A DNA stretch of 64,000 bases from Alphaproteobacteria bacterium (GTDB lineage: Bacteria > Pseudomonadota > Alphaproteobacteria > SP197), in NCBI GenBank assembly GCA_964291265.2, contig OZ219747.1, positions 3,136,001 through 3,200,000 on the forward strand, read 5' to 3'. A model generated the notes under the pieces. That model made no database searches and was not told the origin of the DNA. It saw only the letters and a list, made by a program, of their open reading frames with translations. This document shows positions 1-64,000 of this stretch, piece after piece (position 1 is the first letter of the stretch; every line of letters begins with the position of its first letter). Made by a program: the position numbers and the translations under genes.

Positions 1-204
1 CGCCAGGGCAACCGGATGGCAGTCCATCAGCCTGGCGGCCTCGCTGTCGAGATCGTCCGAAATCCTCTCGCCGCCCAGTCGGAATCTCTGCATCTGGTTC
101 GTCACGCCGGGTGGGCGCAGGGATTCGAGCTCCGGCTGGACGACGGTGTTCATCGCTGGCGTCATGACACCGATGATGGAGCGGTAGCCCAGAATATCGG
201 TCAT
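1..204 (-). CDS. Maleate cis-trans isomerase / Asp-Glu racemase family protein (5' part only, runs off the window)
   Basis: Manual translation from ATG at 204: MTDILGYRSIIGVMTPAMNTVVQPELESLRPPGVTNQMQRFR, matching the family N-terminus (GVxxPxxNTxVQPE). It abuts the stop codon of the upstream SRPBCC gene. Confidence 0.7.
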   Translation of the reverse strand, partial: MTDILGYRSIIGVMTPAMNTVVQPELESLRPPGVTNQMQRFRLGGERISDDLDSEAARLMDCHPVALA

Positions 205-642
205 TCAGCTGTTGTCCCTGAGCCAGGCGGCAAGTCCCTTCATGCCATCGCGGTAGATGAGATCGCCGACGATCGACTCCAGTTTCGCTTCATCTTCCCT
301 GGCACAATCGAAAGTTCCCTCCCAGATGCCCAGCGTCCAGTTGCCTTCCGTGATCGCCACGAAGCGGTGGGTGGAGACATAGCTGGTGCAGGGCAAGGGG
401 CCCTCGATGATGTCGTAGGTGTAGAAGTGGTCGACATCGGAGTGCGCCAGGAGCGTTTCGCGAAAGATGGTGCCATCGGCGATGTCGAGATGCCGCACCG
501 ACCCGACCGCCGTTGACGTTCCGCTCTCCATGCGGGCGGCCGTGACCTCCGGGTTCCACGCGCCCACACTGTCGAATTCCCTGACGGCGGCCCACGTTCT
601 GTCGATGGGAGCCTCGATGATGATACTGCGGTACACGTTCAT
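205..642 (-). CDS. SRPBCC / polyketide cyclase-dehydrase family protein
   Basis: 145 aa; SIIIEAPIDRTWAAVREFD...GSVRHL...FRETLLAHSD...YTYDII pattern typical of SRPBCC proteins. Confidence 0.85.
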   Translation of the reverse strand: MNVYRSIIIEAPIDRTWAAVREFDSVGAWNPEVTAARMESGTSTAVGSVRHLDIADGTIFRETLLAHSDVDHFYTYDIIEGPLPCTSYVSTHRFVAITEGNWTLGIWEGTFDCAREDEAKLESIVGDLIYRDGMKGLAAWLRDNS

Positions 643-2172
643 TCACGCGTCTCCGGTTCCTGGAAGTCTGATGGGAAAGCGCGAGCGGATGGCCTGCTCC
701 GCCGTTGTCTCGAGGTGTGTCGGCGCCGGGGCGTCAGCGATGCGCGTCACTCTGGCTCTCGCCCTCTCCCAGAGCGATACAGTACCGGACTCGACCCACT
801 CTTGGACGCTGCGCCTGTCGCCCAGGCAGGGGTAGACGTACTCGCTTTTCATGAGCTCCAACGTCTGTGGCTCGCCGAGGTAATGGCCGTCGCCGCGAAC
901 AACACGGTCCATGGCGTCGAGATCGATGGCGTCCGTCGTGACATCGACACCGCGAACCGAGCGCAGGATGGCGCCCAGCATCTCGTCATCGATGACAAGG
1001 GCTTCCGGGGAAGCCACGGTGATGGAACCCAGCATGCCGACGGAAAGATTGATCATGTCCGCTCCCGCGTGAGCCGCCAGGGCAATGGTATAGGCCTTCT
1101 CGTATCCTGCCTGGATGTCCGCTTCCTTGGAGTCGGTCATGCCTGCGGCAACGGTGGAAGGCAGTTGAAGGTGACGCAGAAGCTGTGCCGCGGCGGCATT
1201 CGCAATGGCCGACTCGCCGCCGCCGCCACTCATGGCGCCCGTTCTGAGATCGGATATGAATGGCATGAATGCATGGATGGTGGGATGACCGGGCTTGAGG
1301 AGGTCAACCACCATGAGCCCGGCGAGAGTCTCCGCGAGACCCTGGGCAAGGGCGCCGGCGAGCGTGACGGGACTGGTGGCGCCGGCCTGACCCGCCGAAC
1401 ACGTCTGCAGCGGCATGCCCTTGTCCATGGCGGTACGCATGATGTCGACGCCATCGGCTGCATAGCGAAGAGGCGAGACGGCATGCACCACAACCGCCAT
1501 GCAGAAGGGTCGCCGGCGAAAGCTGTCATCGGCCCCGAGTGCGCAGTCGAACATGGCCACGACCGGTGCGACGTGTCCGGCATGGGCGAACGACGTGCCG
1601 ATGGGCTTGCTCGTTCCGGCAAGGCAGGCGTAGGCGGTGTTGACGTCGAGTTCGAAGGTGTCGGCCATGTCCCGTGCCACCAGGGGGCGGATGCCGTAAT
1701 GCACGTTGGGGCACGCATCGACCACACGCATGATGGCATGAAGGTCACGAAGTGTGGAGGGGCGGTAGCGTCCGGTTGCGCTGTCGAGCACATCGATGGC
1801 GGCGCCACCGGTGCCGGTGTGAACGAGGCCGTTGCCGGCATCGATACCCCTGTCCTCGACAAAGCCCGGTACGGTGACGCTCTTCGCTGCCCGCTCCAGT
1901 GCCTTTTCGACCCGGATTCGCGGGAAGAGAACGCGGCCGTCCCCGCGCCGCCTGGCGCCATCCCCGGTTGCCATCCGGACGAACCAGTCGGGAGCCGAGG
2001 CCATGCCGATGTGCTCGAGAATGGAAAAGGCGCTGTCGATGATGGTGTCGCGGGCGGCGTCATCGAGGGGCGAGAAGCGGCCGCCCCATTCCCTGCGGGG
2101 AGCGATTGCCGGGAGATTGGTCGATCTTCGGGATTTCGACCGCGCCACCCGCTGGTTGACAGTCGGGCTCAT
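643..2172 (-). CDS. Trimethylamine methyltransferase (MttB) family protein, non-pyrrolysine
   Basis: GTGGAA, VSPLRY, SAGQAGATSPVTLAGAL, DLRTGAMSGGGGE, GMTDSK..D.QAGYEK, LVIDDEMLG motifs; no in-frame amber codon. Start placed at MSPTVNQR (2172); the longer ORF-track N-terminus looks spurious. Confidence 0.9.
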   Translation of the reverse strand: MSPTVNQRVARSKSRRSTNLPAIAPRREWGGRFSPLDDAARDTIIDSAFSILEHIGMASAPDWFVRMATGDGARRRGDGRVLFPRIRVEKALERAAKSVTVPGFVEDRGIDAGNGLVHTGTGGAAIDVLDSATGRYRPSTLRDLHAIMRVVDACPNVHYGIRPLVARDMADTFELDVNTAYACLAGTSKPIGTSFAHAGHVAPVVAMFDCALGADDSFRRRPFCMAVVVHAVSPLRYAADGVDIMRTAMDKGMPLQTCSAGQAGATSPVTLAGALAQGLAETLAGLMVVDLLKPGHPTIHAFMPFISDLRTGAMSGGGGESAIANAAAAQLLRHLQLPSTVAAGMTDSKEADIQAGYEKAYTIALAAHAGADMINLSVGMLGSITVASPEALVIDDEMLGAILRSVRGVDVTTDAIDLDAMDRVVRGDGHYLGEPQTLELMKSEYVYPCLGDRRSVQEWVESGTVSLWERARARVTRIADAPAPTHLETTAEQAIRSRFPIRLPGTGDA

Positions 2173-2512
2173 GGACGTTTGGTGCCACGCTCCGGGTGCA
2201 GGTTCAATTCCGAAAATGGGCAGGCCTCTCCTGTACTCCTCCTCCGATATCCGATCGGTCCACATGGCGTCGCATCGCGGACTTGGGAAGAGGCGAGGGG
2301 CGCACGTCGGACTTGTTGCATGGCGCCTCCAGCGAGAACCTGATGACCGGTTTCTTCGACGTGCGGCAGGCGAGGCACCGGAAGGTCGGGGCCCGCGGTC
2401 ACCGCGCCCTGTTGCTGACCGAGGTTCCCGGGATAGAGTGATCCGTACCGCCCACGGGATGAGAGCTCGGCTGTCTTCCTGGCGATGGAACGACAATGAA
2501 GAGTGCATCACC

Positions 2513-3403
2513 ATGGGGCGACGGTTGTGGCTGACAGGCTGCCTTCTTTTCATTGGCATCACATGGGGCGTGGTGCCGAGTCTGGCCCGTCTGGCCACGA
2601 GCGAAGGGGCGGATTTCCTCCATGCAACGTTCCTGCAGTCCCTGGCCGGTGGTCTTGCACTCCTCGCCCTGACCCTCGTGCGCGGAAGGAGGTTTCACCT
2701 GTCATGGCGTCACATGTGGTTCTACACGCTGTGCGGTTTTACCGGAACCACGATACCGACGGCCATCATCTTCGCAGCCTCGTCCGAGATCGGGGCCGGC
2801 ATGATCGCCATCGTGATTGCCCTTGCACCCGTTCTCACATACTTCGGCGCTCTCGTTCTCGGTTTCGAACCGCACAGCTTCTGGCGTCTTGTCGGCATCG
2901 CCCTGGGTTTTGCCGCCGTGCTTCTCATCGTTCTCCCGGATCTCGAGATCGGGATGGAGTCCCTGACCGCGTGGCTCCTCGCAGCCTTGTTCATTCCCGC
3001 TTGCTATGCCATTGAAAGCCTGATCATTGCTCTCAGGCGGCCGCCGGAAGGCGATGCCATGATGCTGGTGGCGGGCATGCTGCTGTCCAGCGCGTTGGTG
3101 CTGCTGCCTGTGGTGCTTCTCGGCGGGTCGGCGGACGGGCTCCTGCCCGGGTGGACCACGGCGTCCGCGGCCGTGGGCAGCATTGCCATCATCAACGTCA
3201 CCGCCTACGTGATCTTCCTCTACCTGATTTCGGCGGCAGGCGCGGTCTTCGCAACCTTTGCCGGTTACCTCAACATGATGTCCGGCGTCTTCTGGGGCAT
3301 CGTCCTGTGGGAGGAAAGCCATTCGCCATGGGTCTGGGGGGCGGTCGTCCTGCTGGCCGTGGCAATGTATCTCGTCACGGAACGCAGGACCGCGGAACCG
3401 TGA
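2513..3403 (+). CDS. DMT/EamA family transporter
   Basis: About 10 hydrophobic segments; WGVVPSLAR start and two EamA-like halves; start at MGRRLWL. Confidence 0.85.
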   Translation: MGRRLWLTGCLLFIGITWGVVPSLARLATSEGADFLHATFLQSLAGGLALLALTLVRGRRFHLSWRHMWFYTLCGFTGTTIPTAIIFAASSEIGAGMIAIVIALAPVLTYFGALVLGFEPHSFWRLVGIALGFAAVLLIVLPDLEIGMESLTAWLLAALFIPACYAIESLIIALRRPPEGDAMMLVAGMLLSSALVLLPVVLLGGSADGLLPGWTTASAAVGSIAIINVTAYVIFLYLISAAGAVFATFAGYLNMMSGVFWGIVLWEESHSPWVWGAVVLLAVAMYLVTERRTAEP

Positions 3404-3518
3404 CCGTCATCCGCCGGGCACGTGTTCCGAGTGCGTAGCCGGCCACCCTCGACGTTTCGCGAAGTGAAGGTCCTTGTGGCGGCCGGAAGCCGTAACTGAT
3501 ACAAGGCCGACAGGGAGC

Positions 3519-4046
3519 ATGGGTGATGGCATGAGTCGCAAGCGGACCTTCACCAAGCGCCAGCTGCGTGACGCGCTGGGCATGTTTGCGACCGGCGTCA
3601 CGATCATCACGTCCTCGACACGCGATGGTGAACTCCTCGGAATCACGGCCAATTCCTTCAACGCCGTCTCGCTTGACCCACCCATGGTGCTGTTCAGCCT
3701 GTCCCGCGAAGCCCACAGTCTCAACAAGTTCGAGCAGTCGGACTTCTTCGCCGTCAACATCCTGTCGACGCGTCAGCGCGCCCTTTCCGACCGTTTCGCG
3801 AGGGCATCGGTCGACAAGTGGAAGGATGTCTCCTTCGAGACCAGCGTGACCGGGTGTCCGATGTTCCCGGGATCACTGGCCCGCTTCGAGTGCTACACGC
3901 GGTTTCATTACGACGGCGGTGATCACGTCATCTTTGTCGGTGAAGCCTTTTCGATGATGCTCGGTGATCCCGCCGATCCTCTCCTCTACTTCCAGGGGCA
4001 CTATCGTTCGCTGACACCCGACGTCTCGGACCTTGACTGGTCCTGA
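3519..4046 (+). CDS. Flavin reductase family protein
   Basis: LRDALGMFATGVTIIT, GITANSFNAVSLDPPMVL, GGDHVIFVG, PLLYFQGHY. Confidence 0.92.
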   Translation: MGDGMSRKRTFTKRQLRDALGMFATGVTIITSSTRDGELLGITANSFNAVSLDPPMVLFSLSREAHSLNKFEQSDFFAVNILSTRQRALSDRFARASVDKWKDVSFETSVTGCPMFPGSLARFECYTRFHYDGGDHVIFVGEAFSMMLGDPADPLLYFQGHYRSLTPDVSDLDWS

Positions 4047-4858
4047 GGAGGCTCGCGGGAGTTTGTGTTGTCTGTGATCCAGTCAAGGGCGGCGGTCACG
4101 GATCTCGTGATGAGGTCACTGACCGACCGCGCCGACTCGTCACGCCAGCGCAGGGGCAGGTCCTCTTCCATGTAGATGGCCTGGGAGAGCTCCAGCTGGA
4201 TGGCGTGAACGCCGCGTGACGGCCTGCCGTAGTGACGGGTGATGTAGCCCCCCTTGAAGCGGCCATTGATGGCAACGCTGAAGGTGTCCTGCCCGGTCAT
4301 CGCAGCCACGACTCTCTCGACAAGCCCCGGATGGGCCGCTGTACCGTCTGCCGTCCCGACATTGAAGTCGGAAAGCCGGCCATGGAAGAGCCGCGGCACC
4401 TGCGAGCGGATGGAGTGGCCGTCCAGCAGGGCAATCTGCCCGTGGCATTCCAGAAGCCTCGCGATCTCACGAGAGAGCGTGTCGTGCCAGGGCATCCAAT
4501 AGAGGGCGACCCGCTCCTCGACGGTCCGGGCATCGGGCCGCTGTCCGGGGAGATAGATCTCCTCGTGGTCAAAGGTCGTGAGGGGGACGAGTTCGGAAGT
4601 GTCCTGACCCGGGTAGAGAACACGATCGTCCGCGGCCCGATTGAGATCGACGACATATCGGGAATGGGTGGCGGTCACGACCGTTGCGTCGAGATCTTCG
4701 GCACAGGTGTAGAGCCTGTCGACATGCCAGTCAGTGTCGGGAAGGTGTCGGGCGATCGGTGTCATCCGGTCGGCGATGGTCGCGGGAAGCCGGGTGCCGA
4801 CATGGGGGAAGCTGATGACGAGGGGGGCTTGACCCCGTTTCACGATGGCTGTCTGCAC
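4001..4858 (-). CDS. hutG: N-formylglutamate deformylase/amidohydrolase
   Basis: PLVISFPHVGT, DTDWHVDRLY, SRYVVDLNR, DGHSIRS, NGRFKGGYITRHYG, HAIQLELSQ. Confidence 0.92.
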   Translation of the reverse strand: MQTAIVKRGQAPLVISFPHVGTRLPATIADRMTPIARHLPDTDWHVDRLYTCAEDLDATVVTATHSRYVVDLNRAADDRVLYPGQDTSELVPLTTFDHEEIYLPGQRPDARTVEERVALYWMPWHDTLSREIARLLECHGQIALLDGHSIRSQVPRLFHGRLSDFNVGTADGTAAHPGLVERVVAAMTGQDTFSVAINGRFKGGYITRHYGRPSRGVHAIQLELSQAIYMEEDLPLRWRDESARSVSDLITRSVTAALDWITDNTNSREPPQDQSRSETSGVSER

Positions 4859-4870
4859 GGGAGAGGTCCT

Positions 4871-7264
4871 CTACGGCGTTGTCAGGCTGGCGGATGCGAG
4901 GATGAGGTGGTGGGTTGCATCGGTGATCCTGCTGCCCGGAACGACGGCCACCGGCTGGTTGGCCTGCCATCGGCCCACCAGGTTGTCATAGTAGGGCGAA
5001 AGGGGATTCCCTGACTGGCCGGGCATGGTGACGAAGTATCCCGTCACGGGATCGTCGAGGTCGATCACGGCGCGCAGGCCGGGACCGTGGAAGGTGTTGA
5101 AATGATCGTGTCCGGACGCGAGACGATAGCTCGTCGCGGAGACGCTGTAGCCGTCACCGCCCAACGGGATGCTGACACCGGTCAGGGCGTCGAGAATGGG
5201 GACGAAGCCGAAGAGCGGATGGCTGAGGTGCATGGCGTGCACATCGCCCCAGATCCAGCCGGACGGATCGCTTCCATGCGATCTGACAAGGTTCTCCGCC
5301 GCCTCGTCGAGAGCACGGCCGGAGACCTCGGTACACGTGAGGGTTTCGCCGGTCAGGGTATCGTTGCACCAGCCGTGGAGGTCATCGCCGAGAGTTGCAA
5401 GAACGAACAGCGGGCGGTCTCTCCATGCCCGTTCGAAAAGGTCCCCCAACTCGTCCGCATAGATCGCCCGCGTGAGAGCGCGGTACCAGGCATGAAAGAC
5501 CGTGGGCGCTACAAGGCCGGCGTCCATGGAGTGGTCCCAGTCCTCCAGGCGAATCTGCAACAGTCGTCCGGCGGTGGTCCGCGGTGTGCCGGCGAGGGCA
5601 TGGGGAACCAGGGCCGAGGCCAGTCCCGACCAGGTGTCGAGCTGGAGACGGGAGAAACTGGCCGGATCGTGAGGTGTGCCGGTGTTCAGGACATGGTGAA
5701 TGCGCTGCGCCCGCCATCCGGGTTCCCAGCGATGACCGAGGACATGGGGATAGTCCCTGCCGACGGGGCGGTTGTTGGCGGCCGCGATGATGCCGGACGG
5801 GGGATCGATGACGCGGGGCAGCTCGTCGAAGGGTATGCGTCCGCTCCAGTCCGCTTCACCTGAACTTCCGTCGGCGGGAAGGCGGCCGTCGCCGGAGCGG
5901 CGCACGGGCACGAACCCCGGAGACAGCATTCCGATGGATCCGTTCCTGTCGGCATAGACGATGTTCTGCATCGGACCGGCGAAGCTGCGCCCGGCGTCGT
6001 TGAAGTCCTGCCAGTTCCTGGCCGTGTGAAGGAGGAGCGCCGCATTCAAGCTCTGATCGTCGTCATGCAGCATGGTCCAGGCAAGAGCCAGAACCTCGTC
6101 TTCATCGGTGTCGCCCTCGAGGGAACTCACCATTCCCGTCAGGACAGGGCCGTGGCGGGTTTCGAGCATCGTGACGTGCTCGTTTCGGGAGAACCTGACC
6201 GCAATGGTCTCGTCTCGCACCGCAAACGGCACCGGACCGGCGGGCGTCATGTAGCGGTCCGGGTTGTCAGGGTCACGGCGCTCGACGAAGAGGTCCTGGG
6301 TGTCGGGTCCGGTGTTGGAGAGAGTCCAGGCGATGGCGCCGTTCGTGCCGACGAGAACGAGTGGCATGCCAGGCAGGGTGGCGCCGGCGACGTTCAGTCC
6401 CGGCGCCGCCATGTGGGCGAGATACCAGACCGAGGGAATGGTGAATCCGAGATGGGGATCGTTGGCGGCGAGCGGGGACCCCGAAGCGGTATGGCTGCCG
6501 CTCACTGCCCAGTTGTTGGAGCCGTTGTTGGTGCCGGGAAGGAGGCGGGCGAAGAGCGAGGCGAACTCCGCGAAATCAACCCCTTCCACGGTATCGATGA
6601 TGGTGGTGTCACTGTCGGGGGACGGGGGGAGGAAGCTCGCGGCCTTCTCCGGTCCCAGTCGTTGCACCAGCGCTGCATGCAGTGCCTCTTCGCGCCAGTT
6701 TCCCGAGAGCATGAGGCCCATGACCTTGAGCCAGGAAAGGGAATCGGCGGGATGCCAGGGCTCCGGCTCGGCGGCCAGAAGCAGTGCCAGTTCCGGCGCC
6801 GGGGGTCCGGTGTGTGTGGCGAGCCAGGCATTCACGCCGGCCGCGTAGGCATCGAGGGCGGCACGCGTCTCCGGAGGCAGGCTGGCGAGGGATGAGCGCG
6901 CCGCCCGGTAAAGATCGAGCAGGCGCAGGAATCGGTCGTTGTCGACAGCCAGCGAACCAACGAGTTCCGCGATCCGTCCCTGAGCGCCGCGGCGTTGCAT
7001 CTCCATCTGGAAAAAGCGGTCCTGTGCATGGGCAAAACCGAGCCCGAAGTAGGCATCCTCGGGCGATCCGGCATGGATGTGGGGAATGCCCCATTCATCG
7101 CGCAGGATGTCGACGGATCCGGAGATGCCTTCGACAGCGATCGTTCCGTCAATGTCGGGAAGGGTTGTCCTGAACCAGACATAGAGACCGGCGCCGGCGG
7201 CGGGAACCACCAGCATGAGGGTGAGGATGACACCGGTCACACGGCGCAGGAGTTTCGCCATCAA
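4871..7264 (-). CDS. Penicillin acylase family (Ntn-hydrolase) protein
   Basis: N-terminal TM segment; RDEWGIPHI, HAQDRFFQM, catalytic GSNNWAV, ANDPHL, GQSGNPLSPYY. Confidence 0.93.
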   Translation of the reverse strand: MMAKLLRRVTGVILTLMLVVPAAGAGLYVWFRTTLPDIDGTIAVEGISGSVDILRDEWGIPHIHAGSPEDAYFGLGFAHAQDRFFQMEMQRRGAQGRIAELVGSLAVDNDRFLRLLDLYRAARSSLASLPPETRAALDAYAAGVNAWLATHTGPPAPELALLLAAEPEPWHPADSLSWLKVMGLMLSGNWREEALHAALVQRLGPEKAASFLPPSPDSDTTIIDTVEGVDFAEFASLFARLLPGTNNGSNNWAVSGSHTASGSPLAANDPHLGFTIPSVWYLAHMAAPGLNVAGATLPGMPLVLVGTNGAIAWTLSNTGPDTQDLFVERRDPDNPDRYMTPAGPVPFAVRDETIAVRFSRNEHVTMLETRHGPVLTGMVSSLEGDTDEDEVLALAWTMLHDDDQSLNAALLLHTARNWQDFNDAGRSFAGPMQNIVYADRNGSIGMLSPGFVPVRRSGDGRLPADGSSGEADWSGRIPFDELPRVIDPPSGIIAAANNRPVGRDYPHVLGHRWEPGWRAQRIHHVLNTGTPHDPASFSRLQLDTWSGLASALVPHALAGTPRTTAGRLLQIRLEDWDHSMDAGLVAPTVFHAWYRALTRAIYADELGDLFERAWRDRPLFVLATLGDDLHGWCNDTLTGETLTCTEVSGRALDEAAENLVRSHGSDPSGWIWGDVHAMHLSHPLFGFVPILDALTGVSIPLGGDGYSVSATSYRLASGHDHFNTFHGPGLRAVIDLDDPVTGYFVTMPGQSGNPLSPYYDNLVGRWQANQPVAVVPGSRITDATHHLILASASLTTP

Positions 7265-8421
7265 GCGTGGTCTCGGGAACGAAGCTCCCGGAGAATGGCT
7301 TCGCGATGCTCGTCGAGGTCCGGGACCCTGCCACGCCGTGCGGGATCCTCGAACGCGGACAGCTTGATGGGATTGCCTGACATCCTGATGGAACCCGCGC
7401 GGGCATCCTCGGCCATGACGATCATGTTGCGCGCGGCAACGTGCGGATCAGCCATGACATCCGCGATTGTGTTGATGGAACCGCAGGGAACCCCGGCTTC
7501 CTGCAGCACGGCGAGCCAATGATCACCCGGTCTGGTGGTCAGCACCGCTTCGAGCTCCTCCCGGAGGGTGTCGGCATGCGTTGCCCGCCTGGCATTGGTG
7601 GAGAAGCGGTTGTCCGCGGCAAGGCCGGAAAGTCCGAGCACGTCACAGAGCTTGACGAAGAGATCGTCATTGCCGGCTGCGATGACGATATGGCCGTCCC
7701 CGGTTCTGAATGCATCAAAGGGCACGATCGACGGGTGGCGGGTGCCAAGCGGACCCGGGATCTCCCCGGTGGTGGCGTGGCGGACGATTGCGTTTTCCAG
7801 CATGGCGATCTGGCAATCGAGCATCGCCACGTCGATCATGATGCCCTCGCCGGTCCGGCTTCTGTGGTGGAGAGCTGACGTGATGCCGATTGTCGCGAAA
7901 AGGGCTGCCGCGATGTCACCGATCGAGGTGCCGACACGCGTCGGTTCGCCTCCTGGATGTCCGGTGAGACTCATGACGCCACCCATGGCCTGGACAATCA
8001 GATCGTATGCCGGCCGGCTGCTGTAGGGGCCGTTCTGGCCAAAACCGGACACCGCCGCATAGACGAGACCTGGATGCCGTTCCTGCAGAACTGACCATGG
8101 ATAGCCGAGGCGCTCCATCACGCCAGGGCGGAAATTCTCGATGAGCACGTCGGCCGAACCGAGCAGGGCCTCGAACACCTCACGATCGCCATCAATCCTG
8201 AGATCGAGCGCTATGCTCTCCTTGCCGCGGTTGATCGAGGCGAAATAGCCCGAGAGGGGACCGAGGAAAGGCCCGATTTCCCTGGCATCATCGCCAGTGT
8301 CCGGTTGCTCGACCTTGATGATCCGCGCCCCGAGGTCGTGCAGCATCATGGTGCAGTAGGGTCCGGCGAGGACCCTTGTCAGGTCGATGACCGTGATGTC
8401 ATTGAGCGGCCCGTCGGGCAT
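7261..8421 (-). CDS. CaiB/BaiF family III CoA-transferase
   Basis: DLTRVLAGPYCT, NRGKESIALDL, ENFRPGVMERLG, AYDLIVQAMGG. Confidence 0.93.
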   Translation of the reverse strand: MPDGPLNDITVIDLTRVLAGPYCTMMLHDLGARIIKVEQPDTGDDAREIGPFLGPLSGYFASINRGKESIALDLRIDGDREVFEALLGSADVLIENFRPGVMERLGYPWSVLQERHPGLVYAAVSGFGQNGPYSSRPAYDLIVQAMGGVMSLTGHPGGEPTRVGTSIGDIAAALFATIGITSALHHRSRTGEGIMIDVAMLDCQIAMLENAIVRHATTGEIPGPLGTRHPSIVPFDAFRTGDGHIVIAAGNDDLFVKLCDVLGLSGLAADNRFSTNARRATHADTLREELEAVLTTRPGDHWLAVLQEAGVPCGSINTIADVMADPHVAARNMIVMAEDARAGSIRMSGNPIKLSAFEDPARRGRVPDLDEHREAILRELRSRDHA

Positions 8422-8480
8422 GAACCACAACCCTCCTGGAATGGGCCTTGACCATCACACGAAGCAGGGCCCTTCGTCCA

Positions 8481-9794
<1,314 letters not shown>

Positions 9795-9856
9795 TCATTC
9801 CCCTGTGTCCCGTCATCTTTCGGATCTCGGTTGCCAGAGTGCTCCAATCGGCAATG

Positions 9857-11047
9857 TCAGCCGGTGAAGGCCTGGATGCCGGTCTGTGCGCGGCCGAGAA
9901 TGAGGGCGTGGATGTCGTGGGTGCCTTCGTAGGTGTTGACGGCTTCGAGGTTCAGCATGTGGCGAATGACACCGTACTGGTCGCTGACGCCATTGCCGCC
10001 ATGCATGTCGCGCGACGCGCGGGCAATGTCGAGTGCCTTGCCGCATGAATTGCGCTTGATGAGAGAGACCATCTCCGGTGTTGCCCGGCCTTCGTCCTTG
10101 AGGCGACCCACCCTCAGACAGGCCTGAAGTCCGATGGCAATCTCCGTCTGCATGTCCGCCAGCTTTTTCTGAATGAGCTGGTTCGCGGCGAGTGGCCGGC
10201 CGAACTGGGTGCGTTCCAGGGTGTAGGAGCGAGCCGCCTGCCAGCAGCAGGTCGCCGCTCCGAGCGCTCCCCAGGCGATACCGTAGCGGGCATTGTTGAG
10301 ACAGCCGAAGGGTCCCTTCAGACCGCGAATCTCCGGGAAGGCGTTCTCCTCGGGGCAGAAGACGTTCTCCATGACGATCTCGCCGGTCGGACTGGCACGC
10401 AGGCTGAACTTTCCCTCGATTCCCGGAGTTGACAGGCCTGCCATGCCGCGCTCGACAAGGAATCCCCTGATGGCGCCCTCGTCATCCTTCGCCCAGACCA
10501 CCATCACATCGGCGATCGGCGCATTCGAGATCCACATCTTGGCGCCGCTCAGCCGGTATCCGCCGGCCACCGCGCGGGCCCGGGTTGTCATGGAGCCGGG
10601 ATCCGAGCCGTGATCGGGTTCCGTGAGACCGAATGCCCCCACCATGGCGCCGCTGGCCAGTGACGGAAGGTATCTCTGGCGCTGTTCCTCGGTTCCATAA
10701 GCGTGGATGGGGTGCATCACGAGACTCGACTGCACCGATGCCGACGAACGGTAGGCGCTGTCGATCCGCTCGATCTCGAAGGCGATGAGACCGTAGGCGA
10801 CCTGGCTGACGCCGGCGCAGCCATAGCCGTCGATGGTCGCTCCGAGCAACCCCATCTCGCCCATGCGGCGGATGATCTCGCGATCCCCCGTCTCCTCGCG
10901 AAAGTCCTTGGTCACCCGCTGCGCTAGGTAGTCTTCGCAGAACTGCCGTGCCGAATTGCGGATCATGCGTTCATCCTCGTCGAGCTGTTCGTCCAGCATG
11001 AAGGGATCGTCCCACCTGAAGGAGGTGCGGGAAGGGATCGTGTTCAC
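9857..11047 (-). CDS. gcdH: Glutaryl-CoA dehydrogenase
   Basis: [72 protein letters not shown]. Confidence 0.93.
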
Positions 11048-11329
11048 GGTCGTTGTCTTTCTGAAGTGACGGATCGCCGGAACCCTAATCCGAACCGCTT
11101 CACGCGATCAATTGCGTGACTGCCATCGGCTGCTCGCACAGGATCTCTCCAGACCGGGTTCCACGATGTCAGACCGCTTGAACCGGCGCTCCGGATGCGC
11201 TGCGGTGATGGATTGTCATGCCATCCGCAAACGCGATCAGACCCTGCACGAGACACCGGAGTCCGACAGGCACGTCGATACCAGGACAGGATTCTTGACA
11301 GATCGCATGATCCTGTCCGAGTGGTGACC

Positions 11330-11645
11330 GAAAGTCGTCGCAGCGGACGACAAGGCCCGGCTTCGGACGGGATGCGCTAGCGTTGCGATGTGACTTGAGC
11401 AGATCGTCGAGCGGCTCGTGCCCTACCTCCATCTCGGCGCGCTCCACCGCGTCGATCACCAAGTCGGTCGAGGCATCCGCGCGATGGCTGCGCTGTGCCG
11501 AAGCCCTCGGCCAGTCATGGTGCTCCGCAGACATGGGCAAGGACTCGCGGCGTCCATGTCGCGTTGTCTCCACCGGTTCTCGTCGCGCTTCGTTCTGAAA
11601 GCGGCCGGACTTGCGCTGGAACTCAAGGGCGCTCACCGTGGGCAT
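11330..11645 (-). pseudogene. Degenerate type II TA pair: Phd/YefM antitoxin plus the 5' stub of its toxin
   Basis: GGAGAGG RBS then MPTVSALEFQRKSGRFQNEARREPVETTRHGRR (Phd pattern). The expected stop after LDDLLK reads TCA and the frame continues into RPKPGLVVR, which resembles the start of the partner toxin. Confidence 0.6.
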
Positions 11646-12255
11646 GGCAACCTCTCCAGACAGCGGGTTTCTGGCTCATGTACGTACAGTGGAAACGAAG
11701 AGGGCGGTCAGGGAGAGTTTCGCGCGATCGATGCGCCAGGACCGGAAATCGTTCCAAGCAGTCATGAGCGTCGGCGTGTCTGCTCACCCCGCGCCATGAA
11801 ACGTGAGCCCGTCGTGGCCGTTGGACGAGTGCGTTGATCCGGCGTGTTGGTGCACGAGCCTCCGGGGCTTCGCGGCCCTGCCATCCGCTGGTTTCCGCCT
11901 CCACCTGTCCCATAACCGGGGGAAGCCTGGTGCAGAGTGTTGATGCCCTCAAGGTGAACCAACGGGAGCGCGGCTTGACAGGGGAACACGGCCATCCCTG
12001 ACGCCTGAACGAACCGGACCCTTGATGGCCATGGACGCGGGGTAGCCGGAAAGGTCCAAGGTTCGTCAACCGGCGTCAGCCAGCACCGCCACACGGCAGT
12101 CAGGCATGCGCCTGACCGACAGGTCTTCGCTCTGTTCAACAAGAGGCGTCGCAGGGATCAGAGATGTTTCACAGCAAATCGTGCGGGCTGGGGATGGAGT
12201 GCGCTTCGAGATCCTGTAGGATCCGAAGGAACAGGATTGCGGGGAGGGGGATGAG

Positions 12256-13149
12256 ATGAGTGCGCCCATCATCACGACGGTCGATCCCGATACGTCCAGC
12301 GAAACGATCGGCGCCATTCTCGAGCGCGATGGCTGCATCATCGTCAGGGACGCCATCGAACACGCGACGATCGATGTCCTTCTGGAGGATCTCGATCCCT
12401 ACCTTCGGCGCAAGCCCTGTGGCAACGGCAACTTCGTCGGCTATCACACGAAGCGCCTCCATTCGCTCTTCGGAAAGTCGCGGCGGGTCCAGGACTTTGT
12501 TCTCCACGAGCGCGTGCTCGACATCATGGACCTGACGCTGTTGCCGTGGTGCGAGAACTACCAGCTCAACTCGAACTCGATCACGGCGATAGGACCGGAC
12601 GAGACACCGCAGCCGCTGCATCGCGACGATCTGCTTTATCCCCTTTCCCACCCCAGTGAACGCAACGCGACATCCACGGTCTTCTGGGCCCTCTCGGATT
12701 TCCGGGAAGAGTGCGGCGCCACGCGAATCATCCCCGGGAGCCACAGGTGGGACGATGAAAGGGTGCCGCGTGACCACGAGACCTGTGCCGCGATCATGAG
12801 CAAGGGGTCGTTCTGTGTCTTTGTCGGAGGCGTCTATCACGGTGGAGGACGCAATCTCACGCCCGATGTCTGGCGTATCGGCATGTTCACGGGCTTCTGC
12901 CTCGGCTGGTTGCGCCAGGAGCAGAACTGGTATCTCTCCGTGACGCCGGATGAGGTGAGGGAGATGCCCGAGCGGTTGGCGCGTCTGCTCGGCTTCAACA
13001 TCCATCGGCCATTCCTCGGCTGGGTCCAGGATTTCCAGGATCCCTACGACATTGTCATGGGCTATGAGGAACTGTCGTCAGGTGGCAGTGATCTCTACGC
13101 TGAAGGCGCCATAAGACCGGTGCCAGGCTCTGGCGTCATGGTTGCGTGA
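12256..13149 (+). CDS. Phytanoyl-CoA dioxygenase (PhyH) family Fe(II)/2OG dioxygenase
   Basis: QPLHRDD (HxD), GATRIIPGSHRW, VYHGGG, GWLRQEQN. Confidence 0.9.
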   Translation: MSAPIITTVDPDTSSETIGAILERDGCIIVRDAIEHATIDVLLEDLDPYLRRKPCGNGNFVGYHTKRLHSLFGKSRRVQDFVLHERVLDIMDLTLLPWCENYQLNSNSITAIGPDETPQPLHRDDLLYPLSHPSERNATSTVFWALSDFREECGATRIIPGSHRWDDERVPRDHETCAAIMSKGSFCVFVGGVYHGGGRNLTPDVWRIGMFTGFCLGWLRQEQNWYLSVTPDEVREMPERLARLLGFNIHRPFLGWVQDFQDPYDIVMGYEELSSGGSDLYAEGAIRPVPGSGVMVA

Positions 13150-13168
13150 CGCGGACAGGATTTTCCCG

Positions 13169-13585
13169 ATGTTCGATGACAACAAACTCAGGGCGAAACT
13201 CGCCAAGGTGGAGGCCCTGTTCCGGCGCGCCGGCAGTCCTGCGGAGCGCGCTGCTGCCCGGGAGGCCATGAATCGGCTGCAGGGAAGGCTCGGCGGTTCG
13301 GCACGCGACCCTGACCCGGAAGTCGAACTGAAGTTCTCCCTGCCCGATACGTGGTCGGTCAGGCTCTTCGTCGCTGTCTGCCGCGCACACGGGGTCCGGA
13401 CCTACCGGTACAAGCGACAGCGGCAGACAACGATCATGGTGCGGACGCGCGAACGTGCCTTCGACAGGCTGGTGTGGCCGGAATACATCCGCCTGCAGAC
13501 CGAATTGCAGGTCTGTTTCGAGGATGTCACCGACTACCTCGTTGGCCACGTCATGGGTTCCGACGGCGACGACAGCTCACTGTAA
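13169..13585 (+). CDS. Conserved hypothetical protein
   Basis: LRAKLAKVEALF..A..PAERAAA N-terminal helix; FSLPDTWSVRLFVAVCR..G...YRY.RQR.TTIMVR; coding-like composition. Confidence 0.7.
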   Translation: MFDDNKLRAKLAKVEALFRRAGSPAERAAAREAMNRLQGRLGGSARDPDPEVELKFSLPDTWSVRLFVAVCRAHGVRTYRYKRQRQTTIMVRTRERAFDRLVWPEYIRLQTELQVCFEDVTDYLVGHVMGSDGDDSSL

Positions 13586-13650
13586 CGGACGAGACAGGGC
13601 CTGGCCGCACGCCGAAGCGTGTCCCAGCTCGGCAAGGAGTCCGGGTGTCT

Positions 13651-14511
13651 TCAACTGAGATCGGGGAAGCTGTCGCGCACGAAGATCGTGTAGCCCTCGT
13701 CGTCGGGGTTTCCGAGATCGATGAGCGGGGTCGAGGAGAAGACACCGTCGTAGGCGCCCCTTTCAAGTGAATGATCAGGTGCCGTCTCGAGAGGCTTGAA
13801 TGCATGGTGTTCCTGGTTCGGAAATACCGGAACGTTGCTCATCGCGTTGTAGGAAAACTCCAGGAGAACGCGATTCCAGGACGCCCGGTTGTCGCCCGAG
13901 GCGTGCACGGTATTGCAGTGAAAGAAGAGGCCGTCACCGGGTTCGAGTTCGATGGCCACGTCCTCGTAACGTTCCAGCATGGCCTTGGCGCGAAGCGGGT
14001 GGATGTTGGAGTAGGCGTGACCGTCTCGGATGCGATCGACCCTTCCCATGTGGTGTGAACCTCTCAGCATGTGGAGGCATCCGCTCTCTTCCGTCGCCCT
14101 GGTCAATGCCACGATGCAGGTCAGCATGTCCGGCTTGAGGCACCCGTCCTGGTACCAGCCGCCGAAGTCCTGGTGCCAGACAACCCGGCCGCTGCGTCCG
14201 GCGGGTTTCTGGACGATCTTCGAATGGTAGTGATAGACGGCCTCGCCGATCAGGGCTTCGGCGCCGTCCACGATGCGGGCGAGACGTGTTGCCGTGCCGA
14301 GCCAGTCATCTCCGTGGCGCACCCAGCCCAGGTAGTCGTGCTGAGTCCTCTCGCTGCCATCGTGAATGGTTGCAAGGCGCCCGCCGACACCGGGGTCGTC
14401 ATCCATCGCCTGGCGAAGCGGGGCCAGTTCTGCATCCGAGAAGAACCCCGGCACCAGGAGATGGCCATCCCGGTGGTAGCGGGCAATGTCGTCAGGGGAG
14501 AGTGTCATCAC
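13651..14511 (-). CDS. PhyH family Fe(II)/2OG dioxygenase
   Basis: YHYHSKIVQK, WHQDFGGWY, GCLHMLRGSH, PGDGLFFHCNTVHAS. Confidence 0.9.
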   Translation of the reverse strand: MMTLSPDDIARYHRDGHLLVPGFFSDAELAPLRQAMDDDPGVGGRLATIHDGSERTQHDYLGWVRHGDDWLGTATRLARIVDGAEALIGEAVYHYHSKIVQKPAGRSGRVVWHQDFGGWYQDGCLKPDMLTCIVALTRATEESGCLHMLRGSHHMGRVDRIRDGHAYSNIHPLRAKAMLERYEDVAIELEPGDGLFFHCNTVHASGDNRASWNRVLLEFSYNAMSNVPVFPNQEHHAFKPLETAPDHSLERGAYDGVFSSTPLIDLGNPDDEGYTIFVRDSFPDLS

Positions 14512-14603
14512 TGAGCTGCAAGATTCTGGTTGGTGACGGCCGGAGCGCCGCCACTACACGGTGCAGTGGGCATCATGCACCGTTGGTACCGAGCCGGCCA
14601 GTC

Positions 14604-16214
14604 TCATCGCTTCAGAATGACGCCTTCCTTCTCGCGGTCGAAGGTCAGTGGCGTGACGCCGGTCTGGCGCAGGCCCACCTTCCTGATCTTTCCGGTGGGA
14701 GTCTTGGGCAGGGTCTTCACGATATCGATATAGCGCGGCACCATGAAACCGGCCATCCTCGGTTCGAGGAAACGGATGAGGGCTTCCGGGTCGAGGGTGT
14801 GTCCGGGCTGGAGGACCACCGTTGCCATGACCTCATCCTCGGTATGTTCACTCGGCACGGGAAAGACGGCGCATTCAAGGACATCCGGGTGAAGGTTGAT
14901 CTCGTTCTCCACTTCGAGGGAGGAGATGTTCTCGCCGCGCCGGCGGATGGAATCACTCATGCGATCGACAAAGTAGTAGCGGCCGTCCGGTTTTCTCATC
15001 ATGGCGTCGCCCGAGTGGAGCCACAGGTTGGACCAGGCCTTCTCCGTCCACTCCGGGTGCCGCCAGTAGCCCGACATGAGCAACCAAGGCTCCCTGCCGC
15101 GAATGACGAACTCGCCGACGGTGCCGTCCTGCACCTCCTCGTCGTCGGCATCGACAATCCGCGCCTCGAAGAGTTCGTCAGCCAGCCTGCCGCAGGTCTG
15201 CCAGTCGGGATCGTTCCAGTCCATGCGGAGTGGCGCGGACACCTCGGTTGACCCGTAGGTGGTCTTGATCTTCATGCCGAACCGCCGCGCAAAATCCCCC
15301 GCATCCGGAAACATCGGAACAACGAGTGCGCGTTCGATGGAAACGTCACTGTCATCGGGCTGCCGGGGCTGGCGCGCGAGGAAGTTCGCCATGGCCCCGA
15401 GAAAGAACGTGACCGTGGCTCCGAACCTCCTGGCGTCGGTCCAGAAGCGTTCGACGCTGAACCGTTCCGTCACCACGGCCGCCGAGCCGGCGATCATCGA
15501 CGAGTAGCACATGGCCCACTGGCCGGCGATATGGAAGAGCGGCAGTGGTGCGTAATGGACATCGCCCGGCACGAGCTCCATGAGTTCGAGGTTCCCGTGG
15601 GCGTAGCCGTAGGCCTGGCGATGGGAAATCATGACGCCCTTGGAGGCCCCCGTGGTGCCCGATGTGTACATCACCGCCTTGAGGTCGTGATGGCGCGGAA
15701 GGTCGCCGGGCGGTGCAGCATCCGCTTCGAGAAGTCGAGGGAAATCGATCCTGTCGAGGTGAGACAGCGCGAGCGGCAGCGTGGCCTGCTCATTTGCGGG
15801 ATCGAAGACGATGAGGCGTTCGAGGAACCGGAGATCGCCGGCTACCTCACCAAGGCGGTCGAGGAAACCGGCCGCCATGATCATCGTGCGGGCGGCCGAA
15901 TCATTGATGACGTGAGTGAGAAGAGTGCCACGCAAGGCGGTGTTGACGGGGACCTGAACGGCTCCGGTCTTGCCCAGGCCAAGCCACACCAGGATGAACT
16001 CGACGACGTTCGGCATCGCCACCAGGACGGCCTCTCCGGCCTCGATGCCAAGCGCCGTCGTTCCGGCGGCAAGCCTGTTGGAGTCACGGTCGGCCTCACC
16101 ATAGGTGAGGGTCCGCTGGTCCGACAGAATGAAGGGCGCATCCGGCGTCGCGCCGGCCCGATGGGAGAGAATGCGCCCCACGCTCTGCCGGTCCGGAGGG
16201 TCCTTCTGCGGCAT
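14604..16214 (-). CDS. AMP-binding acyl-CoA ligase (crotonobetaine/carnitine-CoA ligase-like)
   Basis: YTSGTTGASKG, PLFHIAG, YGSTE, HSGD, IRRRGENISSLEVE, LPKTPTGKIRK. Confidence 0.92.
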   Translation of the reverse strand: MPQKDPPDRQSVGRILSHRAGATPDAPFILSDQRTLTYGEADRDSNRLAAGTTALGIEAGEAVLVAMPNVVEFILVWLGLGKTGAVQVPVNTALRGTLLTHVINDSAARTMIMAAGFLDRLGEVAGDLRFLERLIVFDPANEQATLPLALSHLDRIDFPRLLEADAAPPGDLPRHHDLKAVMYTSGTTGASKGVMISHRQAYGYAHGNLELMELVPGDVHYAPLPLFHIAGQWAMCYSSMIAGSAAVVTERFSVERFWTDARRFGATVTFFLGAMANFLARQPRQPDDSDVSIERALVVPMFPDAGDFARRFGMKIKTTYGSTEVSAPLRMDWNDPDWQTCGRLADELFEARIVDADDEEVQDGTVGEFVIRGREPWLLMSGYWRHPEWTEKAWSNLWLHSGDAMMRKPDGRYYFVDRMSDSIRRRGENISSLEVENEINLHPDVLECAVFPVPSEHTEDEVMATVVLQPGHTLDPEALIRFLEPRMAGFMVPRYIDIVKTLPKTPTGKIRKVGLRQTGVTPLTFDREKEGVILKR

Positions 16215-16273
16215 CGTTCACAGCGCATGCGTCAGCGGGCTTGGCAAGGCCCGCTGATGCATCACGGTCAGGA

Positions 16274-17437
16274 TCAGAAACCGGCCTTGATTTCGTCGAA
16301 GAGCGCGATGTACTTCTCGCGGACTTCCGGCCGGATCTCGTCGAAGAAGCGGCTGTCCTTCATGAAGGCCACCGGATCGGAGAGTCCGAGATCGTCGAGT
16401 GTGGTCTGGTCCACCAGATCGAAGGATTTCTGGTTGCAGTGGCCGTACCCGTGATTGTTGATGATGTATGCACCGGCTTCGGGCGAAGACATGGCGTTGA
16501 GAAAATCGTAGGCCTTGTCGTCGGACCCCTGGCCCGTGGCGATGTGCACATTGCCGCACACCCAGGTGTAGATGCCCTCCTTGGGGTTCATGTACTCGAT
16601 CTCGACACCCTGCTTCTTGAGTTCGACGACAGAACTGTTCCAGGCATAGGAGGCGACGAGTTCGCCCGTTGCGAGGCCCTGTTCGACAGCCGTGATGTCG
16701 GTCCAGTACCAGCGCAGGACTTCGCGCTGCCTGCGCATCCACTCGGCCGCCTCCTCGAGTTCCTCGTCGGTCATGTCGAAGGGATTCTCCGCGCCGATGA
16801 CGGCGCCGACCACGCCGAAGACACCGTCGACGGAATCGTAGATTCCCAGGCGCCCGGCATACTTCTCGTCGAACAGGATCTTCCAGGAATGGTTCTCCGG
16901 TCCGGCGTACTCCGGCGCCAGGTCCGGACGGAACAGGACCGAACTGTTGCCCCAGTCGACGGGGAGAAACACCAGGCTTTCCTCGATGACCGCACCGGTC
17001 ACGGTCTGCAGGGCTGGAAACACGTTGTCCCAGTGTTCGAGACGGGAGGTGTCCAGGGGCTTGAGCAGTCCGGCATCCCACCAGCGCTGCAGGCTGTAGG
17101 TGCAGGGCGCTGCGATGTCAGGCTGAAAGCCGGCGCGCATCTTCTGGAACCCTTCCTCTTCCTCGCCCCACAGCGTGAAGGTCGGGGCCATGCCATGCTT
17201 GTCGGTGTAGCTCGCATGAAGTTCCGGAACATCGTAGCCAGCCCAGGTGAAGACGGTCAGTTCATCGTCGATGTCGAGGGTCTCGGCTTGCTCTTCTTCC
17301 TGGGCGTGACTTGCGACGAGTGGCATGGCAACGGTGGCCACACCGGCCGATGCGAGAAGCCGGTTGATGTCGCGGCGCGAGATATCGTGGTTGGCCAGGC
17401 GTGAACGGAACTCGTCAACATCCATGAGTGGGGTCAT
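16274..17437 (-). CDS. PotD/PotF-like ABC transporter substrate-binding protein
   Basis: SRR-containing leader, LTVFTWAGY, PVDWGNSS, SWKILFDEKYAG, YMNPKEG; start uncertain. Confidence 0.85.
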   Translation of the reverse strand: MTPLMDVDEFRSRLANHDISRRDINRLLASAGVATVAMPLVASHAQEEEQAETLDIDDELTVFTWAGYDVPELHASYTDKHGMAPTFTLWGEEEEGFQKMRAGFQPDIAAPCTYSLQRWWDAGLLKPLDTSRLEHWDNVFPALQTVTGAVIEESLVFLPVDWGNSSVLFRPDLAPEYAGPENHSWKILFDEKYAGRLGIYDSVDGVFGVVGAVIGAENPFDMTDEELEEAAEWMRRQREVLRWYWTDITAVEQGLATGELVASYAWNSSVVELKKQGVEIEYMNPKEGIYTWVCGNVHIATGQGSDDKAYDFLNAMSSPEAGAYIINNHGYGHCNQKSFDLVDQTTLDDLGLSDPVAFMKDSRFFDEIRPEVREKYIALFDEIKAGF

Positions 17438-17595
17438 TGTACTTCTCCCTTGAGCGGCGGTCGGCCGCTTGTTGAGCGGCCTCGTGCTCGACATGGGACC
17501 GCATGGAACGGCACTCTATCGTGAATCGGCGCCATGGTGAAAGAACCGTCATGACGGGTTGACGCCGGGCGCTGGTTCGCCACCTTTGCCGTGTC

Positions 17596-18624
17596 ATGCG
17601 ATTCAGCTTCTATCTTCCGTGCTACTGGCCCGATCTTTCCTACCCGGCGCACCGTCTCTATGAGGACGCCGTCGAGGAAGGCATGCTCGCCGAGGCGCTT
17701 GGTTTCGATACCCTGTGCATTCCCGAGCACCACTTCATCAACTATCTCACCCATCCCCAGCCGCTGTTGACGGCCGTCAAGGTCGCCAGCCGGACGCGCG
17801 CGATCCGCATCATCACGTCCGTCCTCGTCCTCCCTGTCCACGACATGCGCCGGCTTGCCGGGGAGATCTGCCAGGCCGACTGCCTGATGGAGGGCAGGCT
17901 GGAGCTCGGTGTCGGCCGCGGCGCCTTTGCCTACGAGTTCGACAGGTTCAACGTGCCGCCGGAAGAGAGCAGGGAACGTTTCGACGATGCCCTGGCCCTC
18001 CTAGAGGCACTGCTGTCGGGCCGGGAAATCGGCTGGAAAAGCCGGTGGTACGACTTCGAGCCCCTCGCCATCACGCCTCATCCGGTCCAGAAACCCATTC
18101 CAATGTGGATCGCCGCACTGGGTTACGAGGCGATCTACCACTCGGTCCGCCGCGGTTATCACGTGCAGACGACACCGCTGAGGGGTGGTCAGGAGACGGT
18201 GCGGATGCAGGCCGGCGCCTTCAGCGATGCCCGCCGTGACGGTGGTGCGGCCTGCAGAGATGCGCGGTTTTCCATGCTGCGCATGGTCTACGTTGCCGCC
18301 AACGAGGCTGACAGGCGGGAGAAGATCGCCATGGCCTACGACAACCACCGCAGGTTCTGCAACGTCTTCAGCACTCCCGGCACGGTGTCGAACGGGAGGA
18401 TCGTGCCGCTGGATATCGCCGAGACGATGGATGACATGGCCGATGCGCTGCCGATCGGAACGGTTGCGGAAGTCGTCGACAAGCTGGGCGACTACGGCGA
18501 CCTCGACATCATGGATCTCCTCTGCAACATGTCCTTCGGCGCCAGTCACGGGGATGTCATGTCTTCCATGGAGAGATTCGCCCGAGACGTCATGCCCCAC
18601 TTCGTGAAACAGGAAGCGCCATGA
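17596..18624 (+). CDS. LLM class flavin-dependent oxidoreductase
   Basis: AEALGFD....PEHHF, GRLELGVGRG, PHPVQKPIPMWIA, MERFARDVMPHF. Confidence 0.92.
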   Translation: MRFSFYLPCYWPDLSYPAHRLYEDAVEEGMLAEALGFDTLCIPEHHFINYLTHPQPLLTAVKVASRTRAIRIITSVLVLPVHDMRRLAGEICQADCLMEGRLELGVGRGAFAYEFDRFNVPPEESRERFDDALALLEALLSGREIGWKSRWYDFEPLAITPHPVQKPIPMWIAALGYEAIYHSVRRGYHVQTTPLRGGQETVRMQAGAFSDARRDGGAACRDARFSMLRMVYVAANEADRREKIAMAYDNHRRFCNVFSTPGTVSNGRIVPLDIAETMDDMADALPIGTVAEVVDKLGDYGDLDIMDLLCNMSFGASHGDVMSSMERFARDVMPHFVKQEAP

Positions 18625-19625
18625 CGACCCTCCACGAACGTTCCCTCATCATCGATGGTCTCAACTTCCACGGCGACGGCGATCCGGGTGTGCTGCGCCG
18701 CGCCGGGGTGACGGCGGTCAACATGACGGTGGGCCATTTCGAGGCTGATTTCGAGGAGGCCATGGACGGCATGGCGCGCTGGCTTGCCGTACTCGCGAAA
18801 CCCGATTCGGGCTGGCGCCTGGTGAAGAGGGCAGCGGACATCGAGGCCTGCCACGCGGACGACACCACCGGCCTCATCATGGGCTGGCAGAATCTCCGTC
18901 CCGTCGGCGGCAGGCTCGAGCGCCTGGTGATGCTCCACGAACTAGGTCTGCGCGTGGCCCAGCTCACCTACAATCGCCGCACTCTCCTGGGTGACGGGTG
19001 TCTCGAACCGGAGGATCGGGGTCTGACGACCAAGGGCCGCGATGTCATCGCGACGATGAACTCCCTTGGCATGGCGATCGATCTTTCCCATGTCGGCCAG
19101 AAGACGTCCGTCGAGGCGGCCACGGCGTCGACAAGGCCTGTCCTCGCCACTCACGCAAACGCCCGCTCGGTCACGCCGGCCCTGCGGAACAAGTCCGACG
19201 ACGCCATTCGGGCGATCGCGGAATCGGGTGGTGTCATCGGCATCAGCATCTATGGACCGATGTGCTGGGACGGCGACAACCGGCGTCACCCGTCGCTGGA
19301 TGACTTCCTGCGCCATCTCGATCATGTCGTGGCCCTCGTCGGGATCGACCACGTCGGCATCGGGACCGACCTGCCGGCAGTGGCCGACAGCAATGCGGTG
19401 AACCACATCACCGCCTTCACCCTGGAGAACTATCCGGCTGCCATCAGGGCCTATGCCGAGGCCTTCAGCAACCGTATCGAGGACCGCTACCTTGCCGACT
19501 GCCGCAGCCACGGTGACCTGCAGCGAATCACCGACCGCCTTCTCCGATGTGGCTGGGACGAGACCGACATCGCCGGGCTCCTCGGCGGCAACTTCCTCAG
19601 GGCCTTTCGCGCCAACTGGGGATGA
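18621..19625 (+). CDS. Membrane dipeptidase (peptidase M19) family
   Basis: IIDGL, QLTYN, IDLSHVG, THAN, RNKSDD, GIDHVGIGTD, GGNFLR; ATGA overlap with the LLM gene. Confidence 0.9.
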   Translation: MTTLHERSLIIDGLNFHGDGDPGVLRRAGVTAVNMTVGHFEADFEEAMDGMARWLAVLAKPDSGWRLVKRAADIEACHADDTTGLIMGWQNLRPVGGRLERLVMLHELGLRVAQLTYNRRTLLGDGCLEPEDRGLTTKGRDVIATMNSLGMAIDLSHVGQKTSVEAATASTRPVLATHANARSVTPALRNKSDDAIRAIAESGGVIGISIYGPMCWDGDNRRHPSLDDFLRHLDHVVALVGIDHVGIGTDLPAVADSNAVNHITAFTLENYPAAIRAYAEAFSNRIEDRYLADCRSHGDLQRITDRLLRCGWDETDIAGLLGGNFLRAFRANWG

Positions 19626-19661
19626 GCCGGGGGTTCTTCGCCCCGGCATGGGCATTTCGGG

Positions 19662-20342
19662 TCAGGGGTCGTCCCGGTGGCTGTCGAGGGTCGCGATCAG
19701 GTTGTCCAGCAAGGGCCCGCTGATCGGGCGGGCGTGAACCAGGTCGAAGAGGCGTCGCGTCGCCGGCATGGTGTCGAGGATGTCGAGGGTCCTGTCGAAG
19801 CCGTAACAGGCCCAGACGCCGAGATGGAGATCCAGCAGACTGAGCCGGTCGCCGAGATGGTAGGGTCCATGCGCTTCCAGCCAGTCCTCGAGGACCTGCC
19901 AGCGTTCCGCCGCCATCGCCTGTGAGTGCTCGCGAAAGGCCTGGGCGTCCTCGTCCCTCAGCGCCCAGCGACGGGGATAGTAGCAATGCTTGAGTGCCGG
20001 CTGGATATCGTTGGTGAAATAGAAGAGCTTGGAAAGGAAGAGGCCGCGCAACGGGTCTGTCGGCAGGGGCGCCATTTCCTCGATTGCGTGCCTGTCCGCC
20101 AGCCACAGGCAGATGGCGGCGGCTTCGTGCAACACGGTTCCCTCCGGAGTGATCAGGGCTGGCACGTAACCGGCAGGATTGATGGCGCGAAACGCTTCGC
20201 TGCGGTGTTCCCGGGCCGCGATGTCGACATTGCGCAGTTCATAGGCGAGCGAGGATTCTTCCAGCACCATCTGAACCGCCAGCGCCCGGGTCAGGTTGCC
20301 GCCATAGAGAGTGTACAAGGTTCCTACTCCCTTGGTGTCCAC
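19662..20342 (-). CDS. Glutathione S-transferase family protein
   Basis: INPAGYVPAL, LHEAAAICLWLADRH, YHLGDRLSLLDL. Confidence 0.9.
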   Translation of the reverse strand: MDTKGVGTLYTLYGGNLTRALAVQMVLEESSLAYELRNVDIAAREHRSEAFRAINPAGYVPALITPEGTVLHEAAAICLWLADRHAIEEMAPLPTDPLRGLFLSKLFYFTNDIQPALKHCYYPRRWALRDEDAQAFREHSQAMAAERWQVLEDWLEAHGPYHLGDRLSLLDLHLGVWACYGFDRTLDILDTMPATRRLFDLVHARPISGPLLDNLIATLDSHRDDP

Positions 20343-21127
20343 GCACCGAGCAGTTTCGGAAGATCGCCGAATCGGGCGACGAGGCTGAAGACGACGACGG
20401 CGAACAGGATGAACATCACGGAAACGGCAGCGATGATCGGCGAGTAGCCGGACCTCAGGCTGGCAAGAAGCTGCACCGGCAGGGTGATGGTGGCGTGTTG
20501 TCCGAGGAAGAACGAGATGATGTACTCGTTCATCGACAGCACGACGACGAAGGCGTATCCCGCCACCATGTAGGGCAGCACCATGGGAAGGATGATGGTT
20601 GTGAAGACGCGTCGCGAATCCGCTCCCATCGTGCGCGCCGCCTCGAGTATCTCGTCATCGATGGATTCCAGGCCAAGGGAGATCATCACCAGAGGCAGGG
20701 TCACCAGGAAGACGCCGTGGCCGATCATGATGTTCCAGATCTGCCCGACATGCCCCACCTCTACCCAGAAGATCAGCATGCCAAGCGCCGTGATCACGGG
20801 CGGCAGAGCGAAGGGAACGATCCCCGCGAGGAAAAGGGCCTTAGCGTAGAGCACCCTGTGGCGCCACAGGAAATAGGCGATCGGCAAGGCGATCGAAATG
20901 GCGATGACGCCCGCGGAAACGGCGATGATCACGCTTGTGGTCAGGGCCTCCAGCCACTTGTTGGTTTCGAATATCGCCGGGTACCACTGCAGGGAGAGCC
21001 CCTTGGGCGGAAAGAACATGAGCTTCTTGGAGTTGAGCGATACCCCGGCAACGATGAGCAGGGGAGCGGCAAGCATGCCGAACATGACAATGATGAAGGC
21101 CGCCTTGCTCAAGCGCACCAGGCTCAT
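20324..21127 (-). CDS. ABC transporter permease (PotC-like)
   Basis: EAA loop LEAARTMGA; multiple TM segments. Confidence 0.9.
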   Translation of the reverse strand: MSLVRLSKAAFIIVMFGMLAAPLLIVAGVSLNSKKLMFFPPKGLSLQWYPAIFETNKWLEALTTSVIIAVSAGVIAISIALPIAYFLWRHRVLYAKALFLAGIVPFALPPVITALGMLIFWVEVGHVGQIWNIMIGHGVFLVTLPLVMISLGLESIDDEILEAARTMGADSRRVFTTIILPMVLPYMVAGYAFVVVLSMNEYIISFFLGQHATITLPVQLLASLRSGYSPIIAAVSVMFILFAVVVFSLVARFGDLPKLLGAWTPRE

Positions 21128-22026
21128 GTCCGTATCACCCGGTCACCACGGCGCAGTCTGACCGTGATCAGGCTGAGAATGATCGTCACGACCATGAAGA
21201 ACATGGAGAGCGCCGCTGCGAACGGAATGTTCCCGCGATTGAGCGCCTGATTGGCGATCAGCTGGGCCATCATCGTGTCCTCGGGGCGGCCGAGCCAGGA
21301 CGGGGTGACAAAGGCCCCCATGGTGAACACGAAAAGCAGCACGAGGGCTGCCATGATCGTCCGCTCGAGGAGAGGCAGCACGATCGTCGTGAAACTCCTG
21401 AACGGCGATGCTCCCATGGTCTGCGCCGCTTCGGTCAGTTCCCGGTCGAGCCTGGTGCAGGAGGGAAACAGGATGAGAACGGCAAAGGGAATGTTGAAGA
21501 AACTCAGACCGAAGAGATTGGCCAGATATCCGGGATACCAGGAGCGCGCCCTGTCGATGATGCCGAACCACTCCACAAGACTCGGCAGACCGCTCGACCG
21601 GCTCATCACGACCGACAGGGCGTAGGCGACGATGACCTCGGAGAGCGTCAGGACGCACAGCAGGAAGACCAGCGCAACGACCTGAGGGCGCCTCCGGAAG
21701 CGACTGATGAAGTAGGTGAAGGGGACTGCTGCCGCGACCGAGAGAATGCTGGCGAGAACGGAGAACTGCACCGAGACGAGAAGGTGCGTGGTGAAGAGCG
21801 GTGAAAAGAAGCGGGCATAGTGCGTGAACTCGAAGCCCGGCTCGTAGGTCGATTCCGTCCGTGCATAGAAACTCACCACGAGCATGATGATGAAGGGAAC
21901 GAGGAAGAAGACGCCCATCATGAACGTCGGGTAGAGACCGATTGGAAAGCGTTTCAGCGGCAGCAGGAACTGCTCCCTCCAGGCAGGTCCGACAGCGGCA
22001 TCACTCATGCCTTGAGGACCACGCAA
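21124..22026 (-). CDS. ABC transporter permease (PotB-like)
   Basis: LTEAAQTMGASPF, FVTPSWLG; TM segments. Confidence 0.9.
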   Translation of the reverse strand: MRGPQGMSDAAVGPAWREQFLLPLKRFPIGLYPTFMMGVFFLVPFIIMLVVSFYARTESTYEPGFEFTHYARFFSPLFTTHLLVSVQFSVLASILSVAAAVPFTYFISRFRRRPQVVALVFLLCVLTLSEVIVAYALSVVMSRSSGLPSLVEWFGIIDRARSWYPGYLANLFGLSFFNIPFAVLILFPSCTRLDRELTEAAQTMGASPFRSFTTIVLPLLERTIMAALVLLFVFTMGAFVTPSWLGRPEDTMMAQLIANQALNRGNIPFAAALSMFFMVVTIILSLITVRLRRGDRVIRT

Positions 22027-23060
22027 CTTTCAGCCGGCAACTCGACCTTGACCCTTTGGCCCTTGTGAACGTCCGGTCTTTCCTTCGGCGTCGCCATGGC
22101 GATGATCTGCAGGCCGTCGCATTCGACGAAGGTTTCGACGCTGGCGCCCACGTCACGCACGAAGGTGACCACACCCTCGAGCTGATTGGCGCCGTCACGG
22201 CTTTCCGGATACACGTGAACGTCCTCCGGACGGACCGAGACAATGACGCTGGATCCCGCACCAAGCTGGTCCGGGACACCGCTGGTCTGGCATGGGCGCC
22301 CGGCGATGACACAGGTCGAGCCGCTGTCCAGGCGTGCCTTGATGAGATTGCTGGTGCCGATGAACTCGGCAACGAAGGCGGAAGCCGGGTTGCGGTAGAT
22401 CTGCAGAGGCGGTCCCATCTGCTGAATGCGCGCCGTCGACATGACCACCACTTCGTCCGACATGGTCATGGCTTCACGCTGGTCATGGGTCACCACGATG
22501 GTCGTGATCGCCAGGCGTTCCTGCAGCATGCGCAATTCGACCTGCATGTCCTCGCGCAGCTTGGCATCAAGCGCCGACAACGGTTCATCAAGGAGGAAGA
22601 GTTTCGGCTCCAGGTTGAGGGCCCGGGCAATGGCCACGCGTTGTCTCTGGCCACCGGAGAGCTGCGCGATGTTGCGTTCGGCGACTCCCGGCAGACGCAC
22701 CAGTTCGAGGAGTTCTTCGGCGCGCCGCTTTCGCGTCGCCTTGTCGATGCCTCTGATTCTCTGCGAGTAGGTGATGTTCTCGCCCACGGAAAGATGAGGG
22801 AACAGCGCCAGGGACTGGAACACCATGCCGATGTTCCTGTTGTGGGTTGGCCGGTCGGTCAGATCCTCGTTGTCGAGCATGATGCGTCCCGTCGTCGCCG
22901 TTTCGAGACCGGCGATCAGGCGCAGCAGGGTTGTCTTGCCGCAGCCGGAGGGACCGAGGAAGGAGACGAACCGGCCATCCGGTATCTCGAGATTGATGTC
23001 GGTGACGGCTGTGACGGACCCGAATTTCTTGGATATGTCGTTGAGCAACAGGCCACTCAT
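22005..23060 (-). CDS. ABC transporter ATP-binding protein (PotA-like)
   Basis: GPSGCGKT, LSGGQRQR, LLDEPLSALD, VTHDQREA, C-terminal TOBE-like region. Confidence 0.95.
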   Translation of the reverse strand: MSGLLLNDISKKFGSVTAVTDINLEIPDGRFVSFLGPSGCGKTTLLRLIAGLETATTGRIMLDNEDLTDRPTHNRNIGMVFQSLALFPHLSVGENITYSQRIRGIDKATRKRRAEELLELVRLPGVAERNIAQLSGGQRQRVAIARALNLEPKLFLLDEPLSALDAKLREDMQVELRMLQERLAITTIVVTHDQREAMTMSDEVVVMSTARIQQMGPPLQIYRNPASAFVAEFIGTSNLIKARLDSGSTCVIAGRPCQTSGVPDQLGAGSSVIVSVRPEDVHVYPESRDGANQLEGVVTFVRDVGASVETFVECDGLQIIAMATPKERPDVHKGQRVKVELPAESCVVLKA

Positions 23061-23090
23061 CAGGATCGATCCCCGGCTGGCGTTCCCTGT

Positions 23091-24443
23091 TCAAGCCTGA
23101 CCGGATTCACCGGACTTGTAAACGCCCGGCGCCGGGGGCCGCGTCTGCAGGTCGGCAAGGGCTGCATCGGCAGCATCGAGGGTCATCGCGATGTCGTCAT
23201 CGCTCAACACGGCCGGAACGAACCAGGTTCCGCGAAGCGTCACGCGCACCCCTCGGTCCTGAAGCCTCTGGATGAAGGACTCGCGCATGGGCGTGTCGGT
23301 CGCCTTGTAGTCGCGATAGTCGGCCAGGGGCGGGGTGTCGCTGAAGACGGTCGAGAAGATGGAACCAAGTCCCTGAACGTGAAGCGGAACACCTCGTCTT
23401 TGGCCGCATTCGGCAAGCCCGGCCATGAGCCGTTGGCCGTCCCGTTCCACCTTGTCGTAGATCGCGGCTCCATCGGCGGCAAGCATGTCGAGGGTGGCAA
23501 TGCCGGCGGCGATGCTTGAGGTGACGCCGTTGTAGGTGCCGCCGTGAACCGCGCCCCTGGTCACTCCTTCCATGATGGCGCCGTGTCCGGCTACTGCGGC
23601 AAGGGGGAAGCCGCTGGCCATGGCCTTGGCAAAGACGGCGACATCGGGGGTCACTCCGTACCGCTGCTGGGCGCCTCCCAGGGCGACCCGGAAACCGGTG
23701 ATGACCTCGTCAAAGATGAGCACGATCCCATGCCGGTCGCACAGGCGCCGCAGTGCCTCGAGATAGCCGGGTGCGGGTTCGATGACACCGCAGTTGCAGG
23801 CCACTGGCTCCACCACGATGGCGGCAGTTTCCGTGCCGTGGCGTGACAGGGTGTCCTCGAGTACGGCGATGTCGTTGAAGGGTTGAACGATGAGATTGTC
23901 ACGGATGTTGTCGGGCTGGCCGCTGCTCTGGGCGAGCACCTGCGGATGCTCGCGGGGTCCGGCACGGTTGAGCTCGGGAGCCACGCTGGCAAGGATGTTG
24001 TCCGCCCATCCGTGGTAGTGGCCCTCGAACTTCACCACCCTGGTACGGCCGGTGTGGTGGCGGGCAAGGCGCATGGCAATCTGGATCACCTGTGTTCCGG
24101 AGGTGTCGAATCGCACCAGTTCGGCACAGGGAACGATCCTCCTGATGCGCTGCGCCAGGGCAATCTCGTCGCCATGGACAGTGGTGAAGGCCTGTCCGGT
24201 CTCCAGGGAGGCGCGCACCGCGTCAAGCACCGGTCCGGGACTGTGGCCGAGAAATGCCGGACCGTTGCCGCTGACAAAGTCGATGTAGTGGTTGCCGTCG
24301 GCATCCCACAGATGGGGTCCTTCGCCGCGTTCGATGGCGAGTGGAACGGGGATGGGGTGATAGCGGAAGTTGCTCGACACACCTCCGGCCAGCACCGCGC
24401 ATGCCTCCCGGTATCGCGCGATCGAGGTATCGTATCGGCCCAT
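23091..24443 (-). CDS. Class III PLP aminotransferase (GSA-aminomutase-like)
   Basis: WDADGNHYIDF, FEGHYHG, LIFDEVITGFR, VFAKAMASGFP, HGGTYNG. Confidence 0.92.
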   Translation of the reverse strand: MGRYDTSIARYREACAVLAGGVSSNFRYHPIPVPLAIERGEGPHLWDADGNHYIDFVSGNGPAFLGHSPGPVLDAVRASLETGQAFTTVHGDEIALAQRIRRIVPCAELVRFDTSGTQVIQIAMRLARHHTGRTRVVKFEGHYHGWADNILASVAPELNRAGPREHPQVLAQSSGQPDNIRDNLIVQPFNDIAVLEDTLSRHGTETAAIVVEPVACNCGVIEPAPGYLEALRRLCDRHGIVLIFDEVITGFRVALGGAQQRYGVTPDVAVFAKAMASGFPLAAVAGHGAIMEGVTRGAVHGGTYNGVTSSIAAGIATLDMLAADGAAIYDKVERDGQRLMAGLAECGQRRGVPLHVQGLGSIFSTVFSDTPPLADYRDYKATDTPMRESFIQRLQDRGVRVTLRGTWFVPAVLSDDDIAMTLDAADAALADLQTRPPAPGVYKSGESGQA

Positions 24444-24963
24444 GTCGGTCTCCTGACGATGTACCGTGCGTTCCAGGCCGGGCGGCGGCGGACCGGAAGC
24501 GCGCTCGCCTCTCTCGCCCCACCCGGGACAGTGTGTTTGTAGCCCAGGTCATGCGTCAAGCGTGGCATGGACGGAGCGCAATGGATGCCGGTTGCTCCGA
24601 GGATGCCACGCCTGGACCGGAACGTTTCGAACTTCGGACATGGCGCGAGTACACCGAGGGAATAGTCGCGGAATGTGAATGTCAGGCTCGTGCTGCAGAC
24701 CATTCGAAGAACCGGGAGGGCGGAGATGCGAGCGATGCCGAACGTCAACGGCCGCGTTGTCGAAGTCGATGTCGCGGACCGCATGCCACCGCTTTTGGGT
24801 TCTTGGCGGCGAACTTGAGATGACGGTACCAGGTGTGGCACCGGCCGGCCCGGCACGCGCTCATGCCCTCGCCGACGACGGACCACGCGTCATCATGCTG
24901 TCCAGGGCCCGGCATGGAGTTGTTTCTCCAGGTCGATGGCGGAAGCGCCCGTGTTCCGCGGTT

Positions 24964-25380
24964 TCATGGAAGCAGGCGCTTGATCACGCCGCTCGACGTG
25001 AGGCAGGGCCTGTCGCCGACGACGACCTCGCAGACCACGAAGCTGAATTGCCGGGTGCGCCGCACCACCCTGGTGCGTGTCTCGAGGAAGTCGCCGGCCT
25101 TGGCCCCCGCCACGAAGTTGCTGGTGGCGCTCACCGTGATGGCACCTTCAGCCGGATCGTGCCAGCGCGAGTTCATGCACAGCGCAGCATCGGCCATGGT
25201 CATCATGACTCCTCCGTGAACCCAACCGTACTCGTTGGCATGGCGTTCGTCGGCCAGGACACCGACCTCGATGCGGCCGTCGCCCATGTCGTTGTACCAG
25301 CACACTCCGATGACGCCCTCGAAGGGATCATCCGGTTCCACCGCGACAAATCCATCGGGAATCCCTGTCGGTGTGTCCAT
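24964..25380 (-). CDS. PaaI family thioesterase
   Basis: HANEYGWVHGGVMMTMAD hotdog motif. Confidence 0.9.
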   Translation of the reverse strand: MDTPTGIPDGFVAVEPDDPFEGVIGVCWYNDMGDGRIEVGVLADERHANEYGWVHGGVMMTMADAALCMNSRWHDPAEGAITVSATSNFVAGAKAGDFLETRTRVVRRTRQFSFVVCEVVVGDRPCLTSSGVIKRLLP

Positions 25381-25511
25381 TGTCTGCTCACGTGCCGTCA
25401 TGCGCATTCCTTGCCGGAATCACGCCGCCGTGGTCAAGGATTCGCCGCGTTCGGGATTGGCGAATGTTCGATCACGAGGGTAGGCTCGTGGCGTCTCCCA
25501 GGGGGTCCGAC

Positions 25512-26693
25512 ATGGCGCTCGGCCAGCAAACTCTCGACCAACTCCTCGACACCCTGTCACGGTTTGTCCACGAACGCCTGATTCCGGCGGAAGCCATGGT
25601 GGATGCCGAAGACCGTATTCCGGACGACATCGTGACCGGCATGAGGGATCTCGGCCTCTTCGGCCTGACAATCCCCGAACGATACGAAGGGATGGGTCTG
25701 ACGACTGCGGAAGAGGTCGAGGTGGCGTGGACCGTCACCCACGCGGCGCCGGCCTTCCGTTCCGTTTTCGGCACCAACGTGACCATAGGCTCCCAGGGCC
25801 TCGTCATCGGCGGAACCGAACAGCAGAAGATGACCTGGTTGCCACGCATGGCGCGAGGCGAGGTTGTCGCGTCCTTCGCACTCACCGAACCCGAAGCTGG
25901 CTCCGATGCCGCATCACTGAAGACCCGGGCCGAGCGACAGGAGAATGGCTACGTGCTCAACGGTGTCAAGCGGTTCATCACCAACGCGCCGGTGGCCGAT
26001 GTCTTCACCGTGATGGCCCGCACCGGTCCGCGGAAGACCGGTACTGACGGGATCTCCGCCTTCATTGTCGATGCCTCCGGTGACGGTATCCGTCTCGGTC
26101 TTCCCTACGACAAGATGGGCCAGAAGGGAGCGCACGTGTGCGACGTCATCTTCGAAGACTGCCACGTTCCCGCCGAGGCGCTGATCGGAGGCGTCGAGGG
26201 CAGGGGTTTCATGATCGCCATGCAGGTTCTCGACCGCGGTCGCCTCCACCTCGCTGCAACCTGTTGCGGACTGGCCGACAGGATCATTGACGAGGCCCTT
26301 GATCACGCACTGGACCGCCGCCAGTTCGGCAGGCCCATCGGCGACTACCAGCTGGTTCAGGCGATGCTGGCAGACAGCCGAACCGAACACGATTCCGCCT
26401 GGGCCTTCGTGCGCGATGTGGCGCGCCGGGCAACGGCCGGCGAGCCCATCACAAGGCTCGCCTCCCAGGCGAAGTACCTCGCCAGCGAGATGGTGGGACG
26501 GGTGGCGGACCGGGCCGTGCAGATTCATGGCGGCGCCGGCTACGTCAACGAGACGGCGGTGGCCCGGCTCTACCGGGATGTTCGCCTCTACAGGCTGTAC
26601 GAGGGGACATCCGAGATACAGAAACTCGTGATTGCCCGTCACATGATGCGTGAAAGGCGGGAACTCGGGAGTTTCCCGGGTGCGGACGGATGA
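25512..26693 (+). CDS. Acyl-CoA dehydrogenase
   Basis: FALTEPEAGSDAA, NGVKRFITNAP, RRQFGRPI, QIHGGAGY, RLYEGTSEIQ. Confidence 0.95.
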   Translation: MALGQQTLDQLLDTLSRFVHERLIPAEAMVDAEDRIPDDIVTGMRDLGLFGLTIPERYEGMGLTTAEEVEVAWTVTHAAPAFRSVFGTNVTIGSQGLVIGGTEQQKMTWLPRMARGEVVASFALTEPEAGSDAASLKTRAERQENGYVLNGVKRFITNAPVADVFTVMARTGPRKTGTDGISAFIVDASGDGIRLGLPYDKMGQKGAHVCDVIFEDCHVPAEALIGGVEGRGFMIAMQVLDRGRLHLAATCCGLADRIIDEALDHALDRRQFGRPIGDYQLVQAMLADSRTEHDSAWAFVRDVARRATAGEPITRLASQAKYLASEMVGRVADRAVQIHGGAGYVNETAVARLYRDVRLYRLYEGTSEIQKLVIARHMMRERRELGSFPGADG

Positions 26694-26786
26694 CGGTGCG
26701 GAAGACAGCCGTACCCGGTTTCCGGCCCCGTCCGGTTCACGGTTGGCAGAGGTTGTCGTCAAGTGTCCACCAGGAAGGGCCGAGCC

Positions 26787-28766
26787 ATGCATGAACCATG
26801 TACGCAAGGAAGGCGGCTCTTCACCTTTGCGGTCATCGCCGATTCCCATGTCACCGAGGATGAGGCCGAGGCCATCGGCGGATACGATGCCGACACGGTC
26901 CTGCTCAATGTCGAGCGCTGCCGCCATGTGGTCGGGGAGATCAATCGCCGGGCTCCTGATTTCGTGGTTCACCTGGGGGACATCACGCACCCTGGACCCG
27001 GCACGCCGGCCTACCAGGAATCGGCCGACAGGTTCCATCGGGTCTTCGAGACACTCGAATGTCCGCTGCATCTCGTTCCCGGCAACCATGACATCGGCGA
27101 AAAGGCCTTTCCCGCGGACCTCCTGGCAGACCAGGATGCACGACTGACGGTCAACGATGACATGATTGCCGAGTACGAACGGCACTTTCAGTCCCAGTAC
27201 CATGCCTTCGAACACGAGGACTGCCTGTTCGTGATGATGAACGGGATGATCGTGAACTCGGGCCTTGCGGCGGAGCATCGGCAGAGGAGGTGGCTCGAAT
27301 CGCTGCTGGCCGACAGCAGCGGCCGGCGCATCTTCGTCTTCTCCCACTATCCGCCTTTCCTCTCCCATGCCGGCGAAACCGACCACTACGACGCTACCGA
27401 CGAACCGGGGCGATCATGGTTGCTCGGCCTGTTCGCACGTCATGGGGTGGAGGCGCAGTTTGCCGGTCACGTGCACAACTTCTTCTTCAACCGCCATGAC
27501 GGGACAAGCATGTATGTCCTGCCGTCAACGAGCTTTCTGCGCCACGACTACCACGAGCTCTTTCGCGTGGCGCCCGCTGACAAGCAGGGCCGTCATGACA
27601 CCGCGAAGCTTGGTTACGGCGTCGTCGACGTGCACGAAACCGGTCATCTCCTGCACGTCATCCGCACCTTCGGCCGAACGCGCGAAGCGGGCGGTGCACC
27701 TGCAGCGACTCCCGTCCATGGCCTTGGTCCGGGTCAGCGGGGCATTGGCCTCGACCTGCGCCATCCATGGTGCGAGAGCTCTCACATCCCCACGCCCTGG
27801 GGGCTCGACAGTTTCAGGCGCAAGCCCGCCCGCAACGATTATCCCCTCCTCGCCCTGTGGGAGATGGGAGTGGGTCAGTTGCGGGTGCCTCTCGACGATC
27901 TTGCCGATCCCGACAGCGGTCTGCGCCTGGCGGAACTCGCTGCGCTCGGCCACCGCTTCACCGCCTTCTCGTTTGGCCTGCCCGTCGCGGGCACGCGCGA
28001 GGCGCTTGTGGAACACGGCCACCATCTCGCCGGCTGGGAGGTCATTGCTCCGCTCCTTGCCCTGCCCGAACTGCTTCCCGGAATCGCCGCGATCAGCGGC
28101 GATGTGCCCGTTCTCTTCAACGCCTTTCGCGCGGAAAGCGGAATGTTCAGCTCCAGCCACGGCATCGGGGCCGACGAACGGGGTGTCGTGGAGAGTCTCC
28201 TCGGCCTCGATGGCGCCCGTCACATACTCGACGGCGTGGTGTTCGGCATTGACAGGACTGACTCACCGGCGAAGGCCATCGAAGCCGCGCGAGCAAGCGT
28301 CGCGGGTCTGGGTGTCAGGGCCGTCGCCCATGTCCGGTTCATCCGACGCACGCCGCAGGTGCGCGAGGAAGACTCCGGAATTGATGCGAATCGCGTGGCC
28401 GAGTCCGTCACGGCGGCCATGTGCTTCGACGATGTCGCGGTGGTGCTCGACAACTTCACCGGCATCGATCGCGGGTACCATTTCTGCGACGGACTGGTTG
28501 ATCGTCTCTACAATCCGCAAGCAGGCGCGCACATCGTGCGCAACCTCCACCGCATGCTGGGGATCGGGTGCCGGGTGAATTCGCTCACCGAGAGACCGTC
28601 GATCACGATCATGAACCTCGACGGCCCGGCCCGGGCGCTGCTGCTTCCGTCTTCCGGCATGCGCGATGTCCCGGTGCCGGAGGTCCAGGGAATCGTGCGT
28701 GATCTCGTCACGGGCGATGCCGTAGCGGAACGATTGTCGGGGCCGGCCCTGGTCCTCGACTCGTGA
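26787..28766 (+). CDS. Metallophosphoesterase with a long uncharacterised C-terminal domain
   Basis: IADSH, HLGD, PGNHD, FSHYP, AGHVH calcineurin-like motifs in the N-terminal ~290 aa. Confidence 0.8.
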   Translation: MHEPCTQGRRLFTFAVIADSHVTEDEAEAIGGYDADTVLLNVERCRHVVGEINRRAPDFVVHLGDITHPGPGTPAYQESADRFHRVFETLECPLHLVPGNHDIGEKAFPADLLADQDARLTVNDDMIAEYERHFQSQYHAFEHEDCLFVMMNGMIVNSGLAAEHRQRRWLESLLADSSGRRIFVFSHYPPFLSHAGETDHYDATDEPGRSWLLGLFARHGVEAQFAGHVHNFFFNRHDGTSMYVLPSTSFLRHDYHELFRVAPADKQGRHDTAKLGYGVVDVHETGHLLHVIRTFGRTREAGGAPAATPVHGLGPGQRGIGLDLRHPWCESSHIPTPWGLDSFRRKPARNDYPLLALWEMGVGQLRVPLDDLADPDSGLRLAELAALGHRFTAFSFGLPVAGTREALVEHGHHLAGWEVIAPLLALPELLPGIAAISGDVPVLFNAFRAESGMFSSSHGIGADERGVVESLLGLDGARHILDGVVFGIDRTDSPAKAIEAARASVAGLGVRAVAHVRFIRRTPQVREEDSGIDANRVAESVTAAMCFDDVAVVLDNFTGIDRGYHFCDGLVDRLYNPQAGAHIVRNLHRMLGIGCRVNSLTERPSITIMNLDGPARALLLPSSGMRDVPVPEVQGIVRDLVTGDAVAERLSGPALVLDS

Positions 28767-29557
28767 CGGCGACAACGATCGATCTGGCGCAAGCCGCCGC
28801 CGTCGCGCGCCGCGCGGCCGAGGCGCCATCGTCGCGTCTTCTCGGGATTGCACGGTCAGGTTCCTTCAGAACGTCGTTCAAGAACGACGGCAGTCCGCAG
28901 ACGTCGGCCGATACCATGGCTGAACGCCTGGTGCGCCAGGCACTTCAGGCAGACGCCTATCCGGCCGGAGCAGCCGTTCTCGGGGAGGAGGAGGGCGAGA
29001 CGGGGGAGGGCTCCATGTGGCGCTGGATCGTCGATCCCATTGACGGCACCATGGCCTTCTCCCGCGACATTCCCGTCTGGGGCACTCTGGTGGCGCTGCA
29101 GCATGTCGAGACCGAACGTGTGATGGCGGGCGCCATCAGGCTCCCGGGCACGGATGAGACCTTCTGGGCCTGGCAGGGGGGTGGCGCCTGGCGGAACGGT
29201 GAGCGCATCCATGTTTCCGCCACCACGGAACTCTCCCGGTCAACGGTGGCCGCGGGCCTCCTCGGGCAGTTCCGGACGAGTGGCGTCGAGCACCTTGTCG
29301 GGGCCCTTGCGGATGCGGTTGGCGACCTGCGCATCTTCGGTGACGTCTTTGCCCATGTCGCGGCGGCACGCGGCGCCGTCGATGCCGTCGTCGATCCCGA
29401 TCTTTCCTTGTGGGACTTCGCCGCATCCCGCATCCTCATCGAGGAGGCTGGCGGCACCGTTCTCGTGCGCCACACGGGTCGTGGGCGGGGACACGACGTT
29501 CTGCTTGGCGCGCCGGCGGTCGTTGACCGACTTGCGTTATTGCTTGAGTTCCAATGA
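28763..29557 (+). CDS. Inositol monophosphatase / histidinol-phosphate phosphatase family
   Basis: LGEE, WIVDPIDGT, WDFAA; GTGA overlap with the upstream gene. Confidence 0.9.
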   Translation: MTATTIDLAQAAAVARRAAEAPSSRLLGIARSGSFRTSFKNDGSPQTSADTMAERLVRQALQADAYPAGAAVLGEEEGETGEGSMWRWIVDPIDGTMAFSRDIPVWGTLVALQHVETERVMAGAIRLPGTDETFWAWQGGGAWRNGERIHVSATTELSRSTVAAGLLGQFRTSGVEHLVGALADAVGDLRIFGDVFAHVAAARGAVDAVVDPDLSLWDFAASRILIEEAGGTVLVRHTGRGRGHDVLLGAPAVVDRLALLLEFQ

Positions 29558-30270
29558 GGACGGGTTCATTGAAGAGCGACGAAAGAAGCAAACGGATCGG
29601 CGAAGCCGTCAACAGGGCCTTCTCGCAGGAGCGACGCGGCCGACCCTCGGCGAGGACTCTCCTCCTTGTCGTCGGGGTGCTTGTCGTAGCCTTTGCCCTG
29701 CGTGAAACCGGACTCATCGGGGACACGCACAAGGTCAACACCACGGTGACCGGCGACGTGGTCGCCATGGTGGAGGGTCTGCCGCAGGTCAATCGGCTCG
29801 GCGACCCCGATGGCGCGACCGTTCTCTTCGTTTTTTCCGACTATCTCTGCAGCCACTGCCGTCGCCTGGCTCCGGCCATCGACGATTTCCTGGAGGCCAA
29901 CCCGCGGACCCGGGTGGCCGTCATCGATCTTCCCGGCGAAGCCGGGCAGTCGGTGAGGGCGGCGCGCCATGCCCTTGCCGCCGGACTTCAGGGAGCGTGG
30001 CCTTCCTACCACCGGGCCCTCATGTATGCCGCGGTTCCGCTGGATGACGCCGGTCTTGCCGGACTCGGCGAGGCTCTTGGACTCGATTCCGGCCGACTGT
30101 CCGCCGACGCCGGTTCTCAGACCATCGCCGACGCTCTTGCCGCCAACCGCGAACTCGCATTGGAACTGGGCATAGAGGACGTGCCGACCATTGTCATCGG
30201 GGACCAGATGATTGTCGGCTTCGTCGATTCATCTAGTCTCAAGGATCTTGTCGCCATGCATGCGCGGTGA
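29554..30270 (+). CDS. DsbA/thioredoxin family protein (N-terminal TM anchor)
   Basis: FSDYLCSHC (CxxC), GIEDVPT cis-Pro loop. Confidence 0.85.
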   Translation: MRTGSLKSDERSKRIGEAVNRAFSQERRGRPSARTLLLVVGVLVVAFALRETGLIGDTHKVNTTVTGDVVAMVEGLPQVNRLGDPDGATVLFVFSDYLCSHCRRLAPAIDDFLEANPRTRVAVIDLPGEAGQSVRAARHALAAGLQGAWPSYHRALMYAAVPLDDAGLAGLGEALGLDSGRLSADAGSQTIADALAANRELALELGIEDVPTIVIGDQMIVGFVDSSSLKDLVAMHAR

Positions 30271-30314
30271 TGACGGCTCGACCGACACCGTGCAGGAAGG
30301 AACGTGACGTCGCC

Positions 30315-31028
30315 ATGCAGAACATTGTTGTTGCAGCTGCTCTCCTGTTCACGTTGACGCCCGTGATGGCGGAAGATCAGTCGATGACCAGGACCGAGAT
30401 CGAGGCGATCATCGATGACTACCTCGTCCGCAATCCGGAGGTCGTCATCCGGGCCCTGGAAGCGTGGGAGAGTCTGCGCGAGGAACGCGAAGCGGATGCG
30501 GCGAGGCAGGCCATCGCCCGCTTTGACGACGACATTCATCGCGACCCCGAGACACCCTGGGGAGGTGATCCGGAGGGTGAGATCGTGATCGTCGAGTTCT
30601 TCGACTACCAGTGCGGCTATTGCCGTATGAGTGCACCTGGTCTCTTCGCTGTCAGGGACACGGTTCCGGGCGTCAAGGTGATCTACAAGGAGTTTCCGAT
30701 TCTGGGAGAAGGTTCCGTTCGTGCCGCCAAGGCGGCCCTGGCGGCCCGTGAGCAGGGCCTCTACGAGGCCTACCATGAGGCCCTCATGGAGGAGGAGGTG
30801 GACCACAGCGACGCCGGTCTCATGGCGTTGGCGCAATCGGTGGGCCTCGACATCGAACGCCTGAGCACCGACATGAACGACCCTGCCATCGAAGACTATC
30901 TCGAACGGACCCATCAGCTCGCCAGAGCCATTGGCATCAACGGAACACCGGCGTTCATCATCAACGGCGATCTCTACCCCGGCGCCATCAGGCCCGGGGA
31001 CTTCGGGACCATTCTCGGCATCGAATAG
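30315..31028 (+). CDS. DsbA family (Com1/ScsC-like) protein
   Basis: Signal peptide; YLVRNPEV, VEFFDYQCGYC, KEFPILG, GINGTPAFII. Confidence 0.9.
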   Translation: MQNIVVAAALLFTLTPVMAEDQSMTRTEIEAIIDDYLVRNPEVVIRALEAWESLREEREADAARQAIARFDDDIHRDPETPWGGDPEGEIVIVEFFDYQCGYCRMSAPGLFAVRDTVPGVKVIYKEFPILGEGSVRAAKAALAAREQGLYEAYHEALMEEEVDHSDAGLMALAQSVGLDIERLSTDMNDPAIEDYLERTHQLARAIGINGTPAFIINGDLYPGAIRPGDFGTILGIE

Positions 31029-31051
31029 GTTCTGCCCGTGGTGCTCGCCGC

Positions 31052-33490
31052 ATGAAGGGGCTGCATGATCTCCAGGTGATGGCACCCGGCTCAGAACCAG
31101 GCGGGTTGCCTTCGACATCCTTGCCGGGAGCCATCGACCGGTGGTTCATGGCCCGCGGCTGGCAACCTCGCCGTCATCAACTGGACACCCTTGACGCGGT
31201 GACACGGGGTCACTCATGCCTCGTCATCGCGCCAACCGGCGGCGGCAAGACCATCGCAGGATTCCTGTATTCCCTGGTCGAACTTGCTTCCTGCGAGGGT
31301 CACGGACTTCACACGCTCTACGTGGCGCCGCTCAAGGCACTTTGTGTCGACATGGCACGCAACCTCGACGCCTTCATCGACGAAACCGGCATCGCCGCGA
31401 GAATCGAGACCCGTACCGGCGATACACCGCAGGCACGCCGCCGCCGCCAGCGCATCGATCCGCCCGACATCCTGCTCACTACACCCGAATCCGTTGCCCT
31501 GCTGGCTTCCTGGCCGGAAGCGGGCAGCATTTTCGGTCATCTCCGGGTCGTCATTGTTGATGAAATCCACGAGCTGGCCGGAACAAAGCGGGGCGACCAG
31601 CTGGCGCTCGCCTTGACGCGTCTTTCAGCGCTCTCTCCGGGCCATCGCCGTATCGGTCTTTCCGCCACCGTGGCCGAACCGGCGAGGCTCGGGAACTATC
31701 TCGATGAAGGCGCCGGTGTCTCGGTCATCAGGGCCGATGGTGGGGCGCCGCCGGACATCGCCATCGTGATGACCGGGAACCGCACCCCGCTTGCCGGCCA
31801 TACCGCACGGCATGCCGTTCCGGACGTCTATCGTGCGATCCGTGACGTCGGAACCGCGCTTGTCTTCGTCAACACGCGCAGTCAGGCCGAACGGATGTTC
31901 CAGGATCTCTGGGAAATCAATGACGACAACCTGGGCATCGCCTTGCACCACGGCTCCCTCGCCCGCGAGCAAAGGCTGAGAGTCGAGTCGGCGATGGCCG
32001 AAGGGTCCCTGCGGGCCGTGGTGGCGACCTCGACACTCGATCTCGGCGTGGACTGGGGGGCAGTCGACCTTGTCGTCCAGATCGGCGCCCCAAAGGGTGT
32101 GGTGCGCATGCTCCAGCGCATTGGTCGGGCCCGTCACCGCCTGGAAGAACCGTCCCGGGCGTTGCTGGTACCGGCCAACCGCTTCGAACTCCTGGAGTGC
32201 CAGGCGGTTCTCGATGCCATGGGAGAGGGCATTCTGGACGGTGCCCCGCGAGAGCGGGGCGGCCTTGATGTGCTTGCCCAGCATGTCCTTGCAACCGCTG
32301 CCAGCGGGCCCTTCGATCCCGACACCCTCTACTGTGACGTGATCAAGGCTCCCCCTTATGCGAACCTCGAACGCGGCCAGTTCGATCGCATCGTCGACTA
32401 TGTCGCCACGGGCAGTTATGCCCTCGTTGCCTATGAACGCTTCCGGCGCCTTCTGGCATGTGACAATGGAATGCTGCGCATCGCCAACGAGGAGACGGCA
32501 CGGCGCTTCCGCATGAACGCCGGCACCATCGTCGAGGAAGCCAGGCTGAAGGTGCGGATGAAGAACGGCAAGGAGATCGGCGAGGTCGAGGAGCACTTCG
32601 TGCTCGGTCTATCTCCCGGCGAGACCTTCGCCTTTGCCGGGGAGGTGTGGGCGCTTGTCGGCATCAGGGAGACCGACGCGATCGTCACGAGGGCGCGCGG
32701 TGGCGAGCCGCGCGTACCGGTCTACGGCGGCGGCTCCTTTCCTCCCACCACCAACGTGGCCGGATTTCTCAGAAGGATCCTGGCGGAGCCGGCTCGGCGC
32801 GCCGTCCTCCCTGACGACGTGAGGGAGTGGCTGGGTGCTCAGGCGGAATGTTCGACCCTGCCCGGTGTCGATGATCTCCTCATCGAGGCCTTCCCCCGCG
32901 CGGGCAAGGAGTTTATCGTTGCCTATCCATTCGAAGGGCGCCCGGCTCATCAGACACTGGGCATGCTGATGACAAGGCGCATGGAACGAATGGGCGTCGG
33001 TCCTCTGGGGTTCGTCGCCAATGACTATGCCCTTGCCATCTGGAGCCTCCGCCATGTCGGGGATGTCGCGACCCTCGTCGATGAGTCGCTCCTGCTGGAG
33101 GATCTCGACGACTGGCTCTCCGAGTCCAGCCTCCTGAAACGCTCCTTCCGGAAAGTGGCGACGGTAGCCGGCCTCATCGAGCGCCAGCACCCCGGCCATC
33201 GCAAGACCGGGCGCCAGGTCACGTTCTCCACCGACCTCATCTATGATGTGCTGCGTCGCCACGAGCCCGATCATGTCCTCCTCGAGGCGGCACGAAGGGA
33301 AGCCATGGAGACGCTTCTTGAAACCCACCGCCTTGAGGACATGCTGGCGAGGGTCAAGGGACGCATTGTCCAGCGTGATCTTGATGCGGTCTCGCCTCTT
33401 GCCCTCCCGGTCATGCTGGAGGTCGGACGCCAGATGGTGGCCTCATCCGCCCTAGACGATCTCATCGACGCATTCGGAGATGATTCATGA
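31052..33490 (+). CDS. Ligase-associated DNA damage response DEXH-box helicase (Lhr-like)
   Basis: APTGGGKT, PLKAL, RTGDT, TTPES, DEIH, GLSAT, HHGSL, QRIGRARH. Confidence 0.93.
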   Translation: MKGLHDLQVMAPGSEPGGLPSTSLPGAIDRWFMARGWQPRRHQLDTLDAVTRGHSCLVIAPTGGGKTIAGFLYSLVELASCEGHGLHTLYVAPLKALCVDMARNLDAFIDETGIAARIETRTGDTPQARRRRQRIDPPDILLTTPESVALLASWPEAGSIFGHLRVVIVDEIHELAGTKRGDQLALALTRLSALSPGHRRIGLSATVAEPARLGNYLDEGAGVSVIRADGGAPPDIAIVMTGNRTPLAGHTARHAVPDVYRAIRDVGTALVFVNTRSQAERMFQDLWEINDDNLGIALHHGSLAREQRLRVESAMAEGSLRAVVATSTLDLGVDWGAVDLVVQIGAPKGVVRMLQRIGRARHRLEEPSRALLVPANRFELLECQAVLDAMGEGILDGAPRERGGLDVLAQHVLATAASGPFDPDTLYCDVIKAPPYANLERGQFDRIVDYVATGSYALVAYERFRRLLACDNGMLRIANEETARRFRMNAGTIVEEARLKVRMKNGKEIGEVEEHFVLGLSPGETFAFAGEVWALVGIRETDAIVTRARGGEPRVPVYGGGSFPPTTNVAGFLRRILAEPARRAVLPDDVREWLGAQAECSTLPGVDDLLIEAFPRAGKEFIVAYPFEGRPAHQTLGMLMTRRMERMGVGPLGFVANDYALAIWSLRHVGDVATLVDESLLLEDLDDWLSESSLLKRSFRKVATVAGLIERQHPGHRKTGRQVTFSTDLIYDVLRRHEPDHVLLEAARREAMETLLETHRLEDMLARVKGRIVQRDLDAVSPLALPVMLEVGRQMVASSALDDLIDAFGDDS

Positions 33491-34167
33491 TCGTCAACGG
33501 TGCGATGCTGCAGCCGGACCCGGCCGGAGTCCTCCACTGGGCTGACGCGAGCCTGCTTGCTGTCGCCGATCTTCATCTGGGCAAGGGGAAGGCCTTCGCC
33601 CGTCACGGATCATTGCTGCCACCGCATGACACGAACGCTACCATCCAGCGCCTGGCGGAAGCCATCGCCCGACTTGAACCGGAGTGCGTCGTCTGTCTCG
33701 GCGACAGCTTTCACGATCGCGAGGCTGTCGGCGGACTGGACCAGGTCTCTCTTGCGACGCTGGAGGATCTGGCATGTGGGCGTGACTGGATCTGGATTGC
33801 CGGCAACCACGACCCGGCGCCGCCCGCAATGCTCTCCGGGCGCGCCATGGAGACCTTCAGGAAGGGTGGTCTGACATTCCGCCACGAACCGTCGTGCGCC
33901 ATGGTGGCAGGCGAGGTCTCGGGTCACCTCCATCCTTCGGCCGTCATTGCCCCGAAGGGGACGAGAATTCGACGCCGCTGTTTCGCCGGCGACGAAAGAC
34001 GGGTCATCCTGCCGGCGTTTGGCGCCTATGCGGGCGGGCTCGATGTTCACGAAAGGGCGTTTTCCGGATTGTTTCCGACGGGTTTCGATGTCTGGCTTGT
34101 CGGGAGCAGGGAGATGCGACGCATCTCCGGTGAACGTCTGGTCCGGCCCGCATGGATTGAGTCGTGA
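33487..34167 (+). CDS. pdeM: Ligase-associated DNA damage response endonuclease (metallophosphoesterase)
   Basis: VADLHLGK, LGDSFHD, GNHD, SGHLHP, LPAFG; coupled to the Lhr-like helicase. Confidence 0.88.
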   Translation: MIVNGAMLQPDPAGVLHWADASLLAVADLHLGKGKAFARHGSLLPPHDTNATIQRLAEAIARLEPECVVCLGDSFHDREAVGGLDQVSLATLEDLACGRDWIWIAGNHDPAPPAMLSGRAMETFRKGGLTFRHEPSCAMVAGEVSGHLHPSAVIAPKGTRIRRRCFAGDERRVILPAFGAYAGGLDVHERAFSGLFPTGFDVWLVGSREMRRISGERLVRPAWIES

Positions 34168-34856
34168 CCGGCGAGGAGATGCAGCACATGACCGACGCGC
34201 AACCACATCCGCCCGACCACCCCAGACGCAGGATATGGGCGCGACTGCGAGCCTACTTCATCACCGGCATCATCGTCGTGGCGCCCCTGGCCCTGACGGT
34301 CTATCTCGTCACGTTCATCGTCGGCTTCATCGACGAGAATGTGCTGCCGCTGCTGGGCGAAACCTGGAATCCGGAGAACTACCTGCCCTTTGCCGTGCCT
34401 GGCATCGGGGTGGTCATCTTCGTGGTCGCCATCACCTTCACCGGCTGGCTGGCCACCGGACTGATCGGCCGCACCGTGGTCAGCATGGGAGAACGGCTGC
34501 TCGAACGCATGCCGGTGGTTCGTTCGGTCTATTCGGTGTTCAAGCAGATATTCGAGACCGTCTTTTCGCACGATTCCAGGGCCTTTCGCGACGTCGTGCT
34601 GATCTCGTGGCCACGCAAGGGATGCTGGGCCATCGGATTCGCCACGGGGTCTGCGAAAGGGGAGGTACGGGACGCCATCGGCGACGATGTGGTCAACATC
34701 TTCCTGCCGACAACGCCCAATCCGACATCGGGCTACCTGCTGTTCCTGCCCAGGAAGGACGTCGTCTTTCTCGACATGTCGGTCGAACAGGGCATCAAGC
34801 TGGTGATTTCCGGTGGCGTGGTGACGCCCGAGATGGTGGCCGCCAACACCCGTTGA
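34164..34856 (+). CDS. DUF502 domain membrane protein
   Basis: YFITGIIVVAP, RSVYSVFKQI, FLPTTPNPTSGYL, KLVISGG. Confidence 0.92.
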   Translation: MTGEEMQHMTDAQPHPPDHPRRRIWARLRAYFITGIIVVAPLALTVYLVTFIVGFIDENVLPLLGETWNPENYLPFAVPGIGVVIFVVAITFTGWLATGLIGRTVVSMGERLLERMPVVRSVYSVFKQIFETVFSHDSRAFRDVVLISWPRKGCWAIGFATGSAKGEVRDAIGDDVVNIFLPTTPNPTSGYLLFLPRKDVVFLDMSVEQGIKLVISGGVVTPEMVAANTR

Positions 34857-35423
34857 TCGGGTCGCATTCCAGGGAACACGATCACATGGCGCCCATGGCA
34901 GGTCCCTGCCAAGCGCAGGTCATGGGGGTCGTCCTGGTTCGGGAACCGTCCGCGCGTGATTCGACGAGGAAGCAGCAGGCGAGAGGGGGTGGGCGACCGC
35001 AGGCAAGCGGACAAGGCTTGCCGTCATGTCGGTTATCCTGCTCGGGTATGCATTTTCGATTTCCAGTGCGACAGTCGAGTTTGCATGACCGGGTGAGTTT
35101 CCGTCCGGACGCTCTGATCCGGGGGAAACGGTGATGGCGGCATGGTACGGATCAAGGGCGACGACGGGCCTGGACTGTCTGTTCAGGCTGCGCCTGATCA
35201 GGGGCGCGCGGCGGCTTGCCGAGCGTCTGATGGGCCGGGAAGGCCGGCAGGATGCAGGCTGAGGCCCGGGAGGGGGCCGGGTTTCGCCTGCAGGGCTGGA
35301 GCCGGTCGTGCGGTTGCGACATGGAGAAGCTCAGGCCTCCGGCAGATGAGCAACTTGTTGTCCGAACCGCTTGATGGCGTCTCTCAATGTGTGCATATAT
35401 ATGCGCATCTTTCGAGTGGCGCG

Positions 35424-35612
35424 ATGGAAACCAACCGAAGCAAGATCAAGCGCAGGCTGGAAAGGGAAGGCTGGCAGCTGACCCGTCACGGCTCCAATCA
35501 CGACATCTACCGACACACTCGCAGAAGCGGCACCATCACGTTGCCCCGCCACCGGACCTTCAGCCCAATGGTCGCCCGCTCCATTGCCGCAAAGGCCGGC
35601 TGGACGGACTAG
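35424..35612 (+). CDS. hicA: HicA family toxin
   Basis: 62 aa; RLEREGW...HGSNHDIYRH, ITLPRH, SIAAKAGW. Confidence 0.88.
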   Translation: METNRSKIKRRLEREGWQLTRHGSNHDIYRHTRRSGTITLPRHRTFSPMVARSIAAKAGWTD

Positions 35613-35624
35613 GAGGAAGCAGTC

Positions 35625-36011
35625 ATGACTCGATATCCCGCACTGATTGACGGAGAGACTGGAGCTTACGGCGTCACGTTCCCGGACCTGCCGGGTATCG
35701 TTGCCATGGGAAAGACACTCGATGACGCGCTCGTCAACGCCGAGGAAGCACTGCGCGACTGCGTGATCGAAGCGGAAAGGCACGGAGAAAGGGTTGCCGT
35801 CCCGACCGCCATTGAGAGTGTGGACACCCCGCATGGGTGTACACTCGTCTCCGTTCCACTGATTCAACCTTCGGGCCGCAGCGTCCGCGCCAATCTGTCC
35901 CTCGACGAGGGTGTCGCAGCCTTCATCGACGACGAGGCGAGACGGCGCGGAATGACGCGCACGGCCTACGTGGAATGGATGGCGCGGCGCGTTGCCCAGA
36001 TGGGGGGATAG
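35625..36011 (+). CDS. hicB: HicB family antitoxin with C-terminal ribbon-helix-helix-like region
   Basis: AGGAGG RBS; YGVTFPDLPG..AMGKTLDDAL.NAEEAL; RANLSLDEG...ID..A..RGMTR. Confidence 0.92.
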   Translation: MTRYPALIDGETGAYGVTFPDLPGIVAMGKTLDDALVNAEEALRDCVIEAERHGERVAVPTAIESVDTPHGCTLVSVPLIQPSGRSVRANLSLDEGVAAFIDDEARRRGMTRTAYVEWMARRVAQMGG

Positions 36012-36194
36012 GTGATTCATGGCACGTGCACGTACACCCGTCGCGCTTCGCAACTCCGCGGCCAAGAGAGACCTCGCAAGAGTGAGCTGCTCTGGGAGAT
36101 GATCGTGCCCCCTTTGGCTCAAATCTCAAGGATGGCGCGGAGTCGCAAGGCGGCACAGGGCATCCGAAAGACGTCTGGATCTGGACCGGTTGCA

Positions 36195-36290
36195 GACCTG
36201 TTTCCGCGTTGAGGGCAAGGAGGTTGCTGTCGCGATCCAGATACTGATGATCTGCGAAAGCAGTCTCCTTGACTGCTTGATGTCCGCCTT
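36195..36290 (-). pseudogene. Remnant of a methyl-accepting chemotaxis protein signalling domain
   Basis: Across a frameshift the minus strand reads IKQS..LSQIISI.IA / SNLLALNA, resembling the MCP motif ISxIIxVIxxIAxQTNLLALNA. Confidence 0.45.
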
Positions 36291-36379
36291 CGGCAAGGTG
36301 CAGGCGTTGTCCAGACCGGCGAGTGGCATGAGTCCGGCATGGTCATGTCGGGCTCGTCTGCACCGTTCAATGCGGCGCG

Positions 36380-36945
36380 CATGGCGGAGGCAGCTGTTCT
36401 CCCTGGTGGTGATACCGACACCGCACACGAGGTTTGCCCAAGCGCGGCGGAAGCGTTCGGATCTTGATGAGAGCGTGGACGGTGAGGGAGAACTGTCCAC
36501 CGGCGATGCGCCATCGCATGCCGGATCGCTTCATTCTCTGTGTGACGAGCGTTTTTTGGTGGCTTCGGCGACAACACCCGAGCCGATGGCGGTGCTTCGG
36601 TCTCCGAGGTTGCGGTATCGCATGCGCTTGCGGAAGAAGGCGAGTTCGCGCTCGATGGCCGCGCGCGCAGCGCGGGTTCCTGGCGGGCTTGTCGCGGACG
36701 TAGCGCGGTGCCCTCATGGCCCCAGGCGCTGCCTTGGGATCTTGTCGCAGGATATGGCGGCAAGCCTCGAACTGGCGGGAATCGACGCCAAGGTCGGAGG
36801 CTGTGCGGAGATGCTCGCAGGCGTGCAGCGCGCGTTCCGGAACGCCAGGAGCCACCTCCGGATCCGCCCGGTCTGCGTCTCCTCGCCGGATTCCGTCCGT
36901 GCCCACGTGTTCCTGTGCATGCCGGCCCTGCACAGTCTTGGATAG
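36380..36945 (-). pseudogene. Frameshifted ISKra4-like transposase remnant
   Basis: Fragments HACEHLR, ILRQDP, IERELAFFRK.MRY, AIGSG, KTLVTQRMKRSGMRWRIAGGQ are homologous to the intact copy at 51675-53063. Confidence 0.85.
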
Positions 36946-37099
36946 CGGGGTGATCCACCGTCGCAACAAGCCGCCGTTCCTATCGCGCTTCCGGCATGTC
37001 GCCACCTGAAGGAACGCGACGAAGCCCATCGTGTGCCGCCGCTGATGGGTCAGCGTGAGGGAGAGGCCTTGACTGTCGGGGCCTCGCGGTTGGTGAGCA

Positions 37100-39184
37100 T
37101 CAACCGGATGCGAGGAACCTGACGGCCTCCTGCCGCTCGAAGAGATGGAGGAGGACGGAAAGGGCACGACCTCGTTCGCCCTCGAGGCCGGGATCGCGGG
37201 CAAGAATGAGCCTGGCGTCGTCGTGGGCAGCCTGGAGAAGGCGCGTTGCGGCGCTTTGGTCTGCGAGACGGAATCTCGGCAGACCGCTTTGCCTTGCGCC
37301 GAGCAGTTCTCCCCCTCCTCTCAGGCGCAGATCCTCTTCGGCGATCTCGAAACCGTCATTGCTGTGCCTGAGGATCTCGAGACGCCTGCGTGCCGTGTCG
37401 TTGAGGGGAGGAACGTAGAGCAGCAGGCACGATGACGGGGTGCTGCCGCGCCCGACCCGGCCGCGGAGCTGGTGCAACTGGGCGAGACCGAAACGCTCGG
37501 CATGTTCGATGACCATGATGGTGGCCTGTGCCACGTCGAGACCAACCTCGACCGCCGTCGTCGCCACGAGGACGGCAATGGCGCCATTGGCGAATCCCGC
37601 AAGCACATCGTCCTTGTCAGCGGTGCTCATGCGTCCGTGTATGAGACCGACCCGTTCTCCGAAGACCCGCTTGAGATGGCGAAACCGGTCTTCGGCAGCG
37701 ACCATGTCGTGCGCTTCGTTCTGCTCGATGGCAGGGCAGATCCAGTAAGCCCGGTCGCCACGTCCGATGGCGCGGCCGAGGGCTGTCACCACTTCGTCGA
37801 GGCGTGCGGTCGGCATGGCGCGCGTGGTGATGTCCTGGCGTCCAGGCAGGCGTTCGTCAAGACGAGTCACGTCGAGACCGCCGTAACCCGTCATCTGCAG
37901 GGTTCGTGGTATGGGCGTGGCGGTCATCACAAGCGTGTCGACAGCGTGTCCCTTGGCTGCCAGGGCAATGCGCTGGTGCACGCCGAAACGATGCTGTTCA
38001 TCGACGACGATGAGCGCCAGGTCATGGAATTCGGTGCCTCCGGACAACAGGGCATGGGTTCCGACAGCCAGATGCGACATTCCGTTGGCGATTCCCCGAA
38101 GACCGGCGTCGCGCTTCGCTCTCCGGTCACGTCCGGTCACGAGAACAATGTCGATGCCGGTGCCGCATGTGAGATCGACGATGGTGCGATAGTGCTGTCG
38201 GGCGAGGATTTCCGTGGGCGCCAGCAACGCAGCCTGATGACCGGCCTCCACCGCCGCCAGCATGGCCTGCACGGCCACCAGTGTCTTGCCGCTTCCCACG
38301 TCACCCTGCAGGAGACGCAGCATGGGAAAGGGGGCCTCCATGTCGAGAATGATGTCGCGGACCGCGCCGTTCTGTGCCTGCGTCATGCGGAAGGGAAGCG
38401 AACGCTCAACTCGTGTGCGCAGGCTGCCGTCGCCTCTGAGCGAGCGGCCAGACGTTGACCGCCGTCCGGCTTTCACCAGAGCCAGAGCGAGCTGGTTGCC
38501 AAGGAGTTCGTCGAAGGCGAGGCGATCACGCGCCTCGGGGTCTCCAGAGAGTTCATCCAGGTCCCGGGGCCGGTGAATGCGCCTGATCGCGTCGGACCAC
38601 GATGGCCAGCCGTTCTGCTTCAGCCATGCCCGGTCCTGCCACTCGGGCAGTTCCGGGGTGCGTTCCAGTGCCAGCGCGATGAGTCGTCGCATGGTTGGCG
38701 CGCCGAGACCCCCCACAAGGGAATAGACCGGTTCCAGGTGTGCCAGGCAGTCGCTGCCACCCGGCTCCGCAACGTGGTCGGGGTGGACCATCTTCAGGCG
38801 GTCGGCGAATTGTTCAATCCGGCCGCTTACGAGTTTCCTCGAACCGATGGGGAGAAGTTTCGTGAGCCACGACTCGCTGGCACGGAAGTAGACGAGATCG
38901 AGTTTCCGGCCGGTATCGTCTGTCGTCACGATTCGCCAGGGATGACGCGGCGTTCCCGGGCGCCTGTGGCTTTCCACAGTCACGTGAACACTGACCAGGG
39001 TCCCCGGAGCGGCCCCCTCGAGATCAGGAACTTGCCGGCGATTGATGATGGAGGTTGGCAGGTGCCAGAGGAGATCCACGATTCTGGGGCCGGCCAGGCC
39101 AGAAATCAGCGAGGCGGTCCTGTTGCCGACTCGCGGAAGCGCCGTCACCGGTTCAAACAGGGGGAAGAGAATCGCCGGTCTCAT
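37100..39184 (-). CDS. recG: ATP-dependent DNA helicase RecG
   Basis: MRPAILFPLF, RLAFDEL, LLQGDVGSGKT, DEQHRFG, MTATPIPRT, AERFGLAQLHQLRGRVGRG. Confidence 0.97.
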   Translation of the reverse strand: MRPAILFPLFEPVTALPRVGNRTASLISGLAGPRIVDLLWHLPTSIINRRQVPDLEGAAPGTLVSVHVTVESHRRPGTPRHPWRIVTTDDTGRKLDLVYFRASESWLTKLLPIGSRKLVSGRIEQFADRLKMVHPDHVAEPGGSDCLAHLEPVYSLVGGLGAPTMRRLIALALERTPELPEWQDRAWLKQNGWPSWSDAIRRIHRPRDLDELSGDPEARDRLAFDELLGNQLALALVKAGRRSTSGRSLRGDGSLRTRVERSLPFRMTQAQNGAVRDIILDMEAPFPMLRLLQGDVGSGKTLVAVQAMLAAVEAGHQAALLAPTEILARQHYRTIVDLTCGTGIDIVLVTGRDRRAKRDAGLRGIANGMSHLAVGTHALLSGGTEFHDLALIVVDEQHRFGVHQRIALAAKGHAVDTLVMTATPIPRTLQMTGYGGLDVTRLDERLPGRQDITTRAMPTARLDEVVTALGRAIGRGDRAYWICPAIEQNEAHDMVAAEDRFRHLKRVFGERVGLIHGRMSTADKDDVLAGFANGAIAVLVATTAVEVGLDVAQATIMVIEHAERFGLAQLHQLRGRVGRGSTPSSCLLLYVPPLNDTARRRLEILRHSNDGFEIAEEDLRLRGGGELLGARQSGLPRFRLADQSAATRLLQAAHDDARLILARDPGLEGERGRALSVLLHLFERQEAVRFLASG

Positions 39185-39272
39185 GGGCGACGAGCATACA
39201 CCGGCACTGGAGTGTCCGTGACATCGCCTGGATCACGCTTTAGATGGAGCCTTCCCTGTGCTGGCGCGGCGC

Positions 39273-39533
39273 ATGACAGAAGACGACAACGCACACCTGC
39301 AACGGCTTCGCTACCGGGCATCGCGTCGCGGTTCCCGTGAGCTTGACCTGTTGCTCGGGAGATATGCCGAACATGCGCTTGAAGCGATGAACGAGGACGA
39401 GCTTGAAGAGTTCGCCGCGTTTCTCAGGTGCCCGGATCCCCTCATTCAAGCGTGGATCATGAACGGTGACGAGGCTGCCGCAGGGGAGTTTGGAGAACTT
39501 GTAAAGCGGATTCAATTATTTCATGCACATTGA
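39273..39533 (+). CDS. sdhE: Succinate dehydrogenase assembly factor 2 (SdhE)
   Basis: RLRYRASRRGSRELDLLLG; conserved position between recG and mfd. Confidence 0.9.
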   Translation: MTEDDNAHLQRLRYRASRRGSRELDLLLGRYAEHALEAMNEDELEEFAAFLRCPDPLIQAWIMNGDEAAAGEFGELVKRIQLFHAH

Positions 39534-42500
39534 TACATTACCGGCCCATGTCATTGATTCACTGAGATCTGGTGTTCTGAACACGGTATCGGGCGTACCG
39601 GAAGGGGTGGACGCCGTTCTGCTCGCAGGACTGCTTCAGCGCCATCCGGCACGCGATATCCTGATGGTTCTTCACGATGAGGAGCGGGCGCGGCGGCTGG
39701 CAGGCGCCCTCTCGTTTCTTGGAATCGGCGATTGCACACGGCTCTTTCCGGCCTGGGACTGTCTTCCCTATGACAGGGTGTCGCCGCATCCCGCCGTGGC
39801 GGGAGTGCGCCTCGCCCTCATGGGAGACCTGTGCGAACGACCCCCGGGCTCCGGTGGTCTTGTCGTGCTCACCACGGCACGGGCGATGCTGCAACGGGTC
39901 CCGCCGCCTACGTCGTGGCATGGCCGGCGCAAGCTCCTGCACAAGGGTGACAAGACGGATCCGGCCGCGCTCTTTCGCGATCTTCTCGCCATGGGTTACT
40001 CTAGGACAAGCGTGGTCATGGAGCAGGGAGACTGTGCGGCGCGGGGTGATATTCTCGATGTCTTTCCGCCCGCCCTGGCAGAACCCGCTCGTCTCGATTT
40101 TTTCGGAGACGAGGTCACCGGCATCCGTGCCTTTGATCCGCTGACCCAGCGTTCGACGGGACTCCTGGAGAGTCTCTCAATCGACCCGGCGAGCGAGGTG
40201 GCGCTCGACCCTGCCTCGATCAGGCTGTTCCGGGATCACTGGCGCGAACTCTTCGGCATGAACGCTCTTGCTGATCCCATCTATGAATCAGCTGTCGAGG
40301 GTGTGCGCACACCGGGAATGGAACACTGGCTCAGCCTCTTCTACCCGACCCTCGGCGCCTTTCCGGACTATCTCGGCGAGGACTGGATCCTGGTCTTCAC
40401 CGGAGATGTCGAGAACGCGTTGCGCGTCCACCTCGACACCGTCGAGGACCATTACGAGCACCGCGCGTCCGGGGATGCGGATGACGGTGTCGCCTATCAC
40501 GCCCCACCTCCCGAGGGTCTCTACCTCTCGATCGATGACTGGGCGACGATGGCGGGGAAGCGCACGGCCGTCAGACTGCTGGCCGAGACCCCTGATGCGG
40601 CCTCCGAAGAGGCGGTTGATGCCGGAGGACTGCGATCTCGGGACTTCCGCCTCGAGCGCATGAACGTTCGCATGCAACTCTTCGATTCCGTTGCCCGTCA
40701 CATTGCAGACGAGCAGGAAAAGGGCCGCCGGGTGATTGTTGCGGCGCTGGGAGAAGCGAGTCAGGGCAATCTTGCGACCATGCTGGAGAGTCACGGCGTC
40801 AAGGAAGTGGCGAAGGCAGGGGAGGACGACTGGCCTCAGGTGCCGGACACATGCGTTCCCGTCGTCGTTCTGCCGCTCGAGCATGGATTCGTGACAGGGG
40901 ATCTCAGTATTGTTGCCGAGCAGGACATTATCGGCGACCGAATCATGACACCGCGCCGGCGGCGCACGAAGCGTGATGCCGAGCGGTTTCTTCTGGAGGT
41001 GTCGCAGCTCGCCGAGGGCGACCATGTCGTTCACATCGACCACGGTATCGGTGTGTTCGAGGGCCTTCACACTGTCACGCTCGGCGGTGCGCCTCATGAC
41101 TGCCTGCGCATTCACTATGCGGGTGACGACGCCCTGCTCGTGCCGGTCGAGAACATCGAAACCCTGTCCCGCTACGGTTCGCACGATGTGCGTGTCCAGC
41201 TGGACCGTCTTGGCAGCGCCGCCTGGCAGGCACGTCAGGCGCGTCTTGCCAACCGCATCGAGGAGATGGCGGGAGACCTCCTCAAGACGGCCTCCGAGAG
41301 GCTCTTGCAGCCGGGACCCGTCATTCGCGTCGAAGAAGGGGCCTACACCGAATTCTGCTCACGCTTTTGCTTCCAGGAGACCGAGGATCAGGCGAAGGCC
41401 ATTGACGAGGTGTTCGATGACATGGCCTCGGGCCGCGCCATGGACAGGCTGGTGTGTGGCGACGTCGGTTTCGGCAAGACCGAGGTGGCCCTGCGCGCCG
41501 CGCTCGCCGCCGTTCTTGAAGGATACCAGGTGGCGGTGGTGGCTCCGACGACGCTGCTCGCCCGGCAGCACCACGAGACCTTTGTCGAACGGTTCCGGCA
41601 CCTGCCCGTCAACATTGCCCTGCTGTCCCGTCTCGTGACTTCCGGTGACGCATCGAGGACAAGGAAGGGAGTTGCGGCCGGGACCGTCGATATCGTGATC
41701 GGCACCCACGCCCTGCTGTCCCGCTCCATGTCCTTCGCCAACCTGGGTCTTCTCGTGATTGACGAGGAACAGCAATTCGGTGTGACCCACAAGGAGAGAC
41801 TCAAGCAGATCAAGGCCAATGTCCATGTCCTGACCCTGACCGCGACACCGATACCACGGACCCTGCAGATGGCGCTGAGCGGGGTGCGTGATCTCAGTCT
41901 CATCGTCACGCCGCCCGTCGATCGGCTCGCCATCAGGACGTTTGTCGGCACCTACGATTCGGTCACCATTCGCGAGGCGATCAGGCGCGAGCGCATGCGG
42001 GGCGGCCAGATCTATGTCGTGTGTCCCAGGGTGGCGGACCTCGGACGCATGCGCAAGGATCTGCAGAAGCTGGTCCCGGAAGCGCGGATCGCCGCTGCGC
42101 ACGGCAAACTGGATCCGGACAATCTCGAGAGCATCATGACGGCCTTCTACGAAGGCCGGATCGACATCCTGGTCTCCACCACGATCATCCAGTCCGGCCT
42201 CGACATTCCCAATGCCAACACGATGATCATTCACCGTTGCGATCGCTTCGGCCTGGGGCAGCTCTACCAGTTGCGCGGACGCATCGGCCGCTCCAGGGTG
42301 CGCGCCTATGCCTACATCACCCTGCCGCCCGGCATGAAACCCGGCAGGGACGCGATGCGGCGCCTCAAGGCTCTTTCTCAGATGGATTCGCTCGGCGCAG
42401 GGTTCTCCCTGGCAAGCCGCGACCTCGAGATTCGCGGCGCCGGCAATCTTCTTGGCCGGGAGCAGTCAGGTCACATCCGCGAAGTCGGGGTGGAACTCTA

Positions 42501-43053
42501 TCAGCAGATGGTCGAGGAAGCCGTCGAGAAGGTCCGTGCGGAACAGGAAGGACGGTCGCGGGCATCGCGGCATTCCTGGTCACCTGAAGTCAGTGTCGGC
42601 TCGGCTGTCCTGATACCGGACACGTGGGTTCGAGACCTTGACGTGAGACTCGTGCTCTACAGGCGTATTGCCGCGCTCGAGGATCGTGCCGGGATCGATG
42701 ACCTCAGAGAGGAACTGGTCGATCGTTTTGGCGAGCTTCCCGAAGAGGCCGACAATCTTCTGCGGATCATCGCCATCAAGGGCGACTGTCGACGCGCCGG
42801 AATTGCCCGGCTCGATGCCGGACCGCTCGGGGCCGTGGTGGCCTTTCATCAGCAGACATTCGCCGAACCGGAACGCCTGATCGATTGGATCACCGAGCAG
42901 AACGGACAAGCAAGGATGCGCCCCGACCAGACGCTGGTCGTGACAGGTTCGTGGGAACGGGTGAGGGATCGCCTCGACGGTGCCGAGATCCTGGCCTCGG
43001 ATCTTTCCGCCATCGCCCTTCGTGGTCACGAGACGGTGCAGCACCTCGGCTGA
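39523..43053 (+). CDS. mfd: Transcription-repair coupling factor
   Basis: FPAWDCLPYDRVSP, VVHIDHGIG, MDRLVCGDVGFGKTEVA, DEEQQFG, QLRGRIGRS, DLEIRGAGNLLG. Confidence 0.97.
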   Translation: MHIDTLPAHVIDSLRSGVLNTVSGVPEGVDAVLLAGLLQRHPARDILMVLHDEERARRLAGALSFLGIGDCTRLFPAWDCLPYDRVSPHPAVAGVRLALMGDLCERPPGSGGLVVLTTARAMLQRVPPPTSWHGRRKLLHKGDKTDPAALFRDLLAMGYSRTSVVMEQGDCAARGDILDVFPPALAEPARLDFFGDEVTGIRAFDPLTQRSTGLLESLSIDPASEVALDPASIRLFRDHWRELFGMNALADPIYESAVEGVRTPGMEHWLSLFYPTLGAFPDYLGEDWILVFTGDVENALRVHLDTVEDHYEHRASGDADDGVAYHAPPPEGLYLSIDDWATMAGKRTAVRLLAETPDAASEEAVDAGGLRSRDFRLERMNVRMQLFDSVARHIADEQEKGRRVIVAALGEASQGNLATMLESHGVKEVAKAGEDDWPQVPDTCVPVVVLPLEHGFVTGDLSIVAEQDIIGDRIMTPRRRRTKRDAERFLLEVSQLAEGDHVVHIDHGIGVFEGLHTVTLGGAPHDCLRIHYAGDDALLVPVENIETLSRYGSHDVRVQLDRLGSAAWQARQARLANRIEEMAGDLLKTASERLLQPGPVIRVEEGAYTEFCSRFCFQETEDQAKAIDEVFDDMASGRAMDRLVCGDVGFGKTEVALRAALAAVLEGYQVAVVAPTTLLARQHHETFVERFRHLPVNIALLSRLVTSGDASRTRKGVAAGTVDIVIGTHALLSRSMSFANLGLLVIDEEQQFGVTHKERLKQIKANVHVLTLTATPIPRTLQMALSGVRDLSLIVTPPVDRLAIRTFVGTYDSVTIREAIRRERMRGGQIYVVCPRVADLGRMRKDLQKLVPEARIAAAHGKLDPDNLESIMTAFYEGRIDILVSTTIIQSGLDIPNANTMIIHRCDRFGLGQLYQLRGRIGRSRVRAYAYITLPPGMKPGRDAMRRLKALSQMDSLGAGFSLASRDLEIRGAGNLLGREQSGHIREVGVELYQQMVEEAVEKVRAEQEGRSRASRHSWSPEVSVGSAVLIPDTWVRDLDVRLVLYRRIAALEDRAGIDDLREELVDRFGELPEEADNLLRIIAIKGDCRRAGIARLDAGPLGAVVAFHQQTFAEPERLIDWITEQNGQARMRPDQTLVVTGSWERVRDRLDGAEILASDLSAIALRGHETVQHLG

Positions 43054-43612
43054 CCGGGCGCCGCCAACAGCAAGGCGACGGTTGAAGACAGGGAAGGGAA
43101 CATTCCCGATGCCCGTCGCGCCCCTTCCTGGCATCATGGAGAAGGCGCCTTGTCAGGGAGGTGCTGTCAATCGAGATCAGGGCATCGACGCCATTGAAAC
43201 CGGGGCTTCCGGCCATGGACAATGTGATTCCCTGATATGCCGTTGATCACATTCATCTGTCGGCCACTGTCATGGACTCCCAGGATGAGGGTCTGCGCTC
43301 TCAGGGGGTGAGGGTGTCTGCGAAGTGGCGCTGAAGGCGAAGGGATTGCATCCGCAGGGCCGTGCCGCGTGATGCGGTCAAGCGTCGTTTCGGCCAGCCG
43401 GGTGTTGCCGCAGGCACGTGTCAGCCAGGCACTGTGTTCCATGCCGCCGGCCGGCACCGCCGGATTCAGCAGGCACGCCCGCCACGCGATCCGCGGGCGG
43501 TGGTGCCAGCAGAGACCGACGAGAGCCTTCCTCGACCGTTGATAGTCGATGCAGCACCATGGACAGGTCCGGTTCCCAGAGCGGTTCGTCGGTCCGTTTG
43601 CCGGCTCCTTGT

Positions 43613-44368
43613 TCAAGGCTGGGGAGCCCGGGCAGTGAGTCCGCCATCGCACACGAAGAGCTGACCGGTGGTGAAGGCGGCTTCGTCACTGGCGAGGAAC
43701 AGGGCAAGGGCGGCGATATCACGGGGTTGACCTATGCGTCCAACGGGCTGATTGGCGTCGAGCGAGCGGGCTGCTTCCTCGGGATCAGGCACGCTCGCGA
43801 GATACGCGTCCATCATGTCGGTGCGGATCCAGCCCGGGCATATGACGTTGCAGCGGATGCCGTCCGCGCCATGGTCGACGGCAATGGCGCGCGACAGTGC
43901 ATGAACGGCTCCCTTGGTGGCGCAGTAGGCGGCGAGACCCGGGTCCGCCACGAATCCGTCGTAACTGCCAACGTTGATGATGGCGCCGCCACCCTGGCGC
44001 GTCATGACGGGAATGGACTCCCGGCAGAACAGGAATACGCTGCCGACATTCACCCGCAAGATGGTGTTCCACTCGTCTTCGCTGGTTTCGGTGATGGTCT
44101 TCTCGATCTGCATGGCCGCGTTGTTGACGAGGACGTCGACCCCGCCGAGGCGGTCCCTTGCAGTCTTCACGACGTTTGAGACGTGCTCTGCGCAGGAGAC
44201 ATCGCCCGCGACCCAGATCACGGAATCACCGTTCCCGGTCGCTGGTGGTCGACGCGCCGTGGCGACGACCCGCGCCCCCTCCCGGACAAGGCTTTCCGCG
44301 ATCGCCCGGCCAATCCCTCTTGATGCGCCGGTGACTATGGCGCGCTTGCCTTCCACTCTGCCGCCCAT
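43613..44368 (-). CDS. SDR family oxidoreductase
   Basis: TGASRGIG, LVNNAA, YCATK (YxxxK), ICPGWIRT. Confidence 0.93.
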   Translation of the reverse strand: MGGRVEGKRAIVTGASRGIGRAIAESLVREGARVVATARRPPATGNGDSVIWVAGDVSCAEHVSNVVKTARDRLGGVDVLVNNAAMQIEKTITETSEDEWNTILRVNVGSVFLFCRESIPVMTRQGGGAIINVGSYDGFVADPGLAAYCATKGAVHALSRAIAVDHGADGIRCNVICPGWIRTDMMDAYLASVPDPEEAARSLDANQPVGRIGQPRDIAALALFLASDEAAFTTGQLFVCDGGLTARAPQP

Positions 44369-44573
44369 GCCGGCCTCCACTCGTCTGATATGTGGCAGGA
44401 TATCGCGCTTCCGCCACCGGATCACAAGGAAGACCGCCGGGGCATCCTGCGTCGTCTCGTGACGATTGGAGTTCAGGGCGTCAATGGTCCTCTCGGAGGT
44501 GATCCCCGATCGCGTCACCGCTGCAATCGGCCCTGGTTCCGACCCCTGACCCGTCAACCTGACAGCAACTGGA

Positions 44574-45194
44574 TCAGCCCTGGCCGATGAGTTCGATGGA
44601 GGCTCCCCGAGGTGTTCCGAGGCTGATGTCGTTCACGGTCGAAGGGCAGGCAGAACAGACGAGAACGAGAGCCGTCTCCGCGCGTAACTCGACGTAGTCG
44701 CCGGCCGCCGCAGAAGCCGGCTCGTCCATCAGTGAACCATCGGACTTGACAATGGCATGCTCGAACAGGTTCCAGGGGCAGGGAATTGGTCCGAGGCGAA
44801 CCCCGCGCTCCGCCATGACCTCCTTCAGGTTTTCCTCGCAGTTGGGACGGATCGCTGCCATGCCGAAGAACCGGTTGCTTTCTGCGCTGCATGCCGCATG
44901 GAGCGTATCGTGAATCCCCGGAGAGGTATCGGCCAGGATCGTCAGCATGGGCCGGAACCGGACGCTCACCAGCGTGTCACCGGGTCTGAACAGGATCCGG
45001 TATGTCGCGGACCTGCTGTGCTCCATTGAAAGAAACTCGAAGGGGTCCGCCGTGCAGGAGGCCCAGGTGTCGACGACCTGATGGCCCTCCGTGTTGACGA
45101 TTCGCACGATGTCACCTGCTTCGACAGTGACCCCGCGCGCTTCGCCCGGCGGAATTCGCTCCAGACGGTTCACGAAGCCTCCTCCATGCTGCAA
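44574..45194 (-). CDS. Urea carboxylase-associated family protein (DUF1989)
   Basis: G.QVVDTW, HDTLHAAC, NCEENL, PWNLF, GDYVELRAE, CSACP. Confidence 0.85.
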   Translation of the reverse strand: MQHGGGFVNRLERIPPGEARGVTVEAGDIVRIVNTEGHQVVDTWASCTADPFEFLSMEHSRSATYRILFRPGDTLVSVRFRPMLTILADTSPGIHDTLHAACSAESNRFFGMAAIRPNCEENLKEVMAERGVRLGPIPCPWNLFEHAIVKSDGSLMDEPASAAAGDYVELRAETALVLVCSACPSTVNDISLGTPRGASIELIGQG

Positions 45195-45899
45195 GCAGAC
45201 GTGACATCCCGCAGATGTGACCGGCCGACACTCAATGCCTGACCGGTTGGAGATGTCCGACGAATGGCAAGCCCGCTTCTGCCACCAAGACCGTCCGAGT
45301 CGGTGAGTTGTGTGAAAGGCCCTGTGACAGGCGCTACTCTGGACCCGAGTTGCAGCACGCCGCCGATCACCGGGATCACACCCCGGTCGAGAGCGTCTCC
45401 TTCGGGGATACGTTCCCCGGCGCTTGCCACTTCGACTTGTCCCAAGACAGTCCTCTCCTCCTGTCAGGATAGAGTGGCGAGTTCCTCCGGGCCACCTCCG
45501 TTGCCAGAACCATTCTGTTGTCGCGATCGGCAGTGGACAACCGCGTCAGTGACCGTTCCTGAAGTGGGTGGCACCTTCTCGAGGTCGAAACCGGCATATC
45601 GACAACGAAATCCGGTCCCGAATGGACCTCCAGATCTGCCCGGAACGCCCCCTCGTCGGACGAAACCGGACAAGGGAAAAGTCCTGCCTCCGTTGCGTGG
45701 CGCATCCCCGAGTTGAGGGCGCATGCAAACAGTTCCATCCGGACATTCAGACAGGGGTGACGTGACACGGTTGCCCGGGCTGACAAAATCACCTGTTGTC
45801 GTCCGTTCCCATGACACATCACCCGTCGTGCCTGGACCGCTGCAGGCGGCCTCGGGGCGACTTGTCGGCGCGATGGCAAGGACACGCACACCTGCACCC

Positions 45900-46480
45900 G
45901 GTGGTTCGGCGCCTACCTGCTTACGATGGCAGGCGTTCACCTGTGCGGCGCTGTCATCAACTCTGCGGGTGGTGGCGCACGCCGAACGGTCGGCCATGTC
46001 AACGCCGCCCAGGCGCCACGACATGGCGATGCCGGAGCGTTCTGACTCGATGGTCACCTGCTGGTTGCCCTTCATCGGGGGGGTGGCTCTCGCATTGGGC
46101 CCTGGTACCGGGCGCCGGATGTCTTGCTGACGCGCCTGACGCCCGCCTGTATCGGCTTCCTTGTTCCCACCACTGTCGGTCATTTCGAGGAATGTGCGGA
46201 ATTTTCCAGGTTCGAGGGGTATCCGTTTCGTCCGGAGAGACTCTGACTGTCGTGTGCACTTGTGTGTTCGACAGCGCTCATGCACCGGATGTGGCATCAC
46301 TGTCGAGTCCGGTGCTGGAATGGCCGGTGTGCACCCGCTGGCCTGGGTCATCTGCGCTCATCGCCGTCCCCTCCACTGCAGCGCCCGATCCAATGCTACC
46401 TGCCGCGGTCTGCGTGGCGGGGTGGGGCATCGGCTGGGACAGGAGACCGTACTCCGGAGTTGACCTCGTCCGCGCGATCC
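45900..46480 (-). pseudogene. Heavily eroded transposase relic, possibly ISAs1 family
   Basis: Collinear weak matches to ISAs1 motifs: AAVEGTAMS (VAIDGKxLR), FLEMTD.GG...ADTGGRQ (LLEMLD.xG..xDAMxxQ), MKGNQ (LKGNQ), MSWRLG (LHWxLD). Confidence 0.35.
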
Positions 46481-46954
46481 GCTGCGGGGTCTCGAACTGA
46501 TCGTTTCCTCGCTGGAATGCACTTGTTGCACGACCCCGGTCCTCACGGCTGGATCTGTGTTTGCGGACTGCGTTGCACTGGTGGGGGATCACCGAAGGAT
46601 TCAGGAGGAGGTCATGCGGGCACGGTGGTTGGAGCCGCGGTGGAATGGGTCTATTCTCCGCGCTATCGCGAGTCGTGTTGGGGAGAAGGACGGGACATGT
46701 CTGGCCTTCACCGTATACCGCGTCATGAGCCCGATCGACGAGATCATGGTCCTTGACCTCCACGGACCCGGCCGACAGCGCCTGGCGCGTGGACTTCCCG
46801 ATCCCGAACCAACCGTCGAAGCCTTCGCCATCGAGGTCTTAACGCTTGGCGGACCCCCCGGGTCAGGCGCCGCGATTGCCGACACGGTGCTGTTCGGAGT
46901 AGGGTGCCGCCATGTCGACCACCTTGTCTCTTCCGGCCCGCGAACGCCTGGCTC

Positions 46955-48017
46955 GGTACGGCACCCATGCCATGCTCGACATGACGCACAGTGACGGCAG
47001 CCTGCCGACCCGCAGCGAACGCGACGTGACCTTCGAGGGCCCCAACGGCACCCTCAACCTGATCACCTACAAGGCCTGTTTCGTCTGTACCTTTGCCAGC
47101 GGCCGCATCGCCTCGATCGATCCGGATCACTTGTCGGTAAAGGGCCGCCCGCAGCGTCAGACCGCGTCGGGCCGACTGGAGTACGAGAGTGTCTTTGCGC
47201 TGGGCGCCATGGCGGGAGTGGATGACATCGATGCCGTGACCTTTGCCGATTTCCTGTGCAACGAGCACGGAATGGACACGATTACCTTCGGCGGAGCCCT
47301 CGCGGCGGCCATGGAGCTCTTCGAGACAGGGGTCGTGACGATGCACGAGAGACAGGCGTCGATCTCTCGTTCGGGGCAGCCGAGGGACTCGTCGCCATGG
47401 TCGTGGCCTGCACTCGGGGAGAAGGAGTCGGGGCCGACATCGGGCTTGGAGCAGCAAGGTTGTGAGACAGGTACGCGAGATCGGAGTTCTCGATGAGCGT
47501 CAAGGGACGGGAGTTTCCCGGATACGTTCCGCGCGCCATGCAGGGCATGGCGCTCGCCTATGCCATGTCCAACCGGGGCGCCTGTCACCTGCGTGCCAGT
47601 CCCTTCGCCACGACCGAGCTTGATGGCAAGGCCGATTTCGTGCGTTCGACCCGGGACGAACGGGCTGCCATGTTGGACTCATCGGGATTGTGCGCCTTCA
47701 CGGCGGCCGCCGTCTCCATCGAGAAGACTGCGGCCATGCTGGAGGGCGCCCTGCCAACCTCGTCGACCGCCGAACGCCTTCACGAGACGGGTGAGAGAAT
47801 CTGGAGTCTCGAGAGACTCTTCAACATCGTTGCCGGTCTCGGGCGAAGCGACGACACGCTGCTGCATCGCATGTCGTACGTCCCGGCGCCGGGCGGAACG
47901 GCGAAGGGCATGGTGGCGAGGCCCGGCGGCATGCTGGACGATGACTCCGAGTTGAGCGGCCGGGACCAGGAGGGAGCGCCACGGGGCCAGGCCCTCCATC
48001 GCCTCGCACTGTCATGA
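46955..48017 (+). pseudogene. Aldehyde:ferredoxin oxidoreductase (tungsten AOR family), truncated and frameshifted
   Basis: YGT...LPTR, ACF.C...GR, EYESVFALG, CNEHGMDTI in one frame; SVKGREFPGY.PR, AYAMSNRGACH, ERLFN..AG....DTL in the next. The N-terminal domain is missing. Confidence 0.85.
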
Positions 48018-48265
48018 GGGTGTCGGTCAAGAGCGCCGCCTGTGCGGGCGAAATCGTTCCCCACATCGGTGCTGACGGCAGGAGCGAGTGGGGCCTGGAG
48101 GATGACGCCACACTTGCCGGCGCCCTCGCCCGGCTCGGAGCCTTGCGGGAGCGACCGGCGCTGATACTGGTCAATGATCGAGTTGTCAGGGAGGCACAGC
48201 GGTCGGACCTCGGGCCCGCTGACGGCGATCGCCTGATCGTCATGCCTTCGATCGATGGAGGGTAG
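48014..48265 (+). CDS. MoaD/ThiS family sulfur-carrier protein
   Basis: 83 aa; ILVND, DGDRLIVMPSIDGG C-terminal GG; usual neighbour of AOR genes. Confidence 0.8.
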   Translation: MRVSVKSAACAGEIVPHIGADGRSEWGLEDDATLAGALARLGALRERPALILVNDRVVREAQRSDLGPADGDRLIVMPSIDGG

Positions 48266-48271
48266 GGGGCC

Positions 48272-49171
48272 ATGGACCAGGCGCGCCTGACCTGTTGTCT
48301 GACTTTTGATTTCGATGCCATGTCGGTGTGGATAGGCTCCTATCGGTCAAGCAATCCCGGCGAGATTTCCCGAGGCGAATTCGGTGCCGTTGCCATTCCC
48401 CGCATTCTCGACCTGCTTCGGCGTCGTTCGATCGTGGCGACCTTCTGCATACCCGGGCACACGGCTCTTGCCTGGCCCGACCTGGTGAAGGCCATCCATG
48501 ACAGCGGTCACGAAATCGCCCACCATGGCTGGGTTCACGAAAACCCGGCGGACTTTGACGAAGCGGGGGAGCGGCGCAACCTAGAACGAGGATTCGAGGC
48601 TCTCGACAAGGCCTGCGGCGTGCGGCCCGTGGGTTACCGGTCACCGGCCTGGGACTTCAGTGAACGTACGGCGGACCTCCTTGAGGAATTCGGCTTTCTC
48701 TATGATTCGAGCCTCATGGGAGACGACTACACGCCCTACTACATGCGGACCGGGGACAAGGCCCCGGCCACGGAACCCTACGAGTTCGGCACTCATCTCG
48801 ACATCGTCGAACTGCCGGTCTCCTGGGGACTCGATGACTTTCCCTATTTCGAATTCGACAGCACCGGCGGTGGTCTCAAGCCCGCCTCTCATGTCGAGGA
48901 GATCTGGCGCCAGGAATTCACATGGGCGCACACCCATGTGCCAGGCGGCATCTACAATCTCACCATGCATCCGCAGGTGATTGGACGCGGTCATCGGTTG
49001 ATGATGCTGGAGCGTCTGATCGACTTCTTCCGAGAACACGTTGACGTCGCGTTCGACACTCTGGCCGGGTACTCCGGCCGCTGGGCCAGGCGCAATCCAC
49101 TCGCGGACTGGGTCTCTGGCGGTTCCCTGCACGCTCGTGGACCTCTGCGAGACCGGCAGACCTCCATATGA
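48272..49171 (+). CDS. Polysaccharide deacetylase family protein (PuuE/PgdA-like)
   Basis: LTFDFD, HEIAHHGWVHE, GYRSPAW, YDSSLMG, TMHPQVIGR. Confidence 0.9.
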   Translation: MDQARLTCCLTFDFDAMSVWIGSYRSSNPGEISRGEFGAVAIPRILDLLRRRSIVATFCIPGHTALAWPDLVKAIHDSGHEIAHHGWVHENPADFDEAGERRNLERGFEALDKACGVRPVGYRSPAWDFSERTADLLEEFGFLYDSSLMGDDYTPYYMRTGDKAPATEPYEFGTHLDIVELPVSWGLDDFPYFEFDSTGGGLKPASHVEEIWRQEFTWAHTHVPGGIYNLTMHPQVIGRGHRLMMLERLIDFFREHVDVAFDTLAGYSGRWARRNPLADWVSGGSLHARGPLRDRQTSI

Positions 49172-49923
49172 GCGTCTGGGGCAAGATCATCGGCGGCACG
49201 GTCGGCTTCATCGCGCTGGGAGGTCCTCTTGGCGCCCTCATGGGTCTTGCCGCCGGACACCTTGTTGATCAGACCCTGAAGGGAAGGCGACCCGCGGTCA
49301 CACATCAGGGCCCGTCGACGGACGAACTTCAGGTTGCCTTCACCTTGGCCGTGATCGCCCTGGTCGCCAAGCTGGCCAAGGCAGATGGTCGCGTCACCCG
49401 GGACGAGATTCAGGCGCTCAAGCGCATTCTCCCCATTCCGGAATCGGCTTCGGGCGATGTCGGTCGCATTTTCAATGCCGCCAAGGAAAGCGCTGACGGC
49501 TACGAGTCCTATGCCCGCCAGATCGCGTCCCTGCTTGGCCACTCGCGGGCCGTCAGGGAAGATCTCCTCGGCGCTCTGCTGATGGTCGCCCACGTGGATG
49601 GCCACTATCACGCAGCCGAACGCGCCATCATCAACGATGTCGGACGCATATTCGGGTTCTCGTTTGCCGACATGAGGCGTCTCGAAGGCATGTTCGCGGC
49701 GACCAGCGAAACCACAGGCGACCCTTACGAAACTCTGGGTGTGTCGGCCGAGGCGAGCGATCGAGACGTGAAGGCGACCTACCGCAAGCTGCTTCGGGAA
49801 AATCACCCCGATCGCATCACCGCCCAGGGGTTGCCCGAGGAATTCATAGAGGTCGCCAACCGCAAGATGGCCGAAATCAATGCCGCCTGGGACCGTATCA
49901 AGAAGGAACGCGGACTGAACTGA
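49168..49923 (+). CDS. djlA: DjlA-like co-chaperone (TerB + J domain)
   Basis: MSVWGKIIG, AKLAKADGRV, DPYETLGV, ENHPD motif. Confidence 0.88.
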   Translation: MSVWGKIIGGTVGFIALGGPLGALMGLAAGHLVDQTLKGRRPAVTHQGPSTDELQVAFTLAVIALVAKLAKADGRVTRDEIQALKRILPIPESASGDVGRIFNAAKESADGYESYARQIASLLGHSRAVREDLLGALLMVAHVDGHYHAAERAIINDVGRIFGFSFADMRRLEGMFAATSETTGDPYETLGVSAEASDRDVKATYRKLLRENHPDRITAQGLPEEFIEVANRKMAEINAAWDRIKKERGLN

Positions 49924-49998
49924 CGAGGCCTGTCGGCAGGGACGATGTGACGGCCCGGGTTGCATGGTGAAGGGCTGTCGGATATCAAGTCGCCGATG

Positions 49999-50073
49999 GG
50001 GCGCGTAGCTCAGCGGGAGAGCACTACGTTGACATCGTAGGGGTCGCTGGTTCAATCCCAGCCGCGCCCACCA
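49999..50073 (+). tRNA. tRNA-Val (GAC)
   Basis: GGGCGCG/CGCGCCC acceptor stem, TAGCTCAG D-arm, anticodon arm CTACG-TTGACAT-CGTAG, GGTTCAATCC T-loop, encoded CCA. Confidence 0.97.
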
Positions 50074-50138
50074 TCCCATGTTGATTGATGCCCCCTGCTC
50101 CGGCACTATCGCCCCGGCAAAACCCGGAGAATCGGCAC

Positions 50139-51323
50139 GTGGCAGACAGGGGTGACCAGGCCTTCAGGGGCACACGCAATCTCCATCGCCTGGCGCGTAC
50201 ATCTCAGACCCGGCAGGAAGAGGAGATCCGGCGAGGGCTGGAACTCGGCCTCGAAGCGGCTAACTCCATCAACGACAGGACCATCTCGCTGTTCAGCCGC
50301 GGCCATCTTCCGGCCTTTGCCGGCATCAACACGTTCATGAAGGCGCCCTACTGCGAGGACATCCGTAGGATCGGCGACTACGAAGCGGCATTTGTCGGCA
50401 TCCCCTTCGACACCGGGACGACTTACCGTCCCGGAACCCGTTTCGGCCCTCAGGCGGTGCGGCGAATCTCGGCTGTGTATGACGGTTACAGCGTTGATGG
50501 CGGCATCGATCTTCCCGAGGAACTCGATCTTGCCGATGCCGGAGATGTCTTCGTCATTCCGGGCAACATCGAGAAGACCTTCGACCAGGTCTCGAAGGCG
50601 GTGTCGCACGTCTACACCTCGGGCGCCTTTCCCATCCTCGTGGGCGGAGATCACAGCCTCGGCTATCCCAACGTCCGTGGCATCGCGCCCCACATCGACG
50701 GCAATGTCGGCATCATTCACTTCGACCGGCATATCGACATGGCTGACATGGACATGGACGAACGCATGCACACGACACCCTGGTACTGGACATCGAACGA
50801 TCACGAGAGTGTCCATCGGGCGGAGTCCCACCATGCCCACACGCACATGCACGATGTCGGTCTCGCCAATTGTCCGCCGAAGAACCTGGTGCAGATCGGC
50901 ATTGGTGGCTGGTACGGCTCGAGGCGTGGTTCCGAGATTGCCCGCGAACGCGGCACCAGCGTGCTGACCATGACCGATGTCGAGGAACTCGGCACCAGGA
51001 AGACAGCGGAAGTCGCCCTCGAACTCGCCTGGAAGGACGCGAAGGCTGTCTATCTTTCGTTCGACATCGATTCCATCGATCCCGGCTTCGCACCCGGAAC
51101 CGGGACCCCCGAACCCGGCGGTTTCACGCCGCGCGAGGCACTCGAGATGGTACGCCTGATCGCCCGTGAAGGCTTGTGCGGCATGGAAGTCGTCGAAGTC
51201 TCGCCGCCTTACGACGTCAACGACAACACCTCCCAACTGGCCTGCCGGGTTATCCTCGACGCCATCGGCACCATGGTGGTGGAAGGCAGGCTCGGCCACC
51301 GCGACCGCGTCATGATGGACTGA
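50139..51323 (+). CDS. Ureohydrolase (agmatinase family), guanidine hydrolase GdmH-like
   Basis: FAGINTFMKAPY, TYRPGTRFGPQ, GGDHS, HFDRHID, DERMHTTP, SFDIDSID, PEPGG; GTG start after GGAGA. Confidence 0.88.
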   Translation: MADRGDQAFRGTRNLHRLARTSQTRQEEEIRRGLELGLEAANSINDRTISLFSRGHLPAFAGINTFMKAPYCEDIRRIGDYEAAFVGIPFDTGTTYRPGTRFGPQAVRRISAVYDGYSVDGGIDLPEELDLADAGDVFVIPGNIEKTFDQVSKAVSHVYTSGAFPILVGGDHSLGYPNVRGIAPHIDGNVGIIHFDRHIDMADMDMDERMHTTPWYWTSNDHESVHRAESHHAHTHMHDVGLANCPPKNLVQIGIGGWYGSRRGSEIARERGTSVLTMTDVEELGTRKTAEVALELAWKDAKAVYLSFDIDSIDPGFAPGTGTPEPGGFTPREALEMVRLIAREGLCGMEVVEVSPPYDVNDNTSQLACRVILDAIGTMVVEGRLGHRDRVMMD

Positions 51324-51460
51324 TTCCGGGGTCAGGACGTCTGAACCCAGCCCGGTGCCGATCGGTCGTCGCACCCTCATCCAAGACAACAGGTCAGGCA
51401 GTACGGGTGTAAGCGTTCGGCCGTGCGGTGTTTGGGTCTTGCTGACTATCGTCTGAGAAA

Positions 51461-53112
51461 GGGTGTAGTTCTCGTATGGCGAAGCCAAGTCAATGATTTA
51501 TCACGGTCGTACGGTCGCGATGGAGCGGCAAATACGGGGTTTCGTGACAATTGCCCGTTGGACGAAGGCCGGATTTTGTCACGGTGGCAGGGCTTGGCGG
51601 TGGATGCGGGAACGCTCCGCACCGCAAGATGCGATATGATGCTGGCTTGAAACCACAACATCAGGAGCGCTCCCATGTCAGTGTCACAGCTTCGGCCTTC
51701 CGCGTCCATCGATCTTCTCGGCTTGCCGCCTCGGGTTGTCGAAGCGGTCACGCAAGTGACCGCGGTGTGTCATCGACAGCTTGGTTCAGAGCGCTCTGCC
51801 GAGGCCTTCGAGGAAGCGGAGCGGCGGGTGCTTGAGAGCGTGCACGCGCTTGGCTGCGAGATCCTGGGTGCCTGTGCCGAGGCCCGGGACGACGGTGCGC
51901 CCCGGATCGAACGGGACGGGCAGAACTGGTTCCGTGTGGCGCCGACGCCGAAGACGATCATGACCTCGCTCGGCCCGGTGACCTTTCGGCGTGCGCGCTA
52001 TCGCACCGGCGGGCACTGCCGGTCGCTGATGCCGGTGGACGAAAGCCTGGGCCTCGTCGACGACTACCTGACACGGCCGGCGGCTCAGCTTGGGCTGATG
52101 ATGATGGTCCACTGCACGGCGCGGGAAGCGGAGGCGTTCTTCGGCAAGCTCGGCGCCATGACGCCGTCTGTGAGCACCTTGCAGCGCTTGAGCCTGACCA
52201 TGCAGGAGCGTTGGGAACGTCTCGGCCCGCAGGCCCTGGATGGTATCCGGGAAGCCGAGGACATCCCGCAGGACGCGGTCACCGCCTCGGTCTCGCTCGA
52301 CGGCGTCATGGTGGCGCTGCGGGCCGGCGAGGACGGCCGTAGCGAGGCCTGCTGGCGCGAGGCGGCCTGTGGCACAGTCTCCTTCCACGACGCCGACGGT
52401 GAGCGCCTGAAGACCGTCTATCTCGGCCGCATGCCCGAGCGCGGCAAGTGCACGCTGAAGGCGCAGCTGGCAAGCGAGGTCGCGCATATCAGGCGCAAGC
52501 GTCCCGAGATCAGGATCAGCGCCATCGCCGACGCCGCCGCCGACAACTGGACCTTCCTCTCTGGTCTTGAACCCGAAACCGAGGTGATCGACTTCTGGCA
52601 TGCCTGCGAGCATCTGCGCGTGGTGGCCGACCATGCAGCGGCGCCCCACTGGTTCGAGAAGTACCGCGAGATCCTGCGTCACGACCCCCGCGGCATCGAC
52701 AAGGTGATCCGGGCGCTGCGCCACCTTCGCGACACCGCCAAGCCGGCGGGCCGAGCCGACATCGACAGGGAACTGGCCTTCTTCCGCAAGCATCGCCACC
52801 GCATGCGCTACCACGCACTGAAGCAACAGGGGATCGCCATCGGCTCGGGACTTGTCGAGGCAGCCAACAAGACCCTCGTCACACAGCGCATGAAGCGCTC
52901 CGGCATGCGCTGGCGCATCGTCGGCGGACAAGCCGTTCTCACCTTCCGCGCCCTGCTCAAATCAGGCCGCTTCGAGAGCGCGTGGACCGCCATGATCGAG
53001 GGCGACGACGCACCAGCCAACGACAACATCAACCCACATCACACCCCGGCGCCGGCCGCATGAGATGAAACAGTGGAACTGATTTTCAAATAGACATATA
53101 AAACTCACACCC
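51461..53112 (+). mobile_element. ISKra4-like insertion sequence
   Basis: Imperfect inverted ends GGGTGTAGTTCTCGTATG (51461) and CATATAAAACTCACACCC (ending 53112) around a single transposase gene; no target duplication seen. Confidence 0.7.
51675..53063 (+). CDS. ISKra4/ISLre2-like DDE transposase
   Basis: VSLDGVMV, IADAAADNW, IDFWHACEHL, IGSGLVEAANK, RMKRSGMRW. Confidence 0.88.
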   Translation: MSVSQLRPSASIDLLGLPPRVVEAVTQVTAVCHRQLGSERSAEAFEEAERRVLESVHALGCEILGACAEARDDGAPRIERDGQNWFRVAPTPKTIMTSLGPVTFRRARYRTGGHCRSLMPVDESLGLVDDYLTRPAAQLGLMMMVHCTAREAEAFFGKLGAMTPSVSTLQRLSLTMQERWERLGPQALDGIREAEDIPQDAVTASVSLDGVMVALRAGEDGRSEACWREAACGTVSFHDADGERLKTVYLGRMPERGKCTLKAQLASEVAHIRRKRPEIRISAIADAAADNWTFLSGLEPETEVIDFWHACEHLRVVADHAAAPHWFEKYREILRHDPRGIDKVIRALRHLRDTAKPAGRADIDRELAFFRKHRHRMRYHALKQQGIAIGSGLVEAANKTLVTQRMKRSGMRWRIVGGQAVLTFRALLKSGRFESAWTAMIEGDDAPANDNINPHHTPAPAA

Positions 53113-53160
53113 TCCGTCATCAGAGGGGGTGAGTAGATACCACCGGGCAGTGATATCTCC

Positions 53161-53946
53161 ATGCCTTCCAAGGCGGACGAAATCCGGGCCTACGCCCTAG
53201 AGCGATACGTGCGGCCTTGGCGGGGCTCCGACGAAAACCGCCTCGTTATTCGTGCGGGCGACATCGTCAAAGGTATGCGGTTGCACAACGCCACGCCGAA
53301 CGTATGCAGTTCCCTTGCGAGCCGTAAGTTCCAGCACGATGCCGGTATCGTCCTCGTTCGTCGTGAGGGTCCGCATCAAAGCACGACCACAACGTTTCAC
53401 TATGAGCCCGTCCGATCGACCCTTGATCCTCCAACGCGCCCCGGAAATACTCCACCTCCCGCCCGAATCGTCGGCAATCGCGTAGCCACCGTCTGGGTCT
53501 CCGTCCCCGACGACTGCTGGCGGAGTGCCGATCTGTGTCTGGTTTCCTGTGTCAGCGTGAAGCAATCCGCCGCGGCACCGGCCAGGGACCTGTACGTTTC
53601 TCCCTGGTTTCAGAAAGCTCGCGCTTGCGTCGAAGCACTTGGTTGCCCGTGGTACATCCTGTCCGTGAAGCATGGGCTCCTTGATCCGGGATCGACGATC
53701 GAACCTTATGACGAGACGCTGAAGGCCATGCCGGTGTACCGGCGACGTACCTGGGCACGCGGTGTGATTGGGGACCTCGCTCCGCGCTTGGCGAGTGTCG
53801 ACACCGTGACCCTCTTCGCGGGAACGGCATATCGCGAGTTCCTTGAACCGGAATTGCGTGGTCAGGGGCTCAAGCTCTATGTACCGATGCAGGGAATGCG
53901 CATCGGCCAGCAGCTCTCATGGCTGTCCGGCCAGGACCGTTCGTGA
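53161..53946 (+). CDS. Two-domain protein: small N-terminal putative DNA-binding domain plus DUF6884-like domain
   Basis: N-term IRAGDI...PNVCSSL..RKF; Pro-rich linker; C-term LVSCVSVK..PARDLY.S.WF, WYILS.KHGLL.P...IEPYDETL, G.RIGQQL.WL. Confidence 0.75.
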   Translation: MPSKADEIRAYALERYVRPWRGSDENRLVIRAGDIVKGMRLHNATPNVCSSLASRKFQHDAGIVLVRREGPHQSTTTTFHYEPVRSTLDPPTRPGNTPPPARIVGNRVATVWVSVPDDCWRSADLCLVSCVSVKQSAAAPARDLYVSPWFQKARACVEALGCPWYILSVKHGLLDPGSTIEPYDETLKAMPVYRRRTWARGVIGDLAPRLASVDTVTLFAGTAYREFLEPELRGQGLKLYVPMQGMRIGQQLSWLSGQDRS

Positions 53947-54692
53947 ACGCCACTGAGCTGACGCCCGGCCGCATCGCCGATTCCCTTCGCTTCTACGCGC
54001 TTCTTTCACGCATCTCAGAGCGAACCGGTGGATATAGATATCTCGCGACCTGCGACGGGCGCATGGAGTGGCCTCGCCGCGGCGTGTACTTCTTCTTCGA
54101 GCCAGACGAGCCCCGAATCGATCCTGGCCTTGGTCTACGTGTGGTACGGATCGGCACCCATGCGCTGAAGCCGGCGTCCCGAACGTCGTTATGGAATCGA
54201 CTCTCGCAGCATCGGGGCAGCTCACGATCCGGCATGGGCAATCACCGTGGGTCGATATTTCGGCTGATCGTTGGCGCGGCGCTCGCGCGCCGTGCCGTTA
54301 CATCGTTACCGTCGAGTTGGGGAGTCGGCTCGGACACAAGCGCCGCCGCTCGTAAGCTCGGCTTGGACCGCTCGACCGTGCAGTGCGAAGAGGCCGATCT
54401 CGAGCGGCGGGTCAGCGAGTATATTGGCCAAATGCCGTTCCTGTGGCTCGGCGTCGACGACCCGCCGGGCCCGGCCAGCCTGCGCGGTGTGATCGAGCGA
54501 AACACCATCGCTTTGCTCAGCCACGCCCAAACTCCTGCCGTTGATACCCCGTCAGACCGGTGGCTCGGCGGGTTCAGTGATCGAGAGATGGTGCGCGCAT
54601 CCGGACTGTGGAACAATCATCACGTCGCAGAACCACACGATCCTTCATTTCTCGACGAGATGGACACGCTCGTAGCCCGCTTCTGCGAGTGA
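53943..54692 (+). CDS. Putative GIY-YIG-like nuclease
   Basis: GVYFF...RVVRIGT, LWNRLSQH.G, GNHRGSIFR, late IERNTI glutamate, LWN; GTGA overlap with the upstream gene. Confidence 0.6.
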   Translation: MNATELTPGRIADSLRFYALLSRISERTGGYRYLATCDGRMEWPRRGVYFFFEPDEPRIDPGLGLRVVRIGTHALKPASRTSLWNRLSQHRGSSRSGMGNHRGSIFRLIVGAALARRAVTSLPSSWGVGSDTSAAARKLGLDRSTVQCEEADLERRVSEYIGQMPFLWLGVDDPPGPASLRGVIERNTIALLSHAQTPAVDTPSDRWLGGFSDREMVRASGLWNNHHVAEPHDPSFLDEMDTLVARFCE

Positions 54693-54859
54693 ATTCCAGC
54701 GCTGCAATTCGCAGGCCTCGACTACCTGCCCGGTTACGTGCTCCGCTGCGTGAGCAGTACAGAGTCCGGGATCCATCTCCATCGAATTCTGCTTCGGTTC
54801 TCACGCCTTATCCGGGTCGGGCTGGAGTTTGCGGCCTTTGCCTTGCGCCTCGTCCCGGG

Positions 54860-55830
54860 TTCCGGCGGGCCCGCTCCGGCATTGCCTCAGGGTCTCGTGG
54901 AGCGTCTTCGCATCGTCCGTGACCAGTTCGACTCTGTGGCGCGCGGGCGGCTGATCTCGACGTAGAAGCTCTTCTGCGTCGACAGTTTCGGGGGTTTCGC
55001 CTCCATCACCGCGATCACCTTGTCGACGGTGCGCCCCTGAAAGGGATGCACGGTCGAGGCCCAAGCATGGCCGAGATGGCGCAACTGCGGGTCACTCTTG
55101 CCGAATTCGAGCATCCGGCCGTCGCCGAGCCGGAAGGCGACAACTTCGTCCGGCGAATAGTTCACCGCGACCGCTTTCTCGGCACTCGCATGGCCATGGT
55201 AGACCAGCCGCTCGGCCTGAAGACGAGGCTGCGCATGACGCCGTCGCGGGCGAGGCGTTGAGCGGATGTGGCCGTTGATCCCGATGCGGAGCGCATGGCT
55301 CGGCGTCACCGGCCCGGTGTTCTCGCGTTCGTGGGCGGAGAGCTTCAACAACCAGGGCGCGGCGGCCGCGCCAGCGAGGTTATCGGGTTTGACCTCCGCC
55401 CCCGGTCGCCGAGCTTTCCGAAGACCCTGCAGACCTCGTCGGCGAGGCTCGCCCGCACTGCCTCTTGCAGGTTGGTGTCCTCCTGGCGCAGAATCTCGTC
55501 CCTTGCCGCCGTTTTCATGCCGGCGGCCTGGAGCTGGGCGAAGGACTTATCGGCATCCACCGCGTCAAGCTGCTTCTCAACAGCCCACCGGCACCACGCG
55601 GGGTATGCGGATGGCGGCGGCGATCCGGAGCAGGTCGCGGGTCTGGACGGTCGAGGCAAGCGAGCCCTCGTCGACCCCCAGCATGGTCTTGCGGAACGCC
55701 GCGCGCATTTCCCTGGCGCCCTTCCGGGTCAGCCGGCCCTCGGCGACGCCGGCATTGCGGGCGAGGAAGCGCCGCAGGGTCTCGGTCTCGATCCAGGCTT
55801 CAGGCCGCCGACACGAGAGCCGCCCTTCGC
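54860..55830 (-). pseudogene. Relic of a TrwC/TraI-type conjugative relaxase-helicase (C-terminal helicase part)
   Basis: Frameshifted pieces VDEGSLAST, RVVPVG, KQLDAVDA, FAQLQAAGM, ILRQ, HAWASTVH.FQGRTVD, FYVEISR. Confidence 0.8.
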
Positions 55831-56134
55831 GGCAAGCTGCCGGTCGAGGTTGAGCACCCATGGCTATGCCGAGCGGAACGACGATCAGGCAGGCCGTGAA
55901 AGGGGGGCGAAGATGCGGAAACAGCTCTCGAGAACGTCGGCGATGTAGTTTTTTTCCACGATCAGGGTGATGAGGGCGCCAAAGATCTCCTGGGGCGCCG
56001 GGAGGAATCGCTGACTCTCTTCAGGGATGATGTGGTGACCGCGTGAGCGCCTTCAGGCAGATTGATGATGCGTTGATCGGGCAATTTAGTGGACATGAGC
56101 TTTCGCGCTGCGCTTGGTTTGCGGTTCTTGAAGG

Positions 56135-56998
56135 CTACTTGGAAGGGAAGGCTGGTGTTCGTGCCTTGAGGACGTCGTTCCAGTCTTTGTGTCCGTCTGG
56201 GGGTCTCATGCGGAGAGCTCTTGGGTCTTGGCTGACGAGGCGCTCGGCGGCCTGTTCTCCGACGGGATCGGCGTCGAAGGCGACGAGGATGCGCTTTGGC
56301 GTCCAGGCTTCGGCCCATGTTGGGAGACGGTAGGCGATGCCGGCGGTTGACAGGATCACGGTAGCGGATTGCCGACATTCCTTGAGGCACCATGCGGAGA
56401 GGGCGTCGATGGCGCTTTCGGTGATGATGATGGTGCGTGGCATGGAGCGGTCCACGGGGATCCAGAAGCTGCCGGCGGCCTTGCGTGATCCACGCGCCAT
56501 GGCTCTGTACTGCTTTCCGTCTGCGTTGGGGACGGTACCGACGATCTCGGCGCCGGAGAGGTCTCTTTGTGCGTTGGTGCATGTGAAGACGGCGTTTCTG
56601 CGTTCGTCGGCGGCGACGAGGCCGTGCTGTCGGCAAGCGTCCAGGCAACGGTCTGGCAGGCGGCGTTCATGGGCGAGGTAGTGGCGTACGACGTGCCAGG
56701 CTTCCTCGCAGTGCGTTGGTGTTCTCGGCCCCTTGCCGCCGGAGCGTGCGGTGAGGAGTGCGACGGCGTCGTTGAAGCTGCAGCGGTGTGCATGCATGAC
56801 GAGATCGATGGCGCCGCCACCGCCGGACTGGGTGATGTGGTCGAACCAGCGTTGTTGGTTGACGCTGATGACGGATCCGTGGCGCTTGAAGCGTCGCGGG
56901 TCGCGCGGGTCTCTTCGGTAGCCGAGCCGCAGGGCGAGTGGTTCGAGGGGCTGGTTGCGGATGTCATCGAGATGCTGATTGTCCCAGGACCGGATCAT
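56135..56998 (-). CDS. DUF3991/Toprim domain protein (primase-like)
   Basis: GGAGG RBS; WFDH....GGGAIDLVMH, YLAHERRL, ITESAIDALS, VAFDADPVG, KDWNDVL. Confidence 0.85.
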   Translation of the reverse strand: MIRSWDNQHLDDIRNQPLEPLALRLGYRRDPRDPRRFKRHGSVISVNQQRWFDHITQSGGGGAIDLVMHAHRCSFNDAVALLTARSGGKGPRTPTHCEEAWHVVRHYLAHERRLPDRCLDACRQHGLVAADERRNAVFTCTNAQRDLSGAEIVGTVPNADGKQYRAMARGSRKAAGSFWIPVDRSMPRTIIITESAIDALSAWCLKECRQSATVILSTAGIAYRLPTWAEAWTPKRILVAFDADPVGEQAAERLVSQDPRALRMRPPDGHKDWNDVLKARTPAFPSK

Positions 56999-57033
56999 GG
57001 TCTGTCGAGCCTCCTGCGTGGTGGACGGGGGGT

Positions 57034-57095
57034 GGTTCCCGTTGGCGGTTCCCACCTGAACTCCCAGGGTGAACGGGAACCGGGAACCGGGAACC
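57034..57095. repeat. Inverted cluster of 7-bp repeats: GGTTCCC x2 and GGGAACC x3 (candidate origin/iterons)
   Basis: GGTTCCC at 57034 and 57047; tandem GGGAACC at 57075, 57082 and 57089; lies between the helicase and Toprim genes. Confidence 0.75.
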
Positions 57096-57132
57096 GCCTG
57101 GCGTCGGGGCGTTTTGCGCCTGGTTGTTGCGG

Positions 57133-58080
57133 TCAGGCTTTGGCGACGCGATAGGCACCGGGACCGTCCTGCGCGACACGTCCTTCCTGGACGAGCTTGG
57201 CCAGAAGCGTGGCGACGGTCGTGTTCCGTGTTGGGACGCGGTCCCGGACCTGGCGCAGCGAGAGCGGGGCATCGGCGTCGGCGAGGACCTGGACGATGCG
57301 CTGTTCGGGGGTTGGCGGCTGCGGCCTGGCGCCGTCTGGTTCCTGTTGCCGCAGCTGCAGGGCGGCTCCGTTGCCGCTGTCGGTGAGTTCGATGTCGAGA
57401 TCGGCGAGTCCGGGTGCGGCGCGGTGTTCGACGGTCATGAGGATGGTTTCGTGGCGGCGCCGCAGGTAGAGGTTGCTGTCGCCCCATGCGTGCAGCTCGC
57501 TGCTTCCGCGCAAGGCCTGTCCGGGCCGGCTGGCGGCGCTCTTGCGTGCGTGGTGGACGAGCAGCACGGCGGCGCCGGAGTGTCGCTGCACGTCGCGCAG
57601 GAAGCCGAGGATCGGCGCGATCTCGGCGACGGCGTTTTCGTCGACGCCGTGCAGGCGGACGAGGGGGTCGAGGATGAGCAGGCGGGAGCCGTGACGCTCG
57701 ACGGTCTCGAGCAGGCTCTGGCGGTCGGTTGGGTGGTCGAGGCGCAGTGCGGGGACGTCGATGACGGCGATGTCGAGGGTGTCGAAGTCGGCGCCGGCTG
57801 CGGCGGCGATGCCCTGGAGGCGGCGTCGCACGATGTGGCCGGCGTCCTCGGCGGCGAACATGAGCACCGGTCCGGGGTGCACGGCCGGGAAGCGGCGCAG
57901 ACAGGGGACGCCGGCGGCGACGGCGACGGCGAGATCGAGGGCGAGGAAGGACTTTCCGCACTTGGGTTCGCCGCCGATGATGCCGACGGCCTCGCGGCCC
58001 CACAGGCCGTCGACGAGCCACTGCCCCTCGGTTGGCCGGTCCTCGAGTTCGGCCGGGCTGCGGGTTGGCAGGCCGATCAT
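57133..58080 (-). CDS. AAA_25 / RepA-like (RecA/DnaB fold) helicase with C-terminal HTH
   Basis: WLVDGLW, GGEPKCGKS, FAAED, LLILDP, VHHARK, ALRGSS; C-terminal wHTH-like LSLRQVRDRV...LAKLVQEGRV. Confidence 0.88.
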   Translation of the reverse strand: MIGLPTRSPAELEDRPTEGQWLVDGLWGREAVGIIGGEPKCGKSFLALDLAVAVAAGVPCLRRFPAVHPGPVLMFAAEDAGHIVRRRLQGIAAAAGADFDTLDIAVIDVPALRLDHPTDRQSLLETVERHGSRLLILDPLVRLHGVDENAVAEIAPILGFLRDVQRHSGAAVLLVHHARKSAASRPGQALRGSSELHAWGDSNLYLRRRHETILMTVEHRAAPGLADLDIELTDSGNGAALQLRQQEPDGARPQPPTPEQRIVQVLADADAPLSLRQVRDRVPTRNTTVATLLAKLVQEGRVAQDGPGAYRVAKA

Positions 58081-58907
58081 CGTGTGCGCCTCGGCGGGAT
58101 GGGTTCGCCCCAGGTTTCGAGGAAGAGCTTTTCGTCGAGCACCTCGCGGTCGGTGTCGAGGGCGACAGCGAGGAGGTTGTCGGCGAGGATGGTCAGGGAG
58201 CGCGGATTGCCGTCTGCATGGACGACGAGGGTCTCCTTGAGGCCGGGGGTCATGAGGCCTGGATTGCCGGCGGCGTCGAGCAGGTGGTCGAGCAGGCGGA
58301 GCAGTTCGTCGGGTTCGCAGCGCGTCATGACGAGGCGTTGACGGACCCGCGAGGCGACGGCTTGCAGGTCGGGGCTGTGCAGCTTGGCGAGCAGGCGGCT
58401 GTCGCCGGCCAGGACGACGCTGAGGATGGCGCGCGAGTCGAACTCCGTGGAGGCGAGCAGGCGCAGTTCGGTGAGCACGGCCTGCGGCATCTCCTGGGCC
58501 TCGTCGACGAGCAGGACCGGGCGCATGCGGGTGTCCTCGAGATGGGTGAGCCAGCACTCGCGCAAGGCCTTGAAGCCGGCCCAGAGGTTCCGGCGCAGGG
58601 TCGTGATGCCGAAGAGGTCGGTCATCTCGCGGTAGAAGTCTGCGGTGCTCGACGAGGGATGGGCGAGAAGGGCGACGTCGAGGCCCTCCGCGGTCTCGAG
58701 ACGCTCGTCGAGCAGGCGCAGGGCGACGCTCTTGCCGGTGCCATGCTCGCCGGCCACCACGGCGAAGCCGCCCTGGCGCACGAGCTGACGCTCGATCCTG
58801 CGGCAGAAGCTGTCGATCGCGGGCGTTGCGAGAAGGCCCTCGACCGGCAGGTCGGCGGCGAAGGGGTTCCACTTGAGGCCGTAATGGGTGAGGTGTTGGC
58901 GGTTCAT
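58077..58907 (-). CDS. ExeA-like AAA+ ATPase (transposition helper)
   Basis: YGLKWNPF, GEHGTGKS, LLVDEAQ, VLAG, GNPR; ATGA overlaps on both sides. Confidence 0.9.
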   Translation of the reverse strand: MNRQHLTHYGLKWNPFAADLPVEGLLATPAIDSFCRRIERQLVRQGGFAVVAGEHGTGKSVALRLLDERLETAEGLDVALLAHPSSSTADFYREMTDLFGITTLRRNLWAGFKALRECWLTHLEDTRMRPVLLVDEAQEMPQAVLTELRLLASTEFDSRAILSVVLAGDSRLLAKLHSPDLQAVASRVRQRLVMTRCEPDELLRLLDHLLDAAGNPGLMTPGLKETLVVHADGNPRSLTILADNLLAVALDTDREVLDEKLFLETWGEPIPPRRTR

Positions 58908-60421
58908 GACATGTCTCCCTGATCGTTGTTGTCCTTGCCTTCGTCGTCCGGGCCGGCATCCTTGCCGAAGGGCAACCATGCCGGGGGCAGGCCGGTGGCG
59001 TCCTGCTCGTCGCGCAGGCGCTTGAGCAGCGGCGCCGGCCCGGTCTGTGGCTTCACCTCGTCGTCTTCTCTCCGGCGCCCGGTCCGGCGGCGGAGCCCCT
59101 CGGCGTTGCGAGACTTGTCCACCGGACGCAGGGTCGAGATGCGGTCCCCGGTGCGGCCGTCGACCATGTCGATGCCGGAGAGGTCCCAGCGGGCGACGCG
59201 CAGGTCGATCTCGCGCAGGTGGCGCCACGGCGCCGGCAGTTGATAGCGGACACTCGCCACCGTCACCGTGGCGTCGGAGCGTCGCACCTTGCGACGCACC
59301 TTGATGCGGAAGGCGGCCCGGAGTTCGCTGCTGTCCGGGCATGTCCGCGAGGCGTCCTCGCTGTCGATCACGCGCCTGAGCGGCGTGACCCCCGTCTCGC
59401 GGTGTACGCGGCGGTGATACTCGCGCTCGACCCAGATGACGGTGGCGTCGTTCAGGTCCTGCAGGGTCAGGGTCTCGACGTTCTCGAGCATCGCCATCAG
59501 GCGGCCCTCGACCTGGGCGAACAGCACCTCCTGCTTGCCGTTCTGGTACGGGCTGCGGACAAGCGTGTGGTGGTGCAGCACGCCGAGGGCGTGCAGTCCC
59601 TCCTGCACCTCCCCGGCCGTCATCGCCGATCCGTTGTCGGTCAGAAGGGACCGCGGCAGCCCTCGCTTCATGAAGGCCTGGCTGATGCCGTGAACGAAGA
59701 TCTCCGTGGTCTCCCCGAGATACCACTGCATGTGGCAGACGAGACGCGAATGGTCGTCGATGAAGCTGAGCAGGATCGGCGTCCTCCACTCCCCGGACGG
59801 CGTCAGCACGCGACAGGTCCGCGCATGGTGGAAGTCGGCGTGCCACAGGGCATGGCTGCGCGAGACCTCGTAGCTCAGCACCTCGCGCCCCTCGACCGCA
59901 GGCCGCTCCGCTTCACCACCGAACTTCCGCTGCCGCCGCCGCCGCTCCAGGCCCGCCGAACGCATGACCCGGGTCAGCGTCGCATAGGACGGCATCGGCC
60001 CGAGCGAAGGGTCGGCCTCGACCAGCGCGCAAAGGTTGTCGTGGTGGAGCTGAACCGACCACGTGGGGTGCGCCCTGTACTGGTCGCGCAAGGCCGCCAT
60101 CAGCAGGGGTGAGACGCTCCGCGCACGACCGGCGTCGCAGCGCACCCGACGGCGCAGCGCCCGCACCGGATCCCGGTCGGCCGACCGCGCCTTGTAGTAC
60201 CAGCGCTCGATCGTCGACACCGAGAAGCGGATCGTGCCGCCCCTGACGGGATGCTCCCAGTCCCGCCGCGACAGCCGTTGAAGCTCGGCCCGCAGACCCC
60301 CCTTCGGCGGCGGCGACGCCAGCAGCGGGCCAACCACCGCAAAGCGCAGCCGCGTCCAGGCGTCCCCGGCGTCCGCTTCGTCCTTCGTCACCACGACGGC
60401 CTTCCTCCCTCGTCGTCCCAT
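58904..60421 (-). CDS. DDE-type transposase/integrase (rve core, Mu/TnsB-like)
   Basis: N-terminal HTH (SVSTIERWY), WHADFHH, FIDDHSR, LTDNGSAM, QNGKQE, YHRRVH.ETG.TP, RKVRRSDATV. Confidence 0.9.
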   Translation of the reverse strand: MGRRGRKAVVVTKDEADAGDAWTRLRFAVVGPLLASPPPKGGLRAELQRLSRRDWEHPVRGGTIRFSVSTIERWYYKARSADRDPVRALRRRVRCDAGRARSVSPLLMAALRDQYRAHPTWSVQLHHDNLCALVEADPSLGPMPSYATLTRVMRSAGLERRRRQRKFGGEAERPAVEGREVLSYEVSRSHALWHADFHHARTCRVLTPSGEWRTPILLSFIDDHSRLVCHMQWYLGETTEIFVHGISQAFMKRGLPRSLLTDNGSAMTAGEVQEGLHALGVLHHHTLVRSPYQNGKQEVLFAQVEGRLMAMLENVETLTLQDLNDATVIWVEREYHRRVHRETGVTPLRRVIDSEDASRTCPDSSELRAAFRIKVRRKVRRSDATVTVASVRYQLPAPWRHLREIDLRVARWDLSGIDMVDGRTGDRISTLRPVDKSRNAEGLRRRTGRRREDDEVKPQTGPAPLLKRLRDEQDATGLPPAWLPFGKDAGPDDEGKDNNDQGDMS

Positions 60422-60443
60422 GGGAGGAAGGCCCTATACGGTC

Positions 60444-61058
60444 CTATGTCATCGCACTACAGGCACTCTCTGCGGGCGGCGACAGACCCTCGACGATCCT
60501 GCAGAAGCCGGTCCACGGCATGAGCCAGACCAGGCTCCGCAGAAGGCGCGATCGAAACGATCCGCCGCGCATCAAGCGCACCAGGGCCACAAGCGGAGGC
60601 TCGTCCGCCTCCACCGCCAGATCGCCACGTTTCCAGCGCCACGCCGCCGTCGCCGGGAACCTCTCCCGCCACCATCGACGCCACCGGCCAAGCGTCCTCT
60701 CCGGGATGCCAGACATGCGGCTCGCCTTCGCCAGGGGAACACTGCCGCACAGAACCAGGAGGCTCGCAGCCAGGTACACCGGCGCCGCACGGAACCTCCG
60801 GCCGAAGAAGCGCACCGAGGGCGGAGTCGTCCGGCTCCTGCACTCAGCACAGCAGAAGCTGAAGCGGCGGTTGTCGCCGCGAAGAGCAGGCGCAAGCGCG
60901 TGCGGCTTGCGCGGATACCGCGCACTGTGAAGGCGACCGCCGCAATGCGGGCATCCCTCCAGGCGGCAGCGCTCCGCCTCGGCCGCATCAATCCTCTCAA
61001 GGAGAGGCCAGACATGAGCGCAGGAAAGTATGGGACCCGGGAAGGAAACGTGCGACAT
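60444..61058 (-). CDS. Zn-finger plus HTH accessory protein
   Basis: CPHCGG, CCAECR, GIPERTLGRWRRWW; lies immediately upstream of the transposase. Confidence 0.75.
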   Translation of the reverse strand: MSHVSFPGPILSCAHVWPLLERIDAAEAERCRLEGCPHCGGRLHSARYPRKPHALAPALRGDNRRFSFCCAECRSRTTPPSVRFFGRRFRAAPVYLAASLLVLCGSVPLAKASRMSGIPERTLGRWRRWWRERFPATAAWRWKRGDLAVEADEPPLVALVRLMRGGSFRSRLLRSLVWLMPWTGFCRIVEGLSPPAESACSAMT

Positions 61059-61526
61059 TGACTGGCCTCCGGTGATCTCACCGTCACGGAGACAAGCCCC
61101 TCGGCCGACTTCTTGCAAGTCGGTCGAGGGGCAAACACACCAGACCAGCAGACAATTCAAGCAGAAACGACGGAATCCACGTCAAAAATCGCGCAAACGC
61201 TTACCGCGTTCCTCGATGATGAAGGTTCCGGTTGCTCCAGCGAGACCGGGGACGAGGGCGGTTCTGTCCAATGGCACGGTGCGCGATTCGAAGAGCGATG
61301 CACTGCGCCTGGCGATCCGATTCATATCCTTGCCTCGGCGCTTTCGTAGTCTGACCACGCCGGATTCCGATCGTCCGGGCCCTTGCCACTCATGGATGGA
61401 ACCTCTCCACGGCGGTGACGATATCAACGGTCGCACATGCCGATCAAGGAGCCGCGGCGACACCTTGAATTGAGAGGGTCGATATGCGGAAATGGCCTCT
61501 CTGCAACCGAATCCGGGAGAGACCCG

Positions 61527-62408
61527 GTGATCAGACAGTTCGACTACCTGCGCCCCGACAGCATTGATGCGGCAATCGCCATGAAGGTCCGTCACGGGGA
61601 GCGCGCCCGCTACTGGGCCGGTGGTACGGACCTGATGCTGCAGTGGCGTCGAGGTGAGGTGGTGATCGAACACTGCATCGATCTGACACACCTCACCGGG
61701 CTTGACGGCATCGAAGCGGTGTCTGGAGAAATCAGGATCGGGGCGATGGCCACCCTCGACGATCTCCACAGTGCCGCCTTCATGCATCCTGTCATGAAGG
61801 CACTTGGTGACACCGCTCGGCTGATGTGCACGAAACAGACCCGCACCCTTGCCACGGTTGGCGGCAACATGTGCAATGCCTCGCCGGGAGCGGATCTTTC
61901 ACCGCTCTTCGTGGCGCTTGAAGCCCGCTGTCTGATTCGGGGGCCGAAGGGGCGGCGCGAAGTTTCGATGGAGGATTTCCTCACCGGTGTGAACAGGACT
62001 GATCTCGGTGAGGAAGAGTTGCTGTGCGCCATTGTCGTGCCGGTACCGCAGGGGGAGCGCGAAGCAAGCTATCGCAGAGTTGCCCGCACGGTGGTCGACA
62101 TTGCCCTGGTGAGCGCGGCAGTGTCGTTGACCGCCGATGGCGGCGCCATCACGGACGCGCGCATTGCACTGGGTTCCGTGGCGCCGGTTCCGGTTCGCGT
62201 GACGGAAGGTGAGAAGGTTCTTTCCGGCAGGCTTCTGGATGACATTGACGCGGCTCGCCTCGAAGAAGCTGCCGATCATGCCGCGACGGTCGCGCGACCG
62301 ATTTCGGATATTCGTGCCGGTGCCGGCTACCGTACGCGGATGTGCCCGGTGCTCGTCCGTCGTGCCCTTGCTGATGCACTGGGGCGGCTCGGAGGAGACG
62401 AAGGATGA
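61527..62408 (+). CDS. Xanthine/CO dehydrogenase family FAD-binding subunit
   Basis: FDYLRP, AGGTDL, ATVGGNMCNASPGAD, ALGSVAP, PISDIRA...YR. Confidence 0.92.
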   Translation: MIRQFDYLRPDSIDAAIAMKVRHGERARYWAGGTDLMLQWRRGEVVIEHCIDLTHLTGLDGIEAVSGEIRIGAMATLDDLHSAAFMHPVMKALGDTARLMCTKQTRTLATVGGNMCNASPGADLSPLFVALEARCLIRGPKGRREVSMEDFLTGVNRTDLGEEELLCAIVVPVPQGEREASYRRVARTVVDIALVSAAVSLTADGGAITDARIALGSVAPVPVRVTEGEKVLSGRLLDDIDAARLEEAADHAATVARPISDIRAGAGYRTRMCPVLVRRALADALGRLGGDEG

Positions 62409-62872
62409 TTCGCATGACCGTCAACGGCCGGGCCTTCGATCTCGATGCGAGACCGCACGAGCGCCTTTGTGATCTCCTGAGACGGGCCCTGGGACTCCAT
62501 GGAGTGCGTGTATCGTGCAGCGAAGGAGAATGCGGTTCCTGCACGGTGATCATGGATGGCGAACCCGTCACGTCCTGCCTTGTCCTCGCCATGCAGGCGG
62601 AAGGCCGCGAGATCGTGACTATCGAGGGGCTTGGCAACGAGGATGACCTCCACCCGATCCAAGAGGCGTTCATCGAGGAACAGGGGTTCCAGTGTGCATT
62701 CTGCACACCGGGTTTCATCATGGCGGCGAAAGCCTTCCTTGACGAAAACTCCGATCCGACGGAAGCAGAGGCCGCCATGGCCATGAGCGGAAACATCTGC
62801 CGCTGCGGCGCTTATCCTTACATCGTGAAGTCCGTTATGAATGCGGCGGCGCGGCTGAGGGAAGGGGAGTAG
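62405..62872 (+). CDS. Xanthine dehydrogenase family (2Fe-2S) subunit
   Basis: CSEGECGSCTV, SC, QCAFCTPG, NICRC. Confidence 0.95.
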   Translation: MIRMTVNGRAFDLDARPHERLCDLLRRALGLHGVRVSCSEGECGSCTVIMDGEPVTSCLVLAMQAEGREIVTIEGLGNEDDLHPIQEAFIEEQGFQCAFCTPGFIMAAKAFLDENSDPTEAEAAMAMSGNICRCGAYPYIVKSVMNAAARLREGE

Positions 62873-62906
62873 GGTTCGAACACCGGTTGACCAAGGGAGA
62901 AGAACG

Positions 62907-64000
62907 ATGGCAGCAGCAGGACACCGGTCTGCCTGGAGGATTGCCGGCAAGGGCATTCCCGTGAAGGATGCCCGGGAAAAGGTCACGGGTTCACTGAAGT
63001 ACGCGGTCGACCTCGAAGTCCAGGGCATGGTGCATGGCAAGATCCTGCGCAGTCCCCATGCTCATGCGCGCATCGTCTCCATCGACACCACGAGGGCCGA
63101 GGCGCTTCCCGGCGTACTCGGCGTTATCACCCATCACGACACGCCCCAGAATGTCTGGGAGAACGCTTGGTTCAACTATCGCGGCAAGATTCTGGACGGC
63201 ATCGCCCGCTTTCACGGTGACGACATGGCGGCGGTCGCTGCTGTCAGTGAGGAGGTCGCCGAAGCGGCGCTCGAACTCATCGATGTCGAATACGAGATCC
63301 TCAACGCGGTCTTTGATCCGGAAGAGGCGATGCAACCCGACGCCCCTCAGATACGCGAGGAAGGCAACCTACGTGAACCCTATGTCGTCAAGTGGGGCGA
63401 TGTCGCAAAGGGAGCCGACGAGGCGGATTTCATCGTCGAGACCGAGGTCCGTTTCGCCAGCCAGCAAATGGCGCCGTTGGGTCGCAATGCCTGCATTGCA
63501 GAATGGAACGGTGATCGTGTGACCCTCTGGACCTCGTCGCAGACGCCGTCGGAACTGCGTGACGGCATCCACGAGGCCTTCGGTGTCCCGCTCAGCCGGG
63601 TCCGTGTCATCGCACTGCCGTCGGGAAGCTCCTTCGGCAACTGGTGGAGCGCCAACTTCATGCTCATCACGGCGCTGCTCGCCCGCAAGGTGCGCAAGCC
63701 GGTCAAGATCGAGCTTTCCAACGAGGAGTGCATGGCGACGGTCAAGCGCCGGCACATGGAGATTTCCCGGGGCCGTATGGGATGCCGCAACGACGGCACC
63801 CTGACCCTGGCGGAATTTGATCACATCATCGACAACGGTGGTTATGGCTTCAAGGATGACGTTGGCTTCTTCTGTGTCGACAACTGGGGCCGCGCGGAAC
63901 ACGGGCACTACGCCATTCACGGGGTCAACACGAACCTCCTGACCGCAGGCTGCATGCGTGCGGTCGGTGACGTGACGCTGGGCTCGGTCGTGGAAAAGCT
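62907..64000 (+). CDS. Xanthine dehydrogenase family molybdopterin-binding subunit (runs off the window)
   Basis: Manual translation MAAAGHRSAWRIAGKGIPVKDAREKVTGSLKYAVDL...ILRSPHAHARIVSID. Confidence 0.92.
   Translation, partial: MAAAGHRSAWRIAGKGIPVKDAREKVTGSLKYAVDLEVQGMVHGKILRSPHAHARIVSIDTTRAEALPGVLGVITHHDTPQNVWENAWFNYRGKILDGIARFHGDDMAAVAAVSEEVAEAALELIDVEYEILNAVFDPEEAMQPDAPQIREEGNLREPYVVKWGDVAKGADEADFIVETEVRFASQQMAPLGRNACIAEWNGDRVTLWTSSQTPSELRDGIHEAFGVPLSRVRVIALPSGSSFGNWWSANFMLITALLARKVRKPVKIELSNEECMATVKRRHMEISRGRMGCRNDGTLTLAEFDHIIDNGGYGFKDDVGFFCVDNWGRAEHGHYAIHGVNTNLLTAGCMRAVGDVTLGSVVEK

Follow-up and report, generated by a model that had tools for sequence, protein, structure and literature searches.

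Bacterial DDE transposons need replication, either for the copy-out of circles or for the restart of forks at strand-transfer joints. To our knowledge, work on this replication covers few models, all of which rely on host proteins, and the described members of IS21 and of the Mu-like TnsBC elements depend on host replication. Both groups combine a DDE transposase with a coupled AAA+ ATPase, TG..CA-like ends and a target duplication of ~5 bp, and IS21 is among the families with circular intermediates (10.1101/2023.06.07.543989). Tn6049, found in Cupriavidus metallidurans CH34 and on P. aeruginosa pHS87a, is 3.5 kb long, with a three-gene core and a short fourth ORF but no helicase, palindrome or primase; its 12 copies lack helicase and Toprim genes (PMC2864759), and its module "could not be categorized" (PMC6210171).

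The IS excision enhancer (IEE) unites primase and helicase in a single AEP-DEAD/DEAH protein, which is encoded outside the IS and acts in trans, together with the transposase, on copy-out intermediates of many IS, leading to abortive excision. RSF1010 encodes RepA, RepB' and RepC; its RepA is not known to have a winged helix and needs RepC. Casposons carry a family B polymerase and a Cas1 integrase, with no DDE/AAA+ pair. They are prokaryotic transposons proposed to be self-synthesising (PMC4779613). SaPI/PICI (pri-rep-ori) and SCCmec (cch-primase-ori) elements have an SF3/MCM-type helicase with a C-terminal origin-binding domain, short opposed iterons just downstream of its gene and a non-essential primase. 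Their mobility depends on site-specific recombinases. In SaPI, it is a C-terminal winged helix through which Rep contacts the opposed iterons that directly follow its own gene (PMC9371898, PMC7581432).

A mobile element with a Tn6049-type core

We analysed a window of 64,000 nucleotides from an alphaproteobacterial contig (OZ219747.1), in which the following features were assigned.

56039..56043, strand not applicable: target-site duplication CCGCG, downstream side
56044..61203, minus strand: whole transposon, 5,160 bp, 68% G+C (six copies with identical boundaries; empty-site contigs)
56044..56049, plus strand: downstream end TGAGCG
56135..56998, minus strand: DUF3991/Toprim protein, DnaG/T7-gp4 primase fold (Pfam; acidic catalytic residues intact)
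57034..57097, strand not applicable: origin-like palindrome, three GTTCCC-type hexamers, short core, two GGGAAC-type hexamers (gene strand)
57133..58080, minus strand: RepA(RSF1010)-type RecA-fold helicase (AAA_25), C-terminal winged helix at about residues 258-312
58077..58907, minus strand: ExeA-like AAA+ ATPase (AAA_22), 52% to the Tn6049 'gspA' ATPase
58904..60421, minus strand: DD35E transposase (rve), 47.5% to Tn6049 TnpA
60444..61058, minus strand: orfA, Cys-rich (CPHC...CCAEC) and HTH protein (weak HTH_23 match), homologue of the first Tn6049 gene
61198..61203, minus strand: upstream end TAAGCG, half of a 6-bp imperfect terminal inverted repeat
61204..61208, strand not applicable: target-site duplication CCGCG, upstream side

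The five minus-strand ORFs stand in the order given by an earlier sequence-only reading, and the ATGA overlaps that it noted between transposase and ATPase (58904-58907) and between ATPase and helicase (58077-58080) are present, read as TCAT on the plus strand. The translational coupling reaches as far as the helicase; the Toprim gene is uncoupled from it by 134 nt, which contain its own GGAGG and the palindrome. The ends, previously placed at 56031 and 61220, lie slightly inside that range. Inside them we found no resolvase, partition or copy-control gene, and no sigma-70 promoter match was obtained.

The source genome holds six copies with identical boundaries, and the five further ones are 99.3-99.5% identical over the same 5,160 bp, although two of them are broken up by another element; the five-gene unit is thus not a chance assembly. 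All six are bounded by their own matching 5-bp duplication, and the flanks of the other five are unrelated, with the same genes within the duplications. The empty site is present in sequencing runs X2 and X3, whose contigs skip 5,165 bp (5,160 + 5). The six near-identical copies with their own duplications, together with the empty site, demonstrate that the five genes move as one unit. Matching 5-bp duplications also surround 6/6 helicase-only copies in a second genome, G013 (judged from flanks), and 2/2 five-gene copies elsewhere (L033/L034), so that 14/14 copies across three genomes are simple insertions with matched duplications. We conclude that the element is a mobile transposon with a Tn6049-type core and a putative helicase-origin-primase cassette.

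The core shares gene content, order and multi-copy state with Tn6049. The sequence-only reading knew of no named family with this architecture; its three-gene core is that of Tn6049, named though uncategorised, and the orfA product matches its counterpart there at 46% over 137 aa. In the literature searched, we found no description of the five-gene architecture itself. The 12-bp ends of Tn6049 (TGTGCATAAGCA / TGCTCACGCACA) are 6 bp longer than the TAAGCG / CGCTCA of this element, which matches only their inner six bases, TAAGCA/TGCTCA. The upstream end starts with TA here and with TG in close relatives. Tn6049 duplicates 4 bp (PMC4739549), or 6 bp on pMOL30, as against 5 bp here.

The transposase residues D196/D262/E298 are invariant in 30 transposases. 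NCBIfam does not assign the protein to IS21, and it is IS481-like only below cut-off (NF033577, 110 bits versus 224). By analogy with IstB, TnsC and MuB, the AAA+ ATPase is likely a regulator or target-capture subunit. It is ExeA-like (AAA_22) and gives no IstB_IS21 match. ESM Atlas neighbours of the orfA product fall in DUF6431-like clusters, which we note as a lead only.

Predicted helicase, palindrome and Toprim protein

The fourth gene product is predicted to be a helicase. Its best PDB match by sequence is RepA (3e-13), and its predicted model (pLDDT 93.9) has RepA and DnaB as top fold matches. It has Walker A, catalytic Glu, Walker B, His, RGSS and Arg finger motifs; all of 66 relatives keep K43, E78, D138, R191 and R220, the last being, from its position, the probable Arg finger. 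RSF1010 RepA is thus the closest described protein by both sequence and fold, and one relative has a RepB' primase in the same slot, but the putative primase here is of the DnaG/Toprim type and there is no plasmid context. The helicase found no match in PLSDB plasmids (E 1e-15) or, by pattern search, in IMG/VR, and its phage matches are distant (27-35% identity among the 12 matches listed). Its distant relatives are mostly primase-helicase fusions, and behind several of them the same hexamers recur as opposed repeats.

The fifth gene product probably acts as a primase. All 7 PDB profile matches of the Toprim protein are T7 gp4 or DnaG; they are weak (E 0.013-0.15), and the fold search agrees. 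E194, D198, D242 and D244 are invariant in 73 relatives and D272 nearly so. In the consensus, the N-terminal zinc-binding-like domain lacks a conserved set of cysteine ligands, and it gives no CHC2 match. Single-sequence PDB searches with the Toprim protein, ATPase and transposase returned nothing useful. The catalytic residues that had looked intact in the transposase, helicase and Toprim protein are thus conserved across relatives. Selection on the helicase and Toprim genes is purifying, as it is on the transposase: dN/dS against close relatives is 0.26-0.49 (5 pairs), 0.33-0.39 (2 pairs) and 0.25-0.38, respectively.

The palindrome at 57034-57097 had been missed in the first reading of the sequence. 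By a scoring rule set after sequences had been viewed, 75/81 helicase loci have such a palindrome no further than 480 nt from the helicase, compared with 2/29 helicase-less loci and 16/600 random windows; nine loci carry it beyond 200 nt downstream. It is absent from 3/3 primase-only elements, and two loci with helicase and primase (L228/L229) show no obvious palindrome. The repeat type follows the recognition helix: Pro occurs in 7/8 elements with GTTAC repeats and in 0/14 with GTTCC, although on a tree of the ATPase domain the repeat type switches four times (one clade is rejected at p-AU 1e-7). Since helix and repeats are only ~100-150 bp apart, this covariation could be simple linkage. The arrangement suggests that the palindrome may function as an origin. 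It resembles that of SaPI/PICI and SCCmec elements, but differs in having a RepA-type helicase with a RecA fold, a short, G+C-rich core in place of the AT-rich centre of SaPI, a putative primase gene placed after the palindrome, and movement to many sites by DDE transposition. The arms are in reverse order to those behind the distant fusion proteins.

Distribution and exchange of the cassette

The five-gene order recurs elsewhere, as the sequence-only reading had asked, but rarely: only 4 of 69 scorable relatives, in two genomes, carry both helicase and Toprim genes, and 28 lack the helicase. That homologous transposase-ATPase units usually lack these genes had been named there as a possible refutation, and many relatives do lack the module. 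The module is therefore accessory and exchangeable rather than family-defining. The same slot holds other primase parts in relatives (CHC2-Toprim of the DnaG type, CHC2 alone, RepB' primase), a zinc finger only in some, and in 5/30 helicase-less loci a short protein with an acidic-aromatic tail, which presumably resembles an SSB tail.

Among metagenome helicase loci, the best 74 with upstream DNA all sit behind a transposon ATPase, on backbones of Tn6049 type (54), a distant ExeA family (11) and IS21 IstB (9), and a Toprim gene follows the helicase in 4/34 metagenome loci with enough DNA. The Toprim protein matched 7/32 other genomes of the family, mostly behind transposon ATPases or in relics, and none of 300 other class-level genomes. 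A second element of the source genome, the IS21-Toprim element, matches IstB_IS21. A quick tree of the helicase contains seven backbone changes, indicating by phylogeny that the cassette has been swapped among three transposon backbones.

Replication and the role of the cassette

In our preferred reading, to which we give an even chance, this exchangeable cassette of origin, helicase and primase provides the replication for a copy-type transposition whose end product is a simple insertion. The RepA-type helicase would use its winged helix to load at the hexamer palindrome just behind its gene, and DNA synthesis would be primed by the Toprim protein. The copy might take the form of a circle (copy-out, paste-in), or the donor might be re-replicated locally ahead of strand transfer. 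In elements that have no primase or helicase, DnaG and the restart proteins of the host may take over, and this would account for the cassette being dispensable.

Circle junctions and raised coverage had been proposed as a check. In run X1, element depth was ~320-360 against ~55 in the flanks, about the six assembled copies, and depth fitted the assembled copy number of both elements (~6x, and ~32x for IS21-Toprim), indicating no extrachromosomal excess; X2 and X3 gave higher ratios but mix strains and organisms and were left out. No end-to-end joint was seen in the genome or in the contigs of X1-X4. This absence says nothing either way, since the IS21 control likewise lacks a joint and rare forms are lost from contigs. 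Thus, the idea of an element supplying its own replication gains from a module inside the mapped ends, under purifying selection and with a palindrome, but the module is accessory, no circle or excess copies appeared, and replication is what we infer.

A doubtful alternative is that the cassette is a non-replicative accessory, in which the helicase, bound at the palindrome, would remodel the transpososome or take it off the DNA, or both proteins would direct insertion to replication forks or ssDNA as TnsE does. Tn7-like elements keep target selectors in this slot, the alternatives found there include a lone zinc finger and the acidic-tailed short protein, and the IEE helicase domain, though of a different enzyme family, has ATPase but no unwinding activity. 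However, copies in the source genome showed no replichore orientation bias (4 co-directional, 2 head-on; 24 and 25, respectively, for the IS21-Toprim element; small numbers), the catalytic residues of both proteins are conserved, and a helicase-tied palindrome in cis is more in keeping with an origin than with target selection. An apparent strand split of the six G013 copies was considered as a sign of fork targeting but disagreed with the skew of the 19 windows sampled.

Replicative transposition of the Mu/TnsBC type is unlikely. Here, the element's helicase and primase would replace host PriA/DnaB/DnaG restart at a Shapiro intermediate, and host recombination would resolve the cointegrate. 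The DDE and AAA+ pair without TnsA, the TG..CA-like ends and the 5-bp duplications do match TnsBC elements described as replicative (10.1101/2024.11.13.623437), RecA can resolve cointegrates without a resolvase (PMC8649781), and 3/30 relatives weakly match Mu-transpos_C. Yet the element has no resolvase gene, and intramolecular events of the cointegrate type should show up as inversions or deletions whose flanks are exchanged, whereas 14/14 copies have matched duplications.

It is quite improbable that the cassette is a mini-replicon that stands outside the transposition chemistry and keeps or amplifies the element after excision as a short-lived circular plasmid, helping it to persist or to spread horizontally. 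SCC elements, with helicase, primase and putative origin, are proposed to replicate in this way after excision (PMC7581432), and the helicase swaps among unrelated backbones, needing no transposase contact; against this stand the depth and joint data, the missing partition and copy-control genes and the lack of helicase matches in PLSDB and, by pattern search, in IMG/VR. It is very improbable that the conjugative neighbour left the helicase and Toprim genes behind or that they travel as passive cargo: a broken relaxase-helicase remnant does lie at ~54887-56040 and many relatives lack the genes, but purifying selection and the 74/74 placement argue against cargo, and an origin from the remnant is ruled out by the genes lying inside the duplications of all six copies, with unrelated flanks in five. 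The element end, which the sequence-only reading had allowed might fall before these genes, lies beyond both.

Tentatively, and with rather less than even confidence, the copy-type reading may extend to an undescribed, widespread class of self-priming DDE transposons, in which a satellite-derived, transposon-dedicated origin-helicase(-primase) cassette moves among Tn6049-type and IS21-type backbones and a third, DDE/ExeA one, and enables the elements to start their own copy-out replication without host restart proteins. The natural series differs only in the fourth slot, which holds nothing, an acidic-tailed protein, a zinc finger, a primase, helicase and origin, or helicase, origin and primase, so the replication question is directly open to experiment by exchanging cassettes on Tn6049 or another relative that can be cultured. 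Should the origin fire, the elements would be DDE transposons of bacteria that bring a replication origin of their own, a bridge between insertion sequences and satellite replicons; if true, this would also place the uncategorised Tn6049 and could help explain a broad host range.

Gene content and mobility of the element

The sequence-only reading described five co-oriented genes, and five minus-strand ORFs were indeed located in the window in that order: orfA (weak HTH in Pfam), the transposase (rve), the ExeA-like ATPase (AAA_22), the RepA-type helicase or gene 4 (AAA_25, with a weak HTH at the C-terminus), and the Toprim protein or gene 5 (DUF3991 and Toprim). The account of the genes thus stood, but it missed a palindrome between the last two. 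IS481 was the top NCBIfam model for the transposase, with a score half of the cut-off. The catalytic triad, said to be intact, is a DD35E triad (D196/D262/E298) invariant in 30 aligned transposases picked out of 120 listed homologues. Both ATGA overlaps, transposase-ATPase and ATPase-helicase, are real; 134 nt separate the helicase stop from the Toprim gene, which has its own GGAGG.

Features of the element and its surroundings in the window
49999-50073: tRNA-Val(GAC), ~1.4 kb upstream of the mobile-element cluster
51461-53080: ISKra4-like IS (NCBIfam 156 bits, cut-off 205), with about ten more near-full copies at 97-98% identity
53161-54692: DUF6884 protein and, overlapping it, a 257-aa ORF outside all known families, flanked by the ISKra4-like IS and the relaxase remnant; possibly, at a guess, a defence pair
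54887-56040: fragmented relaxase-helicase (AAA_30/UvrD_C_2) remnant, the element being inserted in its edge
56044-61203, genes on the minus strand: the element
57034-57097: origin-like palindrome between the helicase and Toprim genes; three hexamers of GTTCCC type, then a short core, then two of GGGAAC type
61096-61132: inverted repeat GCCCCTCG ... CGAGGGGC (gene strand), possibly an operator, in the orfA leader
61198-61203: upstream end, TA instead of TG, nevertheless used in all six insertions

The genome holding the window (G000) contains five more copies at 99.3-99.5% identity, plus several relics. All six share the same end bases (window 56044 and 61203; TAAGCG ... CGCTCA, gene strand), each has its own perfect 5-bp duplication (CCGCG, GATGG, GCACC, GACGG, ACAGG, ACGTC), and all five genes are open once the element interrupting two of the further copies is disregarded. 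Contigs of X2 and X3, two sequencing runs of the study that also produced X1, contain the empty site: they join 56037 to 61203 and skip 5,165 bp. In another genome, G013, the helicase-only form is present six times (4,354 bp); these copies have matched 5-bp duplications, as do the five-gene copies at L033/L034 (5,169 bp), giving matched duplications in 14/14 copies. We conclude that the element is real and active, and moves as one unit with all five genes inside. The relaxase-helicase remnant is absent beside the other copies, which rules out the explanation of the helicase and Toprim genes as leftovers of this conjugative neighbour.

A deletion relic (G000 C1, ~266725-267507) joins the 3' part of the helicase gene to the final Toprim codons and the element end, and likely explains a 927-nt skip in sequencing-run contigs. 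The interrupting element (G000 C2, 2284347-2289672; also L271:554-5879) is itself multi-copy, ~5.3 kb long, and comprises a Cys-rich ORF, IstA, IstB, a Toprim/DUF3991-like gene with apparently intact acidic motifs, a small ORF, together with internal repeats. Its left end was counted 49 times and its right end 42 times, and 5-7 bp duplications flank 30/36 paired copies.

A Tn6049-type core with a variable slot

No named family had been recognized for this architecture, yet by sequence comparison the first three genes form a Tn6049-type core: the transposase matches 22 plasmid records, mainly from Cupriavidus, and pMOL30 carries a transposase-like ORF, an IS481-like transposase, an ATPase and a 71-aa ORF in that order. 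orfA matches the Tn6049 ORF at 46% over 137 aa. Tn6049 is described as 3.5 kb long, in 12 copies, with a 'gspA' ATPase (PMC2864759), as having 12-bp ends (PMC4739549), and as a module that 'could not be categorized' (PMC6210171). The inner half of these ends is made of the same hexamers as the ends of our element, which implies that the cut site may have shifted by 6 bp between relatives. The pMOL30 copy shows a 6-bp duplication (L016:4195-7711 and L044 belong to this end comparison), and the relatives L107, L108 and L110, 3,445 bp long with three genes and nothing in the fourth slot, show apparent duplications of just 3-4 bp.

Gene content behind the ATPase varies. In the top 80 genome loci out of 142, several being copies out of one genome, 4 (two genomes) encode helicase and Toprim protein, 37 the helicase only and 28 no helicase, 11 being unscorable. 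The 30 non-redundant helicase-less loci comprise 10 with a primase-like gene, 5 with a short ORF with an acidic-aromatic tail, 12 with none or another gene, and 3 that are too short.

Primase-type domains in the slot (Pfam)
L044: CHC2 alone
L086: CHC2 behind the helicase
L088, L089: CHC2/Toprim, DnaG type
L229: CHC2/Toprim, DnaG type, behind the helicase
L103: RepB' primase

Family members can therefore dispense with the cassette (helicase, palindrome and Toprim gene), and few loci have all five genes; both points count against the replication role proposed below. Without the helicase, DUF3991/Toprim genes are also present in distant DDE/ExeA elements (G005, 17 matches; G013) and, in G000, in an IS21-type element. 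An unnamed family of small proteins (~60-95 aa) lies behind the ATPase of Tn6049-type and IS21-type elements (L016, L017, L041, L073, L083, L139, L142, L188), preceding the helicase in three cases; several members contain 'W(T/S)PEQAL...', 6/8 have an acidic tail ending in Phe, which we take to resemble the SSB C-terminus, and the two tested had no Pfam match.

Helicase, Toprim protein and palindrome

RSF1010 RepA was the only significant PDB sequence match of gene 4 (3e-13), residues 258-312 weakly matching Z-alpha winged helices. Its model (pLDDT 93.9) matched RepA first, then DnaB, RadA and RAD51 paralogues, so the fold alone is no proof of helicase activity. The Toprim profile matched only T7 gp4 and DnaG in the PDB, weakly, and the model (pLDDT 91.8) matched DnaG, Twinkle and gp4; zinc ligands are absent from the N-terminal domain in the alignment of relatives. 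Walker and Toprim E/DxD residues, reported as intact, are kept among relatives: helicase K43, E78, D138, R191 and R220 are invariant (n = 66), and Toprim E194, D198, D242, D244 and the nearly invariant D272 are retained. Crude dN/dS values (helicase 0.26-0.49, Toprim 0.33-0.39) are similar to that of the transposase.

In a metagenome search reaching close relatives only (best 80 of 324 loci, 6 without upstream DNA), the helicase comes after a transposon ATPase in 74/74 loci: 54 Tn6049-type, 11 of the distant DDE/ExeA family (26-31% identity) and 9 IS21 IstB, two labels being ambiguous. On a quick tree of 97 helicases, built without duplicates, without edge rows and without one ambiguous row, the backbone switches 7 times, where 2 would be the minimum. 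These sequences indicate that, among close relatives, the helicase is dedicated to transposons and switches backbones. Its profile matched 15/400 other genomes in an even sample of the phylum; three strong matches sit behind a transposase-ATPase pair, and a DnaG-type primase comes after two strong matches and one fragment. Weak matches (~25%) were mostly primase-AAA_25-winged-helix fusions, presumably satellite-type, several followed by opposed repeats, whose arms run in the opposite order to those of the element's palindrome.

By a rule fixed after the sequences were inspected, and in related loci that are not independent, a palindrome of this kind occurs no more than 480 nt from the helicase gene in 75/81 non-redundant loci, compared with 2/29 loci lacking the helicase and 16/600 windows drawn at random; it was absent in 3/3 primase-only elements. 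Both arms vary jointly (GTTCC, TTTCC, CTTCC and GTTAC types). In the clade of this element, Pro follows the conserved recognition-helix Arg in 7/8 elements with GTTAC repeats, and all 14 with GTTCC repeats have Asn or His there. When a tree is built from the ATPase domain only, with groups picked after seeing the helicase tree and repeat types, repeat type changes four times (one-change trees: 0% of bootstraps, p-AU 1e-7). Since the helix residue follows repeat type despite these four changes, recognition helix and repeats travel together, either by recognition or by linkage. SaPI replication modules share this layout: opposed iterons come straight after the gene of a helicase with a winged helix, and the primase can be dispensed with (PMC9371898, PMC7581432), although the element's helicase is of another superfamily and its palindrome is without an AT-rich centre.

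Possible routes of transposition

The compared copies and relatives establish that insertion is simple and makes a 5-bp duplication, that the enzymes are intact, that an origin-like site is present and that cassettes are exchanged. In the mechanism we propose, the helicase would load itself at the palindrome, the Toprim protein would prime, and host polymerase would then copy the element, either through a copy-out intermediate that yields a circle or by re-replicating the donor locally, before transposase and ATPase insert the copy. Because all 14 duplications are matched and the element is without a resolvase, we favour this copy-then-insert route over a less likely cointegrate route, for which it speaks that TnsBC elements are described as replicative (10.1101/2024.11.13.623437) and that RecA can resolve cointegrates (PMC8649781). 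The primase-helicase IEE is described as able to act on copy-out IS intermediates, but differs from our element in acting in trans (10.1101/2023.06.07.543989). Against the proposed mechanism, X1 depth equals the six assembled copies and so gives no hint of free replication; neither the element nor an IS21 control showed a circle joint. That the cassette steers insertion to replication forks is weakened by the absence of replichore orientation bias among the G000 copies, which lends replication no support.

Full-text searches of the open literature yielded no account of a DDE transposon with such a helicase, origin-like site and primase. The element is of the Tn6049/IS21/TnsBC kind and would operate as if a transposon had been joined to a SaPI-style replication start.
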